Shown piece by piece: positions 1-64,000 of a stretch of 64,000 bases of DNA (position 1 is the stretch's first letter; each line of letters starts with the position of its first letter). The stretch comes from an uncultured Christensenella sp. (GTDB taxonomy: Bacteria; Bacillota; Clostridia; Christensenellales; UBA3700), in the NCBI GenBank assembly GCA_910583995.1, contig CAJTYW010000001.1, forward strand, positions 93,366 to 157,365, given 5' to 3'. The notes below the pieces were generated by a model. It was not told the origin of the DNA. It made no database searches and worked only from the letters and a program-made list of their open reading frames with translations. The position numbers were made by a program, and so were the translations under genes.

Positions 1-359
1 ATTTTTATCAATGGGCAATTGTTTTAAAGGACATAAATGAACCTATTGGTACAATTAGTGGGTTTGATTTGTGCAATAAGACAAGTAAAGTACATATAGG
101 TTATTGTATTGGTTCTAAATGGTGGAATCAAGGTATAATGAGTGAAGCTTTGGCAGCTGTAATGAAATTCTTTTTTGAAGAAGTAAAAGTTAATAAAATA
201 GAGTCAATGCACGACCCAAACAATCCAAATTCGGGCAGAGTTATGAAAAAGTGCGGAATGCTATATGCAGGAACTTTAAGACAAGCAGATTATAGTAATA
301 AAGGAATAGTGGATGCTTGTATTTATGGACTGCTTGCACGAGATTATTTTAAAAATTAA
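1..359 (+). CDS. GNAT-family N-acetyltransferase (RimJ/RimL-like), 5' end cut by window edge
   Basis: Frame 3 is open from base 3 (FYQWAIVLKDINEPIGTISGF...IGYCIGSKWWNQGIMSEA...), typical GNAT core pattern. The listed start at 69 is only an internal TTG. Confidence 0.7.
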   Translation, partial: FYQWAIVLKDINEPIGTISGFDLCNKTSKVHIGYCIGSKWWNQGIMSEALAAVMKFFFEEVKVNKIESMHDPNNPNSGRVMKKCGMLYAGTLRQADYSNKGIVDACIYGLLARDYFKN

Positions 360-361
360 AC

Positions 362-392
362 AAAAAATCACACAATCAAGTGTGATTTTTTT
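362..392. terminator. Bidirectional intrinsic terminator between convergent genes
   Basis: A-run, stem tcacac/gtgtga with loop aatcaa, then T-run. Confidence 0.6.
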
Positions 393-472
393 CATTATTA
401 TAAAAATTTATTAGTGATTTTTTGATATGCAGTATTTTTTTTAAATTAATTTGTGCTAAATTAATCAAATGT

Positions 473-1648
473 TTAACATTCTGTATAATTTCTGTCAACA
501 TTTATCACAAGATTACAAGTTGTATCTTGTTCTTTGACTAAATCTTTCAACTTTTCTATTATATCAGCGTCCGATAACTTAAATTCCATTGGTAAAACTA
601 TATCAAAAATTAAATTGTTATTGTTTACGCCTTTAACCATTCTAAAATCGTGAATAGTGATTTTTTCGTCAATTTGTTTTGCTGTACTAGCTATCATTTG
701 CTTATATTTATTAGACTCTTCATCGTCTTTATTGATTGGGTCCATATGAATAAGTAATTGCGTGGTTTCCGTTGTAAGTTCACGCTCTATTGTATCAATT
801 AATTCGTGACTTTTGAGCATATCTTGTTTGCAATCAACTTCCACGTGAACGCTTACAAAGTATCTGTTAGGACCATAATTGTGCACAATCATATCGTGTA
901 GTCCAAGCACTCCGTCATAGTTTTGTATTGCCTTTGCAATGTCTATTACCATTTGCTTGTCTGCTTTTTCACCAAGCAATGGGTTAAAAGTGCTTATCAT
1001 AAGCTTTATGCCTTGAATAATAATAATCAATGCCACAATTATACCGAAATAGCCGTCCAAATTAACTTTTAAATAGTGAGAAATTAAAGTTGAAATCAAA
1101 ATAACACTACTTACTAAGCAGTCATTTATGCAATCTATTGCCACGCCTTTTAGGGTAGACGATTTAATTTTTTTAAACATTGCAAAATTGTATGCGAAAA
1201 GGATAATTTTAACCGCAATTGAAAAAATCAATATTCCAATCGTAATAAAACTAAAGGTCGAAGCTGTATTTTCTATAATTTTTTCAATAGAAGATTTAAC
1301 TAGTTCGATTCCAAGCATTATGATAATAAAAGATATTATCATTGCAGCAAGATATTCCGCACGAGCGTGTCCGAAAGGGTGCTTTTTGTCAGCAGGTTTA
1401 TCTGCAATTTTAAAGCTAATTAGACTAACTGCGGAAGATGCAGTGTCAGAGATATTGTTTAAACCGTCACTTGCAACTGAAATGCTACTGAAAATTAAAC
1501 CTACAACAAGTTTTGCAACACCGATAAAGCAATTTGCAATAATTCCAACAATACTTGCAATAACTCCGATAAGATTACGAAATTTTGCTTCAGTTTGCTT
1601 TTCAATAGGTTGTTTTTTAATAATTTGTTTAGCGATTATTACAGACAT
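473..1648 (-). CDS. Cation diffusion facilitator (CDF) family metal efflux transporter
   Basis: Six hydrophobic segments, HPFGHARAEY motif, C-terminal cytoplasmic domain. ATG at 1648 preferred over TTG at 1654 because AAGGAGG lies 5-6 nt upstream. Confidence 0.85.
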   Translation of the reverse strand: MSVIIAKQIIKKQPIEKQTEAKFRNLIGVIASIVGIIANCFIGVAKLVVGLIFSSISVASDGLNNISDTASSAVSLISFKIADKPADKKHPFGHARAEYLAAMIISFIIIMLGIELVKSSIEKIIENTASTFSFITIGILIFSIAVKIILFAYNFAMFKKIKSSTLKGVAIDCINDCLVSSVILISTLISHYLKVNLDGYFGIIVALIIIIQGIKLMISTFNPLLGEKADKQMVIDIAKAIQNYDGVLGLHDMIVHNYGPNRYFVSVHVEVDCKQDMLKSHELIDTIERELTTETTQLLIHMDPINKDDEESNKYKQMIASTAKQIDEKITIHDFRMVKGVNNNNLIFDIVLPMEFKLSDADIIEKLKDLVKEQDTTCNLVINVDRNYTEC

Positions 1649-1821
1649 TACCAATCCTCCTTAATAGAAAGTTTAATATCTGTGTAAAATTCCTTATATT
1701 TTTGCTTGTATGCTTCTGCATCGTCATTTATATGATACAATTCTTCTGGGTCGAAATCTGCAATATCAACACCATCATCGTCCATTTTTTCTGACAATTT
1801 CATTAAAGTATAGTTATCCAT
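1648..1821 (-). CDS. Small acidic hypothetical protein (57 aa), not in the ORF track
   Basis: ATG at 1821, stop TAA at 1650-1648 overlapping the CDF ATG (TAATG). Translation: MDNYTLMKLSEKMDDDGVDIADFDPEELYHINDDAEAYKQKYKEFYTDIKLSIKEDW. Weak RBS. Confidence 0.35.
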   Translation of the reverse strand: MDNYTLMKLSEKMDDDGVDIADFDPEELYHINDDAEAYKQKYKEFYTDIKLSIKEDW

Positions 1822-2020
1822 TTGTTCGTTACCTTAAGTTTTAAATTGTAATTATTATAGCATTTTTTGCAAATAAATACAAGTAAATTGATTAATTTGT
1901 TATATTTTGCACTTAAACGAAAGAAATTTTAACTAAATGTAGCATTTTTGTAATAATTTTAAGTAAATTTTAGTAATATTTAACTACTATATAAATATTT
2001 AAATAAAATCAAATTATCTA

Positions 2021-2049
2021 TTGCTTTTTGTGTTAAATTGTGTTACAAT
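2021..2049 (+). promoter_or_regulatory. SigmaA-type promoter for citrate synthase
   Basis: TTGCTT, 17 nt spacer, TACAAT with TG at -15/-14. About 30 nt upstream of AAGGAGAG and ATG 2080. Confidence 0.55.
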
Positions 2050-2079
2050 ATACTAGATTAATTATGCAAGGAGAGATAA

Positions 2080-3456
2080 ATGACAGATTTTAAGAGTTTT
2101 TTGGATATGGTGCAAGCTGATATTGACGATTTGGCAGTAATGGCAAAAGAAAGTACATACATTAAAAGTGAATATTATGACAAATACGATGTTAAAAGGG
2201 GCTTGCGAGATATTAACGGAAAGGGGGTTCTAACTGGATTAACTGAAATTTCCGATATTATTTCAAGTAAAACCAATGAAGAAGGTAAATCTGTTCCTTG
2301 CAAAGGTGAACTTTATTATAGAGGAATAAAAATCCAAGACATTGTAAATGGCTTTGCAGGTTCTGGTAATAGATACGGCTTTGAAGAAACAGCGTATTTG
2401 TTGCTATTTGGTAAGTTGCCTAATAATGATGAATTGAAAAAATTTATAGATATTTTAGGTGGATTTAGAAGACTTCCTAATAGTTTTGTACGCGATATTA
2501 TTATGAAAGCTCCTACCAATGATATGATGATTGCATTATCAAGGTCTGTTTTGACATTGTATTCTTATGATAGCAATCCCGACGATATTAGCATTACCAA
2601 TGTTTTAAGGCAATGTTTGCAACTTATTGCACAATTTCCATTGCTTGCTGTTTATGGTTATAATGTTTATAAGCACTATTACAATTTGGAAAGTTTACTA
2701 ATCAGAAAACCTAATCCAGATTATTCAATTGCGGAAAATTTGCTTTACATTTTAAGAGAAGATGGCAAGTTTACACCACTTGAGGCGGAATTGCTTGATA
2801 TTTGTCTTGTTTTGCACGCGGAACACGGCGGTGGTAATAACAGCTCATTTACAACGCACGTTGTAAGTTCTTCAGGTACTGATACATATAGTTCAATTGC
2901 TGCATCTTTAGGTTCATTAAAAGGACCAAGACACGGCGGTGCAAATATAAAAGTTGTTAAAATGATTGAAGATATGAAAGCAAATCTTACTGATTATTCA
3001 GACGAGACAGTTAGCAAATATCTTGAAGACTTGCTTGACAAAAAAGCATTTGATAAAAGCGGCTTGATTTATGGTATGGGACACGCTGTATATTCATTAT
3101 CTGACCCAAGAGCGGACATTTTAAAGTCATATATCAAAGCACTTGCTTGTGAAAAAAATGCTCAAAGCGAATACGCACTTTACGAAAAGATACAAAGACT
3201 TGCACCTGAAATTATCGGAAGAAAACGCTCAATTTACAAAGGTGTTAGTTGCAATATAGACTTTTATTCAGGATTTTTGTACAATATGTTAGGGCTTCCA
3301 GTAGAGTTATTTACACCTATATTTGCAATTGCAAGAGTAGTTGGTTGGTCAGCTCATAGAATAGAAGAATTGTCTAATAACGGCAAAATTATTCGTCCAG
3401 GTTACAACGCTGTTTGTGAATATAAAGAGTATGTTGCCCGCGACGATAGAAAATAG
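2080..3456 (+). CDS. Citrate synthase (citrate/2-methylcitrate synthase family)
   Basis: HAEHGGGNNS and GMGHAVY catalytic-region motifs, 458 aa, strong RBS. Confidence 0.9.
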   Translation: MTDFKSFLDMVQADIDDLAVMAKESTYIKSEYYDKYDVKRGLRDINGKGVLTGLTEISDIISSKTNEEGKSVPCKGELYYRGIKIQDIVNGFAGSGNRYGFEETAYLLLFGKLPNNDELKKFIDILGGFRRLPNSFVRDIIMKAPTNDMMIALSRSVLTLYSYDSNPDDISITNVLRQCLQLIAQFPLLAVYGYNVYKHYYNLESLLIRKPNPDYSIAENLLYILREDGKFTPLEAELLDICLVLHAEHGGGNNSSFTTHVVSSSGTDTYSSIAASLGSLKGPRHGGANIKVVKMIEDMKANLTDYSDETVSKYLEDLLDKKAFDKSGLIYGMGHAVYSLSDPRADILKSYIKALACEKNAQSEYALYEKIQRLAPEIIGRKRSIYKGVSCNIDFYSGFLYNMLGLPVELFTPIFAIARVVGWSAHRIEELSNNGKIIRPGYNAVCEYKEYVARDDRK

Positions 3457-3661
3457 TCGTTAATAAGATAACAAGATGGATATTTACGGAAATACAATTT
3501 GATAATAAAATCATCTTAAAATTAATAAAAAATATAAAAAAAGCATATAAAATGCTTGCATTATTTAAAAATATATAGTATACTCACTTTTATTTTTAAA
3601 ATATTATACAAAAACAATACCGAAAGGTAAATTTATATCATAACAAAAAAAGGAAAAAACT

Positions 3662-5128
3662 ATGTCTCCCCAATGTATAGCTTATATTATTGGAATTATT
3701 GTATTGACAGCTTTATCTGCATTTTTTAGTGCAAGTGAAACTGCCTATAATAGTTTGAACAAAATCAAACTTAAAAACAGAGCAAACGAAGGCTCTAAAG
3801 GTGCAAAAAAAGCACTGCTTTTAGTAGATAACTATGACAAATTGATTACTACTATTCTTATTGGTAACAATATTGTCAATATTGCAGCTGCAACTATTGC
3901 GACTTTGCTTTTTACTGAAATAATCAAGTCAAATGCTGATTTAGCAGCTACAGTTTCTACTATAGTTGTAACTGTTATCACATTGATATTTGGTGAAATT
4001 ACTCCAAAAAGCATTGCAAAAGAGTTTGCTGAAAGTTTTGCAGCAAGAGTTGCAACCATTTTGCAAATTTTGTGCTTGATTTTTACTCCGTTTACTTGGT
4101 TATTCTCTTTATGGCAAAAGTTAATGATTAAGATTTTTAAACCAAATGCCAATGCGGGAATGAGTGAGGCGGAATTGATTACTATGGTTGACGAAGCCAC
4201 AACAGAAGGTGGTATTGATAAAGACGAAGGTGAGTTGATTCGTAGTGCAATTGAGTTTAATGAACTTACAGTAAAAGATATTTTTACACCGCGTGTTGAT
4301 GTAATTGCAGTAGACGTTGATGCAAAAAAAGACGAACTACGTGATTTGTTTTTGGAAAATGGTTTTTCAAGATTGCCTGTTTATGAAGAAGATATTGACA
4401 ATGTTATCGGTATACTTCACGAGAAAGATTTTTACAAAAATTACTTTAAAAAAGAATTTGATATTAAAAAATATATGACACAAACAATTTGGGTTACTTT
4501 AAACTCAAATTTGTCAAGCGTTTTAAAAATGTTACAAAAATCAAAAGCTCATATGGCAGTTGTTTTGGACGAGTATGGTGGTACAGCAGGTATTGTCACA
4601 CTTGAAGACATTTTGGAAGAACTAGTTGGCGAAATTTGGGATGAACACGACGAAATTATTGAAGATATTGTCAAACTTAGTGAAAACGAATATCAAATTA
4701 CTGGTGGCTGCAATATTGAAGATATGTTTGATGCTTTAGGTCAAAAATATGATAGTGACGAACTTGAAGTTACTACCGTAAGCGGTTGGATTGTTGACCA
4801 TTTTGGTTATATTCCTAATATTGACGAGCAATTTGATTATAACAATTTGACGATTAAAGTTATCGATGCTGACCCTAAAAAAGTTGAAAAAATATATGTA
4901 AAGGAACTTGCAAAAATCGAAGAGGAAGACGATGGCACTTTCATAGATAAGTTTTTTATGAAGGATAACGACGATAAGGAAGAAGAGAATAAGAAAGCTG
5001 AAAAGTTATTCCATAAAGAAGATAAATCAATTGATAATAATGATAAAGTAGCCGAAACTACAGAAAAAGTAGTGGACGATACAAAAATTGAATTTGACGA
5101 TATTGAAATAAACAATATTGAAAAATAA
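3662..5128 (+). CDS. Hemolysin-family / CNNM-type protein (DUF21 membrane domain, CBS pair, CorC_HlyC) with acidic low-complexity tail
   Basis: N-terminal TM bundle with GEITPK motif, CBS region, LEDILEELVGEIWDEHD CorC motif. C-terminal ~90 aa is rich in E/D/K. Confidence 0.85.
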   Translation: MSPQCIAYIIGIIVLTALSAFFSASETAYNSLNKIKLKNRANEGSKGAKKALLLVDNYDKLITTILIGNNIVNIAAATIATLLFTEIIKSNADLAATVSTIVVTVITLIFGEITPKSIAKEFAESFAARVATILQILCLIFTPFTWLFSLWQKLMIKIFKPNANAGMSEAELITMVDEATTEGGIDKDEGELIRSAIEFNELTVKDIFTPRVDVIAVDVDAKKDELRDLFLENGFSRLPVYEEDIDNVIGILHEKDFYKNYFKKEFDIKKYMTQTIWVTLNSNLSSVLKMLQKSKAHMAVVLDEYGGTAGIVTLEDILEELVGEIWDEHDEIIEDIVKLSENEYQITGGCNIEDMFDALGQKYDSDELEVTTVSGWIVDHFGYIPNIDEQFDYNNLTIKVIDADPKKVEKIYVKELAKIEEEDDGTFIDKFFMKDNDDKEEENKKAEKLFHKEDKSIDNNDKVAETTEKVVDDTKIEFDDIEINNIEK

Positions 5129-5153
5129 AAATAAAATTTAAAGGAAAAAAAGT

Positions 5154-6149
5154 ATGTTAGAGCATATTTATGAGTTTGAAAAAAATTATTTAAGTCCTTA
5201 TGCTTGTCACACTGTGGACACAAAAGGTAGACAGATACCTTTGAGTCAATCTGAGTTAAGAACTGATTTTCAAAGAGACAGAGACAGAATTATTCACAGT
5301 AAAGCATTTAGAAGATTAAAGCATAAAACACAAGTGTTTTTGTCACCAAAAGGCGACCATTACAGAACGCGCCTTACTCATACCTTGGAAGTTATGCAAG
5401 TTGCTAGAACTATTGCAAGAGCTTTAAGATTGAATGAAGATTTGACAGAGGCAATAAGCTTAGGTCACGATTTAGGACATACTCCTTTTGGGCATAGTGG
5501 CGAAAATGTGCTTAACAAATTAAATCCTAATGGCTTTGAACATAACAAGCATAGCTTAAGAGTTGTAGAATTTTTAGAGAACGATGGAGAAGGTTTAAAT
5601 TTGACTTTTGAAGTACGCGATGGCATTTTGCATCACAAAAAAAGCGGTAAACCATCTACTTTGGAAGGTAAAATTGTGAGTTATGCAGACAGAATTGCAT
5701 ATATGAATCACGATATAGAAGATGCGATTCTTGGTGGAATTTTGACAGAAAAGGATATACCAAAGTACATAACAGACGTTTTGGGCGATAGTAAAGCAAA
5801 AAGAATCAATACTTTAGTTACAGATTTGGTTAATAATAGTTACAATCAAAATTTTGTTTGCTATTCTGAAAATATTGAAAAAATGGCAGACGAATTGAGA
5901 GACTTTATGTTTAAAAGTGTTTATTTTAATCCTAAAGCTAAGATTGAAGAGCAAAAAGCCAATCAAATGATTGAATTTTTGTATGACTACTATATGAAAA
6001 ATATCAATAAATTGCCTGCTTTTTATATTAGCTTGATTGAAAAATGGGGCGAAGATAATGCTGTAACAGATTATATTGCCAGTATGACAGATACATTTGC
6101 TGTAAAAGCATTTGAAGATTTGTTTGTACCTAACTGTTGGAATATTTAA
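5154..6149 (+). CDS. dgt: dGTP triphosphohydrolase-like HD-domain protein
   Basis: FQRDRDRIIHSKAFRRLKHKTQV and HD motif (GHDLGHTPFGH). Conserved position upstream of dnaG. Confidence 0.85.
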   Translation: MLEHIYEFEKNYLSPYACHTVDTKGRQIPLSQSELRTDFQRDRDRIIHSKAFRRLKHKTQVFLSPKGDHYRTRLTHTLEVMQVARTIARALRLNEDLTEAISLGHDLGHTPFGHSGENVLNKLNPNGFEHNKHSLRVVEFLENDGEGLNLTFEVRDGILHHKKSGKPSTLEGKIVSYADRIAYMNHDIEDAILGGILTEKDIPKYITDVLGDSKAKRINTLVTDLVNNSYNQNFVCYSENIEKMADELRDFMFKSVYFNPKAKIEEQKANQMIEFLYDYYMKNINKLPAFYISLIEKWGEDNAVTDYIASMTDTFAVKAFEDLFVPNCWNI

Positions 6150-6249
6150 GGTATTATAATATTTATTTTTATAAATATACAATAGATAATTGTTAGATAA
6201 TTGTTAATTTAATTAAATTTTGACAAAATATAAGTAATGGGAGTTTAGC

Positions 6250-8061
6250 TTGTATAAGGATTATTCAAGTTTTTTGCAAGAACTTAGGGATAAATCGAAT
6301 ATTATTGATGTTGCTCAAAAATATGTCGACTTAGAAAAAAAAGGTGGACGTTATTGGGCAAGGTGTCCTATTCATAATGAAAAAACTCCTTCATTTACAT
6401 TGGACGAAGTTAAAGGCACTTTTTATTGTTTTGGCTGTCACGCTTCAGGAGATGTTTTTTCTTTTATTGAACAAGTGGAACACGTTGATTTTAAAGAAGC
6501 GGTGCAAATACTTGCAAACAGAGCAGGAATGGAAGTACCATCTTTTAAAAGCGACTATAATAAAGAAAAAAGAGAAGCGGAAAGATTAAAAAAAGAAAGA
6601 TTGTATGCTTTAATGCGTGATACAGGCATTTATTATCACAACAATTTAATGGCTCAAAAAACAGGCGAAGTTGTTGATTATATTAATCACAGAAAACTTA
6701 CAAGAAACACAATAAAAACTTTTGGTATGGGCTATTCTTCAGGTTTTAGTGAGTTAATTGATTTTTTAAGAGAAAAAGGCTATACCGATAGTGAAATGCT
6801 TGAGTGTGGTGTTGCCAAAGAAAAAAATGGTAAGCTATATGATTTTGAAGCTGGAAGATTGATTGTGCCTATTTTTAACAATATGAACAATGTAGTAGCT
6901 TTTGGTGGAAGAGTTTTGGGCAGTGCCGATTTTATGAAATATAAAAACACTGAAGAAACTTTAATTTTTAAAAAGAGAAATGAACTTTTTGGCGTGCATA
7001 CACTTAAAAAAGCTAAACTTACTGAAAATTTTAACTGCGTAATTGTAGTTGAAGGATATATGGATGTGATAATGCTGCATCAAGCGGGAGTTAAAAATGT
7101 TGTTGCATCTATGGGCACAGCTCTTACAAACGAACAGGCAAGAATGCTTAAATATTATAATAACAATATATATTTGTGTTATGACGGCGATAATGCAGGA
7201 CAAAAAGCAACTTATAAAGGTATTGATATTTTAAGAGATGCAGGGCTTAATGTTAAAGTAATAACTTTGATTGAAGGACTTGACCCTGACGATATTATAA
7301 AACAATATGGTGTAAGTAAATTTAGGGAGTTGGTGGAACAAGCGATTTCACCAAGTGAATATAAAATTCGTGCAGTGGCAAAGCAGTTTGATTTAAGCAC
7401 TCCTGAAGGGCAAGGTAAGTTTGCGGTAAAAGCACTTGAAGTTTTATCTGAGCTTTCCACATTAGTGGAACGAGAGGCTTATATCCCTTTAATTGCAGAG
7501 TTAAGTAGTTTATCGGAAAATAGTCTTTCTAAACAGCTTAATAAAATGGAAGACAATGCAGGCGGATATAAAGAAACTCAAGAGATTGTTGCCGATAAAA
7601 ATGAAGGCAAATTTAATTTAAAGCCTAGTTACAATAAATATTTTAAAGCGGCAAGGTTTTTGTTGTATTCTATATTTAAATATGATGCACTTGATGTTAT
7701 AAGCGAAGATATTTCACCATATTTAAAAGAAAAAGAACATATAGCAATATATGATTACGCAAGAGATTTAAAAGCACGAAATATAGCTTTGAATTTAGAT
7801 TTATTAAACGAAATCGAAGGTAACAGCGAAGCAAAAGTTATAGCAGAAAGTAAATTTGAAGAAATTCCAAATGACTGCAAAGAGCAAATGCTCAAAGATT
7901 GCTTTGTTACTTTGAAAATAGATTTTTTATCTGCAGAAAGGCAAGAACTAGAAATGCAACTGGCAGATAAAAATCAAGATAACAAAAAAATGCTTCAAAA
8001 TCAAATTTTGGATATTAATAATCGCATTTTGGGGCTAAAACGGAGGAAAAATGGAAAATAA
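6250..8061 (+). CDS. dnaG: DNA primase
   Basis: CHC2 zinc finger ([11 protein letters not shown]...CFGCHASGD), TOPRIM (VVEGYMDV...[10 protein letters not shown]). TTG start. Overlaps rpoD start. Confidence 0.95.
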
Positions 8062-9148
8062 AGAGAAATCAACTCGCAAAACAAAAGAAGACAAATTTAC
8101 TCAAGCATTAAATAGCTTGATTGATTTAGGTAAAAGTAAGAAAAACAAAGTTTCTAGTGACGAAGTTTTGGCAAAAGTCGAAAAATTACTTTTAGATGCC
8201 GAAGATATGGAAGAAATGTACACCAAATTGAGTGAAGCAGGCATTACTGTTGAAGAGTTAACTCTTGAAGAAAAAGTTTCTCTTGACAAGATAATGGGCG
8301 ATGGTAGTACAGATGACTCTGTTAAAATGTATCTTAAAGATATTGGTTCAGTGCCATTGCTTACAAGTGAAGAAGAAGTGGAACTTGCTAAAATGATGAC
8401 AAGTGATAACCCTAAAGATAGCGAATATGCAAAAAACAGACTTAGTGAAGCAAACCTACGACTTGTTGTAAGTATTGCAAAAAGATATGTAGGTAGGGGT
8501 ATGCAATTTCTTGATTTAATACAAGAAGGTAACTTGGGTCTATTGAAAGCAGTTGAAAAGTTTGACTATACAAGAGGCTTTAAATTTTCTACTTATGCTA
8601 CTTGGTGGATTAGACAATCAATAACAAGAGCTATTGCTGACCAAGCTAGAACTATAAGAATACCAGTGCATATGGTGGAGACAATCAACAAAACAAACCG
8701 TGTTGCTCGTACATTATTGCAAGAGTTTGGAAGAGAGCCTAGTACTGCTGAAATTGGTGAGAGAATGGGGCTTCCAGAAGAAAAAGTTGCCGAAATTTTA
8801 AAAATCGGACAAGACCCTGTTTCTTTGGAAACACCAATCGGTGAGGAAGAAGATAGCCATTTGGGTGATTTTATAGTTGATACAACTGCAACATCTCCAA
8901 GTGAATCGGCAGAGTCTAAAATGCTTAGAGAGCAATTGCTTCAAGTATTGAACACTTTGACACCACGTGAAAATGAAGTTTTAAGAAAAAGATATGGCTT
9001 AGATGACAATAGACCAAAGACTTTGGAAGAAGTTGGCCGTGAATTTAATGTTACTCGTGAGCGTATAAGACAAATTGAAGCAAAAGCTTTGAGAAAATTA
9101 AGACACCCAAGCCGTACTAAAAAACTAAAGGATTATATGAACAGATGA
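8051..9148 (+). CDS. rpoD: Primary RNA polymerase sigma factor (sigma-70/SigA)
   Basis: Regions 1.2-4 are recognisable: [75 protein letters not shown]. Confidence 0.97.
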
Positions 9149-9774
9149 AGCTGGATAAGCGAATGAGTGCTATTTACTCAGAAATTCCTGCTTGCAAAAA
9201 TCTTGCGGATATTGGGGCTGACCACGGCTATATTAGCATTAATTATGCAATTAATAATGCAAATAGCCTTGTTGTTGCCAGTGATATTAGTGCAAAAAGT
9301 GTAGAAAAGGCGAAAATTACTGCAGCAAAATATAATCTTTCAAATTATAAAACCACTGTAGGCGACGGCCTTGAACCTATAAAAGATTTTGATATTGATG
9401 TTGTGTTAATATCAGGTATGGGCGGAGAAGAAATAATAAAGATTTTGGAAAACTCCAAAATATATTCATTATATATTTTATCTCCGCAAAAAAATGCCGA
9501 TAAAGTCAGAAAATTTTTAAGCGAAAAGGATTTATGTCCTATAAAAGACTATAAAGTTTTGTCAGAGAGCAAATTTTATGATATCATTGTATGCACAAGT
9601 GGTGTATATAAGCCTACTGAATTTGAATTGAATTTTGGAAAAGGTGAAGGTGACGATTTTAAATTGTTTTCAAGCTTAACAATTAAAAATTTAAAGGAAT
9701 TATTAGAAGTTGCAAATGATAAGGCAAAAGACGCACTTTTACATAAGTTGCAGCTATTAGAAGGTGCAAAATAA
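9145..9774 (+). CDS. trmK: tRNA (adenine22-N1)-methyltransferase
   Basis: [12 protein letters not shown]-binding motif. ATGA overlap with the rpoD stop. Conserved rpoD-trmK-nif3 order. Confidence 0.85.
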
Positions 9775-9847
9775 TTAAAATTTGTGTTTTGCTTTATACG
9801 ATTTTATTGTTTTAATATAATAAAATTACATATTACGGAGCGGGTAA

Positions 9848-10600
9848 ATGAGAGTTTGTGAAATTGCGGAAATTATAGAAAAAATCGCACCAGTAACACT
9901 TGCTGAAGAATGGGACAATGTAGGACTTTTAGTAGGCGATTATAGTATGCAGGTGAGTGGAATTGTAATTGCACTTGATTTAACAGATAGCGTTATAAAT
10001 GAGTGTATAGCAAAAAAATGTAATTTGATAATTACTCATCACCCTGCAATTTTTGATAAACTAGATAGTTTAGTAATAACTGATTATACAAGCAATTTGA
10101 TTATTAAATGTATACAAAATAACATTAATGTTTATTCCGCTCATACTAATATGGATATGTCTGACAAGGGTATTAACTTTGAAATGGCAAAGTTACTTGG
10201 AGTTAAACCAAATACTTTTTTAAGCGATGGTTTAGGCGTTTATGGTGAATATGATGGCAGTTTAGCCAAGTTGTTGCTAGAAATTCAAAAAATTACAAAA
10301 GAAAATGAGCCTAAAATTTATAAGTCTTTGTCTAGCAAAGATGCGGAAAAACATAAAATTGCCTATATAGGTGGCTCAGGTGGACGCATAGAAGAAATTG
10401 TATCTAAAGCAAAAGAATTGGGGATAACAACAATCATATCAAGTGAATTTAAGCATAATATTTTGCTTGAGCTAGTCGCACAAAATGTAAATATTATTCA
10501 AATAGGACATTTTGAAAGTGAGATTATTTTTGTTGATATAATTTATAATTTATTAAAGAGTAAAACCGACAACATATATAAGTATGTCGATTTTAAATAA
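9848..10600 (+). CDS. Nif3-like dinuclear metal centre protein (YqfO family)
   Basis: EEWDNVGLLVGD and ITHHP motifs. Conserved position after trmK. Confidence 0.85.
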   Translation: MRVCEIAEIIEKIAPVTLAEEWDNVGLLVGDYSMQVSGIVIALDLTDSVINECIAKKCNLIITHHPAIFDKLDSLVITDYTSNLIIKCIQNNINVYSAHTNMDMSDKGINFEMAKLLGVKPNTFLSDGLGVYGEYDGSLAKLLLEIQKITKENEPKIYKSLSSKDAEKHKIAYIGGSGGRIEEIVSKAKELGITTIISSEFKHNILLELVAQNVNIIQIGHFESEIIFVDIIYNLLKSKTDNIYKYVDFK

Positions 10601-10611
10601 GGAGGTTTTGT

Positions 10612-11319
10612 ATGAATTTACAAAAAATATTATCATATCAAGAGATTGATAAAAAAGTATATGCTTGCGAAATGGAGTTAAAGCAAAGCAAGACTGCACA
10701 AGAATATGCAAAAGCAATGACTATGTACAAAGCAAAAACTGAAGATATGATGAAAAAAATCAGGGAAGCAGATGAGATTGCTGTATTAGTTGAAAGATAT
10801 AAACAAACATATAAAAACATTTTTGAAGAAATTAATGGTTTGAGTGATGTGTTGGAATCTTTTGAAGAATTAAAAGAAATTGATAAATACGAGAAGAAAA
10901 TTGCTCAATTTCAAAAAGAATTACTTAATATTGAAAGAGAACTTACAAGACTTTCAAAAAAAATGGACGAGTGCATTGAGATAAGTAAAAAGTCTTTGGA
11001 GCAACTAAAACAACTTGAAGAAATAATTATGCGTAGTAAATTTATTATGCAAAAAATGAAAGCAGAAGTTGAAGAAAAAGCAAAAACACATCTATTAGAA
11101 CTTAAAAAATTACAAGCTGAGCTACCACCTAATTTGATAGCTAAATACAACGAGATAAGGAAAAACAAAAAGATGCCAGTTTTAGTTCCTGCATCAGAAA
11201 ATTATAAGGCTTGTTTGGGTTGTGGAATGGATATTTCAAGTGACCTTTCTATTAAGCTACAAGGCGGACAAATTGTAGAGTGTCCTAACTGCGGAAGATT
11301 GATTTATAACGAAAAATAA
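10612..11319 (+). CDS. Coiled-coil / C4 zinc-ribbon protein (DUF164 type)
   Basis: Long coiled coil, then C-x2-C...C-P-x-C-G-R ribbon at the C terminus. Usual partner downstream of nif3. Confidence 0.8.
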   Translation: MNLQKILSYQEIDKKVYACEMELKQSKTAQEYAKAMTMYKAKTEDMMKKIREADEIAVLVERYKQTYKNIFEEINGLSDVLESFEELKEIDKYEKKIAQFQKELLNIERELTRLSKKMDECIEISKKSLEQLKQLEEIIMRSKFIMQKMKAEVEEKAKTHLLELKKLQAELPPNLIAKYNEIRKNKKMPVLVPASENYKACLGCGMDISSDLSIKLQGGQIVECPNCGRLIYNEK

Positions 11320-11434
11320 TTAATTAAGGTACGATTTTCGTAAGGTTTTTTGTGATTTTACAATTACAATTTAAAATAAACAAAATCGTATTCAAAGTGA
11401 AAAATTATAAATAGTTTGATACAAAATTAATAAT

Positions 11435-11478
11435 AAACACCTGTTTGATAAAATCAAATCGGGTGTTTTTATTTTTTT
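11435..11478. terminator. Long bidirectional terminator hairpin
   Basis: aaacacctg/cgggtgttt outer stem with inner tttgat/atcaaa stem, then T-run on the plus strand. Sits right after the stop of the 24-aa minus-strand ORF. Confidence 0.6.
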
Positions 11479-11543
11479 AAAACATCAACCATTTCTATTG
11501 TAGTAATTACACCTAAAATAACCAGATAAATAATAAGCTTCAT
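11469..11543 (-). CDS. 24-aa hydrophobic peptide (MKLIIYLVILGVITTIEMVDVLKK), not in the ORF track
   Basis: AGGAG 7 nt upstream of the ATG. One predicted TM helix. Stop abuts the terminator hairpin. Confidence 0.3.
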   Translation of the reverse strand: MKLIIYLVILGVITTIEMVDVLKK

Positions 11544-11605
11544 AAAATTACTCCTAAAAAGCAAAATGTAATTTTAAAACTTTTTTACAACAAACATAAG
11601 TTATG

Positions 11606-11896
11606 TCAGTTGATATTTTCCGCATTTTTTATAATGTGATAAAGTTCAGAATTGACATTTTTTTTGTCGGATATTTTATTGCTTACGTATGTATTTTTTC
11701 CTGTAACAGGAGTATTATTTGGGGTAGTGTTGTTATTGTTAAACATTTGCATAAGTCCTGTTAGCATAGACGGATTGCTGCCCATCATACTAAAAAGTGG
11801 ATTGTTTTGCATATTGTTATTTGAGTTGTCATTGTTTTGATTGTTTGGGAAATTCATATTGCCAAACATATTCATAAGCATTTGCGGGTCAAACAT
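11606..11896 (-). CDS. Asn/Met-rich small hypothetical protein (96 aa)
   Basis: ORF with AAGGAGAA RBS. Low-complexity N/M/Q composition. No recognisable domain. Confidence 0.5.
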   Translation of the reverse strand: MFDPQMLMNMFGNMNFPNNQNNDNSNNNMQNNPLFSMMGSNPSMLTGLMQMFNNNNTTPNNTPVTGKNTYVSNKISDKKNVNSELYHIIKNAENIN

Positions 11897-11968
11897 AATA
11901 TTCTCCTTATATTCACATTATATTATATGCAGTCATATAATAGTTAGTGATTAAAGGAGGCGGATATT

Positions 11969-12280
11969 ATGAGTAAAAATGTTAGAAATTTCAAGGGATA
12001 TAATAACAAAAGTGGTAGCGTTAACAATGGTAACAAAAACCAAGGTAGCTCAAATTACACAAGAGCGGATGCAGAACAAGATGTGCAAAGCCAATTTAAC
12101 AAGTATAGCGGGTACTCAGAAAATCAATTGATTGACGAGTTTTACAAGGAAGTTTACAAGCAAAAACAAATGGGAAATTTAAGCCCTGAAATGCTGGAGA
12201 ATTTTTATAATATGATGTCACCTAATATGTCACCCGCACAAAAGAAAAAAATGAAGGCATTAATTGATAGTATTAAGTAA
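11969..12280 (+). CDS. Small hypothetical protein (103 aa), N/K/M-rich
   Basis: ORF with AAAGGAGG RBS. Divergent from the 96-aa gene. No recognisable domain. Confidence 0.55.
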   Translation: MSKNVRNFKGYNNKSGSVNNGNKNQGSSNYTRADAEQDVQSQFNKYSGYSENQLIDEFYKEVYKQKQMGNLSPEMLENFYNMMSPNMSPAQKKKMKALIDSIK

Positions 12281-12482
12281 TTTATTATAAAAATAAAATG
12301 TATTATTAAATTACTTTTTTCTATTTACAAAAATTTAAAAATGTGGTAAAATATTTTTTGTTGAGCAAAGGTTGTTGCGACAATTAATTTTACCACTTTT
12401 TTATTTTTATTTTAGGTAAAAAATAATGTAAAATTTAATATGCAATAAACTTAGCATTAATTAATTGCGTGAGGTAATACAA

Positions 12483-15400
12483 TTGAATTTCAAAAGATTA
12501 GAGCTTTATGGATTTAAATCATTTGCAGATAAGACCGTCATTGAATTTAATGAAGGTATTACTGGTATTGTTGGACCAAACGGAAGCGGTAAAAGTAACT
12601 TTTCAGATGCAATAAAGTGGGTACTTGGTGAGCAATCTGCTAAGCAACTTCGTGGTAAAAATATGCAGGACGTTATCTTTGTTGGTACTCAAAGACGTAC
12701 TCAAATGAGCTATTGCGAAGTTACTTTAGTATTTGACAATACCGACCAGAAAATTTTTAAAACTCTTGCATTTGACGAAGTAAGTTTTACTAGAAAATTA
12801 TATCGTTCAGGTGATAGTGAATATCTACTAAATGGCACGCCTATTTTGCTTAAAAATATGCGTGATATCATTCGTGATACTGGTCTTGGTAAAGATGGTT
12901 ATAGTATTATTGGACAAGGTAGAGTTGCGGAAATTATCAATTCTAAACCTGAAAACAGAAGAGTAATATTTGAAGAAGCTGCAGGTATTAGTAAATATAA
13001 AAAGAGAAAAGACGAAGCAGAAGATAAACTAGAAAAAACTCGTGACCATCTTGACAGAGTTCAAGATATAATCAAAGAGTTGGAAAGACAATTGGTTCCG
13101 CTACAAAAAAAGGCGGAGAACGCTAAAAAATATCTTGAGCTTTACGATAGATTGCGTTTATTGGAAGTAAATCACTTTTTGTATGCTTATGAAAATAACG
13201 ATTTGGAAATTGAAAAAATAAATCAATTGATTATCTCAATTACGGAAGAAATTGAGTTTTTAACTGAAAAAATTTGCCAAAATGATAAAGATTACTTTGC
13301 AAATTTGGAAAAAATACAAAAAATTGAAGATGATTTAAATGAATATAGAGATTTAAAAACTAGAATTTTGGTCGCAAATCAAGAGAAACTTGGCAAAGGC
13401 GAAACTTTGCAAGAAAGATTAAGTTACGGCAAAAATGAAGAGAAAAATCTTATTAATGAGATAGAAAATAATAGCAAAAAAATTGAAAATATTGATGAAA
13501 TAATCGATGCTTTAAATAAAAAGCACGATAGTATTTTGTTTGAGCTTAATAGCTTAAAAAGCGAATATGAAAATAAAGAAAATGAAATGCTAAAGCTTAC
13601 TGACGAAATCAACAAAAGTAATGACGAATTTGAGCAATCTGAGCGAAAAATGCTTGAGGCTATCAAACAATTGTCAAGTGCAGATGTTGACTATACTAAG
13701 CTTGAAACACAATTTAATTATCTATCACAAGATAAGATTGAACAAGAAGAAGAATTAAAAAAATTAAAAGAAGAAATAGTTAATACAGAAAGCGAAAAGC
13801 AAGAAATAGAAAAAGAAATTAATCATATTCAGACAGAGCGTAATAATATTTACAAGGAAGTCAATGAGTGTAAGAAAAATCAAAGTGAAAATCGTGCAAA
13901 AATGACTTTGCTTGAAAATACTATAAGAGATTGCAGAAGTGCTATTGCATCTTATGAAATGCAAGAAACTATTTTGATGCGTGCTAAAAACCAATACGAA
14001 AGCTTTACCGCATCTGTTCAAAAAATTATGCAATACGCAAAGCAAGACAAAATACTTGATAGTAAAATGCTAGGAGTTGTGGCGGAACTTATTAATGTTC
14101 CTGCACGATTTGAAGTTGCAATCGAAGTTGCTTTGGGCGGGGCTTTGCAAAATATAGTTACTGCAAATATCGATGATGTTAAATATTGTATTGAAATTTT
14201 AAAAAGATATAAAATGGGTACAATTACATTCTTGCCAATCAACTCTATGCGTCCACGTTTGCTTAGTGAAGAACAAAAAAATGTATTGAAAGAAGTTGGT
14301 GTGGAAGGTATTGCTTGCGATTTAATAGGTTATAACAAAGCTTATGACAATGTATTTAAGAATCTACTTGGTGCAACTGTTATTTGTGATACTTATGACA
14401 ATGCTAATAAAATTGCAAAAAAATATAATCGTTCATTTAGAATAGTTACTTTAGAAGGCGAAATTTTCAGCACTCAAGGTTCAGTAACAGGCGGTAGCAG
14501 AAAGCAAGATGCAATAGGTATTTTGGGTAGAGAAAGAGAACTTGAGTTTGTTATAAAAAATATCGAAAAGTCAAAGCAAATGCTTGCAAAAAGCAGTGAA
14601 GAATTTGAAATTTGCGGTAAAAACAATGAGCAATTAAACTTTTTGATTGGTAATTTAAATGGACAACTTATTGATAAGGAAGTTCAATTTAACACTACCA
14701 CAAACAAATTAAATGATATTTCCGATAAACTTGATATTTTAGTTGGAGATTTGACAGAAAAAAGTGCAACATTTACTGAGCTTTGTGAAAAGCTTGAGTT
14801 TATTGAAAAAAGTTTATCAGGTGCAGGCAGACTAAGAACAGATATTTCCAGTCAAACTAATGACTACGACGACAAAAAAGCAAAGACAAAAGAAGCTTTA
14901 AATTATAAAGTTGAAGAAAGAAATAAACTTTCTGCGGCATTATCAAATATGAAATTGCAAATTGCGGATATTGCAAATAAGCTTATAATTTGTAAAAACG
15001 ACATTGACCGCGAAGTTAATAGTAAATCGGACACTCGTAATGCTATTGTCATTGCAAAAAGTAATTTGGAAAAGGTTCGAAAACATATTGAAGATACTGA
15101 AAATCAAATGAATAGTACTGTATTGTCAGATGCAGATAAGGCTAAAGTTGCTGAAATTGATAGTAAAATCGATAGTTTGACTACAAATAAAAATGATTTA
15201 AATAAAACAAATCGTGAGTTGCTTCAAGATAAAGATGAAAACAATCAAAGATTGCAAGTTGCAACAAACAAACGCACAAGAGAAGAAGGTAATATTGAAA
15301 AATTACGCGTTAATTTTGCAAACCTTACTAACAGAATTGATGAAGAATACGGATTAAACTATGATAGCAGCTTGCCATTTAAAATGCAAGAGTACAATGA

Positions 15401-16073
15401 TAGCGAAAGTTTGCAAGAGATAACTCACTTAAAGCGTTCTATTAGCGGTTTGGGTGAAGTAAGTCCAAGTTCTATTCAAGAATACGAAGACTTAAGTGAA
15501 AGACATAACGGACTTTCAACTGAAAGAGACGATTTGTTAAAGGCAGAGAGCGACTTGAATGGTATTATTCGTGACCTAAGCCGTGAAATGCAAGAGATTT
15601 TTGATACTGAATTTGCAAAAATCGCTAAAAACTTTGAAGTTACATTTAAAGAAATTTTTGGTGGTGGTTCAGGTAAACTTTTGATTGACCCTAACGCAGA
15701 AGACCCACTTACTGCAGGTGTAGAGATTGTTGCAATGTTGCCGGGTAAAAATACCAAAAACCTTTCTGCTTTGAGTGGTGGAGAAATGGCACTTACTGCG
15801 ATTGCGATTTTGTTCTCTATTTTAAAGACAAAACCAATGCCATTCTGCTTGCTTGACGAAATCGAGGCGGCACTTGACGATGGTAATGCTGCATTGTTTG
15901 CTAAATACTTGAAAAAGTTTGTCGGCAATACTCAATTTATCGTTATCACTCACAGAAAGCCAACTATGGAACAAGCTGATAGATTGTTTGGTGTTACAAT
16001 GGAAGAGCGTGGTGTATCAAAAGTTGTATCTGTTGAACTTTCTGAAGCGGTTAAAGCTATTTCTGAAAATTAA
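12483..16073 (+). CDS. smc: Chromosome segregation protein SMC
   Basis: Walker A GPNGSGKSN, long coiled coils, hinge, LSGGE signature and Walker B LLDEIEAALD. TTG at 12483 preferred (GAGGT 7 nt upstream; conserved N-terminus LNFKRLELYGFKSF). Confidence 0.95.
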   Translation: MNFKRLELYGFKSFADKTVIEFNEGITGIVGPNGSGKSNFSDAIKWVLGEQSAKQLRGKNMQDVIFVGTQRRTQMSYCEVTLVFDNTDQKIFKTLAFDEVSFTRKLYRSGDSEYLLNGTPILLKNMRDIIRDTGLGKDGYSIIGQGRVAEIINSKPENRRVIFEEAAGISKYKKRKDEAEDKLEKTRDHLDRVQDIIKELERQLVPLQKKAENAKKYLELYDRLRLLEVNHFLYAYENNDLEIEKINQLIISITEEIEFLTEKICQNDKDYFANLEKIQKIEDDLNEYRDLKTRILVANQEKLGKGETLQERLSYGKNEEKNLINEIENNSKKIENIDEIIDALNKKHDSILFELNSLKSEYENKENEMLKLTDEINKSNDEFEQSERKMLEAIKQLSSADVDYTKLETQFNYLSQDKIEQEEELKKLKEEIVNTESEKQEIEKEINHIQTERNNIYKEVNECKKNQSENRAKMTLLENTIRDCRSAIASYEMQETILMRAKNQYESFTASVQKIMQYAKQDKILDSKMLGVVAELINVPARFEVAIEVALGGALQNIVTANIDDVKYCIEILKRYKMGTITFLPINSMRPRLLSEEQKNVLKEVGVEGIACDLIGYNKAYDNVFKNLLGATVICDTYDNANKIAKKYNRSFRIVTLEGEIFSTQGSVTGGSRKQDAIGILGRERELEFVIKNIEKSKQMLAKSSEEFEICGKNNEQLNFLIGNLNGQLIDKEVQFNTTTNKLNDISDKLDILVGDLTEKSATFTELCEKLEFIEKSLSGAGRLRTDISSQTNDYDDKKAKTKEALNYKVEERNKLSAALSNMKLQIADIANKLIICKNDIDREVNSKSDTRNAIVIAKSNLEKVRKHIEDTENQMNSTVLSDADKAKVAEIDSKIDSLTTNKNDLNKTNRELLQDKDENNQRLQVATNKRTREEGNIEKLRVNFANLTNRIDEEYGLNYDSSLPFKMQEYNDSESLQEITHLKRSISGLGEVSPSSIQEYEDLSERHNGLSTERDDLLKAESDLNGIIRDLSREMQEIFDTEFAKIAKNFEVTFKEIFGGGSGKLLIDPNAEDPLTAGVEIVAMLPGKNTKNLSALSGGEMALTAIAILFSILKTKPMPFCLLDEIEAALDDGNAALFAKYLKKFVGNTQFIVITHRKPTMEQADRLFGVTMEERGVSKVVSVELSEAVKAISEN

Positions 16074-16128
16074 TGCTTTTAATTGCTATATTATATTGAT
16101 TACATATACTTAAATATTTAGGAGAATT

Positions 16129-17025
16129 ATGGGAATTTTTAGTAAAATTAGTAACGGACTTAAAAAAACGAAAGAGAATTTTAGCCGTAAAATATACGAA
16201 TTGTTTAAAGGTCGTGCAATAGACGACGATTTTTATGAAGAGTTGGAAATGGCATTAATTAGTGCTGATGTAGGTGTTACTGCAACAGAAATGATTTGCG
16301 ATAAACTTAAAGACGCTTGTTATGAAAAAAAACTTACAGATACATCTCAAGCAAAAGACATTTTAAAGGAGATTATGATTGGCGAAATCGATTATGATAT
16401 TCCTGAATATGAATATCCGCTTGTTATTTTAGTAGCAGGTGTTAATGGCGTGGGTAAAACTACTGCAATAGGCAAGCTTGCAAAATATTTTAAGTCTGAA
16501 GGTAAGTCTGTAGTACTAGCTGCAGCTGATACTTTTAGAGCAGCAGCAAGTGACCAACTTACTGTTTGGGCAGAGCGTGCAGGTGTAAGAATTGTTAAAC
16601 AAAGCGAAGGTAGTGACCCTGCAGCAGTTGTTTTTGATGCGATAAATAGTGCAAAAGCAAGAAAAGACGATGTAGTGCTTATAGATACAGCAGGTAGACT
16701 TCATAATAAAAAGAACTTAATGAATGAGCTTAATAAAATTCATAAAGTTGTAGACAGAGAGTATCCTGATTGCGACTATAGAAGTTATATAGTTTTAGAT
16801 GCAACAACAGGACAAAATGCTGTAGCACAAGTTGAAACTTTTGGTGAAATTTTTGACATTGACGGCATTATTTTGAACAAACTTGACGGAACAGCAAAAG
16901 GCGGTGTTGTATTTGCCATAAGCAGTGAGCAAGAAATACCTGTTTGCTTTGTAGGTGTGGGCGAAAAAATTGACGATTTAATTAAATTTGATGCAACTAA
17001 TTTTATTAATGAATTGATAGATTAA
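16129..17025 (+). CDS. ftsY: Signal recognition particle receptor
   Basis: NG domain motifs GVNGVGKTT, DTAGR, LNKLDGTAKGG. Conserved smc-ftsY order. Confidence 0.95.
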   Translation: MGIFSKISNGLKKTKENFSRKIYELFKGRAIDDDFYEELEMALISADVGVTATEMICDKLKDACYEKKLTDTSQAKDILKEIMIGEIDYDIPEYEYPLVILVAGVNGVGKTTAIGKLAKYFKSEGKSVVLAAADTFRAAASDQLTVWAERAGVRIVKQSEGSDPAAVVFDAINSAKARKDDVVLIDTAGRLHNKKNLMNELNKIHKVVDREYPDCDYRSYIVLDATTGQNAVAQVETFGEIFDIDGIILNKLDGTAKGGVVFAISSEQEIPVCFVGVGEKIDDLIKFDATNFINELID

Positions 17026-17095
17026 TTTAATTTTTTGATTAAAAAACTTAATATAATTTTTAATTTCAAAGGATAATTTTATATAATACAATAAT

Positions 17096-17127
17096 AAACT
17101 TACTTGTTTTAAGTAGGTTTATTTTTT
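17096..17127 (+). terminator. Intrinsic terminator after ftsY
   Basis: aaacttactt/aagtaggttt stem (one G-U pair) followed by ATTTTTT. Confidence 0.6.
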
Positions 17128-17216
17128 GTGCAAATTTAACTTTTTTGACTTTTAAATAATGGTTTGATTAAATTAAAGATTTAATTATTAAAAAATAACA
17201 AAAAAAATGCGAAAAA

Positions 17217-17244
17217 TGTCGGAAAAAGTATACTTTTTCTGACG
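17217..17244. promoter_or_regulatory. Operator-like palindrome, copy 1 (imperfect)
   Basis: tgtcggaaaaagtatactttttctgacg. 12 of 14 arm positions are complementary. Ends 9 nt upstream of the -35. Confidence 0.5.
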
Positions 17245-17252
17245 ATTTACTG

Positions 17253-17282
17253 TTGACAATTTTATATTTATTTTGTTATACT
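17253..17282 (+). promoter_or_regulatory. SigmaA-type promoter of the NCS2 permease gene
   Basis: TTGACA (17253-17258), 18 nt spacer, TGtTATACT extended -10 (17274-17282). Confidence 0.55.
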
Positions 17283-17342
17283 ATAATTAGTTAAAACTAT
17301 ATAATTAAAACTATATGGTATAAATACTTTAACTAAATAAAG

Positions 17343-17370
17343 TGTCAGAAAAAGTATACTTTTTCTGACA
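17343..17370. promoter_or_regulatory. Operator-like palindrome, copy 2 (perfect 28 bp)
   Basis: tgtcagaaaaagtatactttttctgaca equals its own reverse complement. About 60 nt downstream of the -10 and 77 nt upstream of the ATG. Confidence 0.55.
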
Positions 17371-17446
17371 AATTTGATACAAAATGTAAAATATGCACAA
17401 TTTACAAAAATAATTAATTTTATAGATTATTTTAAAGGAGAAAGGT

Positions 17447-19165
17447 ATGGAAGAGAAACAAGAGCAACTAGTTCAGGAAACTGAACAAAATGTTTCAGAC
17501 TTTGATGCCAACGCCGAAGCTAATGGTGATGCAGCAATGCTTACACCTGAGAAAAAGCCTGCAAATAAGTTTATTGCAAAACTTGACGGCTTTTTTGGAG
17601 TTTCAAAAAGTGGCAGCAATTTTAAGACTGAAATAATGGCAGGCGTTACCACATTTATGGCTATGGCTTATATTTTGATGGTTAACCCAAGTATTTTAAG
17701 TAGCACTAATGGTGCACTTAATAGTGCATTTTATATTGCAACTGCATTAGGTGCTATCGTTGGTACATTAATGATGTCACTTTATGCAAAATATCCATTT
17801 GCACAAGCACCAGGTATGGGGTTGAACGCATTTTTTGCATTTACAATTGTAGGTGTAGGTTGTGCTAATATGAGTGTATCAAATGGTTTATTTATTATTT
17901 TGATATCCGGTGTTTTATTCCTTGTATTGACATTAGTTGGTGTAAGAGAAAAAATAGTTGAATGTATTCCTAAAGCAGTAAGACAAGCAATCCCAGTTGG
18001 TATTGGTTTGTTTATTGCATTTTTAGGTCTTCAAAATTGCGGTGCAATTGTAGGCGACCCTTCAACACTTGTAAAATTACAAAGCTTTAACGTATTCGGT
18101 CAAGGTTTTGACATTGCTGTAGTATATCCTGTTATTATTACATTGATTACTTTTATTGCAATTGCTGTAATGAGTAAATTAAAAATAAGAGGCGCAATGC
18201 TTTGGGGTATTCTTGGCGGTGCAGTAATTTATTATGTATTTGGTTATGCAGGCGGTTTTGGTGGTGCAGAGAATTTCCCTAAATGGGGTGAAATGCTTGT
18301 AAATCCTGGTGACGCTTTTGTTTCTTGGGGTAAAGATTTAGTAGGTCAAGTTTTTGTTAGTGGTTGGAATTTTAGCGGACAAAATGCGGCAGATGTTGCT
18401 CTTGTAATTATTACTGGTGTATTGTCATTTGCAATGGTAGATATGTTTGATACTATCGGTACATTGCTTGGTACAGCACAAAGAGCTAATATGCTTGACG
18501 AAAATGGTAACTTACCAAGAATGAAACAAGCTTTACTTGCTGACTCTGTTGCAACTTGTGCAGGTGCTGTTTTTGGTACTACAACTGTTACAACATTCGT
18601 AGAGTCAAGTGCAGGCGTTGCAGAAGGCGGAAGAACAGGTTTAACTTCTTTAGTAACTGCAGGTTTGTTCTTTATTGCTATGTTCTTAACTCCACTTGCT
18701 CAAATTATTCCAAGTTGTGCAACTGCAGCAGCACTTATTTATGTAGGTGTATTAATGATGGGCAGTGTTAAAAATATCGATTTCACAGATGCTTTATCAG
18801 CTGTTCCTGCTTTCTTAACAATTGCAATGATGGCATTTACTTACAATATCAGTTATGGTATTGGTTTAGGTTTGATTTCTCACTGCTTGATTATGCTTGG
18901 CACAGGTAAATACTTTGGTCTTGGCAAAGAGTTTAAGAAAAAAGTAAAAGCTGTTGCTACTAATGTTAATGAAACTGAAACTTTGGAAAATGCTAGTGAC
19001 AATGTAACTTTAGATGCAACTAGCACAGAGGACGCAGAAGAAAATGTCAAGGTTGAAGATAATAACGATGCAGAATTACTACCAAAAACATATTACTTGA
19101 AGAAAGAATATGTAACAATAATAATTTCTGTAATATTCATTTTGTTATTTATCTTTACTCACTAA
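17447..19165 (+). CDS. NCS2/AzgA-family purine (adenine/guanine/hypoxanthine) permease with N- and C-terminal extensions
   Basis: FKTEIMAGVTTFMAMAYILMVNP and downstream TM pattern typical of PbuG/AzgA-type permeases. Extra acidic C-terminal tail plus one terminal TM. Confidence 0.85.
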   Translation: MEEKQEQLVQETEQNVSDFDANAEANGDAAMLTPEKKPANKFIAKLDGFFGVSKSGSNFKTEIMAGVTTFMAMAYILMVNPSILSSTNGALNSAFYIATALGAIVGTLMMSLYAKYPFAQAPGMGLNAFFAFTIVGVGCANMSVSNGLFIILISGVLFLVLTLVGVREKIVECIPKAVRQAIPVGIGLFIAFLGLQNCGAIVGDPSTLVKLQSFNVFGQGFDIAVVYPVIITLITFIAIAVMSKLKIRGAMLWGILGGAVIYYVFGYAGGFGGAENFPKWGEMLVNPGDAFVSWGKDLVGQVFVSGWNFSGQNAADVALVIITGVLSFAMVDMFDTIGTLLGTAQRANMLDENGNLPRMKQALLADSVATCAGAVFGTTTVTTFVESSAGVAEGGRTGLTSLVTAGLFFIAMFLTPLAQIIPSCATAAALIYVGVLMMGSVKNIDFTDALSAVPAFLTIAMMAFTYNISYGIGLGLISHCLIMLGTGKYFGLGKEFKKKVKAVATNVNETETLENASDNVTLDATSTEDAEENVKVEDNNDAELLPKTYYLKKEYVTIIISVIFILLFIFTH

Positions 19166-19175
19166 AAAATTTAAC

Positions 19176-19203
19176 TGCCGCTAAAATTAGCGGCAATTTT
19201 TTT
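19176..19203 (+). terminator. Intrinsic terminator after the permease
   Basis: tgccgct/agcggca stem, loop aaaatt, T-run. Confidence 0.7.
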
Positions 19204-19269
19204 GCAAAAAAGTATATAAATTATCATTTCAAATAATTTTTTATCAACGCTTAATTTGTAATACTTAAC

Positions 19270-19298
19270 TTGACATAATAGTAAAATAATGCTAAAAT
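19270..19298 (+). promoter_or_regulatory. SigmaA-type promoter of lysA
   Basis: TTGACA, 17 nt spacer, TGcTAAAAT. Confidence 0.55.
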
Positions 19299-19339
19299 AT
19301 TATTATATTTATAATAAATAATTATATTAAAGGACTTAT

Positions 19340-20665
19340 ATGAATTACAGAAAAAGTATGATGCCAAATAAAGACGGCGAATTGGTTATTGGTGGTGTTA
19401 AAGCAAGCGATTTAAGGGCAAAATTCGGTACACCATTATATGTTATGGACGTTGAGTTTATAAAAGCGGTTTGTCGTGCTTTTAAAGATACAATCAATAA
19501 TAGTTACGAAGGCTTTGGTGGCGTTGCATTTGCATCAAAATCATTTAGTTGCAAGGCTATTTATACTATTATGAAATCGCTTGATATGAATATTGATGTT
19601 GTATCTGCAGGTGAAATTTACACAGCTTTAAGTAGTGGTTTTGATATTTCAAAAGCATATTTTCACGGCAACAATAAGCTTATTTCCGAACTTGAGTATG
19701 CGGTTGACAATAATATTGGCGTGGTTGTAATTGACAATATTGAAGAAATAGATATTTTAAATGAAATATGTGCTAAAAAAAGAGTAGTACAAAAAGTCAA
19801 TATCCGTACTAATCCGGGAGTAGAAGCACATACACATTCATATATTCAAACTGCAAAAATTGATTCTAAATTTGGCTTTTCAATTGAAAATGGCGATGCT
19901 ATGGTTGCTATAAAAAGCATTTTAAATCGCAAAAATTTACATCTTAACGGCGTTAATTGTCATATTGGTTCACAAATTTTTGATAGCAATGCTTTTAGAC
20001 TTGCTGTAGATGTAATGACAGATTTTATTTTGGAAATTGATAGAGAAACAGGCTATAAAGTTGAAGAATTGAATATGGGTGGCGGTTTTGGTGTACATTA
20101 TACTGAAAATGACCCTAAATTTACTTTAGACGATTACTGCAACTATATTAAAATTATTGCAATGGCAATTAAAGATGCTACTGCAACTAAAGGCTTGCAT
20201 AGATTAAAACTTATGGTTGAGCCGGGAAGGTCAATAGTAGGCGAAGCAGGTGTAACCTTATATTCTGTAGGAAATATCCGTGATATTAAAGGAATAAAAA
20301 AATATATTTGTATTGACGGCGGTATGTTTGACAATATTCGTCCTGCATTGTATCAAGCTGAATATGAAGCGGTAATTGCAACTAAATGCTTTGCAAAAGC
20401 AGAAGAAACTGTTGCTATTGCAGGTAAATGTTGTGAAAGTGGTGATATTATTATTGATAAAATTGATTTGCCAGTAGCTAAGCGTGGTGATTTGATAGCA
20501 GTATTTACAACAGGTGCTTACGGATATAGTATGGCTAGCAATTATAACAGGAACGCTATTCCACCTGTAGTTATGGTAGAAGATGGCAAGGCTGATTACG
20601 CTGTTAAACCACAAACTTTTGAAGATATAGTAAGAAATGACGATATTCCTTACTTTTTGAAATAA
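19340..20665 (+). CDS. lysA: Diaminopimelate decarboxylase
   Basis: PLP fold-III motifs FASKSF, HIGSQ, GGGFG, EPGRSIV, CESGD. 441 aa. Confidence 0.93.
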   Translation: MNYRKSMMPNKDGELVIGGVKASDLRAKFGTPLYVMDVEFIKAVCRAFKDTINNSYEGFGGVAFASKSFSCKAIYTIMKSLDMNIDVVSAGEIYTALSSGFDISKAYFHGNNKLISELEYAVDNNIGVVVIDNIEEIDILNEICAKKRVVQKVNIRTNPGVEAHTHSYIQTAKIDSKFGFSIENGDAMVAIKSILNRKNLHLNGVNCHIGSQIFDSNAFRLAVDVMTDFILEIDRETGYKVEELNMGGGFGVHYTENDPKFTLDDYCNYIKIIAMAIKDATATKGLHRLKLMVEPGRSIVGEAGVTLYSVGNIRDIKGIKKYICIDGGMFDNIRPALYQAEYEAVIATKCFAKAEETVAIAGKCCESGDIIIDKIDLPVAKRGDLIAVFTTGAYGYSMASNYNRNAIPPVVMVEDGKADYAVKPQTFEDIVRNDDIPYFLK

Positions 20666-20685
20666 ATAGTAGGAAATTAAAGCTT

Positions 20686-21411
20686 ATGTTTAATATTTTA
20701 TTTAATCAATATATTAGTGCACAAGACAAATTTATTATAATAGTATCTTTTTTATTTGCTATGGTACTTGCTTTTGCTATGCACGAATATGCTCACGGAT
20801 TGGTTGCTTATTGGAATGGTGACAACACTGCAAAAAATTCAGGCAGATTGACCATAAATCCTTTCAAGCATATTGATATATTGGGTACATTATTGTTGAT
20901 TTTTGTTGGCTTTGGTTGGGCAAAACCTGTTCCTGTCAATCCTAACAACTTTAAAAAGATAAGAAAAGGCATATTTACAGTTTCAATTGCTGGTGTAAGT
21001 ATGAATTTGATACTGGCAATTGTCAATTTTATATTATTGCTTATTATGGGTGCAATCGCTCAAGCAGTGGGTGAAATTGCAGGGGTTGGATATATTGTAT
21101 TCAATTTGTTTTATTATTTCTTTGTATATGGTATAACAATCAATTTGACACTTATGGCATTTAACTTGTTACCGATATATCCTTTAGACGGATTTCACGT
21201 TGTAGAAGCTTTTACTAAATATGACAATAAATATTGTGTATTTATGAGAAGATATGGTTCAATGGTATTGTTTGGCTTGTTGATTTTAAGTAACTTAGCA
21301 TCAAGAATAGGTGGAGTATTTGCATATTTCGATATTATCGGTTTGTTTATAAATACGATTACAGGCGGCATTTCTGAGCTAATGGTATTGATTTTCGGTG
21401 CAATATTTTAA
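20686..21411 (+). CDS. Site-2 protease family (M50) membrane metalloprotease
   Basis: HEYAHG zinc motif within a TM helix, distal LLPIYPLDG motif, polytopic. Confidence 0.8.
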   Translation: MFNILFNQYISAQDKFIIIVSFLFAMVLAFAMHEYAHGLVAYWNGDNTAKNSGRLTINPFKHIDILGTLLLIFVGFGWAKPVPVNPNNFKKIRKGIFTVSIAGVSMNLILAIVNFILLLIMGAIAQAVGEIAGVGYIVFNLFYYFFVYGITINLTLMAFNLLPIYPLDGFHVVEAFTKYDNKYCVFMRRYGSMVLFGLLILSNLASRIGGVFAYFDIIGLFINTITGGISELMVLIFGAIF

Positions 21412-21448
21412 TAAGAGTTGACATTTTGTTTAAAAATAAGTAGGAATT

Positions 21449-22291
21449 ATGGAAAATAACAGTTTATCATTTGATAGTCACGCAAGTTCGCAATTCATAT
21501 TTCATTTAGATGATTTTGACGGACCAATAGAACTTCTTGTCCATTTAGTTAAAATAAATGGACTGGATATTTTTACTTTTAAAATAAGTGATATTACTGA
21601 CCAATATCTTGCAATTGTGGATAGTATAGATATTACAGATTTGGATAGTGCAACAGACTTTTTGGTTATGGCTGCAACTTTGCTTGAAATAAAAGCGCGT
21701 GCATTGTTACCGCGTGAAGTGGAAGAGGAAGAAATTGAAGAAGATGTGCTAAATCCAGACGAAGAACTTAGACGATTAATGATTGAACACGAGTTGTTTA
21801 AAGAAAAAGCTCAATCAATGAAAGAGAATGAAACTTTAAACAGATTTTATAGAGAACCTGTTTTTACTGATAAAGATGCGAGAGTTACAATAAAAGGCTT
21901 TAATCTTGAAAAATTAATGGAAGCTTACGCTAAAGTTTTGTTTAATTTTACTAAAGAAGAAGAGATTGTTGATGTAAAACAAATTCAACGAGACGAGTAT
22001 ACGGTTGCTAGACAATTAAATTTCTTAGTTGACGAATTAATTGATAAAAAACAAATTAGCTTTTTTAGTATATTTGACGAAGTCGTTACAAAATCCGAGA
22101 TTATAAATACATTTTTGGCACTTTTACAGCTTGTAAGTAAACAATTTGCTTGCATAGTGCAGGAAGAAGCCGATGGAGATATAAAAATCGGTATTAATAG
22201 TGATTGCGACCCTGAAACTTTTGACTATACAGTACTTGCAATGGCTAGCAAGGAGGATAACTTTGATGGAAAATCTGACACAAATTCTTGA
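21449..22291 (+). CDS. scpA: Segregation and condensation protein A
   Basis: FDGPIELLVHLVK...DITDQYL kleisin N-terminus and winged-helix C-terminus. Followed by scpB. Confidence 0.9.
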   Translation: MENNSLSFDSHASSQFIFHLDDFDGPIELLVHLVKINGLDIFTFKISDITDQYLAIVDSIDITDLDSATDFLVMAATLLEIKARALLPREVEEEEIEEDVLNPDEELRRLMIEHELFKEKAQSMKENETLNRFYREPVFTDKDARVTIKGFNLEKLMEAYAKVLFNFTKEEEIVDVKQIQRDEYTVARQLNFLVDELIDKKQISFFSIFDEVVTKSEIINTFLALLQLVSKQFACIVQEEADGDIKIGINSDCDPETFDYTVLAMASKEDNFDGKSDTNS

Positions 22292-23012
22292 GGCAATACT
22301 ATTTGCTTCAGGTACGAGCAAAAAAAAATCGGATATTTTAGCACTTTTACCTGATGTAAAAGAATCGCAATTTAATAAAAGTATAGAAGAATTAAAAAAG
22401 AAATATTCAGGCGAAAGTGGCGTTTTATTGCTTGAATTTAATGGAAAACTGCAATTTTCAACCAACACTAATTATGGCGAAATTGTAGCTGAAGTACTTA
22501 CTCCGTTAAAAGAAAAAGAATTATCTAAAACTTTGCTTGAAGTGCTTGCAATTATTGCTTATAAACAACCAATTACAAGACTAGAGCTTGAAAAAATTAA
22601 AACTTCTTCAGCAGATTACGCTATTGGTTTATTGCTAAAAGTTAACCTTATAGAAGTTGTTGGAAGAAAAGATGCTGTCGGTAGACCAGTTTTGTATGGT
22701 ACAACAGACGAATTTTTAAAGAAATTCCAATTATCTGATATATCTGAATTGCCAGATTATCAAGCAGTACTTGATAGACTTGAAGAATTGGGCGTATTCA
22801 ACAAATCACAAGTTCAACTTTATCGTGACATTGAAGTTAGCGACGAAGTTATTGATAATAGTTATGACGATACAAGCGAAAAACAAAGACTTGAAAAGTT
22901 GAAAAACATCGAAAGAGCTTTGGACGATGCAAGTATTATTGAAGATATGTTGAATAGCGAAGAAGAGCTTCCTGACTTTTTGGACGGCGAAGACTATAAT
23001 GTTATTGAATAA
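22266..23012 (+). CDS. scpB: Segregation and condensation protein B
   Basis: MENLTQILEAILFASG... and GRPVLYGTTDEFLKKF motifs. AAGGAGGA precedes ATG 22266. The upstream part of the track ORF (22200) overlaps scpA and lacks an RBS. Confidence 0.9.
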   Translation: MENLTQILEAILFASGTSKKKSDILALLPDVKESQFNKSIEELKKKYSGESGVLLLEFNGKLQFSTNTNYGEIVAEVLTPLKEKELSKTLLEVLAIIAYKQPITRLELEKIKTSSADYAIGLLLKVNLIEVVGRKDAVGRPVLYGTTDEFLKKFQLSDISELPDYQAVLDRLEELGVFNKSQVQLYRDIEVSDEVIDNSYDDTSEKQRLEKLKNIERALDDASIIEDMLNSEEELPDFLDGEDYNVIE

Positions 23013-23085
23013 AAATCAAAATATACATAGTAAATTTTAATAAAATAATTTGCATAAAAAAAATTATATAATACACACTAATGGT

Positions 23086-23601
23086 ATGATTACATTACTT
23101 TTGGTGTGTATTTTTTTTGGTGTAAATGCACGAGCGTATTTGAATATTGATAGAATGCAGTTGGTTGTGGAAATTATTTTACCACTTAATATAAGAGTGA
23201 TTTCTGTAAGGCTAAACTTGCATAACAAAACTTTGTTTTACAATATAAATGGCGGAAAAGTAAGACAAATTGCTATAAAATCAAATAAAAACAAAGCGAA
23301 AAAACAATTTACTAAAATTAGAGTTAATAAAATAAGCTATTCTTTGATTATCGGAAGTAATGACGATTGCTTGAAAGGTTTATATATTGCAAATGTAGTA
23401 GATTATGTGAGTAATTTTATAAAAGTAATATCAAAAAACTATATAGAAATAGATAAGTTAGAAAAATTTATTATACCTAATTTTAAAGATGACGAAACAA
23501 AGTTTGTAATGAACATTATCATTAATAAAGGTATAATTGATATAATTAAAAATTTGTTTGCGAAAAAACAAAAAAATGGCGAGGTAAAATATGCAAATTG
23601 A
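23086..23601 (+). CDS. Hypothetical membrane-anchored protein, possibly DUF2953-type (usual neighbour of ytfJ in sporeformers)
   Basis: N-terminal TM (MITLLLVCIFFGV). Position immediately upstream of, and overlapping, ytfJ. Start uncertain (TTG 23050 / ATG 23086 / ATG 23155). Confidence 0.45.
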   Translation: MITLLLVCIFFGVNARAYLNIDRMQLVVEIILPLNIRVISVRLNLHNKTLFYNINGGKVRQIAIKSNKNKAKKQFTKIRVNKISYSLIIGSNDDCLKGLYIANVVDYVSNFIKVISKNYIEIDKLEKFIIPNFKDDETKFVMNIIINKGIIDIIKNLFAKKQKNGEVKYAN

Positions 23602-23941
23602 TAAATTAATTGACGGAACAATTGAAAATTTAAAAAGTGTTGTTGATAGTAACAATATAGTAGGAAAACCGATTGTTAATGGCGATTTAGTGGTTGTTCC
23701 TATATCAAAGGTTACATTTGGATTTGTAGCAGGTGGCGGTGAATATGGCAGTGTTTATGACCCTGAGCGTGAATTACCACACGCAAATGCAAGTGGTGCG
23801 GGCGTTAATATGATGCCTATCGGATTTTTGGTAAGTGATAAAAATCACGTTAAATTTGTAAGTGTAAATGAGAGCGAAGGAGATAGTAAATGGTCAGATT
23901 TGATTTCAGCAGGATTAAAACTAATAAAAGACAAAAAATGA
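23591..23941 (+). CDS. ytfJ: Sporulation protein YtfJ / GerW family
   Basis: VGKPIVNGDLVVVPISKVTFGFVAGGGEYG...GAGVNMMPIGFLV closely follows the B. subtilis YtfJ pattern. GAGGT RBS. Confidence 0.85.
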   Translation: MQIDKLIDGTIENLKSVVDSNNIVGKPIVNGDLVVVPISKVTFGFVAGGGEYGSVYDPERELPHANASGAGVNMMPIGFLVSDKNHVKFVSVNESEGDSKWSDLISAGLKLIKDKK

Positions 23942-25056
23942 TAGTAGCTTTTACAATTTTGCTTGTTGTAATGCTTGTATCAGCTGTGTTTTGTGCGTTT
24001 ATTAGCAATGCTGCAGCAGCTGAAGAATATGGCTTTAATAACTGCAAAAACGGCAATATAAACACAAATGATATTGAGCAAACTGCAATTGGCACAGGTT
24101 CTTCTTATGCGGTAATGGAAGGCGATAGAAATATTTTGCTTAATTCCCAAAATGCTACAGTAAAACTTCCAATGGCATCAACTACTAAAGTAATGACTGC
24201 GTATATTGCTTGTATTAGTGGCAAATTGAATGAAGTTGTCACTATTCCTAAAAGCGTAGTAGGAGTTGAAGGCTCAAGCATTTATTTAAAAGAAGGCGAG
24301 AAATATAAGCTAATAGATTTAGTTTATGGTTTGATGCTAAGGTCTGGTAACGATGCTGCGGAAGCTATTGCAAGATACTTAGGCGGTAGTATAGAAGGCT
24401 TTGCTAAAATGATGAATGAGCAAGTAAAGCTTATGGGTTTAAAAGGTACAAACTTTGTCAATCCGCACGGATTGCACGACGATAACCATTATACAACTGC
24501 TTATGATTTGGCTTATATAACTTGTGAAGCACTTAAAAATGAAGATTTTGCAAAAGTCTGTGCTACTAAAATTTACAAATTTCAGATAGCAGGTGGTGAA
24601 CATAAGTGTTATATAAATAAAAATAAATTGCTTAATTTGTATGACGATTGTATCGGCGTTAAAACAGGTTATACTAAAAAAGCAGGTAGATGTCTTGTAT
24701 CAGCTGCAAAAAGAAATGGTGTAACAATTGTTAGCGTAGTACTAAATCAATATGATATGTGGAATTTGAGTATGGCAAATTTAAACAAAGGTTTTGATGC
24801 AACACAAGGTGTTCTTTTAGGTAAAGGCGGACAAATGTTTGCAAAAGTAAAAAATCAAGCTGGTCATATATTGAATTTAGGTTTTAAAGACGATATATAT
24901 TTTGCTGCACTTAAAAATGAGAAAGTAAATATAACTTATGAGATAAATTTAAACAAAAATATACCAAATAATCCCGAAAAAGGTGAAATTGTAGGAGAAA
25001 TTAAATTTTTTAATGGTAAACACTTGCTTTTTACTGAAAAAATCTATACTATTTAA
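23938..25056 (+). CDS. dacB: D-alanyl-D-alanine carboxypeptidase (S11 serine peptidase)
   Basis: SxxK (ASTTK), SGN (RSGND), KTG (KTGYT). Signal/anchor helix. ATGA overlap with the ytfJ stop favours ATG 23938. scpAB...dacB...rluB synteny as in Bacillus. Confidence 0.85.
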   Translation: MIVAFTILLVVMLVSAVFCAFISNAAAAEEYGFNNCKNGNINTNDIEQTAIGTGSSYAVMEGDRNILLNSQNATVKLPMASTTKVMTAYIACISGKLNEVVTIPKSVVGVEGSSIYLKEGEKYKLIDLVYGLMLRSGNDAAEAIARYLGGSIEGFAKMMNEQVKLMGLKGTNFVNPHGLHDDNHYTTAYDLAYITCEALKNEDFAKVCATKIYKFQIAGGEHKCYINKNKLLNLYDDCIGVKTGYTKKAGRCLVSAAKRNGVTIVSVVLNQYDMWNLSMANLNKGFDATQGVLLGKGGQMFAKVKNQAGHILNLGFKDDIYFAALKNEKVNITYEINLNKNIPNNPEKGEIVGEIKFFNGKHLLFTEKIYTI

Positions 25057-25150
25057 TTAGAAGCAAATAATAACATATTTATTTGTGGATAGTTTATAGG
25101 TTAAAATTGCCTATTTACTAATTGTAATTTAACAATTTACAGGAGAAAAT

Positions 25151-25870
25151 ATGGCAAGGCTTGAGAGATTAAATAAATATTTAGCAGAGTGTGGTATAGC
25201 ATCAAGGCGTGGTGCTGACCAAGTAATAGTGGACGGAAGAGTTAAAATTAATGGTAAAGTAGTTGACGAGTTAGGGGCAAAAGTAAACATTTATAACGAT
25301 ACTGTTATGGTAGACGATATAATTTGCAAACCTAATAAAAAACTTGTTGTTATTATGTTTAACAAGCCAAAGGGATGTGTAACAACAACAAATGACGAAA
25401 AAGGCAGAAAAACTGTTTTTGATTATATCGATATAACTTCACCAAGACTGTTTCCTATAGGAAGGCTTGACTATGATTCCGAAGGTTTATTATTGCTTAC
25501 AAATGACGGCGAATTAGCAAACAAAATTACTCACCCTAGCTTTGAGATAACAAAAACTTATTTAGTAAAGGTAAAGGGAGAAATGCCAGAGCATAAACTT
25601 GCACAATTGCGTAAGGGTGTAATGGTGGACGGAAGCCTTACAAAACGCTCAAAAGTGAAACTTTTGGAATATAAAGACGGCATTTCAAGAGTAGAAGTAA
25701 CAATAAGCGAAGGTAGAAACAGACAAGTTAGAAAAATGTTTGAAGCAGTTGAGCGAGAAGTTATATTTTTAAAAAGAGTTGCTGTTGGTGATTTAAGACT
25801 TGGTGGATTATCGCGTGGCGGATATAGATATCTTAACGAATATGAAATGGAATATTTGAAAAATTTATAA
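25151..25870 (+). CDS. rluB: Pseudouridine synthase, RsuA/RluB family (S4 domain plus catalytic domain)
   Basis: RLNKYLAECGIASRR S4 motif and GRLDYDSEGLLLLTNDG catalytic Asp motif. Confidence 0.88.
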   Translation: MARLERLNKYLAECGIASRRGADQVIVDGRVKINGKVVDELGAKVNIYNDTVMVDDIICKPNKKLVVIMFNKPKGCVTTTNDEKGRKTVFDYIDITSPRLFPIGRLDYDSEGLLLLTNDGELANKITHPSFEITKTYLVKVKGEMPEHKLAQLRKGVMVDGSLTKRSKVKLLEYKDGISRVEVTISEGRNRQVRKMFEAVEREVIFLKRVAVGDLRLGGLSRGGYRYLNEYEMEYLKNL

Positions 25871-25872
25871 AA

Positions 25873-25901
25873 TAAAGCGGTTATTTAACCGCTTTATTTT
25901 T
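25873..25901 (+). terminator. Intrinsic terminator after rluB
   Basis: aaagcgg/ccgcttt stem followed by ATTTTT. Confidence 0.65.
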
Positions 25902-26239
25902 AATAGAGCTAAAAACATATATTTAAATTATCTATAATTTGTAAATATAATAGCTAATTTAGAAGAATTTTTTCAATAATTTTTAAATAAAAAATGCGAC
26001 ATCAATTGTATTGCATTTTTTTAATGCTCAAATGATATGAATGAAAACTATGGTTTTGCTTTAATAATTACAGCAAATTTATGCGTGAAAACAATATTAA
26101 TGTAATAAAATAGCAATAATTTTTTAAATAATAGAATAAAAAAATAATATGTTTAATGTATATTTAGAACAGAAAGTTTGGTTATTTAAATTAAAAAGTT
26201 GTCAAATTTAACATTTATTTCGTCAAAACCTGATTTATG

Positions 26240-26268
26240 TTGACATTATGTGTCAAAATTGTTATACT
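26240..26268 (+). promoter_or_regulatory. SigmaA-type promoter of the MBOAT operon
   Basis: TTGACA, 17 nt spacer, TGtTATACT. Confidence 0.55.
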
Positions 26269-26274
26269 AATTGT

Positions 26275-26315
26275 ACAAAATGTTCATCAAACATATTATT
26301 TGAAGAACATTTTGT
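26275..26315 (+). promoter_or_regulatory. 11-bp inverted repeat at the predicted transcript start (operator or 5' stem-loop)
   Basis: acaaaatgttc (26275-26285) and gaacattttgt (26305-26315) are perfect complements separated by 19 nt. Confidence 0.4.
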
Positions 26316-26390
26316 AATAAAAATTTGATTTATATTTAGCGTTGTAATTAAAGTTATAAAAATGATTGCAATTATTTTAGGGGGTAGGTA

Positions 26391-27959
26391 ATGGTTTTTA
26401 GTTCCTTAACTTTTTTATGGATTTTTTTACCTTGTGTTTTATTGATTAACTATTTGTTTTCATTTATAAAAAATCAAAGAATTAAAATTATTTGTAAAAA
26501 TGCCAATTTGCTTATCGCAAGTATAGTTTTTTATGCTTGGGGTGGTATTTGGTATGTATTTGTTATGATTGCTTCAATTACAGGTAATTATTTATTTGCA
26601 CTTTTAATAAATCATTATAAAGCTAAAGAAAAATTAGAAATCCAAGCAATTGAGCCACCACCTTATGAAAATAATGATGATATAAACTATGAAAATATCG
26701 TTTTTTCAAGTGAAAATGTAGCAAGTATTTCTGTAACAACATCTTCTTCAAAGAAAATTTCTAGTAAAACTTCAAAAAAAATTGCATTTGTATTTTGTTT
26801 GCTGTTTAATTTAGGACTATTATTTTACTTTAAATATACTAACTTTTTTATTGGAATAATTGAAAGTATCGCAAGAGCTGATTTTGGGCTTAAGGAAGTA
26901 ATTTTGCCAATCGGTATTTCGTTTTTTACATTTCAAGCAATGTCTTATGTAATTGATGTATATTTGGGTAAAGTTGAGTGTCAAAAGAACTTTTTTACAT
27001 TAGCACTTTATATTTCACTTTTTCCGCAGCTAGTTGCTGGACCTATTGTTAAATATTCTGATGTTGAGCTACAATTAAAAAACCGCGAAGAAAGTGTTGA
27101 TAAATTTGTCATCGGTATAAAAAGATTCTTGTATGGATTAGCAAAGAAAGTAATTATTGCAAATGTTGTTGGTGAAGTAGCGGAAAAAATTTTTTCCACA
27201 TCAATTGCAGAAATGGGTACTGCTATGGCTTGGATAGGTATAATTTGTTATACCATTCAAATTTATTTTGATTTTAGTGGATATTCTGATATGGCAATCG
27301 GATTAGGTAAAATGCTTGGCTTTGACTTTTTGGAAAACTTCAATTATCCATATATGTCAACATCAATAAAAGGATTTTGGAGAAGGTGGCATATTTCGTT
27401 ATCATCTTGGTTTAAGGAATATGTTTATATACCACTTGGCGGTAACAGAAAAGGTAAGATAAGAACATATATCAATCTATTTATAGTATTTTTGCTTACA
27501 GGTATATGGCACGGAGCAAATTATACATTCATTTTGTGGGGCGTTTTTTACGGAGTATTTTTAGTCATTGAAAGATTATTTTTGGGTAAATGGCTAGATA
27601 AAAATAAAATAAAACCATTGAATTGGCTTTATACAATGTTTGTAGTAGTGCTTTTATGGGTATTCTTCCGTGCACCAGATGTAAATTATGCTTTTTCATA
27701 TATTGGTAAAATGTTTGATTTTTCTAAAAGCGAAATGAGTGTGTTTTATTGTGTGAATTTGTGGCAATGGATTATACTTTTTGTTGGAATTTTGTTATGC
27801 GGACCTATGCAAACTCTATTTAAAAAGGTATATCAAAAAGTTAAAGACAAAACTTGGGTTTTCTGGGTTGATTATATTATACAATTTGCTTTGTATGGAC
27901 TTTGCATTTTGCTATTGATAAATAATTCATTTAATCCGTTTATTTATTTTCAGTTTTAA
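26391..27959 (+). CDS. MBOAT-family membrane O-acyltransferase (AlgI/DltB/PatA-like)
   Basis: Polytopic. FWRRWHISLSSWFKEYVYIPLGGNR and conserved His in GIWHGANY. 522 aa with a low-complexity insert after the second or third TM. Confidence 0.88.
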   Translation: MVFSSLTFLWIFLPCVLLINYLFSFIKNQRIKIICKNANLLIASIVFYAWGGIWYVFVMIASITGNYLFALLINHYKAKEKLEIQAIEPPPYENNDDINYENIVFSSENVASISVTTSSSKKISSKTSKKIAFVFCLLFNLGLLFYFKYTNFFIGIIESIARADFGLKEVILPIGISFFTFQAMSYVIDVYLGKVECQKNFFTLALYISLFPQLVAGPIVKYSDVELQLKNREESVDKFVIGIKRFLYGLAKKVIIANVVGEVAEKIFSTSIAEMGTAMAWIGIICYTIQIYFDFSGYSDMAIGLGKMLGFDFLENFNYPYMSTSIKGFWRRWHISLSSWFKEYVYIPLGGNRKGKIRTYINLFIVFLLTGIWHGANYTFILWGVFYGVFLVIERLFLGKWLDKNKIKPLNWLYTMFVVVLLWVFFRAPDVNYAFSYIGKMFDFSKSEMSVFYCVNLWQWIILFVGILLCGPMQTLFKKVYQKVKDKTWVFWVDYIIQFALYGLCILLLINNSFNPFIYFQF

Positions 27960-27977
27960 AAATAGGAGAGCAGCTAT

Positions 27978-29123
27978 ATGAAAAAAAAGATAGCAATTAT
28001 TGTTATATTTGTGTTTTCACTTGTGTTTTCAATCATTGGATGGCCACTACTTGCAAAAATAGATAGTAAAGTTAACCTTGATGAAAATAGAAACCCAACA
28101 CCATTCCCTGAATTTAATAATGAGTTCTTTTTAAATTTTGATAATTATTTTATTGACAGAGTTCCAATAAGAAAATCATCAATTAAAAATATGACAAATA
28201 TTGAACTTGCATTAAATAAACTATACAATAAAATTCTTTTATCATTGAATATTGACGATTATTATATTACTCAAAATCAAGTAGTTTTTGGAGAAAATGA
28301 TTGGTTGTTTTATACAGGTGATAATAGCATTGAGCATTATAAAGGGACTAATTTACCTAGTCAAGAGGAACTTGATGTTTATTTAAATAGAGTACAAAAG
28401 GTTGGTAATTATTTTGAATCAATTGGAAAAGAATTTGTGATTTATGTTGCACCTAATAAAGAGCGAATGTATGCTGAAAATATGCCAAAAGGAATTAAAG
28501 TAGTTAGTGAAACAAAACGAATTGATTTAATTAAGCAACACATAGACCAAAATAGTAATGTAAAAATGGTATATCCATATTTAGAATTGACAGAGCAAAA
28601 AAATATAGAGCAGCAATTGTATTATAAATGGGATACACATTGGAATAAATTGGGTGCTTATTATGCTTTTTGCGAATTATATAGTGCGATTGGTGGAGAG
28701 GCAGCTCCAATATCGTATGAATGTAAAAATATTTTTGCTGATAGAGATTTGCAATTAATGATTGCAAAAGAAAAAGGTGAAGATTTAGAATACTTTACAA
28801 ATTATAGACCAGAAATAAGTTGTCAAATTTCTCTTGATGGTAGTAAATATATATCTAAAAGCAATAATCCAAATGGTAAAAAATTGCTGTTATTCGGTGA
28901 TTCATTTAGGATTGTTGGTACTCTTGATTACCTTTCTAAAGAATTTACGGATTGTATAATGGCGGATAGGTTGCTTGATATCCATTCTTTTTTAAGCGGT
29001 CAATGGGGAGTTGGTTTTGAAGAATATGATGTTATCGTTTTGGAATGTGTTGAAAGATTTCAAAATGACATATTTGGTGATGAAGGTACATTACAAAAAA
29101 TCATAAATGAACTAGGTTTATAA
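27978..29123 (+). CDS. AlgX/AlgJ-like (DHHW-type) SGNH-fold O-acetyltransferase, membrane anchored
   Basis: N-terminal anchor, YYKWDTHWN motif (D-x-H-W), later FGDSF. Standard partner gene downstream of an MBOAT. Confidence 0.75.
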   Translation: MKKKIAIIVIFVFSLVFSIIGWPLLAKIDSKVNLDENRNPTPFPEFNNEFFLNFDNYFIDRVPIRKSSIKNMTNIELALNKLYNKILLSLNIDDYYITQNQVVFGENDWLFYTGDNSIEHYKGTNLPSQEELDVYLNRVQKVGNYFESIGKEFVIYVAPNKERMYAENMPKGIKVVSETKRIDLIKQHIDQNSNVKMVYPYLELTEQKNIEQQLYYKWDTHWNKLGAYYAFCELYSAIGGEAAPISYECKNIFADRDLQLMIAKEKGEDLEYFTNYRPEISCQISLDGSKYISKSNNPNGKKLLLFGDSFRIVGTLDYLSKEFTDCIMADRLLDIHSFLSGQWGVGFEEYDVIVLECVERFQNDIFGDEGTLQKIINELGL

Positions 29124-29135
29124 AATTAATAAATA

Positions 29136-29160
29136 ATAGCCACCATTTAAGGGTGGCTAT
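29136..29160. terminator. Bidirectional terminator shared by convergent genes
   Basis: atagccacc/ggtggctat stem, loop atttaag, flanked by A/T runs. The minus-strand stop codon lies at 29166-29164. Confidence 0.7.
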
Positions 29161-29163
29161 TAT

Positions 29164-30663
29164 TTATTTTAAATGATAATTTTTTATTTTAAATAATAAT
29201 GCATAAATTACTACAGATAGTGGAAGAAGTACTAATGAGCAGGTAGGAATGACCAAAGCAGGTACATATTCCAAAGGATTTGTAATGTTTATTCCAACTA
29301 TAAAGAAGGAAATTATCAATATCAATACTAAAAATCCTATCATTAAAATAATTGCAGATAATAGTGCATTATTGAGTGTAAGATTATTACGCTTTTTTCT
29401 TAGTGGAGATTTGCTCCAAATAACAGTACAAGAAATTGGAAGTATTAGTCCAAACATTGCAAATCCTAATGACCAAGACCATTGTACACCGGCATTTTTA
29501 CCGCTTAGATATGATATCAAAATAAACAATAAGTATACAGCATAAGCTATCCAAGACCAGTCACGCAATAATTTGTTTGAGTAAAAGAATTTGCCTGAAT
29601 AGTAGGTAATAGTGTTTGATTTTTGATAACGTCTTAATTTGATATTTTTGCTCTCAAGTGCTTGCTGTAAATCGTTCATAGTCATTTCGTCGTCATAATC
29701 GTCAATAATGTTAGTATGAGTGATTTTATTTTCCTGTTTATTTATACTAGAATTTTCTGTTAAAACTTGTTCAATCAAGCCGATATAATCAATATTATTA
29801 TCAATATAATCGTTGTGATTAATAGCAGGCTCATCTTTTTGTACACTAGTGCTATAATTTGATTTATCAGTGTAGTAGTAATCGTCTTCTGTAAACTGAG
29901 TGCTACTTACGTGATAATTGTTATATTCTTCAGTAAGTTCATAATCATTGTTATCTATACTGCTAGCGGCTATTTCTTCAGTATACTCAGTTGTAGCGTA
30001 ATCTTCTGCTTCTGTTGAGTCGCAAGTTGTACTATCGCTAGTATCATTTTTAGAAAGTACTCCGTCCTTAATTATATAACTATCAGAATTTGGCGTGTTG
30101 TTAGTTGTTGGAGCATAAACAGTAACATTTTCATTACTTTTTACTGGCTCTTCGGTAGCTATTGAAGGTGAGTAGTTTTCAATTCTATCGCCAGTACTTC
30201 TGTCAATATAAATTGGTTTTTCAACTTCAACATATTTAATAACAACTTTTTCTTCAGTTTCTTTTTTAGTACGCTTAGTAAGCGGCCTAAAATCTGCAGG
30301 TTCAAAAGGTTTTTCTGCATCTTTATCAAATACTTTATCAGACAATAATTTATCAATAATAGTTCTTGCAAATTCCCATTGATTTTGGTCAGCTTCCAAA
30401 AAAGCTCGTCCATCATCTGTAAGTCTGTAATATGTACGATTTGCACCTTTTGTTTCTTCACCTGGGTAAGAAAGTATTAGTCCTTGTGATTCTAATCTTT
30501 TTAAACTGCTATAAAGGGTAGGTTGTTTTACGGTATATAAATCGTCACTAAGACTTTTGATTTCGTTTAATATCTCTAAGCCATATTTATCGTCATTTTG
30601 CAATGTTCTCAAAATAATGGTATCCATATGACTTCTTATTAAATCAATATTAGCATTATCCAT
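29164..30663 (-). CDS. Membrane-anchored PadR-family transcriptional regulator
   Basis: N-terminal PadR winged helix (DTIILRTLQNDDKYGLEILNEI...SLKRLESQGLI...RTYYRLTDDG), ~250 aa D/N/T/Y/E-rich linker, four C-terminal hydrophobic helices. Confidence 0.75.
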   Translation of the reverse strand: MDNANIDLIRSHMDTIILRTLQNDDKYGLEILNEIKSLSDDLYTVKQPTLYSSLKRLESQGLILSYPGEETKGANRTYYRLTDDGRAFLEADQNQWEFARTIIDKLLSDKVFDKDAEKPFEPADFRPLTKRTKKETEEKVVIKYVEVEKPIYIDRSTGDRIENYSPSIATEEPVKSNENVTVYAPTTNNTPNSDSYIIKDGVLSKNDTSDSTTCDSTEAEDYATTEYTEEIAASSIDNNDYELTEEYNNYHVSSTQFTEDDYYYTDKSNYSTSVQKDEPAINHNDYIDNNIDYIGLIEQVLTENSSINKQENKITHTNIIDDYDDEMTMNDLQQALESKNIKLRRYQKSNTITYYSGKFFYSNKLLRDWSWIAYAVYLLFILISYLSGKNAGVQWSWSLGFAMFGLILPISCTVIWSKSPLRKKRNNLTLNNALLSAIILMIGFLVLILIISFFIVGINITNPLEYVPALVIPTCSLVLLPLSVVIYALLFKIKNYHLK

Positions 30664-30806
30664 AAAAACCTCCTTAAATGTATTTTTTAATTTTTAAGCA
30701 TTTATAATTTTCCTGTATATAATTAGGCAAGTAAAATTTATTTATCTAAATCTAATATAGTACTTAAAATAAAAAGAATATTATAAATAACTTATTTTAC
30801 TTTTTT

Positions 30807-30835
30807 ATTATAATATAATTAAGTAAAAATGTCAA
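30807..30835 (-). promoter_or_regulatory. Consensus sigmaA promoter of the PadR-like gene
   Basis: Minus strand: TTGACA (30835-30830), 17 nt spacer, TATAAT (30812-30807). Implies a 5' UTR of about 135 nt. Confidence 0.6.
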
Positions 30836-31441
30836 CAGATTAGGTAAAATTATTATATTTTAGGGCTGTTTTCATAATAAAAGGGGAGTTTAGGGGGGAT
30901 TTTTTTACTTGAGATAAAAATTGCGAAAAAATTTTTTTGGAAAATTGCTCGCTCACGGGGATTATATCGCTAACCCTTGATTTTATTGGGGTTTTGGCAG
31001 GTTTTTTAGAAGAATTTTAGTATAGAACACCCTTTTTAACTATTCGCAAAAGACAAGTTTAACGAAAAGTAGTGGGTAAAAGACCACTTTTTTACATATT
31101 TTTATGTGAAAATTTATGATTATCAATAAATTTAATTAATTTTAAAAATAAATTATTACAATATGATAATTTGTTAATTTATTTATCAAATCAATTTAAG
31201 CTTAAATAAATGTATAAATGCAAATATGTTTTATTTAACATATAAACTATTTAATTAAAATATATAATAAATTATTTAGCAATATATTTTTGTTTAAATT
31301 TTTTATCATAATTATTGTTTTATTTTTATTGACTGAATTTATTCATATTTACATTTGCTTAAAATTTTTATACTTTACTAAAATTTACGATAAATTTTAA
31401 GTACTTTAATTTTAAATTTTAGTTTTGTTTTGCGAAATGTA

Positions 31442-31470
31442 TTGAATATTTAAATCAATTATGATATAAT
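31442..31470 (+). promoter_or_regulatory. Near-consensus promoter positioned for a leaderless recombinase mRNA
   Basis: TTGAAT, 17 nt spacer, TGaTATAAT. The -10 ends 7 nt before the A of ATG 31477. No Shine-Dalgarno in between. Confidence 0.55.
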
Positions 31471-31476
31471 AAAAAT

Positions 31477-32541
31477 ATGGAAAAAACATATTTTGACGAA
31501 AGACGACTTGATACGGAAAGTAAAATTAAACAACTTTTATTTGAACTTCCTGAATTTGCGGAAGATTTTTTTATTGGAATAGAAACAACAACTTCACCGC
31601 TTACTAGACTTGGTTATGCACGGGATTTGTTGATATTTTTTGATTATTTATATACTGATTCCAGAAAATTTTATGGTTTAAATAAAGATACTTTTACTTT
31701 AAAACATCTTAATAAAGTTGAAGCTTTTGATATAGAAAAATTTATATCATATCTTACTCATTACGTTTATAATGGCAAAGCGTATACAAATTCTTTGTCT
31801 GCGAAATCAAGAAAACTAGCATCAATACGCAGCTTTTTTAAGTATATGTACAACAAAGATTTGATTGATGGAAATGTTGCATCTAAAGTTGATATGCCAA
31901 AACTACACGAAAAACCGATTATCCGCCTTGAGCAACAAGAAGTTTTTGAAATTTTAGAGATTGCTGAAAATGGAACTTCTCTATCACCAAAGCAAAAAGT
32001 TTATCACGAATTAAATAGATTGCGTGATATTGCTATTTTATCCTTATTTTTAGGTACAGGTATCCGTATTAGTGAGCTTGTAGGTATAAATATTGAAGAT
32101 ATAGATTTTTATACAAATTCATTTAAAGTTACTAGAAAAGGTGGAAATCAATCAATATTGTATTTTAATGACGATGTTTCTATTGCTCTTTTGGAATATT
32201 ATGAAAAGCGACAAGAACTAAAAGCTATTGAAAAAGACGAAAAAGCATTCTTTTTAAGTATGCAAAATAAAAGGATAAGCGTTCGTAGTGTTGAACTTTT
32301 AGTTAAAAAATATGCAAAAATCGTCTCACCTTTAAAACATATTACTCCACATAAACTGCGTAGTACTTTTGGCACTAATCTTTATCGCACTACAAAGGAT
32401 ATTTATGTTGTTGCAGAACTTTTAGGACATAAAGATGTTAATGTTACTAAAAAGCATTATGCCGATATTAGCGAAGAAATTAAAAAAGAAGCATCAAAGC
32501 AAGTTTCTATTCGTGAAAATCCATCGAAATTTGACGACTGA
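31477..32541 (+). CDS. Tyrosine-type site-specific recombinase/integrase (XerC/XerD-like)
   Basis: N-terminal SAM-like core-binding domain. Catalytic region with R (LGTGIRISEL), HKLRSTF, LLGHKDVNVTKKHY (H-x-x-R...H...Y pattern). Confidence 0.85.
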   Translation: MEKTYFDERRLDTESKIKQLLFELPEFAEDFFIGIETTTSPLTRLGYARDLLIFFDYLYTDSRKFYGLNKDTFTLKHLNKVEAFDIEKFISYLTHYVYNGKAYTNSLSAKSRKLASIRSFFKYMYNKDLIDGNVASKVDMPKLHEKPIIRLEQQEVFEILEIAENGTSLSPKQKVYHELNRLRDIAILSLFLGTGIRISELVGINIEDIDFYTNSFKVTRKGGNQSILYFNDDVSIALLEYYEKRQELKAIEKDEKAFFLSMQNKRISVRSVELLVKKYAKIVSPLKHITPHKLRSTFGTNLYRTTKDIYVVAELLGHKDVNVTKKHYADISEEIKKEASKQVSIRENPSKFDD

Positions 32542-32760
32542 TTTTTAACTTTTAAAACTGATTTTTGATAGATTATTTAATTACGATTTCTGGTACTTTA
32601 ATTTTAACTTTAAAAGCCGATTTTTGATATGGATAATTTAATTTTATCAATCGATTTTTAGCATAAAAATTTAATTCTTTAATGAGATTTTTATATGTTT
32701 AAAATTAATATTTAGTATGGATTTTTAATGTAAATTTTTAGCTTTTAAATATCGGTTTTT
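32540..32760 (+). repeat. Same-orientation GATTTTT motif array with ~34-bp phasing, plus a ~43-bp degenerate direct repeat
   Basis: Motif starts at 32540, 32560, 32585 (GATTTC), 32619, 32653, 32686, 32720, 32754 (GGTTTTT). The last six are spaced 33-34 bp. 32541-32583 resembles 32601-32645. Confidence 0.6.
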
Positions 32761-32804
32761 TTATGCAAATTTTTATAAAAATTATTTAAACTTTAAAAAA
32801 CAAT

Positions 32805-32834
32805 AAAAATAAGGCTTTTTAAGCCTTATTTTTT
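32805..32834. terminator. Bidirectional terminator in the recombinase / ynbB-like intergenic region
   Basis: aataaggct/agccttatt stem, loop tttta, A-run before and T-run after. Confidence 0.6.
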
Positions 32835-33046
32835 AATCATATAATGATATTTTTATTAAAAATTTAATTTTTTAATCTTGAAAATTTAATTTTAATAAGT
32901 TATTTTATTTGTTTTTTAAAATAAAATATTTATTTTTAAAAATTTTTAAATTTTATTATTTAATCGCATATTAAATTGAATTTTTTATTTAAAAATGCCT
33001 AATTTTTATTAAAAAAATTTGTTTTTAATCAAATTTTTGTTTAAAT

Positions 33047-34291
33047 TTATTTATTTTTATTTGCAAGTAGCTCTGAAACGCACATTAAAACTGCAATTTT
33101 TACGTGTTCATAAGTTAAGCCACCTTGTACATAAGCAATATATGGTTCTTTTATTGGCGAATCTGCAGATAATTCGATGCTACTTCCACCTGTAAATGTG
33201 CCTGCAGCCATAATTACTTGGTCAACATATCCAGGCATATCCCACGGTAAAGGCAAAACATTGCTGTCAATTGGAGATGCTTTTTGAATTGATTGAATAA
33301 AGCTAATTAATTCATTTTCAGTATTAAATTTTATAGACCTTACTGTATCATTGCATTTTGCAGTTGGATTTGGGCATACATCATATCCTAAATCGCTAAA
33401 AACTTGACCAAATAAAGCACTACCTTTAGTTGCGTTCATAGTAATATGTGGGGCTAAAAACAAACCTTGATAAAATTGTTGATAGCCACCTGTGTATGAA
33501 CCTATTTCCATACCAATAGATGGCGAAGTTAATCTAAAAGCTACTTGTTCAATGACATCTTGCTTGCCAGCAATATATCCACCTGTTGGTGCAAGTCCGC
33601 CACCGGGGTTTTTAATCAATGAGCCGACCATCATATCCGCACCAACATCTGTTGGCTCAATTGTATCCATAAATTCGCCGTAACAATTATCAACCATTAT
33701 AATTATATTTTTATCAATCTTTTTAATAAAATCTATAACTTTTCCAATTTTTAAAACAGATAAAGCGTCACGCCATTCGTAACCACGAGACCTGCCTATA
33801 AAAATCAATTTAGGAACTTTGTTTTGTATTGATTTTTTGATTTCGTCAAAGTCAAAATCATTATTTTTTAAAGCTATTTGCTCATAGCTAACACCAAAAT
33901 CTTTTAGGGAGCCTATATTTTCCCCTTGAATTACTGAAAGTAATGTGTCATAAGGTGCGCCAGAAATAGCAAGCATTTTGTCATTTGGGCGTAAAACTCC
34001 AAACAAAGCAAGTGTTAATGCGTGTGTTCCAGATGCAATTAATGGAGAAACAATTGCAGCTTCCGAATGAAAAGTATCTGCAAAAACTTTGCATAAAGTA
34101 TCTCTTCCAATATCGTCATATCCGTAGCCTGTTGTACCGCTAAAATGTCTAAGTGCTACATTGTTATTTTGAAAAGCTTCAAGCACTTTATTTTGATTTA
34201 GAAAAGCAATGTTTTCCAATTCTTTAAAAAAATCTGTTAACTTTTGTTCTGCATTATTTACAATTTGCAAAACTTTTGTATCAAAATTCAT
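33047..34291 (-). CDS. PLP-dependent aluminium-resistance / methionine gamma-lyase-like family protein (YnbB type)
   Basis: Cys/Met-metabolism PLP fold pattern, GSLIKNPGGGLAPTGGYIAG lysine region. Typical position downstream of miaA in Firmicutes. Confidence 0.75.
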   Translation of the reverse strand: MNFDTKVLQIVNNAEQKLTDFFKELENIAFLNQNKVLEAFQNNNVALRHFSGTTGYGYDDIGRDTLCKVFADTFHSEAAIVSPLIASGTHALTLALFGVLRPNDKMLAISGAPYDTLLSVIQGENIGSLKDFGVSYEQIALKNNDFDFDEIKKSIQNKVPKLIFIGRSRGYEWRDALSVLKIGKVIDFIKKIDKNIIIMVDNCYGEFMDTIEPTDVGADMMVGSLIKNPGGGLAPTGGYIAGKQDVIEQVAFRLTSPSIGMEIGSYTGGYQQFYQGLFLAPHITMNATKGSALFGQVFSDLGYDVCPNPTAKCNDTVRSIKFNTENELISFIQSIQKASPIDSNVLPLPWDMPGYVDQVIMAAGTFTGGSSIELSADSPIKEPYIAYVQGGLTYEHVKIAVLMCVSELLANKNK

Positions 34292-34371
34292 TTTTTACTC
34301 CTGTGTTGTATTAAAAATTACATATTACTTTAAATTAATATTGTATCTTGTCTATTATTTTTATGGTTAAT

Positions 34372-35265
34372 TTATTTGCAATTATATAAATATAAAAGTT
34401 CTTCTATAGTCAAAAATTTAGCAAAATCATATCGTTTAAACCAAGTTATTTGGCGTTTTGCATAATGTCTTGAATTTAAAATAATCAAATCTTTAACTTG
34501 TTCTAATGTGATTTTTCCGTCAAAATAATCCTTAAATTCTTTGTAACCAATGCCTTGCATACTTTGCATATCAAAAGTAATGCCACTTGCCAAAAGACTT
34601 TTGATTTCGTTTAAAAGTCCGTTTTCAAACATTATTTGCACTCGTTTTTCTATTTTTTCGTACAATATTTGCCTGTCTGTATTTAAAACATACATATCAA
34701 TATCATATTGCAATTTTTTATCAGATTTTGAGTTTTCGGATTTTGTACTACCAGTAAGCTCATATATTTCTAACGCTCTAATTAATCTTTTTGTATTGTT
34801 TGGGTGTATTTTTTCAGCATCAATTGGGTCAATTTCTTTTAATTTAGAGTGTAAATATTCAGCACCATATTGCTCTAATTCCTTATAAAGCTTTGCTTTT
34901 ATCTCATCATTTGATTTTGCACCGCCAAAGCCAAAAGGATAAATCAAACTTTCGTAATATAGTCCTGTACCGCCCACTAATATTGGCATTTTACCTAATG
35001 AGATTATTTCGTCAATTTTATTTTTTGCAAGCTTAACAAAGTCAGATACACTAAAAGGCATTTTTGGATTTATTATATCAATTAAATGATGCGGTATTCC
35101 ATCCATTTCATCAGAAGTTACTTTTGCAGTGCCGATATTCATATCTTTATAAATTTGCATTGAATCCATAGAAATGATTTCGCCACCAATCTTTTTTGCA
35201 ATTTTTACCGCAATGGAACTTTTTCCGCTTGCTGTAGGTCCTGCAATTGCTATAATTTTTTGCAT
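34372..35265 (-). CDS. miaA: tRNA dimethylallyltransferase
   Basis: P-loop GPTASGKS, DSMQIYKDMNIGTAK, conserved QITWFKR near the C-terminus. Confidence 0.93.
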   Translation of the reverse strand: MQKIIAIAGPTASGKSSIAVKIAKKIGGEIISMDSMQIYKDMNIGTAKVTSDEMDGIPHHLIDIINPKMPFSVSDFVKLAKNKIDEIISLGKMPILVGGTGLYYESLIYPFGFGGAKSNDEIKAKLYKELEQYGAEYLHSKLKEIDPIDAEKIHPNNTKRLIRALEIYELTGSTKSENSKSDKKLQYDIDMYVLNTDRQILYEKIEKRVQIMFENGLLNEIKSLLASGITFDMQSMQGIGYKEFKDYFDGKITLEQVKDLIILNSRHYAKRQITWFKRYDFAKFLTIEELLYLYNCK

Positions 35266-35267
35266 AA

Positions 35268-37223
35268 TTATACTATCCTTTTAAACAATTTATCAATATC
35301 TTTTTTTGAAAATTTAATAATTGTCGGTCTGCCGTGTGGACATTGAATAGGTTTATTTTCTTCAATTTTAGTTATTAAATCTTGAATTTCAATATCTTTA
35401 AGCTTTTGTCCCGCTTTAATTGCAGATTTGCAAGCTTTTTTTGCAATCTCGTTATGCAGTGCATCTTTTAAATTAATACTTTTTAAAGTGTATTTTTCTT
35501 CTAATAACGAATTAATAAATTTAACCCCGTTAAATGCAGGAAAAACTATAGGTACACTATTAATCTTAAAAGTATTATCACCAAATTCTTCAATATCAAA
35601 GCCGATTTTTCTTATATCTTCAAGTAAATTTTCAATTATTTCACTCTCTTTTGAAGATAGTTCTATAATTTGCGGTGTAAGTAAGGGTTGCACTGCAATA
35701 TTTTTTTTCTCTATTTGAGAAATCAATTGGTCGTAAATCAACCTTTCGTGTGTAGCGTGTTGGTCGATTAAATATACATATTCGCCTTTTAAAACTATTA
35801 AATAACAATTGAATATTTGTCCTATAATCTTATGAGATAAAGAAAATTCTTCTTCAATCTCGTCAAAAAGATTGCTTTGTACAATTGGTGGCTTTACGGC
35901 GGATATTCTACTTTTGCTTTCGCCTGCTTTTAAAATTGAACTATTATTTGGCATTTTTGTAAAGCTACTTTCTGATTTTATTTCATTAAATCTCTTTAAA
36001 AGATTGTTTGAATTTTTAGGTTTAATTTCAATTTCTTCTTGCTTTTCAATATTATTTGTTAAAATTTCTGTATTTGCAATTTGTATTTTTTCTTCTACTA
36101 AATCGCTCTTTTTTTCTTGTTTTTCGTTTAAATCATAACTTTTTTGTTTAAAGTGTTCTAAATTAGGCGTATTTTTAGAAATATTTTCTTGAATTTCAGG
36201 TTTTTCTTCCTCGTCTGAGCTTACGGTAAAAATTTTGCGATTGTTCTCTAGTGCATTTTGAACAGCTCTGTATACGCTAGCAAAAACACTTCTACTGTCA
36301 GAAAAACGAACATCTGTTTTGCTTGGCGTTACATTGACATCAAGCATATCAAATGGCATAATAATCTCTAGGCAATAAACAGGGAAACTTCTTTTCATAA
36401 GTGAATTGCCGTAAGCTTCCTTTACTGCTGTTGAAATTGTGGCATTTGTAATCAATCTACCATTTACAATTGTTGTTTGGTAACTTCTGTTTGGTTTAGT
36501 AAGTGTAGGAAGTCCGATATACCCTTTTACTAAAATGTTATATTTTTCATTTTCTAAATAAACAAGTTCTTTTGTGATAGAAGTCGGATAAATTGAGTAT
36601 AACGCATTTTCAAGTCCTTTTCCGTTTGATGCAAAAATTATTTTGCCATCTGCAACATATTTAATTGCAACATTAGGATTTGCAAGAATTAGACCTTGAA
36701 TTATTGCAGTTATTTCGTGTTCTTCACTTTTAGGCTTTTTAAGAAACTTTTGTCTTGCAGGAGTATTAAAGAAAATATTTCTTACTTCTATGTTAGTGCC
36801 ATAATTGCAATCGATATCTGTAACTTCCCCGCCTACTCCGCCTTTTATTGTGTATTTTACGCCTATATTTTCGTCAGTAGCTTTTGTTTTTATCTCTACA
36901 CTGCTAATTGCGGCAATAGATGGCAAAGCTTCACCACGGAAACCCAAAGTAGCAATATTCTCTAAATCTTCACTGCTAGAAATTTTTGAAGTAGCGTGTG
37001 GCAAAAAAGCTTGTTTTATGTAATCTCTGCTTATTCCGTGTCCGTTGTCGCTTACAATAACACTTGTTATACCGCCGTCTACAATCTCAACGACAATATT
37101 GCTGCTACCTGCATCAATAGAGTTTTCCACCAATTCTTTAACTATACTTGCCGGATTTTCTACTACTTCGCCAGCAGAAATTTTATTGTAAATTTCACTT
37201 GACAGTAAATTGATTTTTTGCAT
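35268..37223 (-). CDS. mutL: DNA mismatch repair protein MutL
   Basis: GHKL ATPase motifs (VVKELVENSIDAG, DNGHGI, TLGFRGEAL), C-terminal dimerisation domain with QHATHERLIY and CPHGRP. Confidence 0.95.
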   Translation of the reverse strand: MQKINLLSSEIYNKISAGEVVENPASIVKELVENSIDAGSSNIVVEIVDGGITSVIVSDNGHGISRDYIKQAFLPHATSKISSSEDLENIATLGFRGEALPSIAAISSVEIKTKATDENIGVKYTIKGGVGGEVTDIDCNYGTNIEVRNIFFNTPARQKFLKKPKSEEHEITAIIQGLILANPNVAIKYVADGKIIFASNGKGLENALYSIYPTSITKELVYLENEKYNILVKGYIGLPTLTKPNRSYQTTIVNGRLITNATISTAVKEAYGNSLMKRSFPVYCLEIIMPFDMLDVNVTPSKTDVRFSDSRSVFASVYRAVQNALENNRKIFTVSSDEEEKPEIQENISKNTPNLEHFKQKSYDLNEKQEKKSDLVEEKIQIANTEILTNNIEKQEEIEIKPKNSNNLLKRFNEIKSESSFTKMPNNSSILKAGESKSRISAVKPPIVQSNLFDEIEEEFSLSHKIIGQIFNCYLIVLKGEYVYLIDQHATHERLIYDQLISQIEKKNIAVQPLLTPQIIELSSKESEIIENLLEDIRKIGFDIEEFGDNTFKINSVPIVFPAFNGVKFINSLLEEKYTLKSINLKDALHNEIAKKACKSAIKAGQKLKDIEIQDLITKIEENKPIQCPHGRPTIIKFSKKDIDKLFKRIV

Positions 37224-37286
37224 AACCTACTCCTTTTCTTTTGTTTAATCTATATTCCTACAAAAACATAGCCATTAAAAGATTTT

Positions 37287-39920
37287 TTATTTGATTTTTC
37301 TTACCTTTTCTTTTAAATCGGACAATTCGCGTAATGCTTGCATTGGAGTCATATTGTCTGTATCTATCGATTTTAATATTTCGATTATCTCGTCACTAAT
37401 TGAATTTTCAAAAAAAGATAGTTGTTTTAAATCGTCTTTTTCAAAAATCTCTTTACTATCAAGCAAAATTGAATTTGTGTCTTTTAAAATTTCGTTTTGC
37501 TCAAGTTTTTTTGATAGTACATTTGCTCTATCAAGTACTGATTTTGGTATACCTGCAAGTCTTGCAACTTCAATACCAAAACTCTTGTTTGCACCGCCTC
37601 TTGTGATTTTGTGGGTAAAGATTACTTGATTTTGTATCTCTTTAACCATTATTTTATAGTTTTTAACGCCGTCAAGCATACCTTCAAGCTCTGTAAGTTC
37701 GTGATAGTGTGTGCTAAAAAGTGTTTTTGTTTTAAAGTTGTTTGTAATATGTTCTATTACAGACCAAGCGATTGCTAAGCCGTCACAAGTAGATGTTCCC
37801 CTGCCTATTTCGTCAAGTATCAATAATGAGTTATCTGTTGCATTGTTTAAAATTGTAGCAACTTCTGTCATTTCAACCATAAATGTACTTTGTCCAAACG
37901 CCAAATCGTCGCTCGCACCTATTCTTGTAAAAATTCTGTCAGTTATGGAAATCTCCGCACTTTCAGCTGGTACAAAACAACCAATATGAGCAAGCAAAGT
38001 AATAATTGCCGCACTACGCATATAAGTACTTTTACCTGCCATATTAGGGCCTGTAATAATCATTGTACGATTTTCTTTTTTATCAATTATAAAATCATTT
38101 GGTACAAATTGATTTAAACCAATAATTTTTTCAACTACTGGGTGTCTTCCCTTATAAATGCTTATTGCATCAAGTTGTTCATTGATAACAGGCTTACAAT
38201 AGTTGTTTTCAAGAGAAATTTCTGCAAATGACACAAGCGAATCAAGGGCTGCAAGTGCATTTGAAGTGATTTTTAAGCTTGCAACGCACTCAAGTAGAAG
38301 GTTTCTAATTTCTTCAAACAATTTAAGTTCAAGTTCGATTGCTTTTTCGTCAGCACCAAGTACTGTTTCTTCAACTTGTTTAAGTTCGTCAGTGATAAAT
38401 CTTTCCGCACCAGTTAGTGTCTGCTTACGAACATAACGATAAGGTACTTTTTCCAAAAAACTATTTGTTACTTCAATGTAGTAACCAAATACTTTGTTGA
38501 ACCCTACTTTTAAGTTTTTAATACCGGTAAGTTCTTTTTCTTCCCTTTCGATTTTTGCAACCCACTCTTTGCCGTTTGCTCGTGCGTTTCTTAAATCGTC
38601 CAGTTCGGAATTAAAGCCTTTTTTGATAAATCCGCCGTCACGAATAATTGTTTTTGCATCATCTGCAATAGCCTTTGTTAAAAGCTCTGCTATATCTTCA
38701 AGTTCGTCAATGTCACCATAAATTTTGTTTATTATTTCACATTTTTCATCTTTAATAACAAATTTGATTTTTGGTAAAATAGTCAAAGTGTCCGCTAAAC
38801 TTTGCAAATCTTTAGGATTAACTGTGCCGTATGCTATTTTACCAACAATTCTTTCAATATCACGCACATTTTTTAGTAAATCTGATAAGGCTGTTCTAAC
38901 AGGGTTATTTTCAATTAGTAGCTCAACACCATTAAGTCTACTATTAATTTTTTTGCTGTTAATCAATGGCTGGTCAAGCCAGTTTCTAAGCATTCTTGCA
39001 CCCATTGCAGTTTTTGTCTTATCAATTACCCACAATAGCGAACCGAATTTTTTGCCATCTCTGCAATTTTGTGTAATTTCAAGGTTTCGTCTTGTTGCAG
39101 TATCAAGAAACATAAAATGATTGTTTTTGATAACCTTTAGTCCATTAATATGGCACAATGCACGCTTTTGAGTATCGCTAATATATTCCATTAAACTGCC
39201 TGCAACACAAACTATCGGTTTATTACCTTCGCACTCAAAAATTTGCAAAGTTTGTGTTTTAAAGCTGTCAATCAACTTTTTATAAGCATTGCCATAATTG
39301 TAAGCACTATCCATAAACATATATGGATTTGGTAGTTTGCCAAGTCTTACAGAAGTTAAATTTTTGATGGTTTCATACGCTTTGCTATTGGTTATAATTT
39401 CAGCTGGACTGATTGTAACAAGCATATCTTCAATTGTGGTGCTATCATTATTTAGCTCAAAGCAATTGAATTCACCTGTGGAAATATCTGCCCAAGCAAC
39501 TGAAGTGTTGCCGTTATCGTCAATCATTACGTTGGAAATATAGTTATTCTTTTTCTCGTCCAAAATAACATCTTCCATAACAGTTCCGGGAGTTATAACT
39601 CTGACAACATCTCGATCAACCATACCTTTTGTAGTTTTTGGGTCAGATAATTGCTCACATATTGCAACTTTTTCACCCGCTGCAATTAATTTTGCAATAT
39701 AATTATCAACTGCGTGATAAGGCACTCCGCACATAGGGGCACGCTCTTCCAATCCGCAATCTCTTCCCGTTAAATTTATATCCAATATTCTTGATGCTTT
39801 TATAGCATCGTCAAAAAACATTTCGTAAAAATCCCCAAGACGGAATAACACTATTGCATCTTTATAATTCTCTTTTAAATCTAAATAAAAACTCATCATT
39901 GGTGAAAGTTTTTTTGCCAT
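37287..39920 (-). CDS. mutS: DNA mismatch repair protein MutS
   Basis: N-terminal mismatch-binding GDFYEMFFDDA, Walker A GPNMAGKST, DEIGRGTST, STHYHEL. Confidence 0.97.
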   Translation of the reverse strand: MAKKLSPMMSFYLDLKENYKDAIVLFRLGDFYEMFFDDAIKASRILDINLTGRDCGLEERAPMCGVPYHAVDNYIAKLIAAGEKVAICEQLSDPKTTKGMVDRDVVRVITPGTVMEDVILDEKKNNYISNVMIDDNGNTSVAWADISTGEFNCFELNNDSTTIEDMLVTISPAEIITNSKAYETIKNLTSVRLGKLPNPYMFMDSAYNYGNAYKKLIDSFKTQTLQIFECEGNKPIVCVAGSLMEYISDTQKRALCHINGLKVIKNNHFMFLDTATRRNLEITQNCRDGKKFGSLLWVIDKTKTAMGARMLRNWLDQPLINSKKINSRLNGVELLIENNPVRTALSDLLKNVRDIERIVGKIAYGTVNPKDLQSLADTLTILPKIKFVIKDEKCEIINKIYGDIDELEDIAELLTKAIADDAKTIIRDGGFIKKGFNSELDDLRNARANGKEWVAKIEREEKELTGIKNLKVGFNKVFGYYIEVTNSFLEKVPYRYVRKQTLTGAERFITDELKQVEETVLGADEKAIELELKLFEEIRNLLLECVASLKITSNALAALDSLVSFAEISLENNYCKPVINEQLDAISIYKGRHPVVEKIIGLNQFVPNDFIIDKKENRTMIITGPNMAGKSTYMRSAAIITLLAHIGCFVPAESAEISITDRIFTRIGASDDLAFGQSTFMVEMTEVATILNNATDNSLLILDEIGRGTSTCDGLAIAWSVIEHITNNFKTKTLFSTHYHELTELEGMLDGVKNYKIMVKEIQNQVIFTHKITRGGANKSFGIEVARLAGIPKSVLDRANVLSKKLEQNEILKDTNSILLDSKEIFEKDDLKQLSFFENSISDEIIEILKSIDTDNMTPMQALRELSDLKEKVRKIK

Positions 39921-41236
39921 TATTTTTCCTCCGTAATTGTGCCAAATAGTGATGCAGATTGTGATGCAGTAATCAAAACATTTTTAAATGTACCGATTAA
40001 TGATTTGTCACCGCAAAAAGTAACCAATCTTCCGCAATCTGTTCTGCCACAAAGATTACCATTTTCTTTAGTGTCTTCTACTAATACTCTATAAACATTG
40101 CCTTCATAAGTTCTGCTAAGTTTCTTTGTTATTTCGTTTTGTGCTTTAATTAACTTTTGTATTCTTTTTGATTTTATCTCGTATGGAATTTGTTCCATCG
40201 TGCTTGCAGGAGTACCTTTTCTTGGTGAATAAATATAAGTAAATGCACCGCTAAATTGTACTTGACTTACAATGTCCAATGTGTCTTCAAAGTCTTCTTC
40301 CGTCTCGCCAGGAAAACCAACCATAATATCGGTTGTTATACCACATAACGTCATTTTTTCTCTAATTTTTTTTACGATTTCAAGATAATTCTCTCTTGTA
40401 TAATGCCTATTCATTGCCTTTAATATTTTGTTACTACCTGATTGTATAGGCAAATGAATGTTCTTACACAAAGTATCATAATTTGCTATTATATCAATAA
40501 CTTTTTCATTCAAATCTTTTGGGTGTGAAGTCATAAATCTAACCCTGTAATCCCCGGGGATTTGTGCAATTTTTTCAAGCAAAGTCGCAAAATCAATCTC
40601 ATTATTTTCAAAATCATTGCCGTAAGAGTTTACATTTTGTCCTAAAAGAGTAATTTCTTTATATCCCGATTCAATAAGCGTTTTACACTCATTTATTATA
40701 GCTTCAGGTTTTCGGCTTCTCTCTCTTCCCCTTACATAAGGCACAATGCAATAAGTGCAAAAATTATTGCAACCATACATAATATTAACCCACGCGTTTG
40801 GCATTGATGTTCTTGTATACTCGATATTCTCTAAAACTTCAGGTTTTTCGTCGTCAGGCGTTAAAATTGTTTTTTTATGTCTATTTTGCAGTGTTAAAAT
40901 TGCATTTTTTAATTCTTCTAGATTATTTGCACCCAAAATAATATCTATAAACGGATATTTTTTTAAAAGTTCTTCAGACTTTCCTTTTTGTCCTGACATA
41001 CAGCCAACAACTGCAACAATAAGCTTTGGATTTGCTCTTTTTATTTTCTTTAGTTTTCCGATATGTCCTAATATCTTTTGTTCGGCAGTATCTCTAATAC
41101 AACAAGTATTAAAGACAACAATATCAAAATTATCATCTTTACTTTCTGTATATCCAAGTTCTTCAAGAGTTTTTGCAAGTCTTTCTGACTCGTGTACATT
41201 CATTTGACAGCCGTAAGTATTTATTTTGTAGTACAT
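39920..41236 (-). CDS. miaB: tRNA-i6A37 methylthiotransferase (radical SAM)
   Basis: UPF0004 N-terminus (TYGCQMN), CNNFCTYCIVP radical-SAM cluster, TRAM C-terminus. ATG 41236 has a GGAGA RBS. The stop overlaps the mutS ATG (TAATG). Confidence 0.92.
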   Translation of the reverse strand: MYYKINTYGCQMNVHESERLAKTLEELGYTESKDDNFDIVVFNTCCIRDTAEQKILGHIGKLKKIKRANPKLIVAVVGCMSGQKGKSEELLKKYPFIDIILGANNLEELKNAILTLQNRHKKTILTPDDEKPEVLENIEYTRTSMPNAWVNIMYGCNNFCTYCIVPYVRGRERSRKPEAIINECKTLIESGYKEITLLGQNVNSYGNDFENNEIDFATLLEKIAQIPGDYRVRFMTSHPKDLNEKVIDIIANYDTLCKNIHLPIQSGSNKILKAMNRHYTRENYLEIVKKIREKMTLCGITTDIMVGFPGETEEDFEDTLDIVSQVQFSGAFTYIYSPRKGTPASTMEQIPYEIKSKRIQKLIKAQNEITKKLSRTYEGNVYRVLVEDTKENGNLCGRTDCGRLVTFCGDKSLIGTFKNVLITASQSASLFGTITEEK

Positions 41237-41438
41237 CAATTTCTCCAATGTAATAAGTTTTTTCAATAAATAAATTATTTTATACAAAATCAAATTTACC
41301 TATTGAGTATTGATTTTTTAATTTTGTGATAAAAAATATACATTATAATAATACTATAAAATAATATAATTTTCAAGTGATTTTTAATATTTATAATAAA
41401 TAATTAAAATAAACACAAAATATTAAAGAGGTAAAAAA

Positions 41439-43574
41439 ATGAAAAAAGTATTAAAAATAAGTGCAATTACATTAAGTATAATAATTGGATTGATATTGAT
41501 ACTTGCTATAATCGGAATATCTTATTTTTTCATATCGACAAATGATGTAAAACTTGACCTTTCAAAATTGGACGGAAATTATAGTAATGTCAAGATTTTT
41601 GATGGTGATAATAGACAAATTATGTTAAAAAACAGCAATTATACTTCGATTAGCGAAGTTTCTCCTTATATAATCGATACATTTGTAAGTGTGGAAGACA
41701 AAAGATTTTTTAAACACAAAGGTATTGATATAACAAGAATGTGTTCTGCTGCAGTAAAAAATATAGGTAGTAAAAGTTTAAAAGAAGGTGCATCTACTAT
41801 TACTCAACAATTGATTAAAAATACTCACCTTACAAATGACAAAACTTTTAAGCGAAAACTATCTGAAATTAGACTTGCTATAAAGCTGGAAAAACAATTG
41901 TCAAAAGAACAAATAATGGAAAAATACCTAAATAATTTATATTTTGGTAGCGGTATATATGGCGTACACGATGCTTGCCTTGCCTTTTTTGATAAACTAC
42001 CTGCAGATGTAAATTTAAGCGAAGCAGCTATGCTTGTAGGTGTGGTTAAAAACCCTGCCAAAAACTCTCCTATAACTAATTTTGACGGAGCGATAGATAG
42101 ACAAAAGGTTGTTTTTTCCGTTTTAAAAAATAATAAAACTTATGACACAAAAACTATTGAAAATGCAAAAAATAATGAAATTGTTCTAAAAAACGGCTTA
42201 ATTTATAATAAAACATACAAATCTTTTATAAATAACGCGCTTTTTGAGAGTACTATGCTATTAAATATGAGCGAAAAAGAGATTGCAAGCAACGGTTATA
42301 AAATAGTAACTTATTTAAATCAAGAGTTGCAAGAAAGTATGTATAATGAAATGGAAAGTTGTAATAATGATTATAATTTTGTAAGAGCAAGTATTGATAA
42401 TAATGCTATGGGAGTTACAAGTTATATATCAAATTTAGCACAACTTGACCAAGATATTTCAAGGCAAGCGGGTTCGATTATTAAACCTTTTAGCGTTTTT
42501 CTTCCTGCATACGAAAACAATATGATTAATAGCTTAACTCAAATTTTAGATGAGAAAGTTGATTTTAACGGATACTCACCTTCTAATTATAATAAGGTTT
42601 ATCACGGATATGTAAGTGTAAAAGATGCAGTTGCACACTCATATAACATACCTGCAGTAAAATTGTTAAATGAATTAGGCATTGATTCAAGTGTTGAGTT
42701 TTTATCAAGATACGGAATTAATGTAAACAATAAATCAAAAAATTTAACTCTTGCACTTGGTGCAAACTCTATCTCACCACTTAAAATTGCGTCTTGCTAC
42801 TCTTCTATTGCAAATAATGGTTATTTTGAAGATTGTAAATTTGTTAAACAAATTATAGATAGTAATGGAAAAATAGTGTATTCTCGTAAAAATGCTAGTT
42901 TTCAAGTGGTAAGTCAAGATATTAATTATTTAATGCTTGATAATTTGTTTGAAGTTGCAAAAAATGGCACAGGTAAAAAACTTAAAAATCTGCCTTATCA
43001 AATTGCTTGTAAAACAGGAACAGTAGCATCAAGCAACGGAGACAATACTGATGCTTGGTGTTGTGCGATTACGTCAAAAGATACTTTTATCGCTTGGGAC
43101 GGGGCAAAACAAGGAGATTTTTTGGATAAAAACCACGGCGGTAGTAGCTTTCCTGCAATGAGTGTAAAAGATTATGCTGATTTTGTATATCGCAGTGAAA
43201 AACCAAAAGATTTTGACCTGCCACAAGACATTTTCAAATTAAATGTTGATTATGATAAACTGCAAAATGAGCATATTGTAATTGCTGTCCCGGATAATTT
43301 TGAAGGTAGTACTATAACAGGAATTTTTACTAAACAAAATTTGCCTAAAATGGCAGCTTATGCGGTAGACTTTAATATAAATAGCGGCTTTTTTGAAGAT
43401 GTGATTGAGTTTAATGGAGATATTGGTGCAAAATATAACATTTATATAGATAATAATGGTGAAAAGGTGTTGATCAACAACATTGTATGCAATGGTGATA
43501 TAGTAAGATTGATAATTAAAAAAGATAATGTATTTAAGCATTACAATTATTTTGTTGAATATTGTCCTGATTAA
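41439..43574 (+). CDS. Class A penicillin-binding protein (GT51 transglycosylase plus transpeptidase)
   Basis: EDKRFFKHKGID, GASTITQQL, RKLSE (GT51). SIIKP (SxxK), KTGT (transpeptidase). N-terminal anchor. Confidence 0.9.
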   Translation: MKKVLKISAITLSIIIGLILILAIIGISYFFISTNDVKLDLSKLDGNYSNVKIFDGDNRQIMLKNSNYTSISEVSPYIIDTFVSVEDKRFFKHKGIDITRMCSAAVKNIGSKSLKEGASTITQQLIKNTHLTNDKTFKRKLSEIRLAIKLEKQLSKEQIMEKYLNNLYFGSGIYGVHDACLAFFDKLPADVNLSEAAMLVGVVKNPAKNSPITNFDGAIDRQKVVFSVLKNNKTYDTKTIENAKNNEIVLKNGLIYNKTYKSFINNALFESTMLLNMSEKEIASNGYKIVTYLNQELQESMYNEMESCNNDYNFVRASIDNNAMGVTSYISNLAQLDQDISRQAGSIIKPFSVFLPAYENNMINSLTQILDEKVDFNGYSPSNYNKVYHGYVSVKDAVAHSYNIPAVKLLNELGIDSSVEFLSRYGINVNNKSKNLTLALGANSISPLKIASCYSSIANNGYFEDCKFVKQIIDSNGKIVYSRKNASFQVVSQDINYLMLDNLFEVAKNGTGKKLKNLPYQIACKTGTVASSNGDNTDAWCCAITSKDTFIAWDGAKQGDFLDKNHGGSSFPAMSVKDYADFVYRSEKPKDFDLPQDIFKLNVDYDKLQNEHIVIAVPDNFEGSTITGIFTKQNLPKMAAYAVDFNINSGFFEDVIEFNGDIGAKYNIYIDNNGEKVLINNIVCNGDIVRLIIKKDNVFKHYNYFVEYCPD

Positions 43575-43582
43575 GTATAAAT

Positions 43583-43612
43583 AAAAAATCGTCAACTAAT
43601 TGACGATTTTTT
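43583..43612. terminator. Bidirectional terminator between the PBP and the giant glucan synthase gene
   Basis: 13-bp stem aaaaaatcgtcaa/ttgacgatttttt with loop ctaa. Confidence 0.75.
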
Positions 43613-43629
43613 ATTTTAAAACAATTATT

Positions 43630-46600
43630 TTATTGTTTATAATTAACCCCAATATCGTAATCTAATACATTACCATCTATTTTTACAATAAATATATCGT
43701 TATCGGTGTTTGCAGCTACATTATTTACTATAAAGCTATTTTTATTGCTTTTTGCTATTTTTATAGTTGCCTTATAATTTTCAAAATTTAACTGCACAGA
43801 ATAATTATCAATAGTTTTATTAGGTTTTATTAATATTTGATTGTCTTCAAAGTTTATGCCTAATATATCATTTAAAATTACTTTATAAATCCAAGAACTA
43901 CTGCCTGTATACCAACTCCAACCACCTTCGCCTGTTGTATAAACATCTGCACTTATAACAAAAGGTTCATTGTTGTATTTCATACTATCCTTTGTAATAT
44001 TAATTGGGTTGATAAGGTTTAATATTTCCATAGCTTTGCCCATATTGTGTTTTGCAAGTGCTTTTATAAACCAAGCGACAGAATGAGTGTATTGTCCGCC
44101 GTTTTCTCTTACACCTTCAGGATAATTAGAAATATAACCATAGTACTTTTTGTCATTAAATGGTGGGGCTAATAGTTTAACCAATTTATTTTCTCTGTCT
44201 ACCAGCGTTTCGGCAAATACTAAGGAATGTTTGACTTTATCATCGTCACAAGCACCTGAAATTGCAGAAAATGCTTGACTTATCAAATCGATTTTGCATA
44301 CATTGCAATCTTCTGAGCCTAACCACTCTCCATCTTTTGTAATCGCACGATTATACCAGTTTCCATTGTAAGCGTTTGAAATTCCGTCTTTTAGTTTTTC
44401 CAATGCTTTTTCAAATGCTTTTTTATCTTTTGCATTGCAGTATTTGATAAAACGCGTTATAACATAGTAACAGAACATTGAAAGCCATACACTTTCGCCT
44501 TCCTTATCATTGCCGATATTATTTAATGCATCGTTCCAATCGCCGTCACCAATTAGTAACAATCCGTTTTTACCAAATTTTAAAGCATTATTAATTGCTC
44601 TAACGCAGTGAGAATACAAACTTTCGCTAATATCTGACTTTTCAAAAGCTTTGTACAAATCACTTTGGTTTTCAGGAATACTCTCGCTTTTTAAATAAGA
44701 TAGTACTGCTTTTAAAATATCATTATCGTTTGTAAAATCAATATATTCACAAACAACATAAGGTAAAAACAATTTATCATCACTTATTTTTGTCCTAACG
44801 CCTTCAGCATAGTTATGCCACCAATGTAGTACATCACCTTCTATAAATTGTCTTTCTGCAGATAGCGTAATGTGATATTTAACATATTCCGGATTTGTAT
44901 ACAAATATGCAAGGCAATCTTGTAATTGGTCTCTAAACCCTATTGCACCACCCACTTGATAATATCCGCATTTACCGCAAAGTCTCGCAGAATAAGTTTG
45001 GTACATAAGCCAATTATTAAATAAAGTGTCTAATTCCTTATTATCAGTTGAAATTGTAATTTTATTTAAGTTTTCAAAGCTTTCTAATGTTTCTTTTATT
45101 TTATTCTCTACAATATCTTCAGTATAGTCATTAATAATTTCGTCATCACAAGACATAACGATAAATAATTTTTTACACTCGTGTGGCGGTAAATCAATAT
45201 TTACTTGGTTGTGAAGATTGCAGTTTTCGTCAAAGAATGAGTAAATGTCGCTTTTCAACATTTTTATAAACACTCTTTGGTTTGTTTTTACATTATTAAC
45301 TGCAGTGATATTGTTTTCTGTAGACATTATCAAGTTTCGTTTTTCTCTGTCTACGCCTAAGGCTAATTTAAGTCTAAAGTCGATTTTTGCATTTTGTGGA
45401 TAGTCTTTAATGTTAGTAATATTTAAAGAGTAAAGTTTGCTTTTTCCGTCATCAATTATCGTAGACATTGTATTGCATTGCAAACCATTGTACAAAAGCA
45501 CAAAATCAATAAAACCTTGACCGTATTTTACATATCCACCTTCGGCAAATTTATTTAAAATTAAATTCTTGTTTTCTGCAGTCAAAATTACACTTTCACT
45601 ATTAATGTTTCCATAAGCTTCACCACGCCACTCTGTGACTTTGCAGTTTCTGGAATTTCCAAAATAAGTGAAGTTTTCTCCATTATTAGATGCCACAAAT
45701 CCGCCATATTTACCGCATATTACATTGCTGTATGGCTTTTTTGTTTTGCAGGTTAAAATATAATTTTTGCCCGAAAAACCACCGCAGTTATTTTGTATAT
45801 TAAAAGGTGGAATATCAATATTTTCACTTTTTACACAAGGTATATTTTCGCTTTTTTCATAATTAGTATTTATTATGATTTCGCTATTTAATGTGATAAA
45901 AGCTATTTTTTTGATATTATCTGCAACATTTTTGTCTTTATTAAATATTACTTTAATATCATAAAACTCTTCTCTTATGAGTTTATGAACGCCTTCTAAC
46001 ACGCCGCTACAAAATATAGTAAAATCACCACATAATGGCTTTAATATTCTTAACGATTTTAGCAATAATTTAAATGAATTACTATCTAGAGTGTTAAGGT
46101 AAATTATATCGTCATTAATCGATATTCCGTATCTAGCAAGTTCTTCTGCAATTTCTTTGTTCTCTTTTGCTTTTAGACTAAGAGTGTTATATTTGCCATA
46201 CTTTAATTTGTAAGCTAGTTTTGTCAAAAAATCATAGTTGCTATTTGAATCAAATATTTTTCGTATTGCAGAAAGTGTCGGTAATTTTGCAGAATAAATC
46301 AAATTATAAACAGCTTTTTTGCAATTAATTTGCGATAATTTGCTTGTAAGTTCGCTATAGCTTTCTGCATATAAAATAACTTGATAATATTCAAAGTTAT
46401 CCATTTTACTGCAATCAATATTGCTATTGTAAGTGAATATAGGATATACGATATCGCCAAAAGAATTATCAAATTCCTTGTCATTAAAATTGATTTTTCC
46501 TGTTATTATATCGTAACAATTGCTTTTATTGCTCTCAAAAACAATTTTGCCAGCACCGATTATTCTGATAGCTACATATTTTTTTATGTTTGATTTTCTT

Positions 46601-49600
46601 CTGTAAATCACAGTGCAATCGTCATATTTTTGGCTTGATATAAACAAATCTTTAAACGCAGGGTGTGCGATATAGTCCGCTTCACTTTGAATATTTATTT
46701 CACCTACACCACGTATATTAATATTGTTTAAGTTTTTGCAGTTTATATTAAACTTTCTAACTTCGCCATTTATGCAGTTAGGAATATAAATTTCTGCACA
46801 TATACCTTGCTTTGTGTTGGCATATTGCACTTTTTCGGTATCTGCAACAAAAGCGTAATCGGACGAATTTTTTAAGCTAGGATAATAGCAGATTTCTTCA
46901 TTTGTGTCATTATTGTAAATAGTATTTTTAAAACCAAAGCTTTCAAAAGTGTTGTGATACTTGCAAATATTGCTATTATAAATACTGCTTAAATTATCAC
47001 CAAAACTATTAAAGAAAGCTGTGTATTTACCATTTGTAAGCACTCCAATTGTATTTTTATCTTCTGTTTTAAAATTAGTTCCGTCAAACTTGCTATATAT
47101 AAAGTCTTCTTTCGGTTTTTTAAAACTTCTCTCTTGAATTTTTCTCTCACTTAGCAAGATTTTTGCAGACTTAATTTTTTGTTCACTCTCAAAAAATTCG
47201 GAAATATTATTGCCACAAATCGCATTGGTAATGCTAGCAAGTATCATACCTTGATGGTGGCTCATATATTGGTAGATAATATGCTTTCTTGAAGTAATAT
47301 CAATCGCTTCGTAAAATCCATATTCGCCATAACCACATTCTTTTTTGATAGCTTGAAGATTTTTAACTGCTTCTTTAGCGTTTATTCGCAAAGCTAAAGC
47401 GCTGGCATAAGGCGTGATAACACATCTGTTATGGCTATTTCGTATTGCAAGCTCTTTTAGTCCGAACGAATAGTATTGATATCTTAAATTTTCGTCAAAT
47501 TTATAGTAACCACTCTCAGATATACCCCATATATTTTGACATTTATTTTTTATTGCAAGTTTTACAATATTACTTTCCGTTTGATATAATAAAGAATTTC
47601 TAGGTGCTCTAATAAAAATATTTGGTAGCAAATATTCAAACATTGTACCCGACCAAGAAACAAGCGTATTACCGCCAAAACCAACACAATCACGTGATAA
47701 ATTGTTCCAAGGCGTAGCATTTTGGTAAAAGGCTGCGTATAAATAATACAAAATTCTTGCTTCACTAGCCATTAAATCGTAGTAATTATCAAACGATTGT
47801 GTTTTTACATTATAACCTATGTGGAACAAGTTTTTATCTTTGTCAAGAAGAAAATCCAAATCAATTTCGTCAATTAACTTTGAAACAATATCTATACCAT
47901 ACAATGAGTGTTTTTTAATAAATTGTTTTACAACTATAAGGCAAGCCAGCATATTGCCATTATCTACTGAAGATATATAAAATGGATATGCAGGGGTATT
48001 GTCTTCTATATTGTACCAGTTATAAAAATTGCCATTGTATTTTTCTATATTCTCAAGCAAATTTAATTTGCAAATCAATTTTCTTTCTGCTTCTGCTTGA
48101 CTTATAATACCAAGTTCGCAAGCGCAAATCTCACTTAGGATAGAAAAACCTAAATTTGTTGGTGAAGTATAATGTGACTTCCCGCCAAAAGGACGAATTT
48201 GTATATTGTCTGTAACTAAGTTATTGCTGTCTTGAATATCAAAATATTTATAAGTGCGTCTTGCAACATCAAGCAAAAAGTCCTTTTCAGATGAAGTGAT
48301 TTCCTGTTTTTCATTTTGTTTTATTGATGTGATATACAAGCTTATCGCAAAAGCAATAAATATTGCACTATATCCTACAACATAAATGTTACTTATAAAT
48401 ACAATGCTAATTATCAGCATAACTATACTTTGCGTAACAACAAATCTGCAATAATTATCTATTCCGCCTTTGGATTGAGTTTGGCTAAATGTCGTCCAGT
48501 TTAATCTGTTGCTAGATGTTGAAATCCTGCAAATAATCGTATCTATTGCGACAAGCAAATTGTTAATTGCCATAATAGGCAGTGTGAAGAATGATATAAT
48601 CATATCACCTATTATGGAAAGTATATTTTTTACAACAAAAATTGGTTTTATATTGTGTCTAGTTCCGTCAATTGTTCGTAGCAAACTTAAAAAGTAATTA
48701 GTACCAAACCCAATAATAAATGGTATTGCGTAAATAAAATTACCAGTTATCATACAATTTAGCAAGTGTATCAATAAAGATAGTTTGCTAAAACCGCTCA
48801 TAATATTTAAAATAATTATATGCTTATAAATCGGTGATTTATTTAAATTCTTTTTTTCCTTATCATCGTTTTTTATTGTGTTTTTTACAAATCCACCAAG
48901 CAGTAAATCCCCTTTAAACCAACGATTATGCCTTGAAATTTCAGATGGTATGCTGTTAGGTGCATTTTCAAAAGCGACTTCAGGTAGTTCACCTGTTTTT
49001 AAAACGCTACCTTCAATAATGTCGTGGCTTAAAATTCTGTTTTGTGGGAAAACATTGTTTAGTTTAGCATAATATGGCTCAAGTCTGAATATTCCTTTAC
49101 CACAGTAAATACCTTTACCAAAAAAGTTGTAATAAAAGGAATTAGTTGGCATATAGCGTGAATATCCACAATCAAAGTAGTATCTTTTGCCATATATTGT
49201 ATTCATAGAATATAAGTCATACTTTGTTTTAAAAGTCATTAAGTCATATTGTTTATTAAGTGGGTGCAACATACGGCATACACTATCAAATATTGTGTTT
49301 GGCAACAAGCAATTATCGTCGTCAAGTGTCGCGATAAAAGTAGGTTTTTCTATTTCGTCACGCATTATAAAAGCAAATTTTTCTTTGTCGCCTGTTAAAA
49401 GCAACTCGCAAAAATCAAGTATTGCACCTCTTTTTCTCTCAAAAGCTGTGTAATATTTGCCTTGTTTTACTCTTTTTCTAACAAAAACATTAACATCACT
49501 TAGACCAATTAATCTACTGCTTAAACGCTTATTTAAATCTTCGTCAATGCTCTCTCTTTCATATTTAGATTTTTTATAGTCAACAAGCAAAGCAAAAGAT

Positions 49601-51000
49601 ATGTTTTTTCCTTTGTTTGACATTTGCAATTCTTTAATTTTTGCAACTGCACTATCTGCTGCCCCCATATTTGCTATAAATGTAGGTAAAATTACCATTG
49701 TTTTTGCTGAGTCTGGCAGTTCTTTTAAATCTAGCTTAGGCGTAGGCTTTTTCTTTAATGCAATTGATAAAATGCTAATCAAAATATTATTAATTAGTGG
49801 TAGTAAGAAAAATGGCGATAAAATTAATGTGATAATCATAACCGCAATATTTGTATATGTTAAAAATCCAAATAATGCAGTTATTGCCAAAGTTAGTCCC
49901 CAAACCGCACATATAAAATACAATTCTTTTATTGTAGTGCCTTTTTTGTAGGTTAAAATGACATTGTTGTTTATATAATGCTTTAAAGTTTCCTTTTCTT
50001 CAAACAAGTATTTGCCAAAATGCTCACCTGTTGATTCTTGTAGTTCAAACAACTTTTTGACAACTGTTTGTTCTTCAATTTTATGTTTGTTACTTACTTC
50101 TTCAATGGTGTTTAAATAATCATTTTTGCTGATTATATCCATTGATTTATACATTTCGTCTTGTTCAAGCAAATAATTTGTGTGATTTATTGAAAGCAAA
50201 TATACTCCGTCTAAATCTTTTTTAATAAAATTTAACGAAGCAATAATATTTGCTGTTATTTCGTAATCATTTGCTAATTTTTCTGTAAAAATATATTGAA
50301 TATTATCAAGATTTCCGCTGTAGTCTTCTATATATTTTTTATCATTTTCCAACTTGCCAAATTTGCTTCTAAAATACAAATAATCGTCCGTATTTGCAAG
50401 TTCTTTAGCAAAATCGAATTTTTTTGCCACATTTTCGTAATATTTAAGATTTTCTGATTTTTTTGTCATTTCGGCAACTTTGCTAACCAAAGCATACAAT
50501 AATGCTTGTGGCAAAGCAGAAATTTCGTCAGTTGATAATGGCGTATATTCATTAAATTTTTCAATAATTGCTTTAATATTTTGTTTATTTATATCACATT
50601 GAGTGTTGTTGATTATATATTCAGCAAGCAAAATAATCCTTACTTTGCCATAATTATGCGGAAGTATAGCAAAGTATTTAAAGTTTTGATTATTAAAACG
50701 AGACATTATATTATGATAATTTTCGTATATTAATTTTTCATATAAATATATTTCATCATCATTTTTTATTTTTTTTGCAATTAAATTGTACATCACCTTT
50801 ATTTTTTTAGCTTTAGACATAATTTGTGGCGCTGCACCATAAGATTTTGGATTGCGTAATTTTTCTGCCAGTTTTGCTGTATTTAATTTTAAATCTTCGT
50901 CGCTCATTTTGGAAATAAGTTTGTGATTTAATCGCATTTTTAATGCAAAGTATCCGAATATAATCACAAGTATACTAAGTCCAACAATAATGTAAATCAT
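43630..51000 (-). CDS. Cyclic beta-1,2-glucan synthase-like giant protein (GT84 glycosyltransferase, glucoamylase-like middle domain, GH94-type phosphorylase domain)
   Basis: One uninterrupted ORF. GT84-like motifs ATLDDDN, LSHDIIEGS, RHNRWFKGD flanked by TM helices. SVDNGNMLA (alpha/alpha-barrel family motif). Long C-terminal GH94-like region. ATG 51000 preceded by GGAGGT. Confidence 0.75.
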   Translation of the reverse strand: MIYIIVGLSILVIIFGYFALKMRLNHKLISKMSDEDLKLNTAKLAEKLRNPKSYGAAPQIMSKAKKIKVMYNLIAKKIKNDDEIYLYEKLIYENYHNIMSRFNNQNFKYFAILPHNYGKVRIILLAEYIINNTQCDINKQNIKAIIEKFNEYTPLSTDEISALPQALLYALVSKVAEMTKKSENLKYYENVAKKFDFAKELANTDDYLYFRSKFGKLENDKKYIEDYSGNLDNIQYIFTEKLANDYEITANIIASLNFIKKDLDGVYLLSINHTNYLLEQDEMYKSMDIISKNDYLNTIEEVSNKHKIEEQTVVKKLFELQESTGEHFGKYLFEEKETLKHYINNNVILTYKKGTTIKELYFICAVWGLTLAITALFGFLTYTNIAVMIITLILSPFFLLPLINNILISILSIALKKKPTPKLDLKELPDSAKTMVILPTFIANMGAADSAVAKIKELQMSNKGKNISFALLVDYKKSKYERESIDEDLNKRLSSRLIGLSDVNVFVRKRVKQGKYYTAFERKRGAILDFCELLLTGDKEKFAFIMRDEIEKPTFIATLDDDNCLLPNTIFDSVCRMLHPLNKQYDLMTFKTKYDLYSMNTIYGKRYYFDCGYSRYMPTNSFYYNFFGKGIYCGKGIFRLEPYYAKLNNVFPQNRILSHDIIEGSVLKTGELPEVAFENAPNSIPSEISRHNRWFKGDLLLGGFVKNTIKNDDKEKKNLNKSPIYKHIIILNIMSGFSKLSLLIHLLNCMITGNFIYAIPFIIGFGTNYFLSLLRTIDGTRHNIKPIFVVKNILSIIGDMIISFFTLPIMAINNLLVAIDTIICRISTSSNRLNWTTFSQTQSKGGIDNYCRFVVTQSIVMLIISIVFISNIYVVGYSAIFIAFAISLYITSIKQNEKQEITSSEKDFLLDVARRTYKYFDIQDSNNLVTDNIQIRPFGGKSHYTSPTNLGFSILSEICACELGIISQAEAERKLICKLNLLENIEKYNGNFYNWYNIEDNTPAYPFYISSVDNGNMLACLIVVKQFIKKHSLYGIDIVSKLIDEIDLDFLLDKDKNLFHIGYNVKTQSFDNYYDLMASEARILYYLYAAFYQNATPWNNLSRDCVGFGGNTLVSWSGTMFEYLLPNIFIRAPRNSLLYQTESNIVKLAIKNKCQNIWGISESGYYKFDENLRYQYYSFGLKELAIRNSHNRCVITPYASALALRINAKEAVKNLQAIKKECGYGEYGFYEAIDITSRKHIIYQYMSHHQGMILASITNAICGNNISEFFESEQKIKSAKILLSERKIQERSFKKPKEDFIYSKFDGTNFKTEDKNTIGVLTNGKYTAFFNSFGDNLSSIYNSNICKYHNTFESFGFKNTIYNNDTNEEICYYPSLKNSSDYAFVADTEKVQYANTKQGICAEIYIPNCINGEVRKFNINCKNLNNINIRGVGEINIQSEADYIAHPAFKDLFISSQKYDDCTVIYRRKSNIKKYVAIRIIGAGKIVFESNKSNCYDIITGKINFNDKEFDNSFGDIVYPIFTYNSNIDCSKMDNFEYYQVILYAESYSELTSKLSQINCKKAVYNLIYSAKLPTLSAIRKIFDSNSNYDFLTKLAYKLKYGKYNTLSLKAKENKEIAEELARYGISINDDIIYLNTLDSNSFKLLLKSLRILKPLCGDFTIFCSGVLEGVHKLIREEFYDIKVIFNKDKNVADNIKKIAFITLNSEIIINTNYEKSENIPCVKSENIDIPPFNIQNNCGGFSGKNYILTCKTKKPYSNVICGKYGGFVASNNGENFTYFGNSRNCKVTEWRGEAYGNINSESVILTAENKNLILNKFAEGGYVKYGQGFIDFVLLYNGLQCNTMSTIIDDGKSKLYSLNITNIKDYPQNAKIDFRLKLALGVDREKRNLIMSTENNITAVNNVKTNQRVFIKMLKSDIYSFFDENCNLHNQVNIDLPPHECKKLFIVMSCDDEIINDYTEDIVENKIKETLESFENLNKITISTDNKELDTLFNNWLMYQTYSARLCGKCGYYQVGGAIGFRDQLQDCLAYLYTNPEYVKYHITLSAERQFIEGDVLHWWHNYAEGVRTKISDDKLFLPYVVCEYIDFTNDNDILKAVLSYLKSESIPENQSDLYKAFEKSDISESLYSHCVRAINNALKFGKNGLLLIGDGDWNDALNNIGNDKEGESVWLSMFCYYVITRFIKYCNAKDKKAFEKALEKLKDGISNAYNGNWYNRAITKDGEWLGSEDCNVCKIDLISQAFSAISGACDDDKVKHSLVFAETLVDRENKLVKLLAPPFNDKKYYGYISNYPEGVRENGGQYTHSVAWFIKALAKHNMGKAMEILNLINPINITKDSMKYNNEPFVISADVYTTGEGGWSWYTGSSSWIYKVILNDILGINFEDNQILIKPNKTIDNYSVQLNFENYKATIKIAKSNKNSFIVNNVAANTDNDIFIVKIDGNVLDYDIGVNYKQ

Positions 51001-51222
51001 AATTACCTCCGCTATAGCCAATTATTTACAAATTAAATTAATGTATACTTATATTTATAAAAGTTTAAAACTTAAACAAATTTTTTAAATTAATTTGATT
51101 CAATCCCTTTAAAATTCAAGTATCATAAATTATTAACTTATAGAAACGGCAAAAATTATGATTTTTTAATTATAAATAGTTATTTTGTTGTAAAATTATA
51201 AAAAATATGTTAAACTATATAT

Positions 51223-51546
51223 GAGTTGACCAGATAATCGCATTTAATATGAGGAAAGTCCGAGCATCACAGAGCAGGACGCTGGCTAATTACCAGTGAA
51301 GGCGACTTCAAGGAAAGTGCAACAGAAATATACCGCATTATTTATAATGTAAGGGTGGAAAGGCGTAGGTAAAAGCTCACCACACCTAAGGTGACTTGGG
51401 TGGTTATGTAAACCCCGTCCGATGCAAGAGACAATGACATTTACGGTTGCTCGCCGGTCAGACAATCGCTTGAGATTATTGGCAACAATAATCCTAGACA
51501 GATGATTATCAAATACAGAACTCGGCTTATAGGTCAATCTCACCAT
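51223..51546 (+). ncRNA. rnpB: RNase P RNA, bacterial type A
   Basis: GUUGACCAGAUAAUCGC...GAGGAAAGUCCG...AGUGCAACAGA...GUAAGGGUGGAAAGG...GUAAACCCC...CUAGACAGAUGAUUAUC...ACAGAACUCGGCUUAUAGGUCAAUCUCACC, collinear with the E. coli M1 RNA conserved blocks. P1 pairing gagttgacc / ggtcaatctc. Confidence 0.95.
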
Positions 51547-51547
51547 T

Positions 51548-51580
51548 AAAAAAACGGCTAATAATTTAGCCGTTTTTTTT
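51548..51580 (+). terminator. Intrinsic terminator after rnpB
   Basis: acggcta/tagccgt stem, loop ataatt, 8-T run. Confidence 0.75.
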
Positions 51581-51626
51581 GTTTATATATTGTATAAATT
51601 TCTTAAAATTAAAGATTTAATAGTAT

Positions 51627-51709
51627 AAACTATGTGTCGATAAATTTGAGTTTTCTCAAATTTATACAAAAGCTAAACTTTTTCTTGATAAATCAAGTCG
51701 ACACAGTTT
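51627..51709. repeat. Nested inverted repeats (three-way-junction-like element)
   Basis: Outer arms aaac(ta)tgtgtcga / tcgacacagttt enclose a perfect 11-bp hairpin (51640-51665) and a short hairpin cttgat/atcaag (51684-51697). Confidence 0.5.
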
Positions 51710-51714
51710 GAAAA

Positions 51715-51767
51715 ATCGTAAGTTACTGCAAAATGTGGCTTCGCCCCGCTTTGCGATAACTTTCGAT
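51715..51767 (-). terminator. Long imperfect hairpin followed by T5 on the minus strand (possible distal terminator of the DUF6485-like gene)
   Basis: 18-nt arms atcgtaagttactgcaaa / tttgcgataactttcgat (15 of 18 paired), GC-rich 17-nt loop. The minus strand continues with TTTTT. Confidence 0.4.
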
Positions 51768-51946
51768 ATTATAAATACTGATTAAATTTTTTACATCACT
51801 CACCTGCTAAATTTTGCAAATTACTATAAAAATAGCCTTAAAATAGAGTAATTTTCAATAAAAAATTATAAATTAAGTGATTTTTTATAATAATTTGCCT
51901 TTTTTTATAAAATCAACTACTTAGTGTGAAAGCTCAAAATTTCAAA

Positions 51947-52171
51947 TTATATTTGATTATTTTTATTGTAAAATTCAACAAATGATTTAATTGTAAATTC
52001 TTTTACTTCACCAACATCATTGTTTATTACTTTAAAAAAGCAAGTTGGCATTTCACCTTTTTTTAAATTTTTTGCAATACACAAATCGCACCCTTTGTTA
52101 TGATTACTTGGGTGCAATGGACAAGTCACATCATCACAAGTGCAAAAATGTTTTTTATCTTTTGTATTCAT
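51947..52171 (-). CDS. Small Cys-rich cytoplasmic protein (DUF6485-like pattern)
   Basis: C-x-C-x5-C-P-x-H...GC-x2-C-I-x-KN...P-x-CFF pattern. AGGAGAG RBS. 74 aa. Confidence 0.55.
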   Translation of the reverse strand: MNTKDKKHFCTCDDVTCPLHPSNHNKGCDLCIAKNLKKGEMPTCFFKVINNDVGEVKEFTIKSFVEFYNKNNQI

Positions 52172-52198
52172 TACTCTCTCCTAAATTTTATTTATTAA

Positions 52199-52227
52199 AT
52201 TATACTACAATATTTTTTGTAAATCAA
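52199..52227 (-). promoter_or_regulatory. SigmaA-type promoter of the DUF6485-like gene
   Basis: Minus strand: TTGATT, 17 nt spacer, TATAAT. Confidence 0.5.
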
Positions 52228-52281
52228 TCCCCTACTTATTTAAAATTGAAAACGTTATTATTTTGATACTATAAATTTTAT

Positions 52282-52310
52282 TTGACTTTTAAATTAAATT
52301 ATTGTACAAT
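52282..52310 (+). promoter_or_regulatory. SigmaA-type promoter of the tRNA-Arg transcription unit
   Basis: TTGACT, 17 nt spacer, TACAAT. About 130 nt upstream of the mature tRNA 5' end. Confidence 0.5.
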
Positions 52311-52328
52311 TACATAGTAAATTATAAA

Positions 52329-52358
52329 TTTATACTTGGATTATTAGTTAAATGGATA
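52329..52358 (+). repeat. 30-bp direct repeat, copy 1 (tRNA-Arg 5' flank plus acceptor/D-arm)
   Basis: tttatacttggattattagttaaatggata is identical to 52435-52464. Confidence 0.9.
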
Positions 52359-52434
52359 AGTCGTTAAAAACGACGGCTGCGCCAACAAGCCAGTGCTTGT
52401 CATATCCATTTTAACTTGCAATATTTATTTTTTG

Positions 52435-52464
52435 TTTATACTTGGATTATTAGTTAAATGGATA
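52435..52464 (+). repeat. 30-bp direct repeat, copy 2 (overlaps the genuine tRNA-Arg 5' half)
   Basis: Identical to 52329-52358. Confidence 0.9.
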
Positions 52465-52518
52465 TAACAAGCCCCTCCTAAGGGCTAGTTACAGGTTCGA
52501 TTCCTGTATAGTCCACCA
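52444..52518 (+). tRNA. tRNA-Arg (anticodon CCU), CCA encoded
   Basis: Manual cloverleaf. Acceptor ggattat/atagtcc (one G-U), D stem gtta/taac, anticodon stem agccc/gggct with loop CUCCUAA, T arm acagg-ttcgatt-cctgt, discriminator A, CCA. Confidence 0.9.
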
Positions 52519-52523
52519 TTAGT

Positions 52524-52571
52524 AAATAATACGAACCATAATGAAAATTATTGGTTCGTATTATTTATTTT
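52524..52571. terminator. Strong terminator hairpin after tRNA-Arg
   Basis: 15-bp stem aaataatacgaacca/tggttcgtattattt, 13-nt loop, then ATTTT. Confidence 0.7.
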
Positions 52572-52667
52572 GTTTAATGAGAAAAATTTTGAGTTACATT
52601 TTTGTATGGTGTGAAACGAAGTTGTTTTGTATTTTTACTTATTATACAAATTTGTTTTTAATATTAA

Positions 52668-53030
52668 TTAACTATCATAATCATAAGGTGTTTTGTTTAA
52701 TTTTTCGCCAAGTAAATTTATAATATAGCCATTTTCTACTTTACAAAACCACTTTGGATTTTGCTTTGGCAAGTTTTTTAATATATATTCATCTGTACAA
52801 TCACTTTCTTTTACAACTTGTAAATCTTTAATTTCAATTACACACACAATATCTGCTTTTATCTTATCCCAGTTGTCAGCAGTAACTGGTGTTTTGTCAT
52901 AAAACAAAACATTAAAGCATCTACCTCGTATTTCTGCATCAAAAATTATTCCTGTCATTCCTTTAAAAACTTTTTGTTCTTCATATTCTTGTTTTGACAC
53001 TAAAACTTTAACCTCGTCAAAATATTTCAA
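52668..53030 (-). CDS. 120-aa hypothetical protein, N-terminal DUF4926-like small beta domain (candidate immunity/antitoxin)
   Basis: TTG start with GGGAGA RBS, overlapping the upstream stop (TTGA). N-terminal ~70 aa fits the D-x-V-x-V...kG-x-x-G-x-I...V-x-F pattern of DUF4926-type proteins, recalled from memory. Confidence 0.5.
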   Translation of the reverse strand: MKYFDEVKVLVSKQEYEEQKVFKGMTGIIFDAEIRGRCFNVLFYDKTPVTADNWDKIKADIVCVIEIKDLQVVKESDCTDEYILKNLPKQNPKWFCKVENGYIINLLGEKLNKTPYDYDS

Positions 53031-53638
53031 TTTTCACGTCTCCCTAAAAGAGTATTATTTTTTAATTTTCCATTTGAAAATACTATCCAACCAGTCCTAG
53101 TTAAAAATGTTCTACCTAAATATTCGCCTTTACCATCAAATTCAATTACAATATTGATAGCAACACCAAATTTATTATGGCTTATGATATAGTATTCACC
53201 ATCACAATATTTTTTAATTACTTTTTGTTTATAGCTAGTTAAAAATTCTTCATTAGATTTTAAACCTAACATATTTATCCATTGTGATTTGTTGTTAAAA
53301 GTCCAAGTTATTTTGCCTTCTGGAATAATTAATTGAATATCTGATGTCTTTGGTTTAAGGATATCAATTTCTTCACAATGACAATTATAGTGATACATCC
53401 CGATTTTGTTGCGTTTATTCTTAGTGTAATCTTCAATATCTAGTGTCATAATGTCTGGGCGTTTATCTTTAGCATAAGCAAACCAACATTGATTTGATGC
53501 TATACATTTTATACAATGTTTGTTAGTTATTGGACCATTAATTCCTTGCTCAAAATCAAAATCATCAATAACAACATTGTTTTTTTTATCAATTATTTTA
53601 ATCCAAAAATTTGACATGCCTATTAACATACTACTCAT
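53027..53638 (-). CDS. 203-aa hypothetical protein with MuF/SPP1-gp7-like zinc knuckle and an unassigned C-terminal domain (candidate toxin)
   Basis: C42-x2-C45 and H83-x-N-C86-x-C88 resemble the end of phage Mu F-like head-morphogenesis domains. The C-terminal ~110 aa has no motif I recognise. Confidence 0.5.
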   Translation of the reverse strand: MSSMLIGMSNFWIKIIDKKNNVVIDDFDFEQGINGPITNKHCIKCIASNQCWFAYAKDKRPDIMTLDIEDYTKNKRNKIGMYHYNCHCEEIDILKPKTSDIQLIIPEGKITWTFNNKSQWINMLGLKSNEEFLTSYKQKVIKKYCDGEYYIISHNKFGVAINIVIEFDGKGEYLGRTFLTRTGWIVFSNGKLKNNTLLGRREN

Positions 53639-53706
53639 CTCTTAAAACTTATATCAAATTAATATTAATACAAAAATAAATTTTTCAAGAGATTTATGAC
53701 ATTTTT

Positions 53707-53735
53707 TTGAATATTAATTGTTATGATAATATAAT
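53707..53735 (+). promoter_or_regulatory. Consensus sigmaA promoter with no downstream ORF
   Basis: TTGAAT, 17 nt spacer, TATAAT. Confidence 0.5.
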
Positions 53736-53822
53736 AGCAAAATTATTCAAATTGTTCAAGCAAATTAAAAATGTTTGATTAAAAATTCGATTTAGATTAC
53801 AATTATTCCACCATTTTAATAC

Positions 53823-53854
53823 GTACCTTTAATTAAGGTGCTATTTTTGTTTTT
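53823..53854 (+). terminator. Orphan intrinsic terminator
   Basis: gtacctt/aaggtgc stem (one G-U), 5-nt loop, TATTTTTGTTTTT. Confidence 0.45.
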
Positions 53855-53948
53855 ACTTCAGTTATAATAATCATTATTATAGAAAAATTAATTTTTTATC
53901 ATAACAAACTATTTAAATAATTCAACTGAAATAAATACATTATTATTA

Positions 53949-53977
53949 TTGAAAATAGCAATTGTTTGTGGTATAAT
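53949..53977 (+). promoter_or_regulatory. SigmaA-type promoter of the PNPOx-like gene
   Basis: TTGAAA, 17 nt spacer, TGgTATAAT. Confidence 0.55.
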
Positions 53978-54016
53978 ATATTTGTTAAGAAACAACAATT
54001 AATTGGAGTATTTATA

Positions 54017-54430
54017 ATGGATAAAACACAGATTTTTAAATTTATATCAAAACAAAAAACAGCATTTATCGCATCTATTAATGAGCAAGGCTATCCGGTT
54101 ATAAGAGCCTTGCTTGCTCCGCGCAAAATTGATGGAAATGAAATCTATTTTTCTACAAATACTACATCAAATAAAGTAAAACAATTTTTATCGAATGAAA
54201 ATGCTTGCGTATATTTTTATAAGCGTGGCAAAATCAAATATCAAGGTGTTACAATTACAGGAAAAATGCAAGTTTGCACTGACCAAGCGACAAAAGACGA
54301 GATTTGGCATTTTGGAGATAAGTTTATCTATAAACAAGGCGTAACCGACCCTGATTATTGTGTGTTAAAATTTAAGGGCGAAAAAGCGGAATATTATTGT
54401 GATTTAAAAATTGAGACATTAGAATTATAA
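54017..54430 (+). CDS. Pyridoxamine 5'-phosphate oxidase-family (FMN-binding split barrel) protein
   Basis: Pattern ...AFIASINEQGYPVIRAL...IYFSTNTTSNKVKQ...CVYFY... typical of general-stress-26/PNPOx-like proteins. ATG 54017 follows a GGAG RBS. The track start 53966 lies inside the promoter. Confidence 0.7.
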   Translation: MDKTQIFKFISKQKTAFIASINEQGYPVIRALLAPRKIDGNEIYFSTNTTSNKVKQFLSNENACVYFYKRGKIKYQGVTITGKMQVCTDQATKDEIWHFGDKFIYKQGVTDPDYCVLKFKGEKAEYYCDLKIETLEL

Positions 54431-54559
54431 TTATAAAATACAAATTTTTTGTTTTAGGTATTTCTCTTCACTTACCTTTTGGCGTAAAAAATATAATTAA
54501 TTAAGTATAAAAATTAAAATAAAATAATTAATAAAATTATCGGTAAAATTGGAGATAGT

Positions 54560-54970
54560 ATGTACGAATTTATTAATTTAAATGAACATAGTGAGTATGT
54601 AAAATTGCTTGATATTATTGCAAAAAAGACAAAATATATTGAATATGTTATAATTGATAGTGATGATACAAAATTGTTAGATTGTTTTGAAGAAGATATT
54701 ATGTTTAGAAAAAATACAAATAAATGGTGGGGAACAAAAATAAGTCAAAGTAGCACTCTTTATAAAATAAAAGCATCAAGCAAATTATTTACTTTTCTTA
54801 AGAAATTTGAAACCTTTTGTATTCAGATAACAAATAATTTTGGTGATTGCGTGCAATTTACCGATTTTGGCATTAATGATATAGCCTTTTTTGACGATAA
54901 AACCGAGCCAATACTATTTACAACTACTCACGAAGGTAATATATTATTAAGAGAAGATATTAAATTTTAA
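54560..54970 (+). CDS. Hypothetical protein (136 aa)
   Basis: ORF with GGAGA RBS. No recognisable motif. Confidence 0.5.
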   Translation: MYEFINLNEHSEYVKLLDIIAKKTKYIEYVIIDSDDTKLLDCFEEDIMFRKNTNKWWGTKISQSSTLYKIKASSKLFTFLKKFETFCIQITNNFGDCVQFTDFGINDIAFFDDKTEPILFTTTHEGNILLREDIKF

Positions 54971-55155
54971 AATAACTGCGGTAAATAGCAAATTGTTTTA
55001 ATAATAGCAATATAATAAGTTATATAATACTAAACTTAAGGTACGAATGCTTTTTTATTTCGTGCCTTTTGCGTTTTAAATGGGCTTGACAACACAATTA
55101 AATAATGGTACTATAAAATTAATATTAAAATTGTAATTGCTTTAAGGAGAAACTT

Positions 55156-55620
55156 ATGAAAAAATATATAAAATACGCATTAGTATTTTTAGCTTTAGGG
55201 TTAGCTTTTGGTGTTTTTTATCGTGAATTTTCTAAAGCTTACGGAATTGTAAATACTTATGCTACTCTTGGTCTTGTACACGTTCATTTTCTTGTTTTAG
55301 GTGTTGTATTTACCTTGATAATAGGTTTAATCAAAGATAAATTGGACACTTGTCACGAAAAATTGTTTAAATGTGCTTTCCCACTTTATGCTGTTGGTGT
55401 ACTTGGTGCGGGACTTATGATGGCAGTACGTGGTATACTTGATATTTTGCTTAGGTCAGAAAAAATACAATTTGCGGTATCAGCAGGTGCAAATGGTGCA
55501 ATTGCAGGAATTTCAGGTATATTTCACGCAATTTTAGGTGTTGGTATTGTGCTTATTTTTGTATCTTGGCTTTTGAATAAATCTACTATAATTAATAATT
55601 GTAAAAATAACAAAGATTAA
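55156..55620 (+). CDS. DUF2871-type small membrane protein
   Basis: LALGLAFGVFYREF...LGLVHVHFLVLGVVF pattern and four or five TM helices. AAGGAGA RBS. Confidence 0.65.
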   Translation: MKKYIKYALVFLALGLAFGVFYREFSKAYGIVNTYATLGLVHVHFLVLGVVFTLIIGLIKDKLDTCHEKLFKCAFPLYAVGVLGAGLMMAVRGILDILLRSEKIQFAVSAGANGAIAGISGIFHAILGVGIVLIFVSWLLNKSTIINNCKNNKD

Positions 55621-55649
55621 CTTACAGCATTTTTGAATAAGGATTTTTT

Positions 55650-56210
55650 ATGAATAAAATTTATGAAAATTTATGGGAAGATTCCCTTGAAAAATTAAAA
55701 ATAGGTAATAAAAAATATTGTAATGGCACAAGTATTGGCAATGTATCGGAGAATATACGAAAGGAAACATTTGAAAATGGTCAATTCCCTTTTGCGGTTG
55801 TTATTTCCTGCTCTGATTCGCGCGTAATACCTGAGAGTATTTTTTCTGCAAGCATTGGCGATTTGTTTATTATTCGTGTTGTGGGAAATGTTGTGGATTC
55901 TACTGTTACCGCAAGTATGGAGTATGCTATAGGACATTTAAATGTGCCACTTGTGCTTGTTTTAGGTCACACTGCTTGCGGTGCAATTACCGCAGCAATA
56001 AATGGTAACGCTACTGGCAGAATAAAGGAAACAATTGACAAAATTAGTAGCGTAATAGGCGATGAAAAAGACGATTATAAAGCAAGTGTAATCAATGTTA
56101 ATGCAAATGTTAAAGCCGTACAAAATGCAATAGCAAATGATTATCCGCAAGTAAAAGTCATAGGTGCTATATATCTTGCAGATTCAGGCATAGTTGAATT
56201 TATAGATTAG
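55650..56210 (+). CDS. Beta-class carbonic anhydrase
   Basis: CSDSR and HTACGA zinc-ligand motifs with canonical spacing. Confidence 0.85.
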   Translation: MNKIYENLWEDSLEKLKIGNKKYCNGTSIGNVSENIRKETFENGQFPFAVVISCSDSRVIPESIFSASIGDLFIIRVVGNVVDSTVTASMEYAIGHLNVPLVLVLGHTACGAITAAINGNATGRIKETIDKISSVIGDEKDDYKASVINVNANVKAVQNAIANDYPQVKVIGAIYLADSGIVEFID

Positions 56211-56285
56211 TTAAATTTAACTTATTTATAGCTAATTTATTTAGCTTATAACAATCAATTATTAATAAAAGGATACAATTGCAAT

Positions 56286-56321
56286 AAAAAACCAACAAGA
56301 AATGCTCTTGTTGGTTTTTTT
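56286..56321. terminator. Bidirectional terminator between convergent genes
   Basis: aaccaacaaga/tcttgttggtt stem, loop aatgc, A-run and T-run flanks. Confidence 0.75.
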
Positions 56322-56323
56322 GT

Positions 56324-56734
56324 TTAAATTATACCTGTGCCTTTGCTTAAAGCTGAGTTGATTTTTTGAATTTCGCCTTGCAAATATATAATACGCTGTT
56401 TTATTGACTTACGGTTATTTAGATTAATAAGTATTTTTATTATAGCTGCAATAGTAAATGCAAAGCCAATAGCGAAAGTTGGACCAGTTTTAATTATTAA
56501 TATAATCGCTAAAATAGTAATAAGAATACCTAGTATTGACCATAATATGGTGGAAGAAGTATTTTTCCTAAACTTATTGTTCTGCATATTAAGTTCTATT
56601 TCATACTCTTCTTTTTTGCATACGGGACAAATTCCACTATGCCCTGTATATGATGAGCAATCTGCACACATTGCTTTTCCGCATTTTTTGCAAACTGAAA
56701 TTGCTTCTTTTGACGGGTGCATAAAACATTTCAT
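56324..56734 (-). CDS. Zinc-ribbon (B-box-like) membrane protein
   Basis: C-x-x-H...C-x2-C...C-x2-C...C-P-x-C N-terminal module, two TM helices, C-terminal coiled segment. ATG 56734 has an AGAGGT RBS. Confidence 0.6.
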   Translation of the reverse strand: MKCFMHPSKEAISVCKKCGKAMCADCSSYTGHSGICPVCKKEEYEIELNMQNNKFRKNTSSTILWSILGILITILAIILIIKTGPTFAIGFAFTIAAIIKILINLNNRKSIKQRIIYLQGEIQKINSALSKGTGII

Positions 56735-56868
56735 AATTTTACCTCTTGTAAATAGGATTATATATAACCTTATTATAGCATACATAGGATTATCTGTCAA
56801 CCAAAAGTATGATATATAATCCTAACTTTTTGTAATTGGTAAGGTACAATAAAATAAAAAGGGATAAA

Positions 56869-57114
56869 ATGAAAAAGATTGCCGATGTTGTTGTAGACAG
56901 ATTATTTAAATATATGAATGAGCAAAATTTAACGCAATATAAGCTTGCTCAATTAAGTGGCGTCCCTTTTCCTACAATCAAAAGCATAATGCAACGCAGG
57001 ACAAAAGATATAACTTTAAAAACAATTATAATGCTATCTGATGGATTAGGTATTACGCCAAGCGAATTTTTAAATAATGACGATTTTTTGGCTATCAATA
57101 TTGAATTAAACTAA
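56869..57114 (+). CDS. XRE-family helix-turn-helix transcriptional regulator
   Basis: LTQYKLAQLSGVPFPTIKSIMQRR...TLKTIIMLSDGLGITPSEFL HTH_3 pattern. Divergent from the zinc-ribbon gene. Confidence 0.75.
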   Translation: MKKIADVVVDRLFKYMNEQNLTQYKLAQLSGVPFPTIKSIMQRRTKDITLKTIIMLSDGLGITPSEFLNNDDFLAINIELN

Positions 57115-57139
57115 TTTTTAACAAGAATAATAAATCTAG

Positions 57140-57170
57140 TCGACATTTTTTTATAAAATGTCGAATTTTT
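57140..57170 (+). terminator. Intrinsic terminator after the XRE gene
   Basis: 10-bp stem tcgacatttt/aaaatgtcga, loop tttat, then ATTTTT. Confidence 0.65.
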
Positions 57171-57252
57171 ATAAATAAAATATCAAATTTAAATAAATTA
57201 TTCAAAAAAATTTATTTATGTGATATAATGAAATTGTAAATTTAATTAAATT

Positions 57253-57777
57253 ATGGGGTTGATTATGGAATTTAAATACAACAGAATTTTAATTGTTGGT
57301 TGTGGCGGTGCTGGAAAAAGCACTCTTGCTCGTGAAATGGGCGATAAATTTAATATTCCTGCTATACACCTTGATAAATTGCATTGGCTACCTAACTGGA
57401 TTGAAAGACCTGATTCAGAATTTTATACATTGCTTGAAAAAGAACTGGAAAAACCTAGATGGATTATTGACGGCAATTACACTAGGACATTTGAATGGCG
57501 TTTGCAATATGCAGATTTATGTATATTCCTTGACTACCCGATTGATTTGTGCTTAACAAGCATAGATTGTAGAGTGAAAATGTATAGTGGCAAAAGTAGA
57601 CCAGATATGACGGAAGGCTGCATTGAGCGTGCTGACGATGAATTTGTTGAATGGATAAATAGTTACAGCAAAAATGTAAGACCTAAATTTTTAGAAATTT
57701 TAAACAAATATTCAGTCCCTTATTTGATTTTTACTTCAAGAAATCAAACTGCAGAATGGCTAAACCAATTTAATTAA
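57253..57777 (+). CDS. P-loop NTPase, adenylate-kinase-like / topology modulation (FlaR-like) protein
   Basis: ILIVGCGGAGKSTLAREM Walker A, WIIDGNY. ~170 aa, typical of this family. Start may be ATG 57253 or 57265. Confidence 0.7.
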   Translation: MGLIMEFKYNRILIVGCGGAGKSTLAREMGDKFNIPAIHLDKLHWLPNWIERPDSEFYTLLEKELEKPRWIIDGNYTRTFEWRLQYADLCIFLDYPIDLCLTSIDCRVKMYSGKSRPDMTEGCIERADDEFVEWINSYSKNVRPKFLEILNKYSVPYLIFTSRNQTAEWLNQFN

Positions 57778-57876
57778 AAAGTATAATTTACCACAATTAT
57801 TGCTTTAAAATAATAATTATAGCTGCTTTAGACTTTTGTATATTTTGCAGAAAATTTACAAAAAAAAAAGAAACTA

Positions 57877-57905
57877 TTGACAAACCGCTTTTTATATGAT
57901 ATAAT
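57877..57905 (+). promoter_or_regulatory. Consensus sigmaA promoter of the M48 peptidase gene
   Basis: TTGACA, 17 nt spacer, TGaTATAAT. Confidence 0.6.
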
Positions 57906-57934
57906 CTTTACATAACATAAGAAGGAGTTAAAAA

Positions 57935-58825
57935 ATGTATATTTGGAGTTTTTGTAAATCAATATTAAGACCTAAAAACATATTACCTGCTATTTATTTT
58001 TTGATAAATGCGGTTATTGTATTTTTTATTTTTGCGATATTACCTTTTCAAATAGTAGAAGATAGCACAATGAATTTTGTATATATGGGACTTATTGGTT
58101 TAGCTGTCAATTTGGTATTTATATTAATATCATTAACGCCGTTTGGTGAAGCTATTTGGCGTTTAAGAAATCGTATTAAAAAAGCACCTGAAGCAGCCTT
58201 AGAGAGTCAATGGATAATGGCAAATGAAGTTTTTGAAGAAGTTAAGGAAAAAGCTAATTCAATATCACGCAGTGTATCAAAAAAAGTTAAATTATATTAT
58301 GATGATTCAGATGATTTAAATGCTTTTGCTTTAGGACACAGGACAGTAATTGTTACACGCGGTATGTTATCGCAAGCTAATCCAGATATTTTAAAAGGTG
58401 TTTTAGCACACGAACTTGGGCATATTGCTCACGGCGATAGTGATTTAAAACTTGGTATAAATGTATCTAATAGCATTTTAATTATCTTTTTGACTATTGT
58501 TAACATTATTAATAACTTTATTATCGGATTGTTTTTAAGTACTAATAGCTCAATAATTCATATACTAGCTATGATATTAAAGTTTGTATTTGGAATATTA
58601 CTTATTGGTTTATTTAAAGTTTGGAACTGGATTGGTACACTTTGCATCAACTGGTCATCAAGAAAAGCCGAATTTGCTGCAGATAGCTATGCAAAAGAAT
58701 TAGGATATGGCGAAGAATTGGAAATTTTCTTGCGTTGTATTGACGATAAAGTAAAAACTAATAAATTTAGCTTAATGTTCCAAACTCACCCTGACACAGG
58801 CGATAGATTGAGTAATCTTGCATAA
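57935..58825 (+). CDS. M48-family (HtpX-like) membrane zinc metallopeptidase
   Basis: HELGHIAHGD zinc motif, TM helices on both sides, distal EFAAD. Confidence 0.8.
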   Translation: MYIWSFCKSILRPKNILPAIYFLINAVIVFFIFAILPFQIVEDSTMNFVYMGLIGLAVNLVFILISLTPFGEAIWRLRNRIKKAPEAALESQWIMANEVFEEVKEKANSISRSVSKKVKLYYDDSDDLNAFALGHRTVIVTRGMLSQANPDILKGVLAHELGHIAHGDSDLKLGINVSNSILIIFLTIVNIINNFIIGLFLSTNSSIIHILAMILKFVFGILLIGLFKVWNWIGTLCINWSSRKAEFAADSYAKELGYGEELEIFLRCIDDKVKTNKFSLMFQTHPDTGDRLSNLA

Positions 58826-58842
58826 GATATACATAAAAAATT

Positions 58843-58872
58843 AAATCCTTGCTGGTATGCAAGGATTTTTTT
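58843..58872 (+). terminator. Intrinsic terminator after the M48 gene
   Basis: aaatccttgc/gcaaggattt stem followed by TTTTT. Confidence 0.7.
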
Positions 58873-58890
58873 ATTAGAAAATAATTTATT

Positions 58891-58918
58891 AAAAAATCCC
58901 CTATTTTAAGGGGATTTT
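58891..58918 (-). terminator. Intrinsic terminator after the ATP-grasp gene (minus strand)
   Basis: aaaatcccct/aggggatttt stem with a T-run on the minus strand. Confidence 0.65.
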
Positions 58919-58919
58919 A

Positions 58920-59801
58920 TCATTTTTTTGATAATTCATTTATTATAAATTCTGCATAAATTTTTGCTACATTAATGTTAGTAACCTTTTCAAACATACC
59001 AAAAAAGGCATTTGAGTTTACTTCGCAAACAACAGGATTATTATCTTTGTCAATCAGCAAATCGATACCGCAGTAATCAAGTTTTAATACATTTACAACT
59101 TTTTCGCAAATTTCAATATATTCCTTATTTAAACTTTGTGCTGTACCCGTGCCACCAATTTCAATGTTTGAACGGAAATCTTGAGTATTTTGTCTGCACA
59201 TAGCACCTATACAATTTCCGCCAATTACAATGACTCTTATATCCATACCTTGACTTTCTTTAATAAAAGCTTGGTATAAATGAGGTTTCAATTTGATTTC
59301 GTTTGCTATTTGCTCTAGTTCTTCTCTATTGCGTGCAAGATAAATACCTTTACCGCAAGAACCATAATTTTCTTTTATTATAAGCGGATATCCAAGTTCA
59401 GATTCAACCTTATCTATTATACTTTTTTTAACTTTTACATCTTTATAGTAGCAAAGTACTCCACCAATTGTTTTAGGCATATTTATATCGTGATTTGCAA
59501 GTGCTATATGTGTCAAAAGTTTATCGTCACAAATTTCAATTGCTTTTGCATTATTGAAAACTTTAATATTTAGTGCTTCTAGCATTTTAAGAACGTGTAA
59601 ATCCTTATCTAAATAAATGCAAAAATCTATATTATTAATATTAACGCTATAATTGCCATTTTCAATAATTACTTGCATTTCGTCCGTATGCACAATGTCA
59701 ATCTCTACACTTAAGCAATTAAACTCTTCCTTAAGCCTTAATGCTTGATTTAGTTCAGATTTTGTTGTTGCATACGCATTTACTACTATTATTCCCTTCA
59801 T
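58920..59801 (-). CDS. RimK-family ATP-grasp ligase
   Basis: ATP-grasp pattern GYPLIIKENYGSCGKGIYL...DIRVIVIGG...R...GG...CGIDLL...VCEVNSNA. ATG 59801 has a GAGGT RBS. Confidence 0.75.
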   Translation of the reverse strand: MKGIIVVNAYATTKSELNQALRLKEEFNCLSVEIDIVHTDEMQVIIENGNYSVNINNIDFCIYLDKDLHVLKMLEALNIKVFNNAKAIEICDDKLLTHIALANHDINMPKTIGGVLCYYKDVKVKKSIIDKVESELGYPLIIKENYGSCGKGIYLARNREELEQIANEIKLKPHLYQAFIKESQGMDIRVIVIGGNCIGAMCRQNTQDFRSNIEIGGTGTAQSLNKEYIEICEKVVNVLKLDYCGIDLLIDKDNNPVVCEVNSNAFFGMFEKVTNINVAKIYAEFIINELSKK

Positions 59802-59874
59802 ATTTACCTCGTTATTCAGTATAACATAAATAACTAGAATATGCAAGGATAAAGTAAAAAATCATATACTTTAA

Positions 59875-60903
59875 TTATTTTACTATTCTATTTGTAATTA
59901 AAATGTCCATATCGCCTTCTATCAATGCGGAATCATAATTTAATATGCTAATTATACTGCTATAAATTTCGTGCATTTTTGGATTGTCATAGGCTTCTGA
60001 TAAATCCTTTGCTGCGATTTCCAATTGTTCTTTTGAAATATTTACTTTTAGTTTTGATTTTACATTTACGCTATCAATATACTTTTTACCGCTAAATATA
60101 CTTGTTTTAAATTTTGCAGTTGGGTTTTCAATATTTACAGCGTTTTTAAATATTCCACTTGCTGTTGTATCGGCAAAAGTATCAAATAAAATATGTTTTA
60201 GAGTATAATTTGATTTATTTATACAATTTTCGCAGTGGCGAGCTAAAAAGTTGTCTGAAATATGGCAAAACTCATTAAATTCACAGCTTACAGGTACTTC
60301 CTTACTCAAATTAAAAGTATCTTTATTTGTCGGTATATAAGTTGTAATTGGGTGACAATTTAATTCGCACAAAATTGCTTTGTAATCTTCATTATTTTTT
60401 AAATTGTCAAATTTAAATTCATATTTAACCGGTTTTGCAAGGTTTGCTTTAAACATATCTTTTACATTTAGAATTTGAATAGTACCAGCAGCAGTATTAT
60501 CATCAAATTCAAAGTTTGCTTTTAAACCTACTTTTGACCAAGCTTGCTCTAAATGCTTAACTTTTAAATCACCTTCTAACTTTTTGTAATCAAGTACCAT
60601 ATCAATTATACCTTTGACATCTTCGTTGATTTTTATTGACATATTTTTACGGGTTTCTATATTAATCAAAAGCTTTCCGTCTTTAAATTTTTTCTCAATA
60701 TCAAAAACTAAATTATCGATAGTCATCACTCCACCGATATTTAAATTTTTAAAACTTACTTGTTCGATGCTCTCGTTTTGAGTGGAATAGTCCCATACTT
60801 CTTTAGTTGAATTTGTAATTTCTTCAGTTGAAACATTTTTGTCACAACTTACAATACTTAACATTAACACAATGGATAAAAATACAATCAGTAGTTTTTT
60901 CAT
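59875..60903 (-). CDS. Putative lipoprotein (342 aa), paralog of the upstream gene, with a Cys-rich insert
   Basis: Signal peptide plus lipobox LSIVSC. Shares short collinear motifs with 61030-62067 (T-x-x-VW-x-x-x-T, F-x-x-x-x-x-F-x-D-x-K, KLKVN-x-SK). Confidence 0.65.
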   Translation of the reverse strand: MKKLLIVFLSIVLMLSIVSCDKNVSTEEITNSTKEVWDYSTQNESIEQVSFKNLNIGGVMTIDNLVFDIEKKFKDGKLLINIETRKNMSIKINEDVKGIIDMVLDYKKLEGDLKVKHLEQAWSKVGLKANFEFDDNTAAGTIQILNVKDMFKANLAKPVKYEFKFDNLKNNEDYKAILCELNCHPITTYIPTNKDTFNLSKEVPVSCEFNEFCHISDNFLARHCENCINKSNYTLKHILFDTFADTTASGIFKNAVNIENPTAKFKTSIFSGKKYIDSVNVKSKLKVNISKEQLEIAAKDLSEAYDNPKMHEIYSSIISILNYDSALIEGDMDILITNRIVK

Positions 60904-61029
60904 AACTTTACTCCTTATATGATTAGTTTAAAATAAAGTTGCAAATTTATACTGAAAGTTTGTATATTTGATTTATATAAAAAATAAATGTCACAAACCT
61001 GCGACATTTATTCATTAATTTTATTGATA

Positions 61030-62067
61030 TTAATTTAAAATATAAGTTGAATTTACATTAATACTACCAATCTCTATACAAGACACATTAGGCGTTGTTT
61101 CAAAAATTATATTATTTAAAATGGTTTTAATCATACCTGTAGCATTACCAAGATTACTATCTTCGCTAAGGTATTCTACTGCTTTTGAAAGAGCATCTAT
61201 CAACTCTTTTTTATTATATAAAAATTGAATTCTGTTTAAACTTACATTCATTTTTTTAATGAAATTGTTTTTAACTGTACAATTGCTTTTAGAACTGTTA
61301 ACTTTTAATTTTGTTGTAAGTAAAGTATTGTAGCCTACTCCGAAAATTTTTTTTATCTTGGTGTTTATGGAAACATAATCTGGAGAATCCTTATCAGGGT
61401 CAACGCTTTCAGCATATTCAATTGCGGACTTTATTATTTTACTAATACCTGATGGATTAAATTTTGCGCCGTCTGTTGTTGGTTCAAAAATTGAAGAATA
61501 ATGACTTGTAAACAAATCCATACAATTTTTTATTACTTCACTATAAGCACTATTAGTATCTATAATCTCACTACCCGTTTGCGTTTTGTTAAATTCAGGA
61601 GATTGATAACCAATACGCAATTTGATTGAATAATCTAGTTTTGTATTGTTTTCACTAAGCACTAAATCACCGCTTAATTCTTCAATACTGCTTAAAATTT
61701 CATTTAAATCATTAATATCTAACTCAATTTTTGTATCAGAAGGGATATTTGCAAGGATAATTGGAATCAATGGGCCTACGTTATCTGGAATAGCTTCTGC
61801 ATCAAACTCGTCCAAGTTAAAATGTACAGATATTTTATTATCGCTAAAAGTTCTTTTAAATGTAAATTTAGCTTTATTTATAATTAAAATTTCTGCAAGA
61901 TTAAAGTCTGATATTGTTATTACATCTGTAGCTTGTTTTTCAGTAGTGCTATTCCACACATTTTGAGTATTGTACACGGTATCTTGATTGATTTTACCAG
62001 AGCAACCTGTTAGTATACATATAAGCACGCAAACTGCTACTGCAATTAAAATGATATTTTTTTTCAT
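61030..62067 (-). CDS. Putative lipoprotein (345 aa)
   Basis: Signal peptide plus lipobox LTGC. No recognisable domain. Terminator-like hairpin at ~60985-61013 on the minus strand. Confidence 0.65.
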   Translation of the reverse strand: MKKNIILIAVAVCVLICILTGCSGKINQDTVYNTQNVWNSTTEKQATDVITISDFNLAEILIINKAKFTFKRTFSDNKISVHFNLDEFDAEAIPDNVGPLIPIILANIPSDTKIELDINDLNEILSSIEELSGDLVLSENNTKLDYSIKLRIGYQSPEFNKTQTGSEIIDTNSAYSEVIKNCMDLFTSHYSSIFEPTTDGAKFNPSGISKIIKSAIEYAESVDPDKDSPDYVSINTKIKKIFGVGYNTLLTTKLKVNSSKSNCTVKNNFIKKMNVSLNRIQFLYNKKELIDALSKAVEYLSEDSNLGNATGMIKTILNNIIFETTPNVSCIEIGSINVNSTYILN

Positions 62068-62151
62068 ATTCCCTCTGTTTAAATTTTTATACTTTCTATA
62101 ATCATTTTAATATATTTTTCACAATTTGTCAATATGATAAACTTTAGACTA

Positions 62152-62946
62152 TTATTTGCTACTTTTACTTATTAATATTTCACTGCCTTCGTCAATCAAT
62201 TTCTTTAAAGTTACATTGTCTTGTTTTTTCAAACAATCTGCATATTTTTGTAGCTCAATAATCACTGTTTCAATATCTGTAATAAGATTGTCACGATTAT
62301 TGTAAAACAAATCTACCCAAAGGTTGCTGTCCATTTTACCTACTCTTGTCAAATCTTCAAAGCTACCGCCTGTAAAACCATCACATTCAGATACGCAAGG
62401 GTTTTTGGCATAAGCGTTAGATAAAATATGGCATAACTGCGATGTGTAGCTTATGATTTTATCGTGCTTTAAAGCATCGGTATAAACTACATTGCCAAAT
62501 CCTAATAAATGTATTATCTCGTATATAATTTGTGGTGGATTTGGTGTAGTAACTACAATATTTGCACCATTAAATAAGTTTTCTTTTGAGTTAAAATAAC
62601 CGCCTACTTCTCGTCCTGCCATTGGGTGCAGACCGCAATAATTTAGATTGTACTTTTCTGCACACTCTTTAATAGCATTTTTTATACCGCAAACATCTGC
62701 AAGCAAAGTAGTACCGATTTTTGTATGGTTTTCTTGTATAAATTTTATACTACTAGTTGGAGATAGTGCTAAAAGCAATATATCCATTTGTGCAAAATCG
62801 GTTAATAATTTTGCATTGTTTTCAGCAGTAGCTGCGGAAATTACACATTCATCTTTGTCCAAAATAAAACATTCCACACCGCATTTGCTTAATCGCTTTA
62901 GCATTGAACCGCCGATTAAACCAACGCCTATAAAGCCAACTTTCAT
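62152..62946 (-). CDS. tyrA: Prephenate dehydrogenase
   Basis: N-terminal GxGxxG (FIGVGLIGGS), HPMAG motif. ATGA overlap with the aroF-like stop. Confidence 0.85.
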   Translation of the reverse strand: MKVGFIGVGLIGGSMLKRLSKCGVECFILDKDECVISAATAENNAKLLTDFAQMDILLLALSPTSSIKFIQENHTKIGTTLLADVCGIKNAIKECAEKYNLNYCGLHPMAGREVGGYFNSKENLFNGANIVVTTPNPPQIIYEIIHLLGFGNVVYTDALKHDKIISYTSQLCHILSNAYAKNPCVSECDGFTGGSFEDLTRVGKMDSNLWVDLFYNNRDNLITDIETVIIELQKYADCLKKQDNVTLKKLIDEGSEILISKSSK

Positions 62947-63956
62947 ACTAATGTTTTTCCTTCAAATTTAATTCTTGCTTTTACATCTTCCATTATTGTG
63001 TCAAATGTATCTGGAGTTATTGATTGCGCGCCATCACATAAAGCACAGCTTGGGTTATTATGAACTTCTATCATTGCACCATCTGCACCTGCACCGATAG
63101 CTGCTCTTACAAGTGGCTCTACTAGCCAAGTTTTACCTGTTGCGTGACTTGGGTCAACTATAATAGGCAAATGAGAAAGTCTTTTTAAAATAGGTACAGC
63201 ACTAATATCAAATGTGTTTCTTGTTGCAGTTTCATAAGTTCTTATACCACGCTCACATAAAATAACATTTTGGTTACCACCACTCATAATATACTCTGCA
63301 CTCATTAGCCACTCTTCAATTGTGCTAGAAAGTCCCCTTTTTAGCAAAATAGGTTTGTTTGAGTGACCTAATTCATAAAGCATATCAAAGTTTTGCATAT
63401 TTCTTGCACCTACTTGGATAACATCAACATCATCGAAATATTTAAGATTCATTATGTTTGTAAGCTCTGTAACAATAGGAAGTCCAGTTTCTTTTTTTGC
63501 AGCAAGCAAAAGTTTAATACCTTCCTGTTTTAAGCCTTGGAAAGCATAAGGCGAAGTTCTTGGCTTGTATGCACCGCCACGCAACATTGATGCACCAGCT
63601 GCTTTAACTCTTTTTGCAACTTCAATAATTTGCTCTTCAGATTCAACAGAACAAGGACCTGCTATCATATTGAAGTAGCCTTGACCGATTTTTCTTCCGC
63701 TAACTTCAACGATAGTGTCCTCTGGGTGAAATTTCCTATTAACGGCTTTGTACGGCTCGCTTACACGCTTTACATCGCTTACACACTCAAGATTGATAAT
63801 AGTTTGTGTATCAACCCTTGATGTATCGCCGATTACACCTAAAATGTGCGATTCGCTACCAATACTTTCGTGTACGGTAAGACCACGATTAGTAATGTTT
63901 TCTACTAAAGATTTGATTTGCTCTTGTTTTGCTCCGTCCTTTAAAATGATAATCAT
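62943..63956 (-). CDS. aroF: 3-deoxy-7-phosphoheptulonate (DAHP) synthase, type I-beta with N-terminal regulatory ferredoxin-like domain
   Basis: KDO8P/DAHP-I-beta pattern GPCSVES, LRGGAYKPRTSPY, KRG, DPSH. About 70-aa N-terminal extension as in Thermotoga-type enzymes. Confidence 0.88.
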   Translation of the reverse strand: MIIILKDGAKQEQIKSLVENITNRGLTVHESIGSESHILGVIGDTSRVDTQTIINLECVSDVKRVSEPYKAVNRKFHPEDTIVEVSGRKIGQGYFNMIAGPCSVESEEQIIEVAKRVKAAGASMLRGGAYKPRTSPYAFQGLKQEGIKLLLAAKKETGLPIVTELTNIMNLKYFDDVDVIQVGARNMQNFDMLYELGHSNKPILLKRGLSSTIEEWLMSAEYIMSGGNQNVILCERGIRTYETATRNTFDISAVPILKRLSHLPIIVDPSHATGKTWLVEPLVRAAIGAGADGAMIEVHNNPSCALCDGAQSITPDTFDTIMEDVKARIKFEGKTLV

Positions 63957-63973
63957 AAAAACTCCTTAAAAAA

Positions 63974-63997
63974 AGCGACCTTAACAATAAGGTCGCT
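63974..63997 (-). terminator. Terminator/attenuator hairpin immediately upstream of the aroF RBS
   Basis: agcgacctt/aaggtcgct stem, loop of 6. On the minus strand it is followed by a run of seven T, then AAGGAG and the ATG. Confidence 0.5.
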
Positions 63998-64000
63998 AAA

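Follow-up and report, generated by a model that had tools for sequence, protein, structure and literature searches.

The locus at 52668..53638, on the minus strand of the window (the whole 64,000-nt stretch of DNA analysed here), raises the question of how a putative capsid-targeting toxin works without its phage, an issue that bears on strain competition in the gut and on phage-host conflict. The evidence gathered below points to a probable identity for the two genes of this locus, namely a polymorphic toxin of the MuF type and its immunity protein.

Operon layout and domain composition

The gene of the putative toxin extends over 53027..53638 (minus strand) and encodes 203 aa from the ATG at 53638. 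However, the ATG at 53629 (M4) may be the true start, giving a protein of 200 aa, since the gene calls of near-identical contigs (e.g., P0001) use M4 and the spacing of the AAGAG motif fits it better. The putative immunity gene follows at 52668..53030 (minus strand) and encodes 120 aa from a TTG start. This TTG (53030-53028) overlaps the TGA stop codon of the toxin gene (53029-53027) to form a 4-nt TTGA on the minus strand, and a GGGAG Shine-Dalgarno sequence (53044-53040) is found 9 nt upstream of it, the signals for translational coupling covering 53027..53044 (minus strand) altogether. An overlap of the two genes is also seen in most pairs of related loci. The preliminary description of the stretch had read a two-gene minus-strand operon with a TTGA overlap and products of 203 and 120 aa, as well as cysteine and histidine motifs in the larger product, and all of this was recovered by translation, which gives H41-C42-x2-C45, C51 and H83-Y-N-C86-H-C88.

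The 327-nt intergenic region upstream of the operon (53639..53965, minus strand) is the presumed site of its own promoter. Several sigma-70-like hexamer pairs were found on the minus strand of this region (e.g., 53759-53731), with a frequency no higher than in shuffled sequence, and most chromosomal homologues have at least 100 nt of upstream region of their own. On the other side, a hairpin at 52523..52567, to which no strand is assigned (-19.5 kcal/mol, z = -7.45, with none of 200 shuffles folding as well), is likely a bidirectional terminator. It stands between the operon and a tRNA-Arg(CCT) gene detected by ARAGORN and Rfam (52444..52518, plus strand), which provides context outside the module. 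As initially described, this tRNA gene adjoins the operon, at a distance of 150 nt; being on the plus strand, it is convergent with it.

From profile comparisons, the toxin C-domain (residues 105-203; 53030..53326, minus strand) is assigned to DUF6883 (PF21814), a predicted RNase family of the BECR-Tox3 type, with K109, K117, Y149 and T196 conserved. In long proteins, the toxin profile aligns with the last ~85 residues, and PF21814 was found at the matched stretch in 20 of the 20 long relatives tested, three of which are CdiA-like and carry DUF637, Fil_haemagg_2 or PT-VENN domains. When the short-form toxin family was aligned with 15 PF21814-positive C-termini, the hhalign probability reached 99.9% (E 2.7e-31) over window residues 110-202. 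PF21814 matches 8 of the 30 toxin family members tested, and gave no match to the window toxin alone in the Pfam scan. DUF6883 was presented as the colicin-like RNase family BECR-Tox3 in a computational preprint of August 2026, according to which a DUF4926 gene usually comes after it and fusion to Phage_Mu_F is frequent (10.64898/2026.08.28.747851). The combination of DUF6883, DUF4926 and MuF has therefore been reported already, whereas the preliminary description had suggested that the pair could be uncharacterised. The PBECR-type toxins first taken as an example would belong to the fold class predicted for the C-domain. In the literature, this preprint is the only paper found that names DUF6883, and it is purely computational; no experimental characterisation of DUF6883/DUF4926 pairs was found.

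The AlphaFold2 model of the toxin (pLDDT 90.9) displays, in the C-domain, helices at residues 107-116, 118-123 and 129-145, then strands at 150-155, 158-168, 177-186 and 191-196. This order of three helices and four strands fits the colicin-like BECR topology, defined as a pre-helix, a helix and four strands (10.64898/2026.08.28.747851). The Foldseek check suggested in the preliminary description was run on the AlphaFold2 models of both proteins. With the whole two-domain toxin model, no PDB match was obtained at E <= 1e-3, the only matches being insignificant ones to NTF2-like or designed curved-sheet structures; hence, the BECR fold is not confirmed structurally. In addition, profile searches against PDB sequences returned no DUF6883 or DUF4926 relative with a solved structure. 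In the window toxin, the histidine of the canonical DUF6883 HGK motif is N116 and the Q-R pair of YGQR is V159-A160. As a consequence of these replacements, the active site may differ or be weakened.

The 120-aa partner appears from alignments to be a divergent DUF4926 protein. PF16277 (DUF4926) matches 22 of 50 full-length homologues at E <= 0.1, over residues 3-61 of compact members; among three homologues checked singly, only P0087 exceeded the gathering score (33.1 vs 29.1 bits). Since PF16277 does not match the window protein alone, its membership of DUF4926 rests on full-length alignment to the matching homologues. Its AlphaFold2 model (pLDDT 97.4) retrieved SH3-like/KOW barrels from the PDB (L24, NdhS, PsaE, SH3 domains) with a Foldseek probability of up to 1.0 and E values of only 0.02-0.15. 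The N-part (residues 1-76; 52803..53030, minus strand) corresponds to the divergent DUF4926 region with its predicted SH3-like barrel and is the probable specificity domain; indeed, it is the part whose divergence is best tracked by that of the toxin C-domain (rho 0.46). The C-terminal extension (residues 77-120; 52671..52802, minus strand) has the consensus LPKxNPxWWCKVENGYIINLLGEKKNKIPYDYxS. No other part of the two proteins is as conserved, the mean pairwise identity being 66% vs 39-47% elsewhere. This extension is kept even beside toxins that are ~25% identical to the window toxin, and no Pfam family matches it. A DUF4926-like partner with an extra C-terminal segment had been anticipated before these comparisons, and both features are borne out at the family level, by the homologues that match PF16277 and by the position of the 44-aa tail outside the model.

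Pairing of the two genes and their chromosomal context

The toxin profile retrieved 265 relatives at E <= 1e-3 from 1.84 billion representative proteins, and at least 123 clusters of relatives were found for the immunity protein. When both window proteins were scanned directly against Pfam, NCBIfam, PADLOC and PHROG, nothing reached threshold; the likeness to MuF and DUF4926 is visible only at the level of the family or of profiles. Likewise, no defence family of PADLOC-DB matched either protein at E <= 10.

The survey of gene pairing covered 78 loci of GTDB species genomes, most of which are Christensenellales-like MAGs from the gut. An immunity gene immediately follows 51 of the 52 intact toxins, and thus the co-occurrence in other genomes that had been proposed as a check is observed. 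An intact toxin and an immunity gene are present in 49 of the 78 loci, a degraded (split or truncated) toxin is located beside an intact immunity gene in 15, and immunity genes only are found in 10. In total, 113 immunity genes were counted vs 52 intact toxins, with arrays of up to four, and 30 of the 78 loci contain surplus or orphan immunity genes. Such surplus and orphan genes suggest that the cells meet these toxins from outside.

In the window, the upstream neighbour of the toxin gene is a divergent PNPOx-like gene and not a portal gene, and no phage genes were seen near the operon. Across the GTDB loci, the neighbours of the module are housekeeping genes, in many unrelated contexts. This is in line with the initial statement that the operon is not simply part of a prophage head module. 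In related strains, a 4.35-kb element uses the 3' end of the tRNA-Arg gene (52512-52518) as its attachment site, as located by the break points of the alignment between the window and L001. This element is absent from the window, and the toxin-immunity pair falls outside it. Considering all loci, 18 of the 29 tRNAs are within 1 kb of the module, i.e., within 20% of the sequence. A functional tie between tRNA-Arg and a colicin-D-like tRNA-Arg nuclease was considered and rejected, the tRNAs adjoining the module elsewhere being Val, Met, Thr, Leu, Asn, Glu and Arg(ACG); the proximity seems to reflect an integration hot spot rather than a link to the target. The module was also considered as cargo of a serine-recombinase element, and this was rejected as well: recombinase homologues occur near the module only in L001-L004, L021, L076 and L100, and the window is devoid of such an element.

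An intracellular toxin-antitoxin or abortive-infection module is an unlikely alternative account of these data. In such a module, the toxin would be kept inactive by the immunity protein, and the MuF-like N-domain would sense or bind the portal or procapsid of an invader and thereby free the RNase, resulting in the death of the infected cell or in the poisoning of progeny particles. This would suit two proteins that appear cytoplasmic from their sequences, with no secretion or transmembrane signal, and that are encoded by a translationally coupled operon with its own upstream region, at non-prophage chromosomal sites enriched beside tRNA genes; moreover, binding to the portal is known for one MuF protein, SPP1 gp7 (Jamet et al., 2017, PMC5576092). 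However, no PADLOC model matches either protein, a homologue is encoded by a phage itself, and loci with surplus immunity genes, orphan immunity genes or decayed toxins are typical of protection against incoming toxins and not of toxin-antitoxin pairs regulated in cis. Hence, from the toxin-antitoxin or defence pair first proposed, the toxin with its partner is retained, whereas a polymorphic toxin with its immunity protein is favoured over a classical toxin-antitoxin or abortive-infection system because of the surplus and orphan immunity genes.

Relation of the toxin N-domain to phage MuF proteins

The toxin N-domain (residues 1-104; 53327..53638, minus strand) resembles a mini-MuF zinc knuckle formed by H41, C42, C45, C51, H83, C86, H87 and C88, and presumably binds zinc. 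These ~100 aa appear to share remote homology with the Phage_Mu_F domain over its C-terminal two-thirds. Indeed, alignment of the family with the Phage_Mu_F head-morphogenesis protein of phage phi8074-B1, which was verified with Pfam (PF04233 at residues 137-238), gave an hhalign probability of 81% (E 1.2e-5). Window residues 12-94 are aligned with MuF residues 172-242, i.e., the last 71 residues of the phage protein. The alignment stops exactly at the MuF C-terminus and the CxxC...HPxCxC pattern is common to both, ~70-80 residues of MuF being detectably retained (roughly the C-terminal two-thirds of PF04233). With a second MuF sequence, the hhalign probability was 17% only. A tblastn search of phages with the family member P0159 yielded weak matches in 334 records, and the best 30 of these are all located in MuF-type, head-morphogenesis or capsid-maturation genes, always via the N-domain. 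Besides, family members match five head-morphogenesis or minor-head families of PHROG, and the best BFVD Foldseek match of the toxin model is a "Minor capsid protein" (probability 0.95). By contrast with these family-level matches, PF04233 matched neither the window toxin at E <= 10 nor any of 30 relatives at E <= 0.1, and tblastn against the phage collection gave no match for the window toxin, for the canonical DUF6883 protein P0251 or for the phage toxin of contig L099. The canonical DUF6883 profile found nothing in viral contigs, and a word-index search with the short-form toxin profile returned 13 proteins, none with MuF.

The viral contig L099 carries a 218-aa full-length homologue of the toxin, whose gene overlaps the end of a P22-like portal gene and is followed by three immunity genes and then by a major capsid gene. 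A position immediately downstream of the portal gene is a defining criterion of MuF families, and 96% of the muf genes in the study that set it were in prophages or their remnants (Jamet et al., 2017, PMC5576092). This position is occupied by the L099 homologue and not by the window toxin. A large upstream ORF like that preceding the phage homologue overlaps or adjoins none of the 53 intact chromosomal toxins. Large ORFs upstream of some chromosomal toxins were considered as hidden portals and discarded: that of L028 encodes a sugar transporter, that of L076 is a serine recombinase homologue, and that of L025 matches unannotated records only. Concerning the other genes of L099, no homologue was found in the window or in the other loci, while 98 other loci carry the immunity gene. 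The MuF relationship of the knuckle region, as proposed in the preliminary description, is thus upheld at the family level by hhalign, tblastn, PHROG and the phage homologue after the portal. As for the "missing" MuF body, it is true that only about two-thirds of the Pfam domain is kept, but, judging from at least one phage, the domain seems to be a minimal yet complete MuF rather than a broken fragment.

A prophage head module in decay, left without any function today, would explain an N-domain of MuF origin, the split or truncated toxins of 15 of the 78 related loci and a site adjoining a tRNA integration hot spot, but it is very improbable. Indeed, neither ORF is disrupted, their conservation is 98-100% in at least 23 contigs of other samples, and purifying selection on both is indicated by the family dN/dS values (toxin, 0.14; immunity gene, 0.08). 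Moreover, the key Cys/His positions are invariant or nearly so among 58 distinct toxin homologues, the absence of homologues of any other L099 gene from the window and the other loci argues against a remnant, and so do the many unrelated housekeeping contexts of the module. Finally, one might see in the N-domain a generic zinc ribbon unrelated to MuF, belonging to a stand-alone Zn-dependent nucleic-acid enzyme with a chaperone-like partner, as the PF04233 results and the contrast between the two hhalign probabilities would allow, but this is hardly credible given that the best 30 of the 334 tblastn records include no other gene type than MuF-type head genes, that the end of the alignment coincides exactly with the MuF C-terminus, the pattern being shared, that five PHROG head families are matched and that the phage homologue directly follows a portal gene, as in the definition of MuF families used by Jamet et al. 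(2017).

Proposed mechanism and relation to known systems

If the pair is a MuF-type polymorphic toxin with its immunity protein, the N-terminal ~100 residues of the toxin would constitute a minimal MuF, i.e., the Zn-knuckle core of a portal-associating phage head protein. The C-terminal ~100 residues (DUF6883/BECR-Tox3) would exert toxicity by cutting RNA, most likely tRNA or rRNA, with a His-less catalytic set around K109, K117, Y149 and T196. The translationally coupled 120-aa protein would bind the toxin directly and thereby neutralise it; the variable DUF4926 (SH3-like) domain of this protein would set the specificity for the toxin, and its conserved 44-aa tail would serve some generic role. 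The module probably derives from a phage head-gene cluster and now stands alone, next to tRNA-Arg, in the chromosome of a low-GC member of the gut Clostridia (Christensenellales-like). The most plausible route of delivery would be inside phage capsids with co-injection along with the DNA, as proposed for MuF toxins. For the window copy, such capsid delivery is unsupported, as a secretion signal is lacking in the toxin, its neighbourhood contains no portal or other phage gene, and 0 of the 53 chromosomal toxins are in a portal-like context. It is a long shot that gut Christensenellales chromosomes keep portal-detached mini-MuF RNase toxins as free-standing cargo, and that the capsids of phages, resident or invading, would be loaded with it in trans, either arming virions against competitors lacking immunity or sabotaging progeny phage, with the 44-aa tail controlling loading or release. 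If true, this would be a host-encoded toxin hitch-hiking in phage particles.

Several known systems share part of this organisation. The colicin D and colicin E5 tRNases, which come with immunity proteins, and PBECR1-5 (Iyer et al., 2017, cited by the preprint) have the colicin-like BECR topology according to the preprint, with which the element order of the toxin model agrees, whereas no sequence or Foldseek similarity to solved BECR structures was detected and the catalytic residues are not obviously common. Those CdiA-CT/CdiI toxins of contact-dependent inhibition that end in DUF6883 have a homologous C-terminal toxin domain (e.g., P0229, P0242 and P0225, with DUF637, Fil_haemagg_2 or PT-VENN upstream), but they consist of large filamentous exoproteins with type V secretion and are found in different organisms. 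MuF polymorphic toxins of temperate phages (Jamet et al., 2017, PMC5576092) have in common with the window pair a MuF-derived N-terminus, a toxin domain at the C-terminus and, downstream, a small ORF for immunity, together with the one homologue (L099) located directly after the portal in a phage head module. In contrast to them, only ~70-80 MuF residues are detectably kept in the window family, and, like nearly all copies from GTDB, that of the window is outside prophages and not beside portal genes. A parallel in composition is provided by the BECR-Tox3/DUF6883 and DUF4926 pairs (10.64898/2026.08.28.747851), which have the same toxin domain, downstream immunity family and MuF-type N-terminal fusion. 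Unlike these pairs, the window proteins are below the Pfam thresholds of both families, the conserved H and Q-R residues of canonical DUF6883 are replaced in the toxin, and the immunity protein adds its conserved 44-aa extension outside the 57-position DUF4926 model. The preprint makes no mention of prophage context, immunity arrays or the gut Clostridia clade of the window pair.

The family of the window pair was computationally recognised in 2026, and the window branch sits in gut Clostridia chromosomes away from phage. These prophage-detached modules are widespread in uncultured gut Clostridia, with immunity arrays and a tail that is more conserved than either toxin domain. With its compact size (~200 and 120 aa), confident models and candidate catalytic residues, the pair offers a convenient entry point to DUF6883/DUF4926.

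Domain architecture of the putative toxin

The two-gene operon most probably encodes a polymorphic toxin of the MuF type together with its immunity protein, in which case a mini-MuF zinc-knuckle domain fused to a predicted RNase (DUF6883/BECR-Tox3) would act as toxin and would be neutralised by a translationally coupled immunity protein of the DUF4926 type. For this pair we infer RNase activity, toxicity, zinc binding, neutralisation by binding and the delivery route. The ORF listing and the minus-strand reading confirmed the two overlapping minus-strand genes of the preliminary description, i.e., the 203-aa toxin ORF (53027..53638, minus strand) and the 120-aa immunity ORF (52668..53030, minus strand), whose TTG start overlaps the toxin TGA stop as TTGA and lies 9 nt downstream of a ribosome-binding site, GGGAG. 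Gene calls on near-identical contigs use M4, and the toxin may start at this residue and comprise 200 aa. The Cys/His residues pointed out previously were found in the toxin as H41-C42-x2-C45, C51 and H83-Y-N-C86-H-C88.

In direct scans, neither protein matched Pfam, NCBIfam, PADLOC or PHROGs, and a word-index search returned only three relatives of the toxin, whereas those of the immunity protein formed at least 123 clusters. When a four-sequence toxin alignment was used for an exhaustive profile search, 265 toxin relatives were found at E ≤ 1e-3, either ~200-aa proteins matching over their full length, which were many, or proteins of up to 917 aa matching only at their extreme C-terminus (profile positions ~116-200). 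PF21814 (DUF6883) was located exactly at the matched stretch in 20 of 20 long relatives tested, three of them CdiA-like with DUF637, Fil_haemagg_2 or PT-VENN domains, and other long DUF6883 relatives carried PG_binding_1 or LysM domains. The same family was matched in 8 of 30 short-form members, and hhalign of the short-form family alignment against 15 canonical DUF6883 C-termini gave a probability of 99.9% (E = 2.7e-31, residues 110-202 of the window protein). The C-terminal domain, previously left unassigned, can hence be attributed to DUF6883. A purely computational preprint of August 2026 renamed DUF6883 BECR-Tox3, placed it among the colicin-like BECR ribonucleases and reported that DUF6883 genes are commonly followed by a DUF4926 gene and that fusion to Phage_Mu_F is frequent (bioRxiv 10.64898/2026.08.28.747851). 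The AlphaFold2 model of the toxin (pLDDT 90.9) displays three helices (107-116, 118-123 and 129-145) and, after these, four strands, a predicted topology that fits the BECR description of this preprint. Foldseek gave no significant match of the whole toxin model to the PDB, and toxin and DUF6883 profile searches of PDB sequences gave no relative with a solved structure, which makes the fold assignment tentative. In the C-domain of 58 distinct short-form toxins, K117, G125, Y149, G158, G169 and T196 are invariant and K109 and K191 nearly so; K109, K117, Y149 and T196, being conserved in canonical DUF6883 as well, are candidate active-site residues. The histidine of the canonical HGK motif and the Q-R pair of YGQR are not conserved in the short-form branch, the window protein having N116 and V159-A160.

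On sequence comparison, the N-terminal domain corresponds to a MuF domain of minimal size. When one toxin family member (P0159) was compared by tblastn with 50,697 phage records, 334 matched weakly, and the 30 records listed were all head-morphogenesis, MuF-like minor capsid or capsid-maturation genes, matched via the N-domain. In Clostridium phage phi8074-B1, the matched region is the C-terminal 80 residues of a head-morphogenesis protein (242 aa), encoded between the portal and scaffold genes and carrying PF04233 at residues 137-238. The short-form alignment matched this protein with an hhalign probability of 81% (E = 1.2e-5; window 12-94 to MuF 172-242), the CxxC and HPxCxC motifs being in register; the probability was only 17% for a second, more distant MuF protein. 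Fourteen member-to-family PHROG matches fell in five head-morphogenesis or minor-head families, and the top BFVD structural match of the toxin model was a 'Minor capsid protein' (probability 0.95).

The strongest evidence for the MuF assignment is a portal-adjacent homologue in the viral contig IMGVR_UViG_3300031555_010284 (L099), the sole clear phage-borne version found. The immunity alignment had only two matches in 2.9 million viral contigs. The head module (L099 3083-8904) consists of a 623-aa P22-like portal (PF16510, E = 8.5e-26), a full-length 218-aa mini-MuF/DUF6883 toxin homologue overlapping the portal gene end by 14 nt, then three immunity genes in tandem, an ORF of 223 aa and a homologue of the major capsid protein; the remaining L099 genes had no homologue in any other locus compared. 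The toxin homologue occupies the canonical position of MuF genes, directly after the portal (Jamet et al., 2017, PMC5576092). Together, the phage matches, profile alignment, PHROG families and this gene order bear out the MuF-like knuckle first noticed by eye. As for the missing MuF body, the toxin indeed lacks the greater part of a typical MuF protein, but a broken fragment is not a necessary explanation, since a homologue in the MuF slot implies that the short form can itself be a phage MuF-slot protein.

The putative immunity protein and its conserved tail

The partner had been described as DUF4926-like with an extra C-terminal segment. In agreement, DUF4926 (PF16277) was matched in 22 of 50 full-length immunity homologues (best E 3.5e-8), and the 57-position model spans residues ~3-61 of compact homologues, the last 44 residues lying beyond it. 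The AlphaFold2 model (pLDDT 97.4) resembles an SH3-like/KOW barrel, with Foldseek probabilities up to 1.0 and weak E values (0.02-0.15). The 44-aa tail (residues 77-120; 52671-52802, minus strand; consensus LPKxNPxWWCKVENGYIINLLGEKKNKIPYDYxS), which is outside the Pfam DUF4926 model and matched no known family, ends at the stop codon with an almost invariant PYDYxS. Nothing else in the toxin-immunity system is as conserved as this tail: over 56 distinct pairs its mean pairwise identity is 66%, whereas the immunity N-part reaches 47%, the toxin N-domain 44% and the toxin C-domain 39%. It is also kept beside a second toxin subfamily, only ~25% identical to the window toxin. Divergence of the toxin C-domain correlated best with that of the immunity N-part (rho 0.46) and least with that of the tail (rho 0.17), a comparison that is only suggestive because the sequences are phylogenetically related. 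We read the DUF4926 part as a putative specificity determinant.

In variant modules (L021 2657-3836, L048 5394-5879, L052 5413-5898 and L057 5609-6516, all GTDB loci), the C-terminal region attached to the DUF4926-like N-part is longer (161-200 aa) and differs from the conserved tail that it replaces; some of these modules adjoin toxins without part of the N-domain.

Gene pairing across genomes and alternative explanations

The immunity alignment was scanned against 185,579 GTDB species genomes. Out of 211 matches, 78 loci, nearly all in gut MAGs of Christensenella, Christensenellaceae or unclassified Clostridia, were retained and classified by HMM analysis. An intact toxin was encoded directly upstream of the immunity gene in 49 loci, 15 had a split or truncated toxin with an intact immunity gene, 10 had immunity genes only, and 4 were cut by a contig edge. 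Conservation of the pair, which the preliminary description had proposed to check, was evident, as 51 of the 52 intact toxins have an immunity gene after them, at a distance of -80 to +60 nt, and the single exception lies at a contig end. No neighbouring gene family recurred in more than 11 loci, and the recurrent ones were housekeeping (SpoIIE, Amidase_3, HTH_3, PdxK-like, ECF-RibU and SSB). None of the chromosomal toxins was overlapped by, or abutted, a large upstream ORF like that preceding the phage homologue.

Such chromosomal copies, detached from head modules and encoding toxin and immunity proteins without any export signal, could also represent a cis-acting toxin-antitoxin or abortive-infection module. 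However, 113 immunity genes were counted for 52 intact toxins, surplus copies occurring in 30 of the 78 loci in arrays of up to four. These surplus and orphan immunity genes, the persistence of an immunity gene beside decayed toxins and the phage-borne homologue fit selection for protection against incoming toxins better, which makes a cis-acting module rather unlikely. That host-encoded MuF toxins hitch-hike in trans in phage capsids is a doubtful proposition. A non-functional prophage remnant is very improbable, being contradicted by purifying selection on both genes (median dN/dS: toxin 0.14, immunity gene 0.08) and by the diverse genomic contexts. Equally, a zinc ribbon unrelated to MuF is hardly credible in view of the portal-adjacent homologue and the consistent MuF matches.

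The toxin-immunity pair adds to a DUF6883/DUF4926/MuF toxin kind predicted by computation. The domain combination has already been described computationally (bioRxiv 10.64898/2026.08.28.747851), and the class of MuF toxins has been known since 2017 (Jamet et al., 2017, PMC5576092). Three features appear undescribed, namely the chromosomal, portal-detached lifestyle of a large gut-Clostridia branch, the immunity arrays and the highly conserved immunity tail.

Insertion site and local surroundings

The reported adjacency to tRNA-Arg was also recovered, tRNA-Arg(CCT) (52444..52518, plus strand) being convergent with the operon and separated from it by a strong hairpin (52523-52567; -19.5 kcal/mol, z = -7.45). 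Four near-identical contigs (L001-L004) carry, exactly at the 3' end of this tRNA gene, a 4.35-kb insertion (L001 11119-15472) with small ORFs and genes for an HNH protein and a large serine recombinase of 504 aa; the 7 nt at the end of the tRNA gene (window 52512-52518) recur at its far end. The window therefore shows this attachment site unoccupied, and the toxin-immunity pair is not part of the element. Over the 78 GTDB loci (L021-L098), 17 have a tRNA gene within 1 kb of a module, and 18 of the 29 tRNAs fall within this distance, which represents 20% of the sequence, a ~three-fold enrichment in counts that are non-independent, since related species share synteny. The tRNAs concerned are of several kinds (Val, Met, Thr, Leu, Arg, Asn and Glu), and their proximity suggests tRNA-adjacent integration hot spots.

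Just downstream of immunity arrays, five loci encode a protein of ~225-230 aa that matches SH3_3 weakly, below the Pfam gathering score (e.g., L010 6424-7662, where a 169-aa ORF follows, and L093 5409-6107). It may represent a further cassette or merely a neighbour without relation to the module.

In the window, GC content around the operon (~26%) is not distinct from the surroundings, and the surrounding genes are core genes. They comprise a DUF6485 gene, PNPOx-like, DUF2871 and HTH genes and the two that follow. A bacterial class A RNase P RNA gene is located at 51222-51546 (plus strand; Rfam RF00010, 256 bits, E = 1.2e-83), and because it occupies the same stretch, an 86-aa ORF at 51286-51546 (minus strand) is almost certainly a translation artefact. 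Finally, a 2463-aa GH94-family ORF is found at 43630-51021 (minus strand); the Glycoamylase, GH94_b-supersand and Glyco_hydro_94 domains of its L001 counterpart suggest a giant protein of the cyclic beta-1,2-glucan synthase or phosphorylase-like type.
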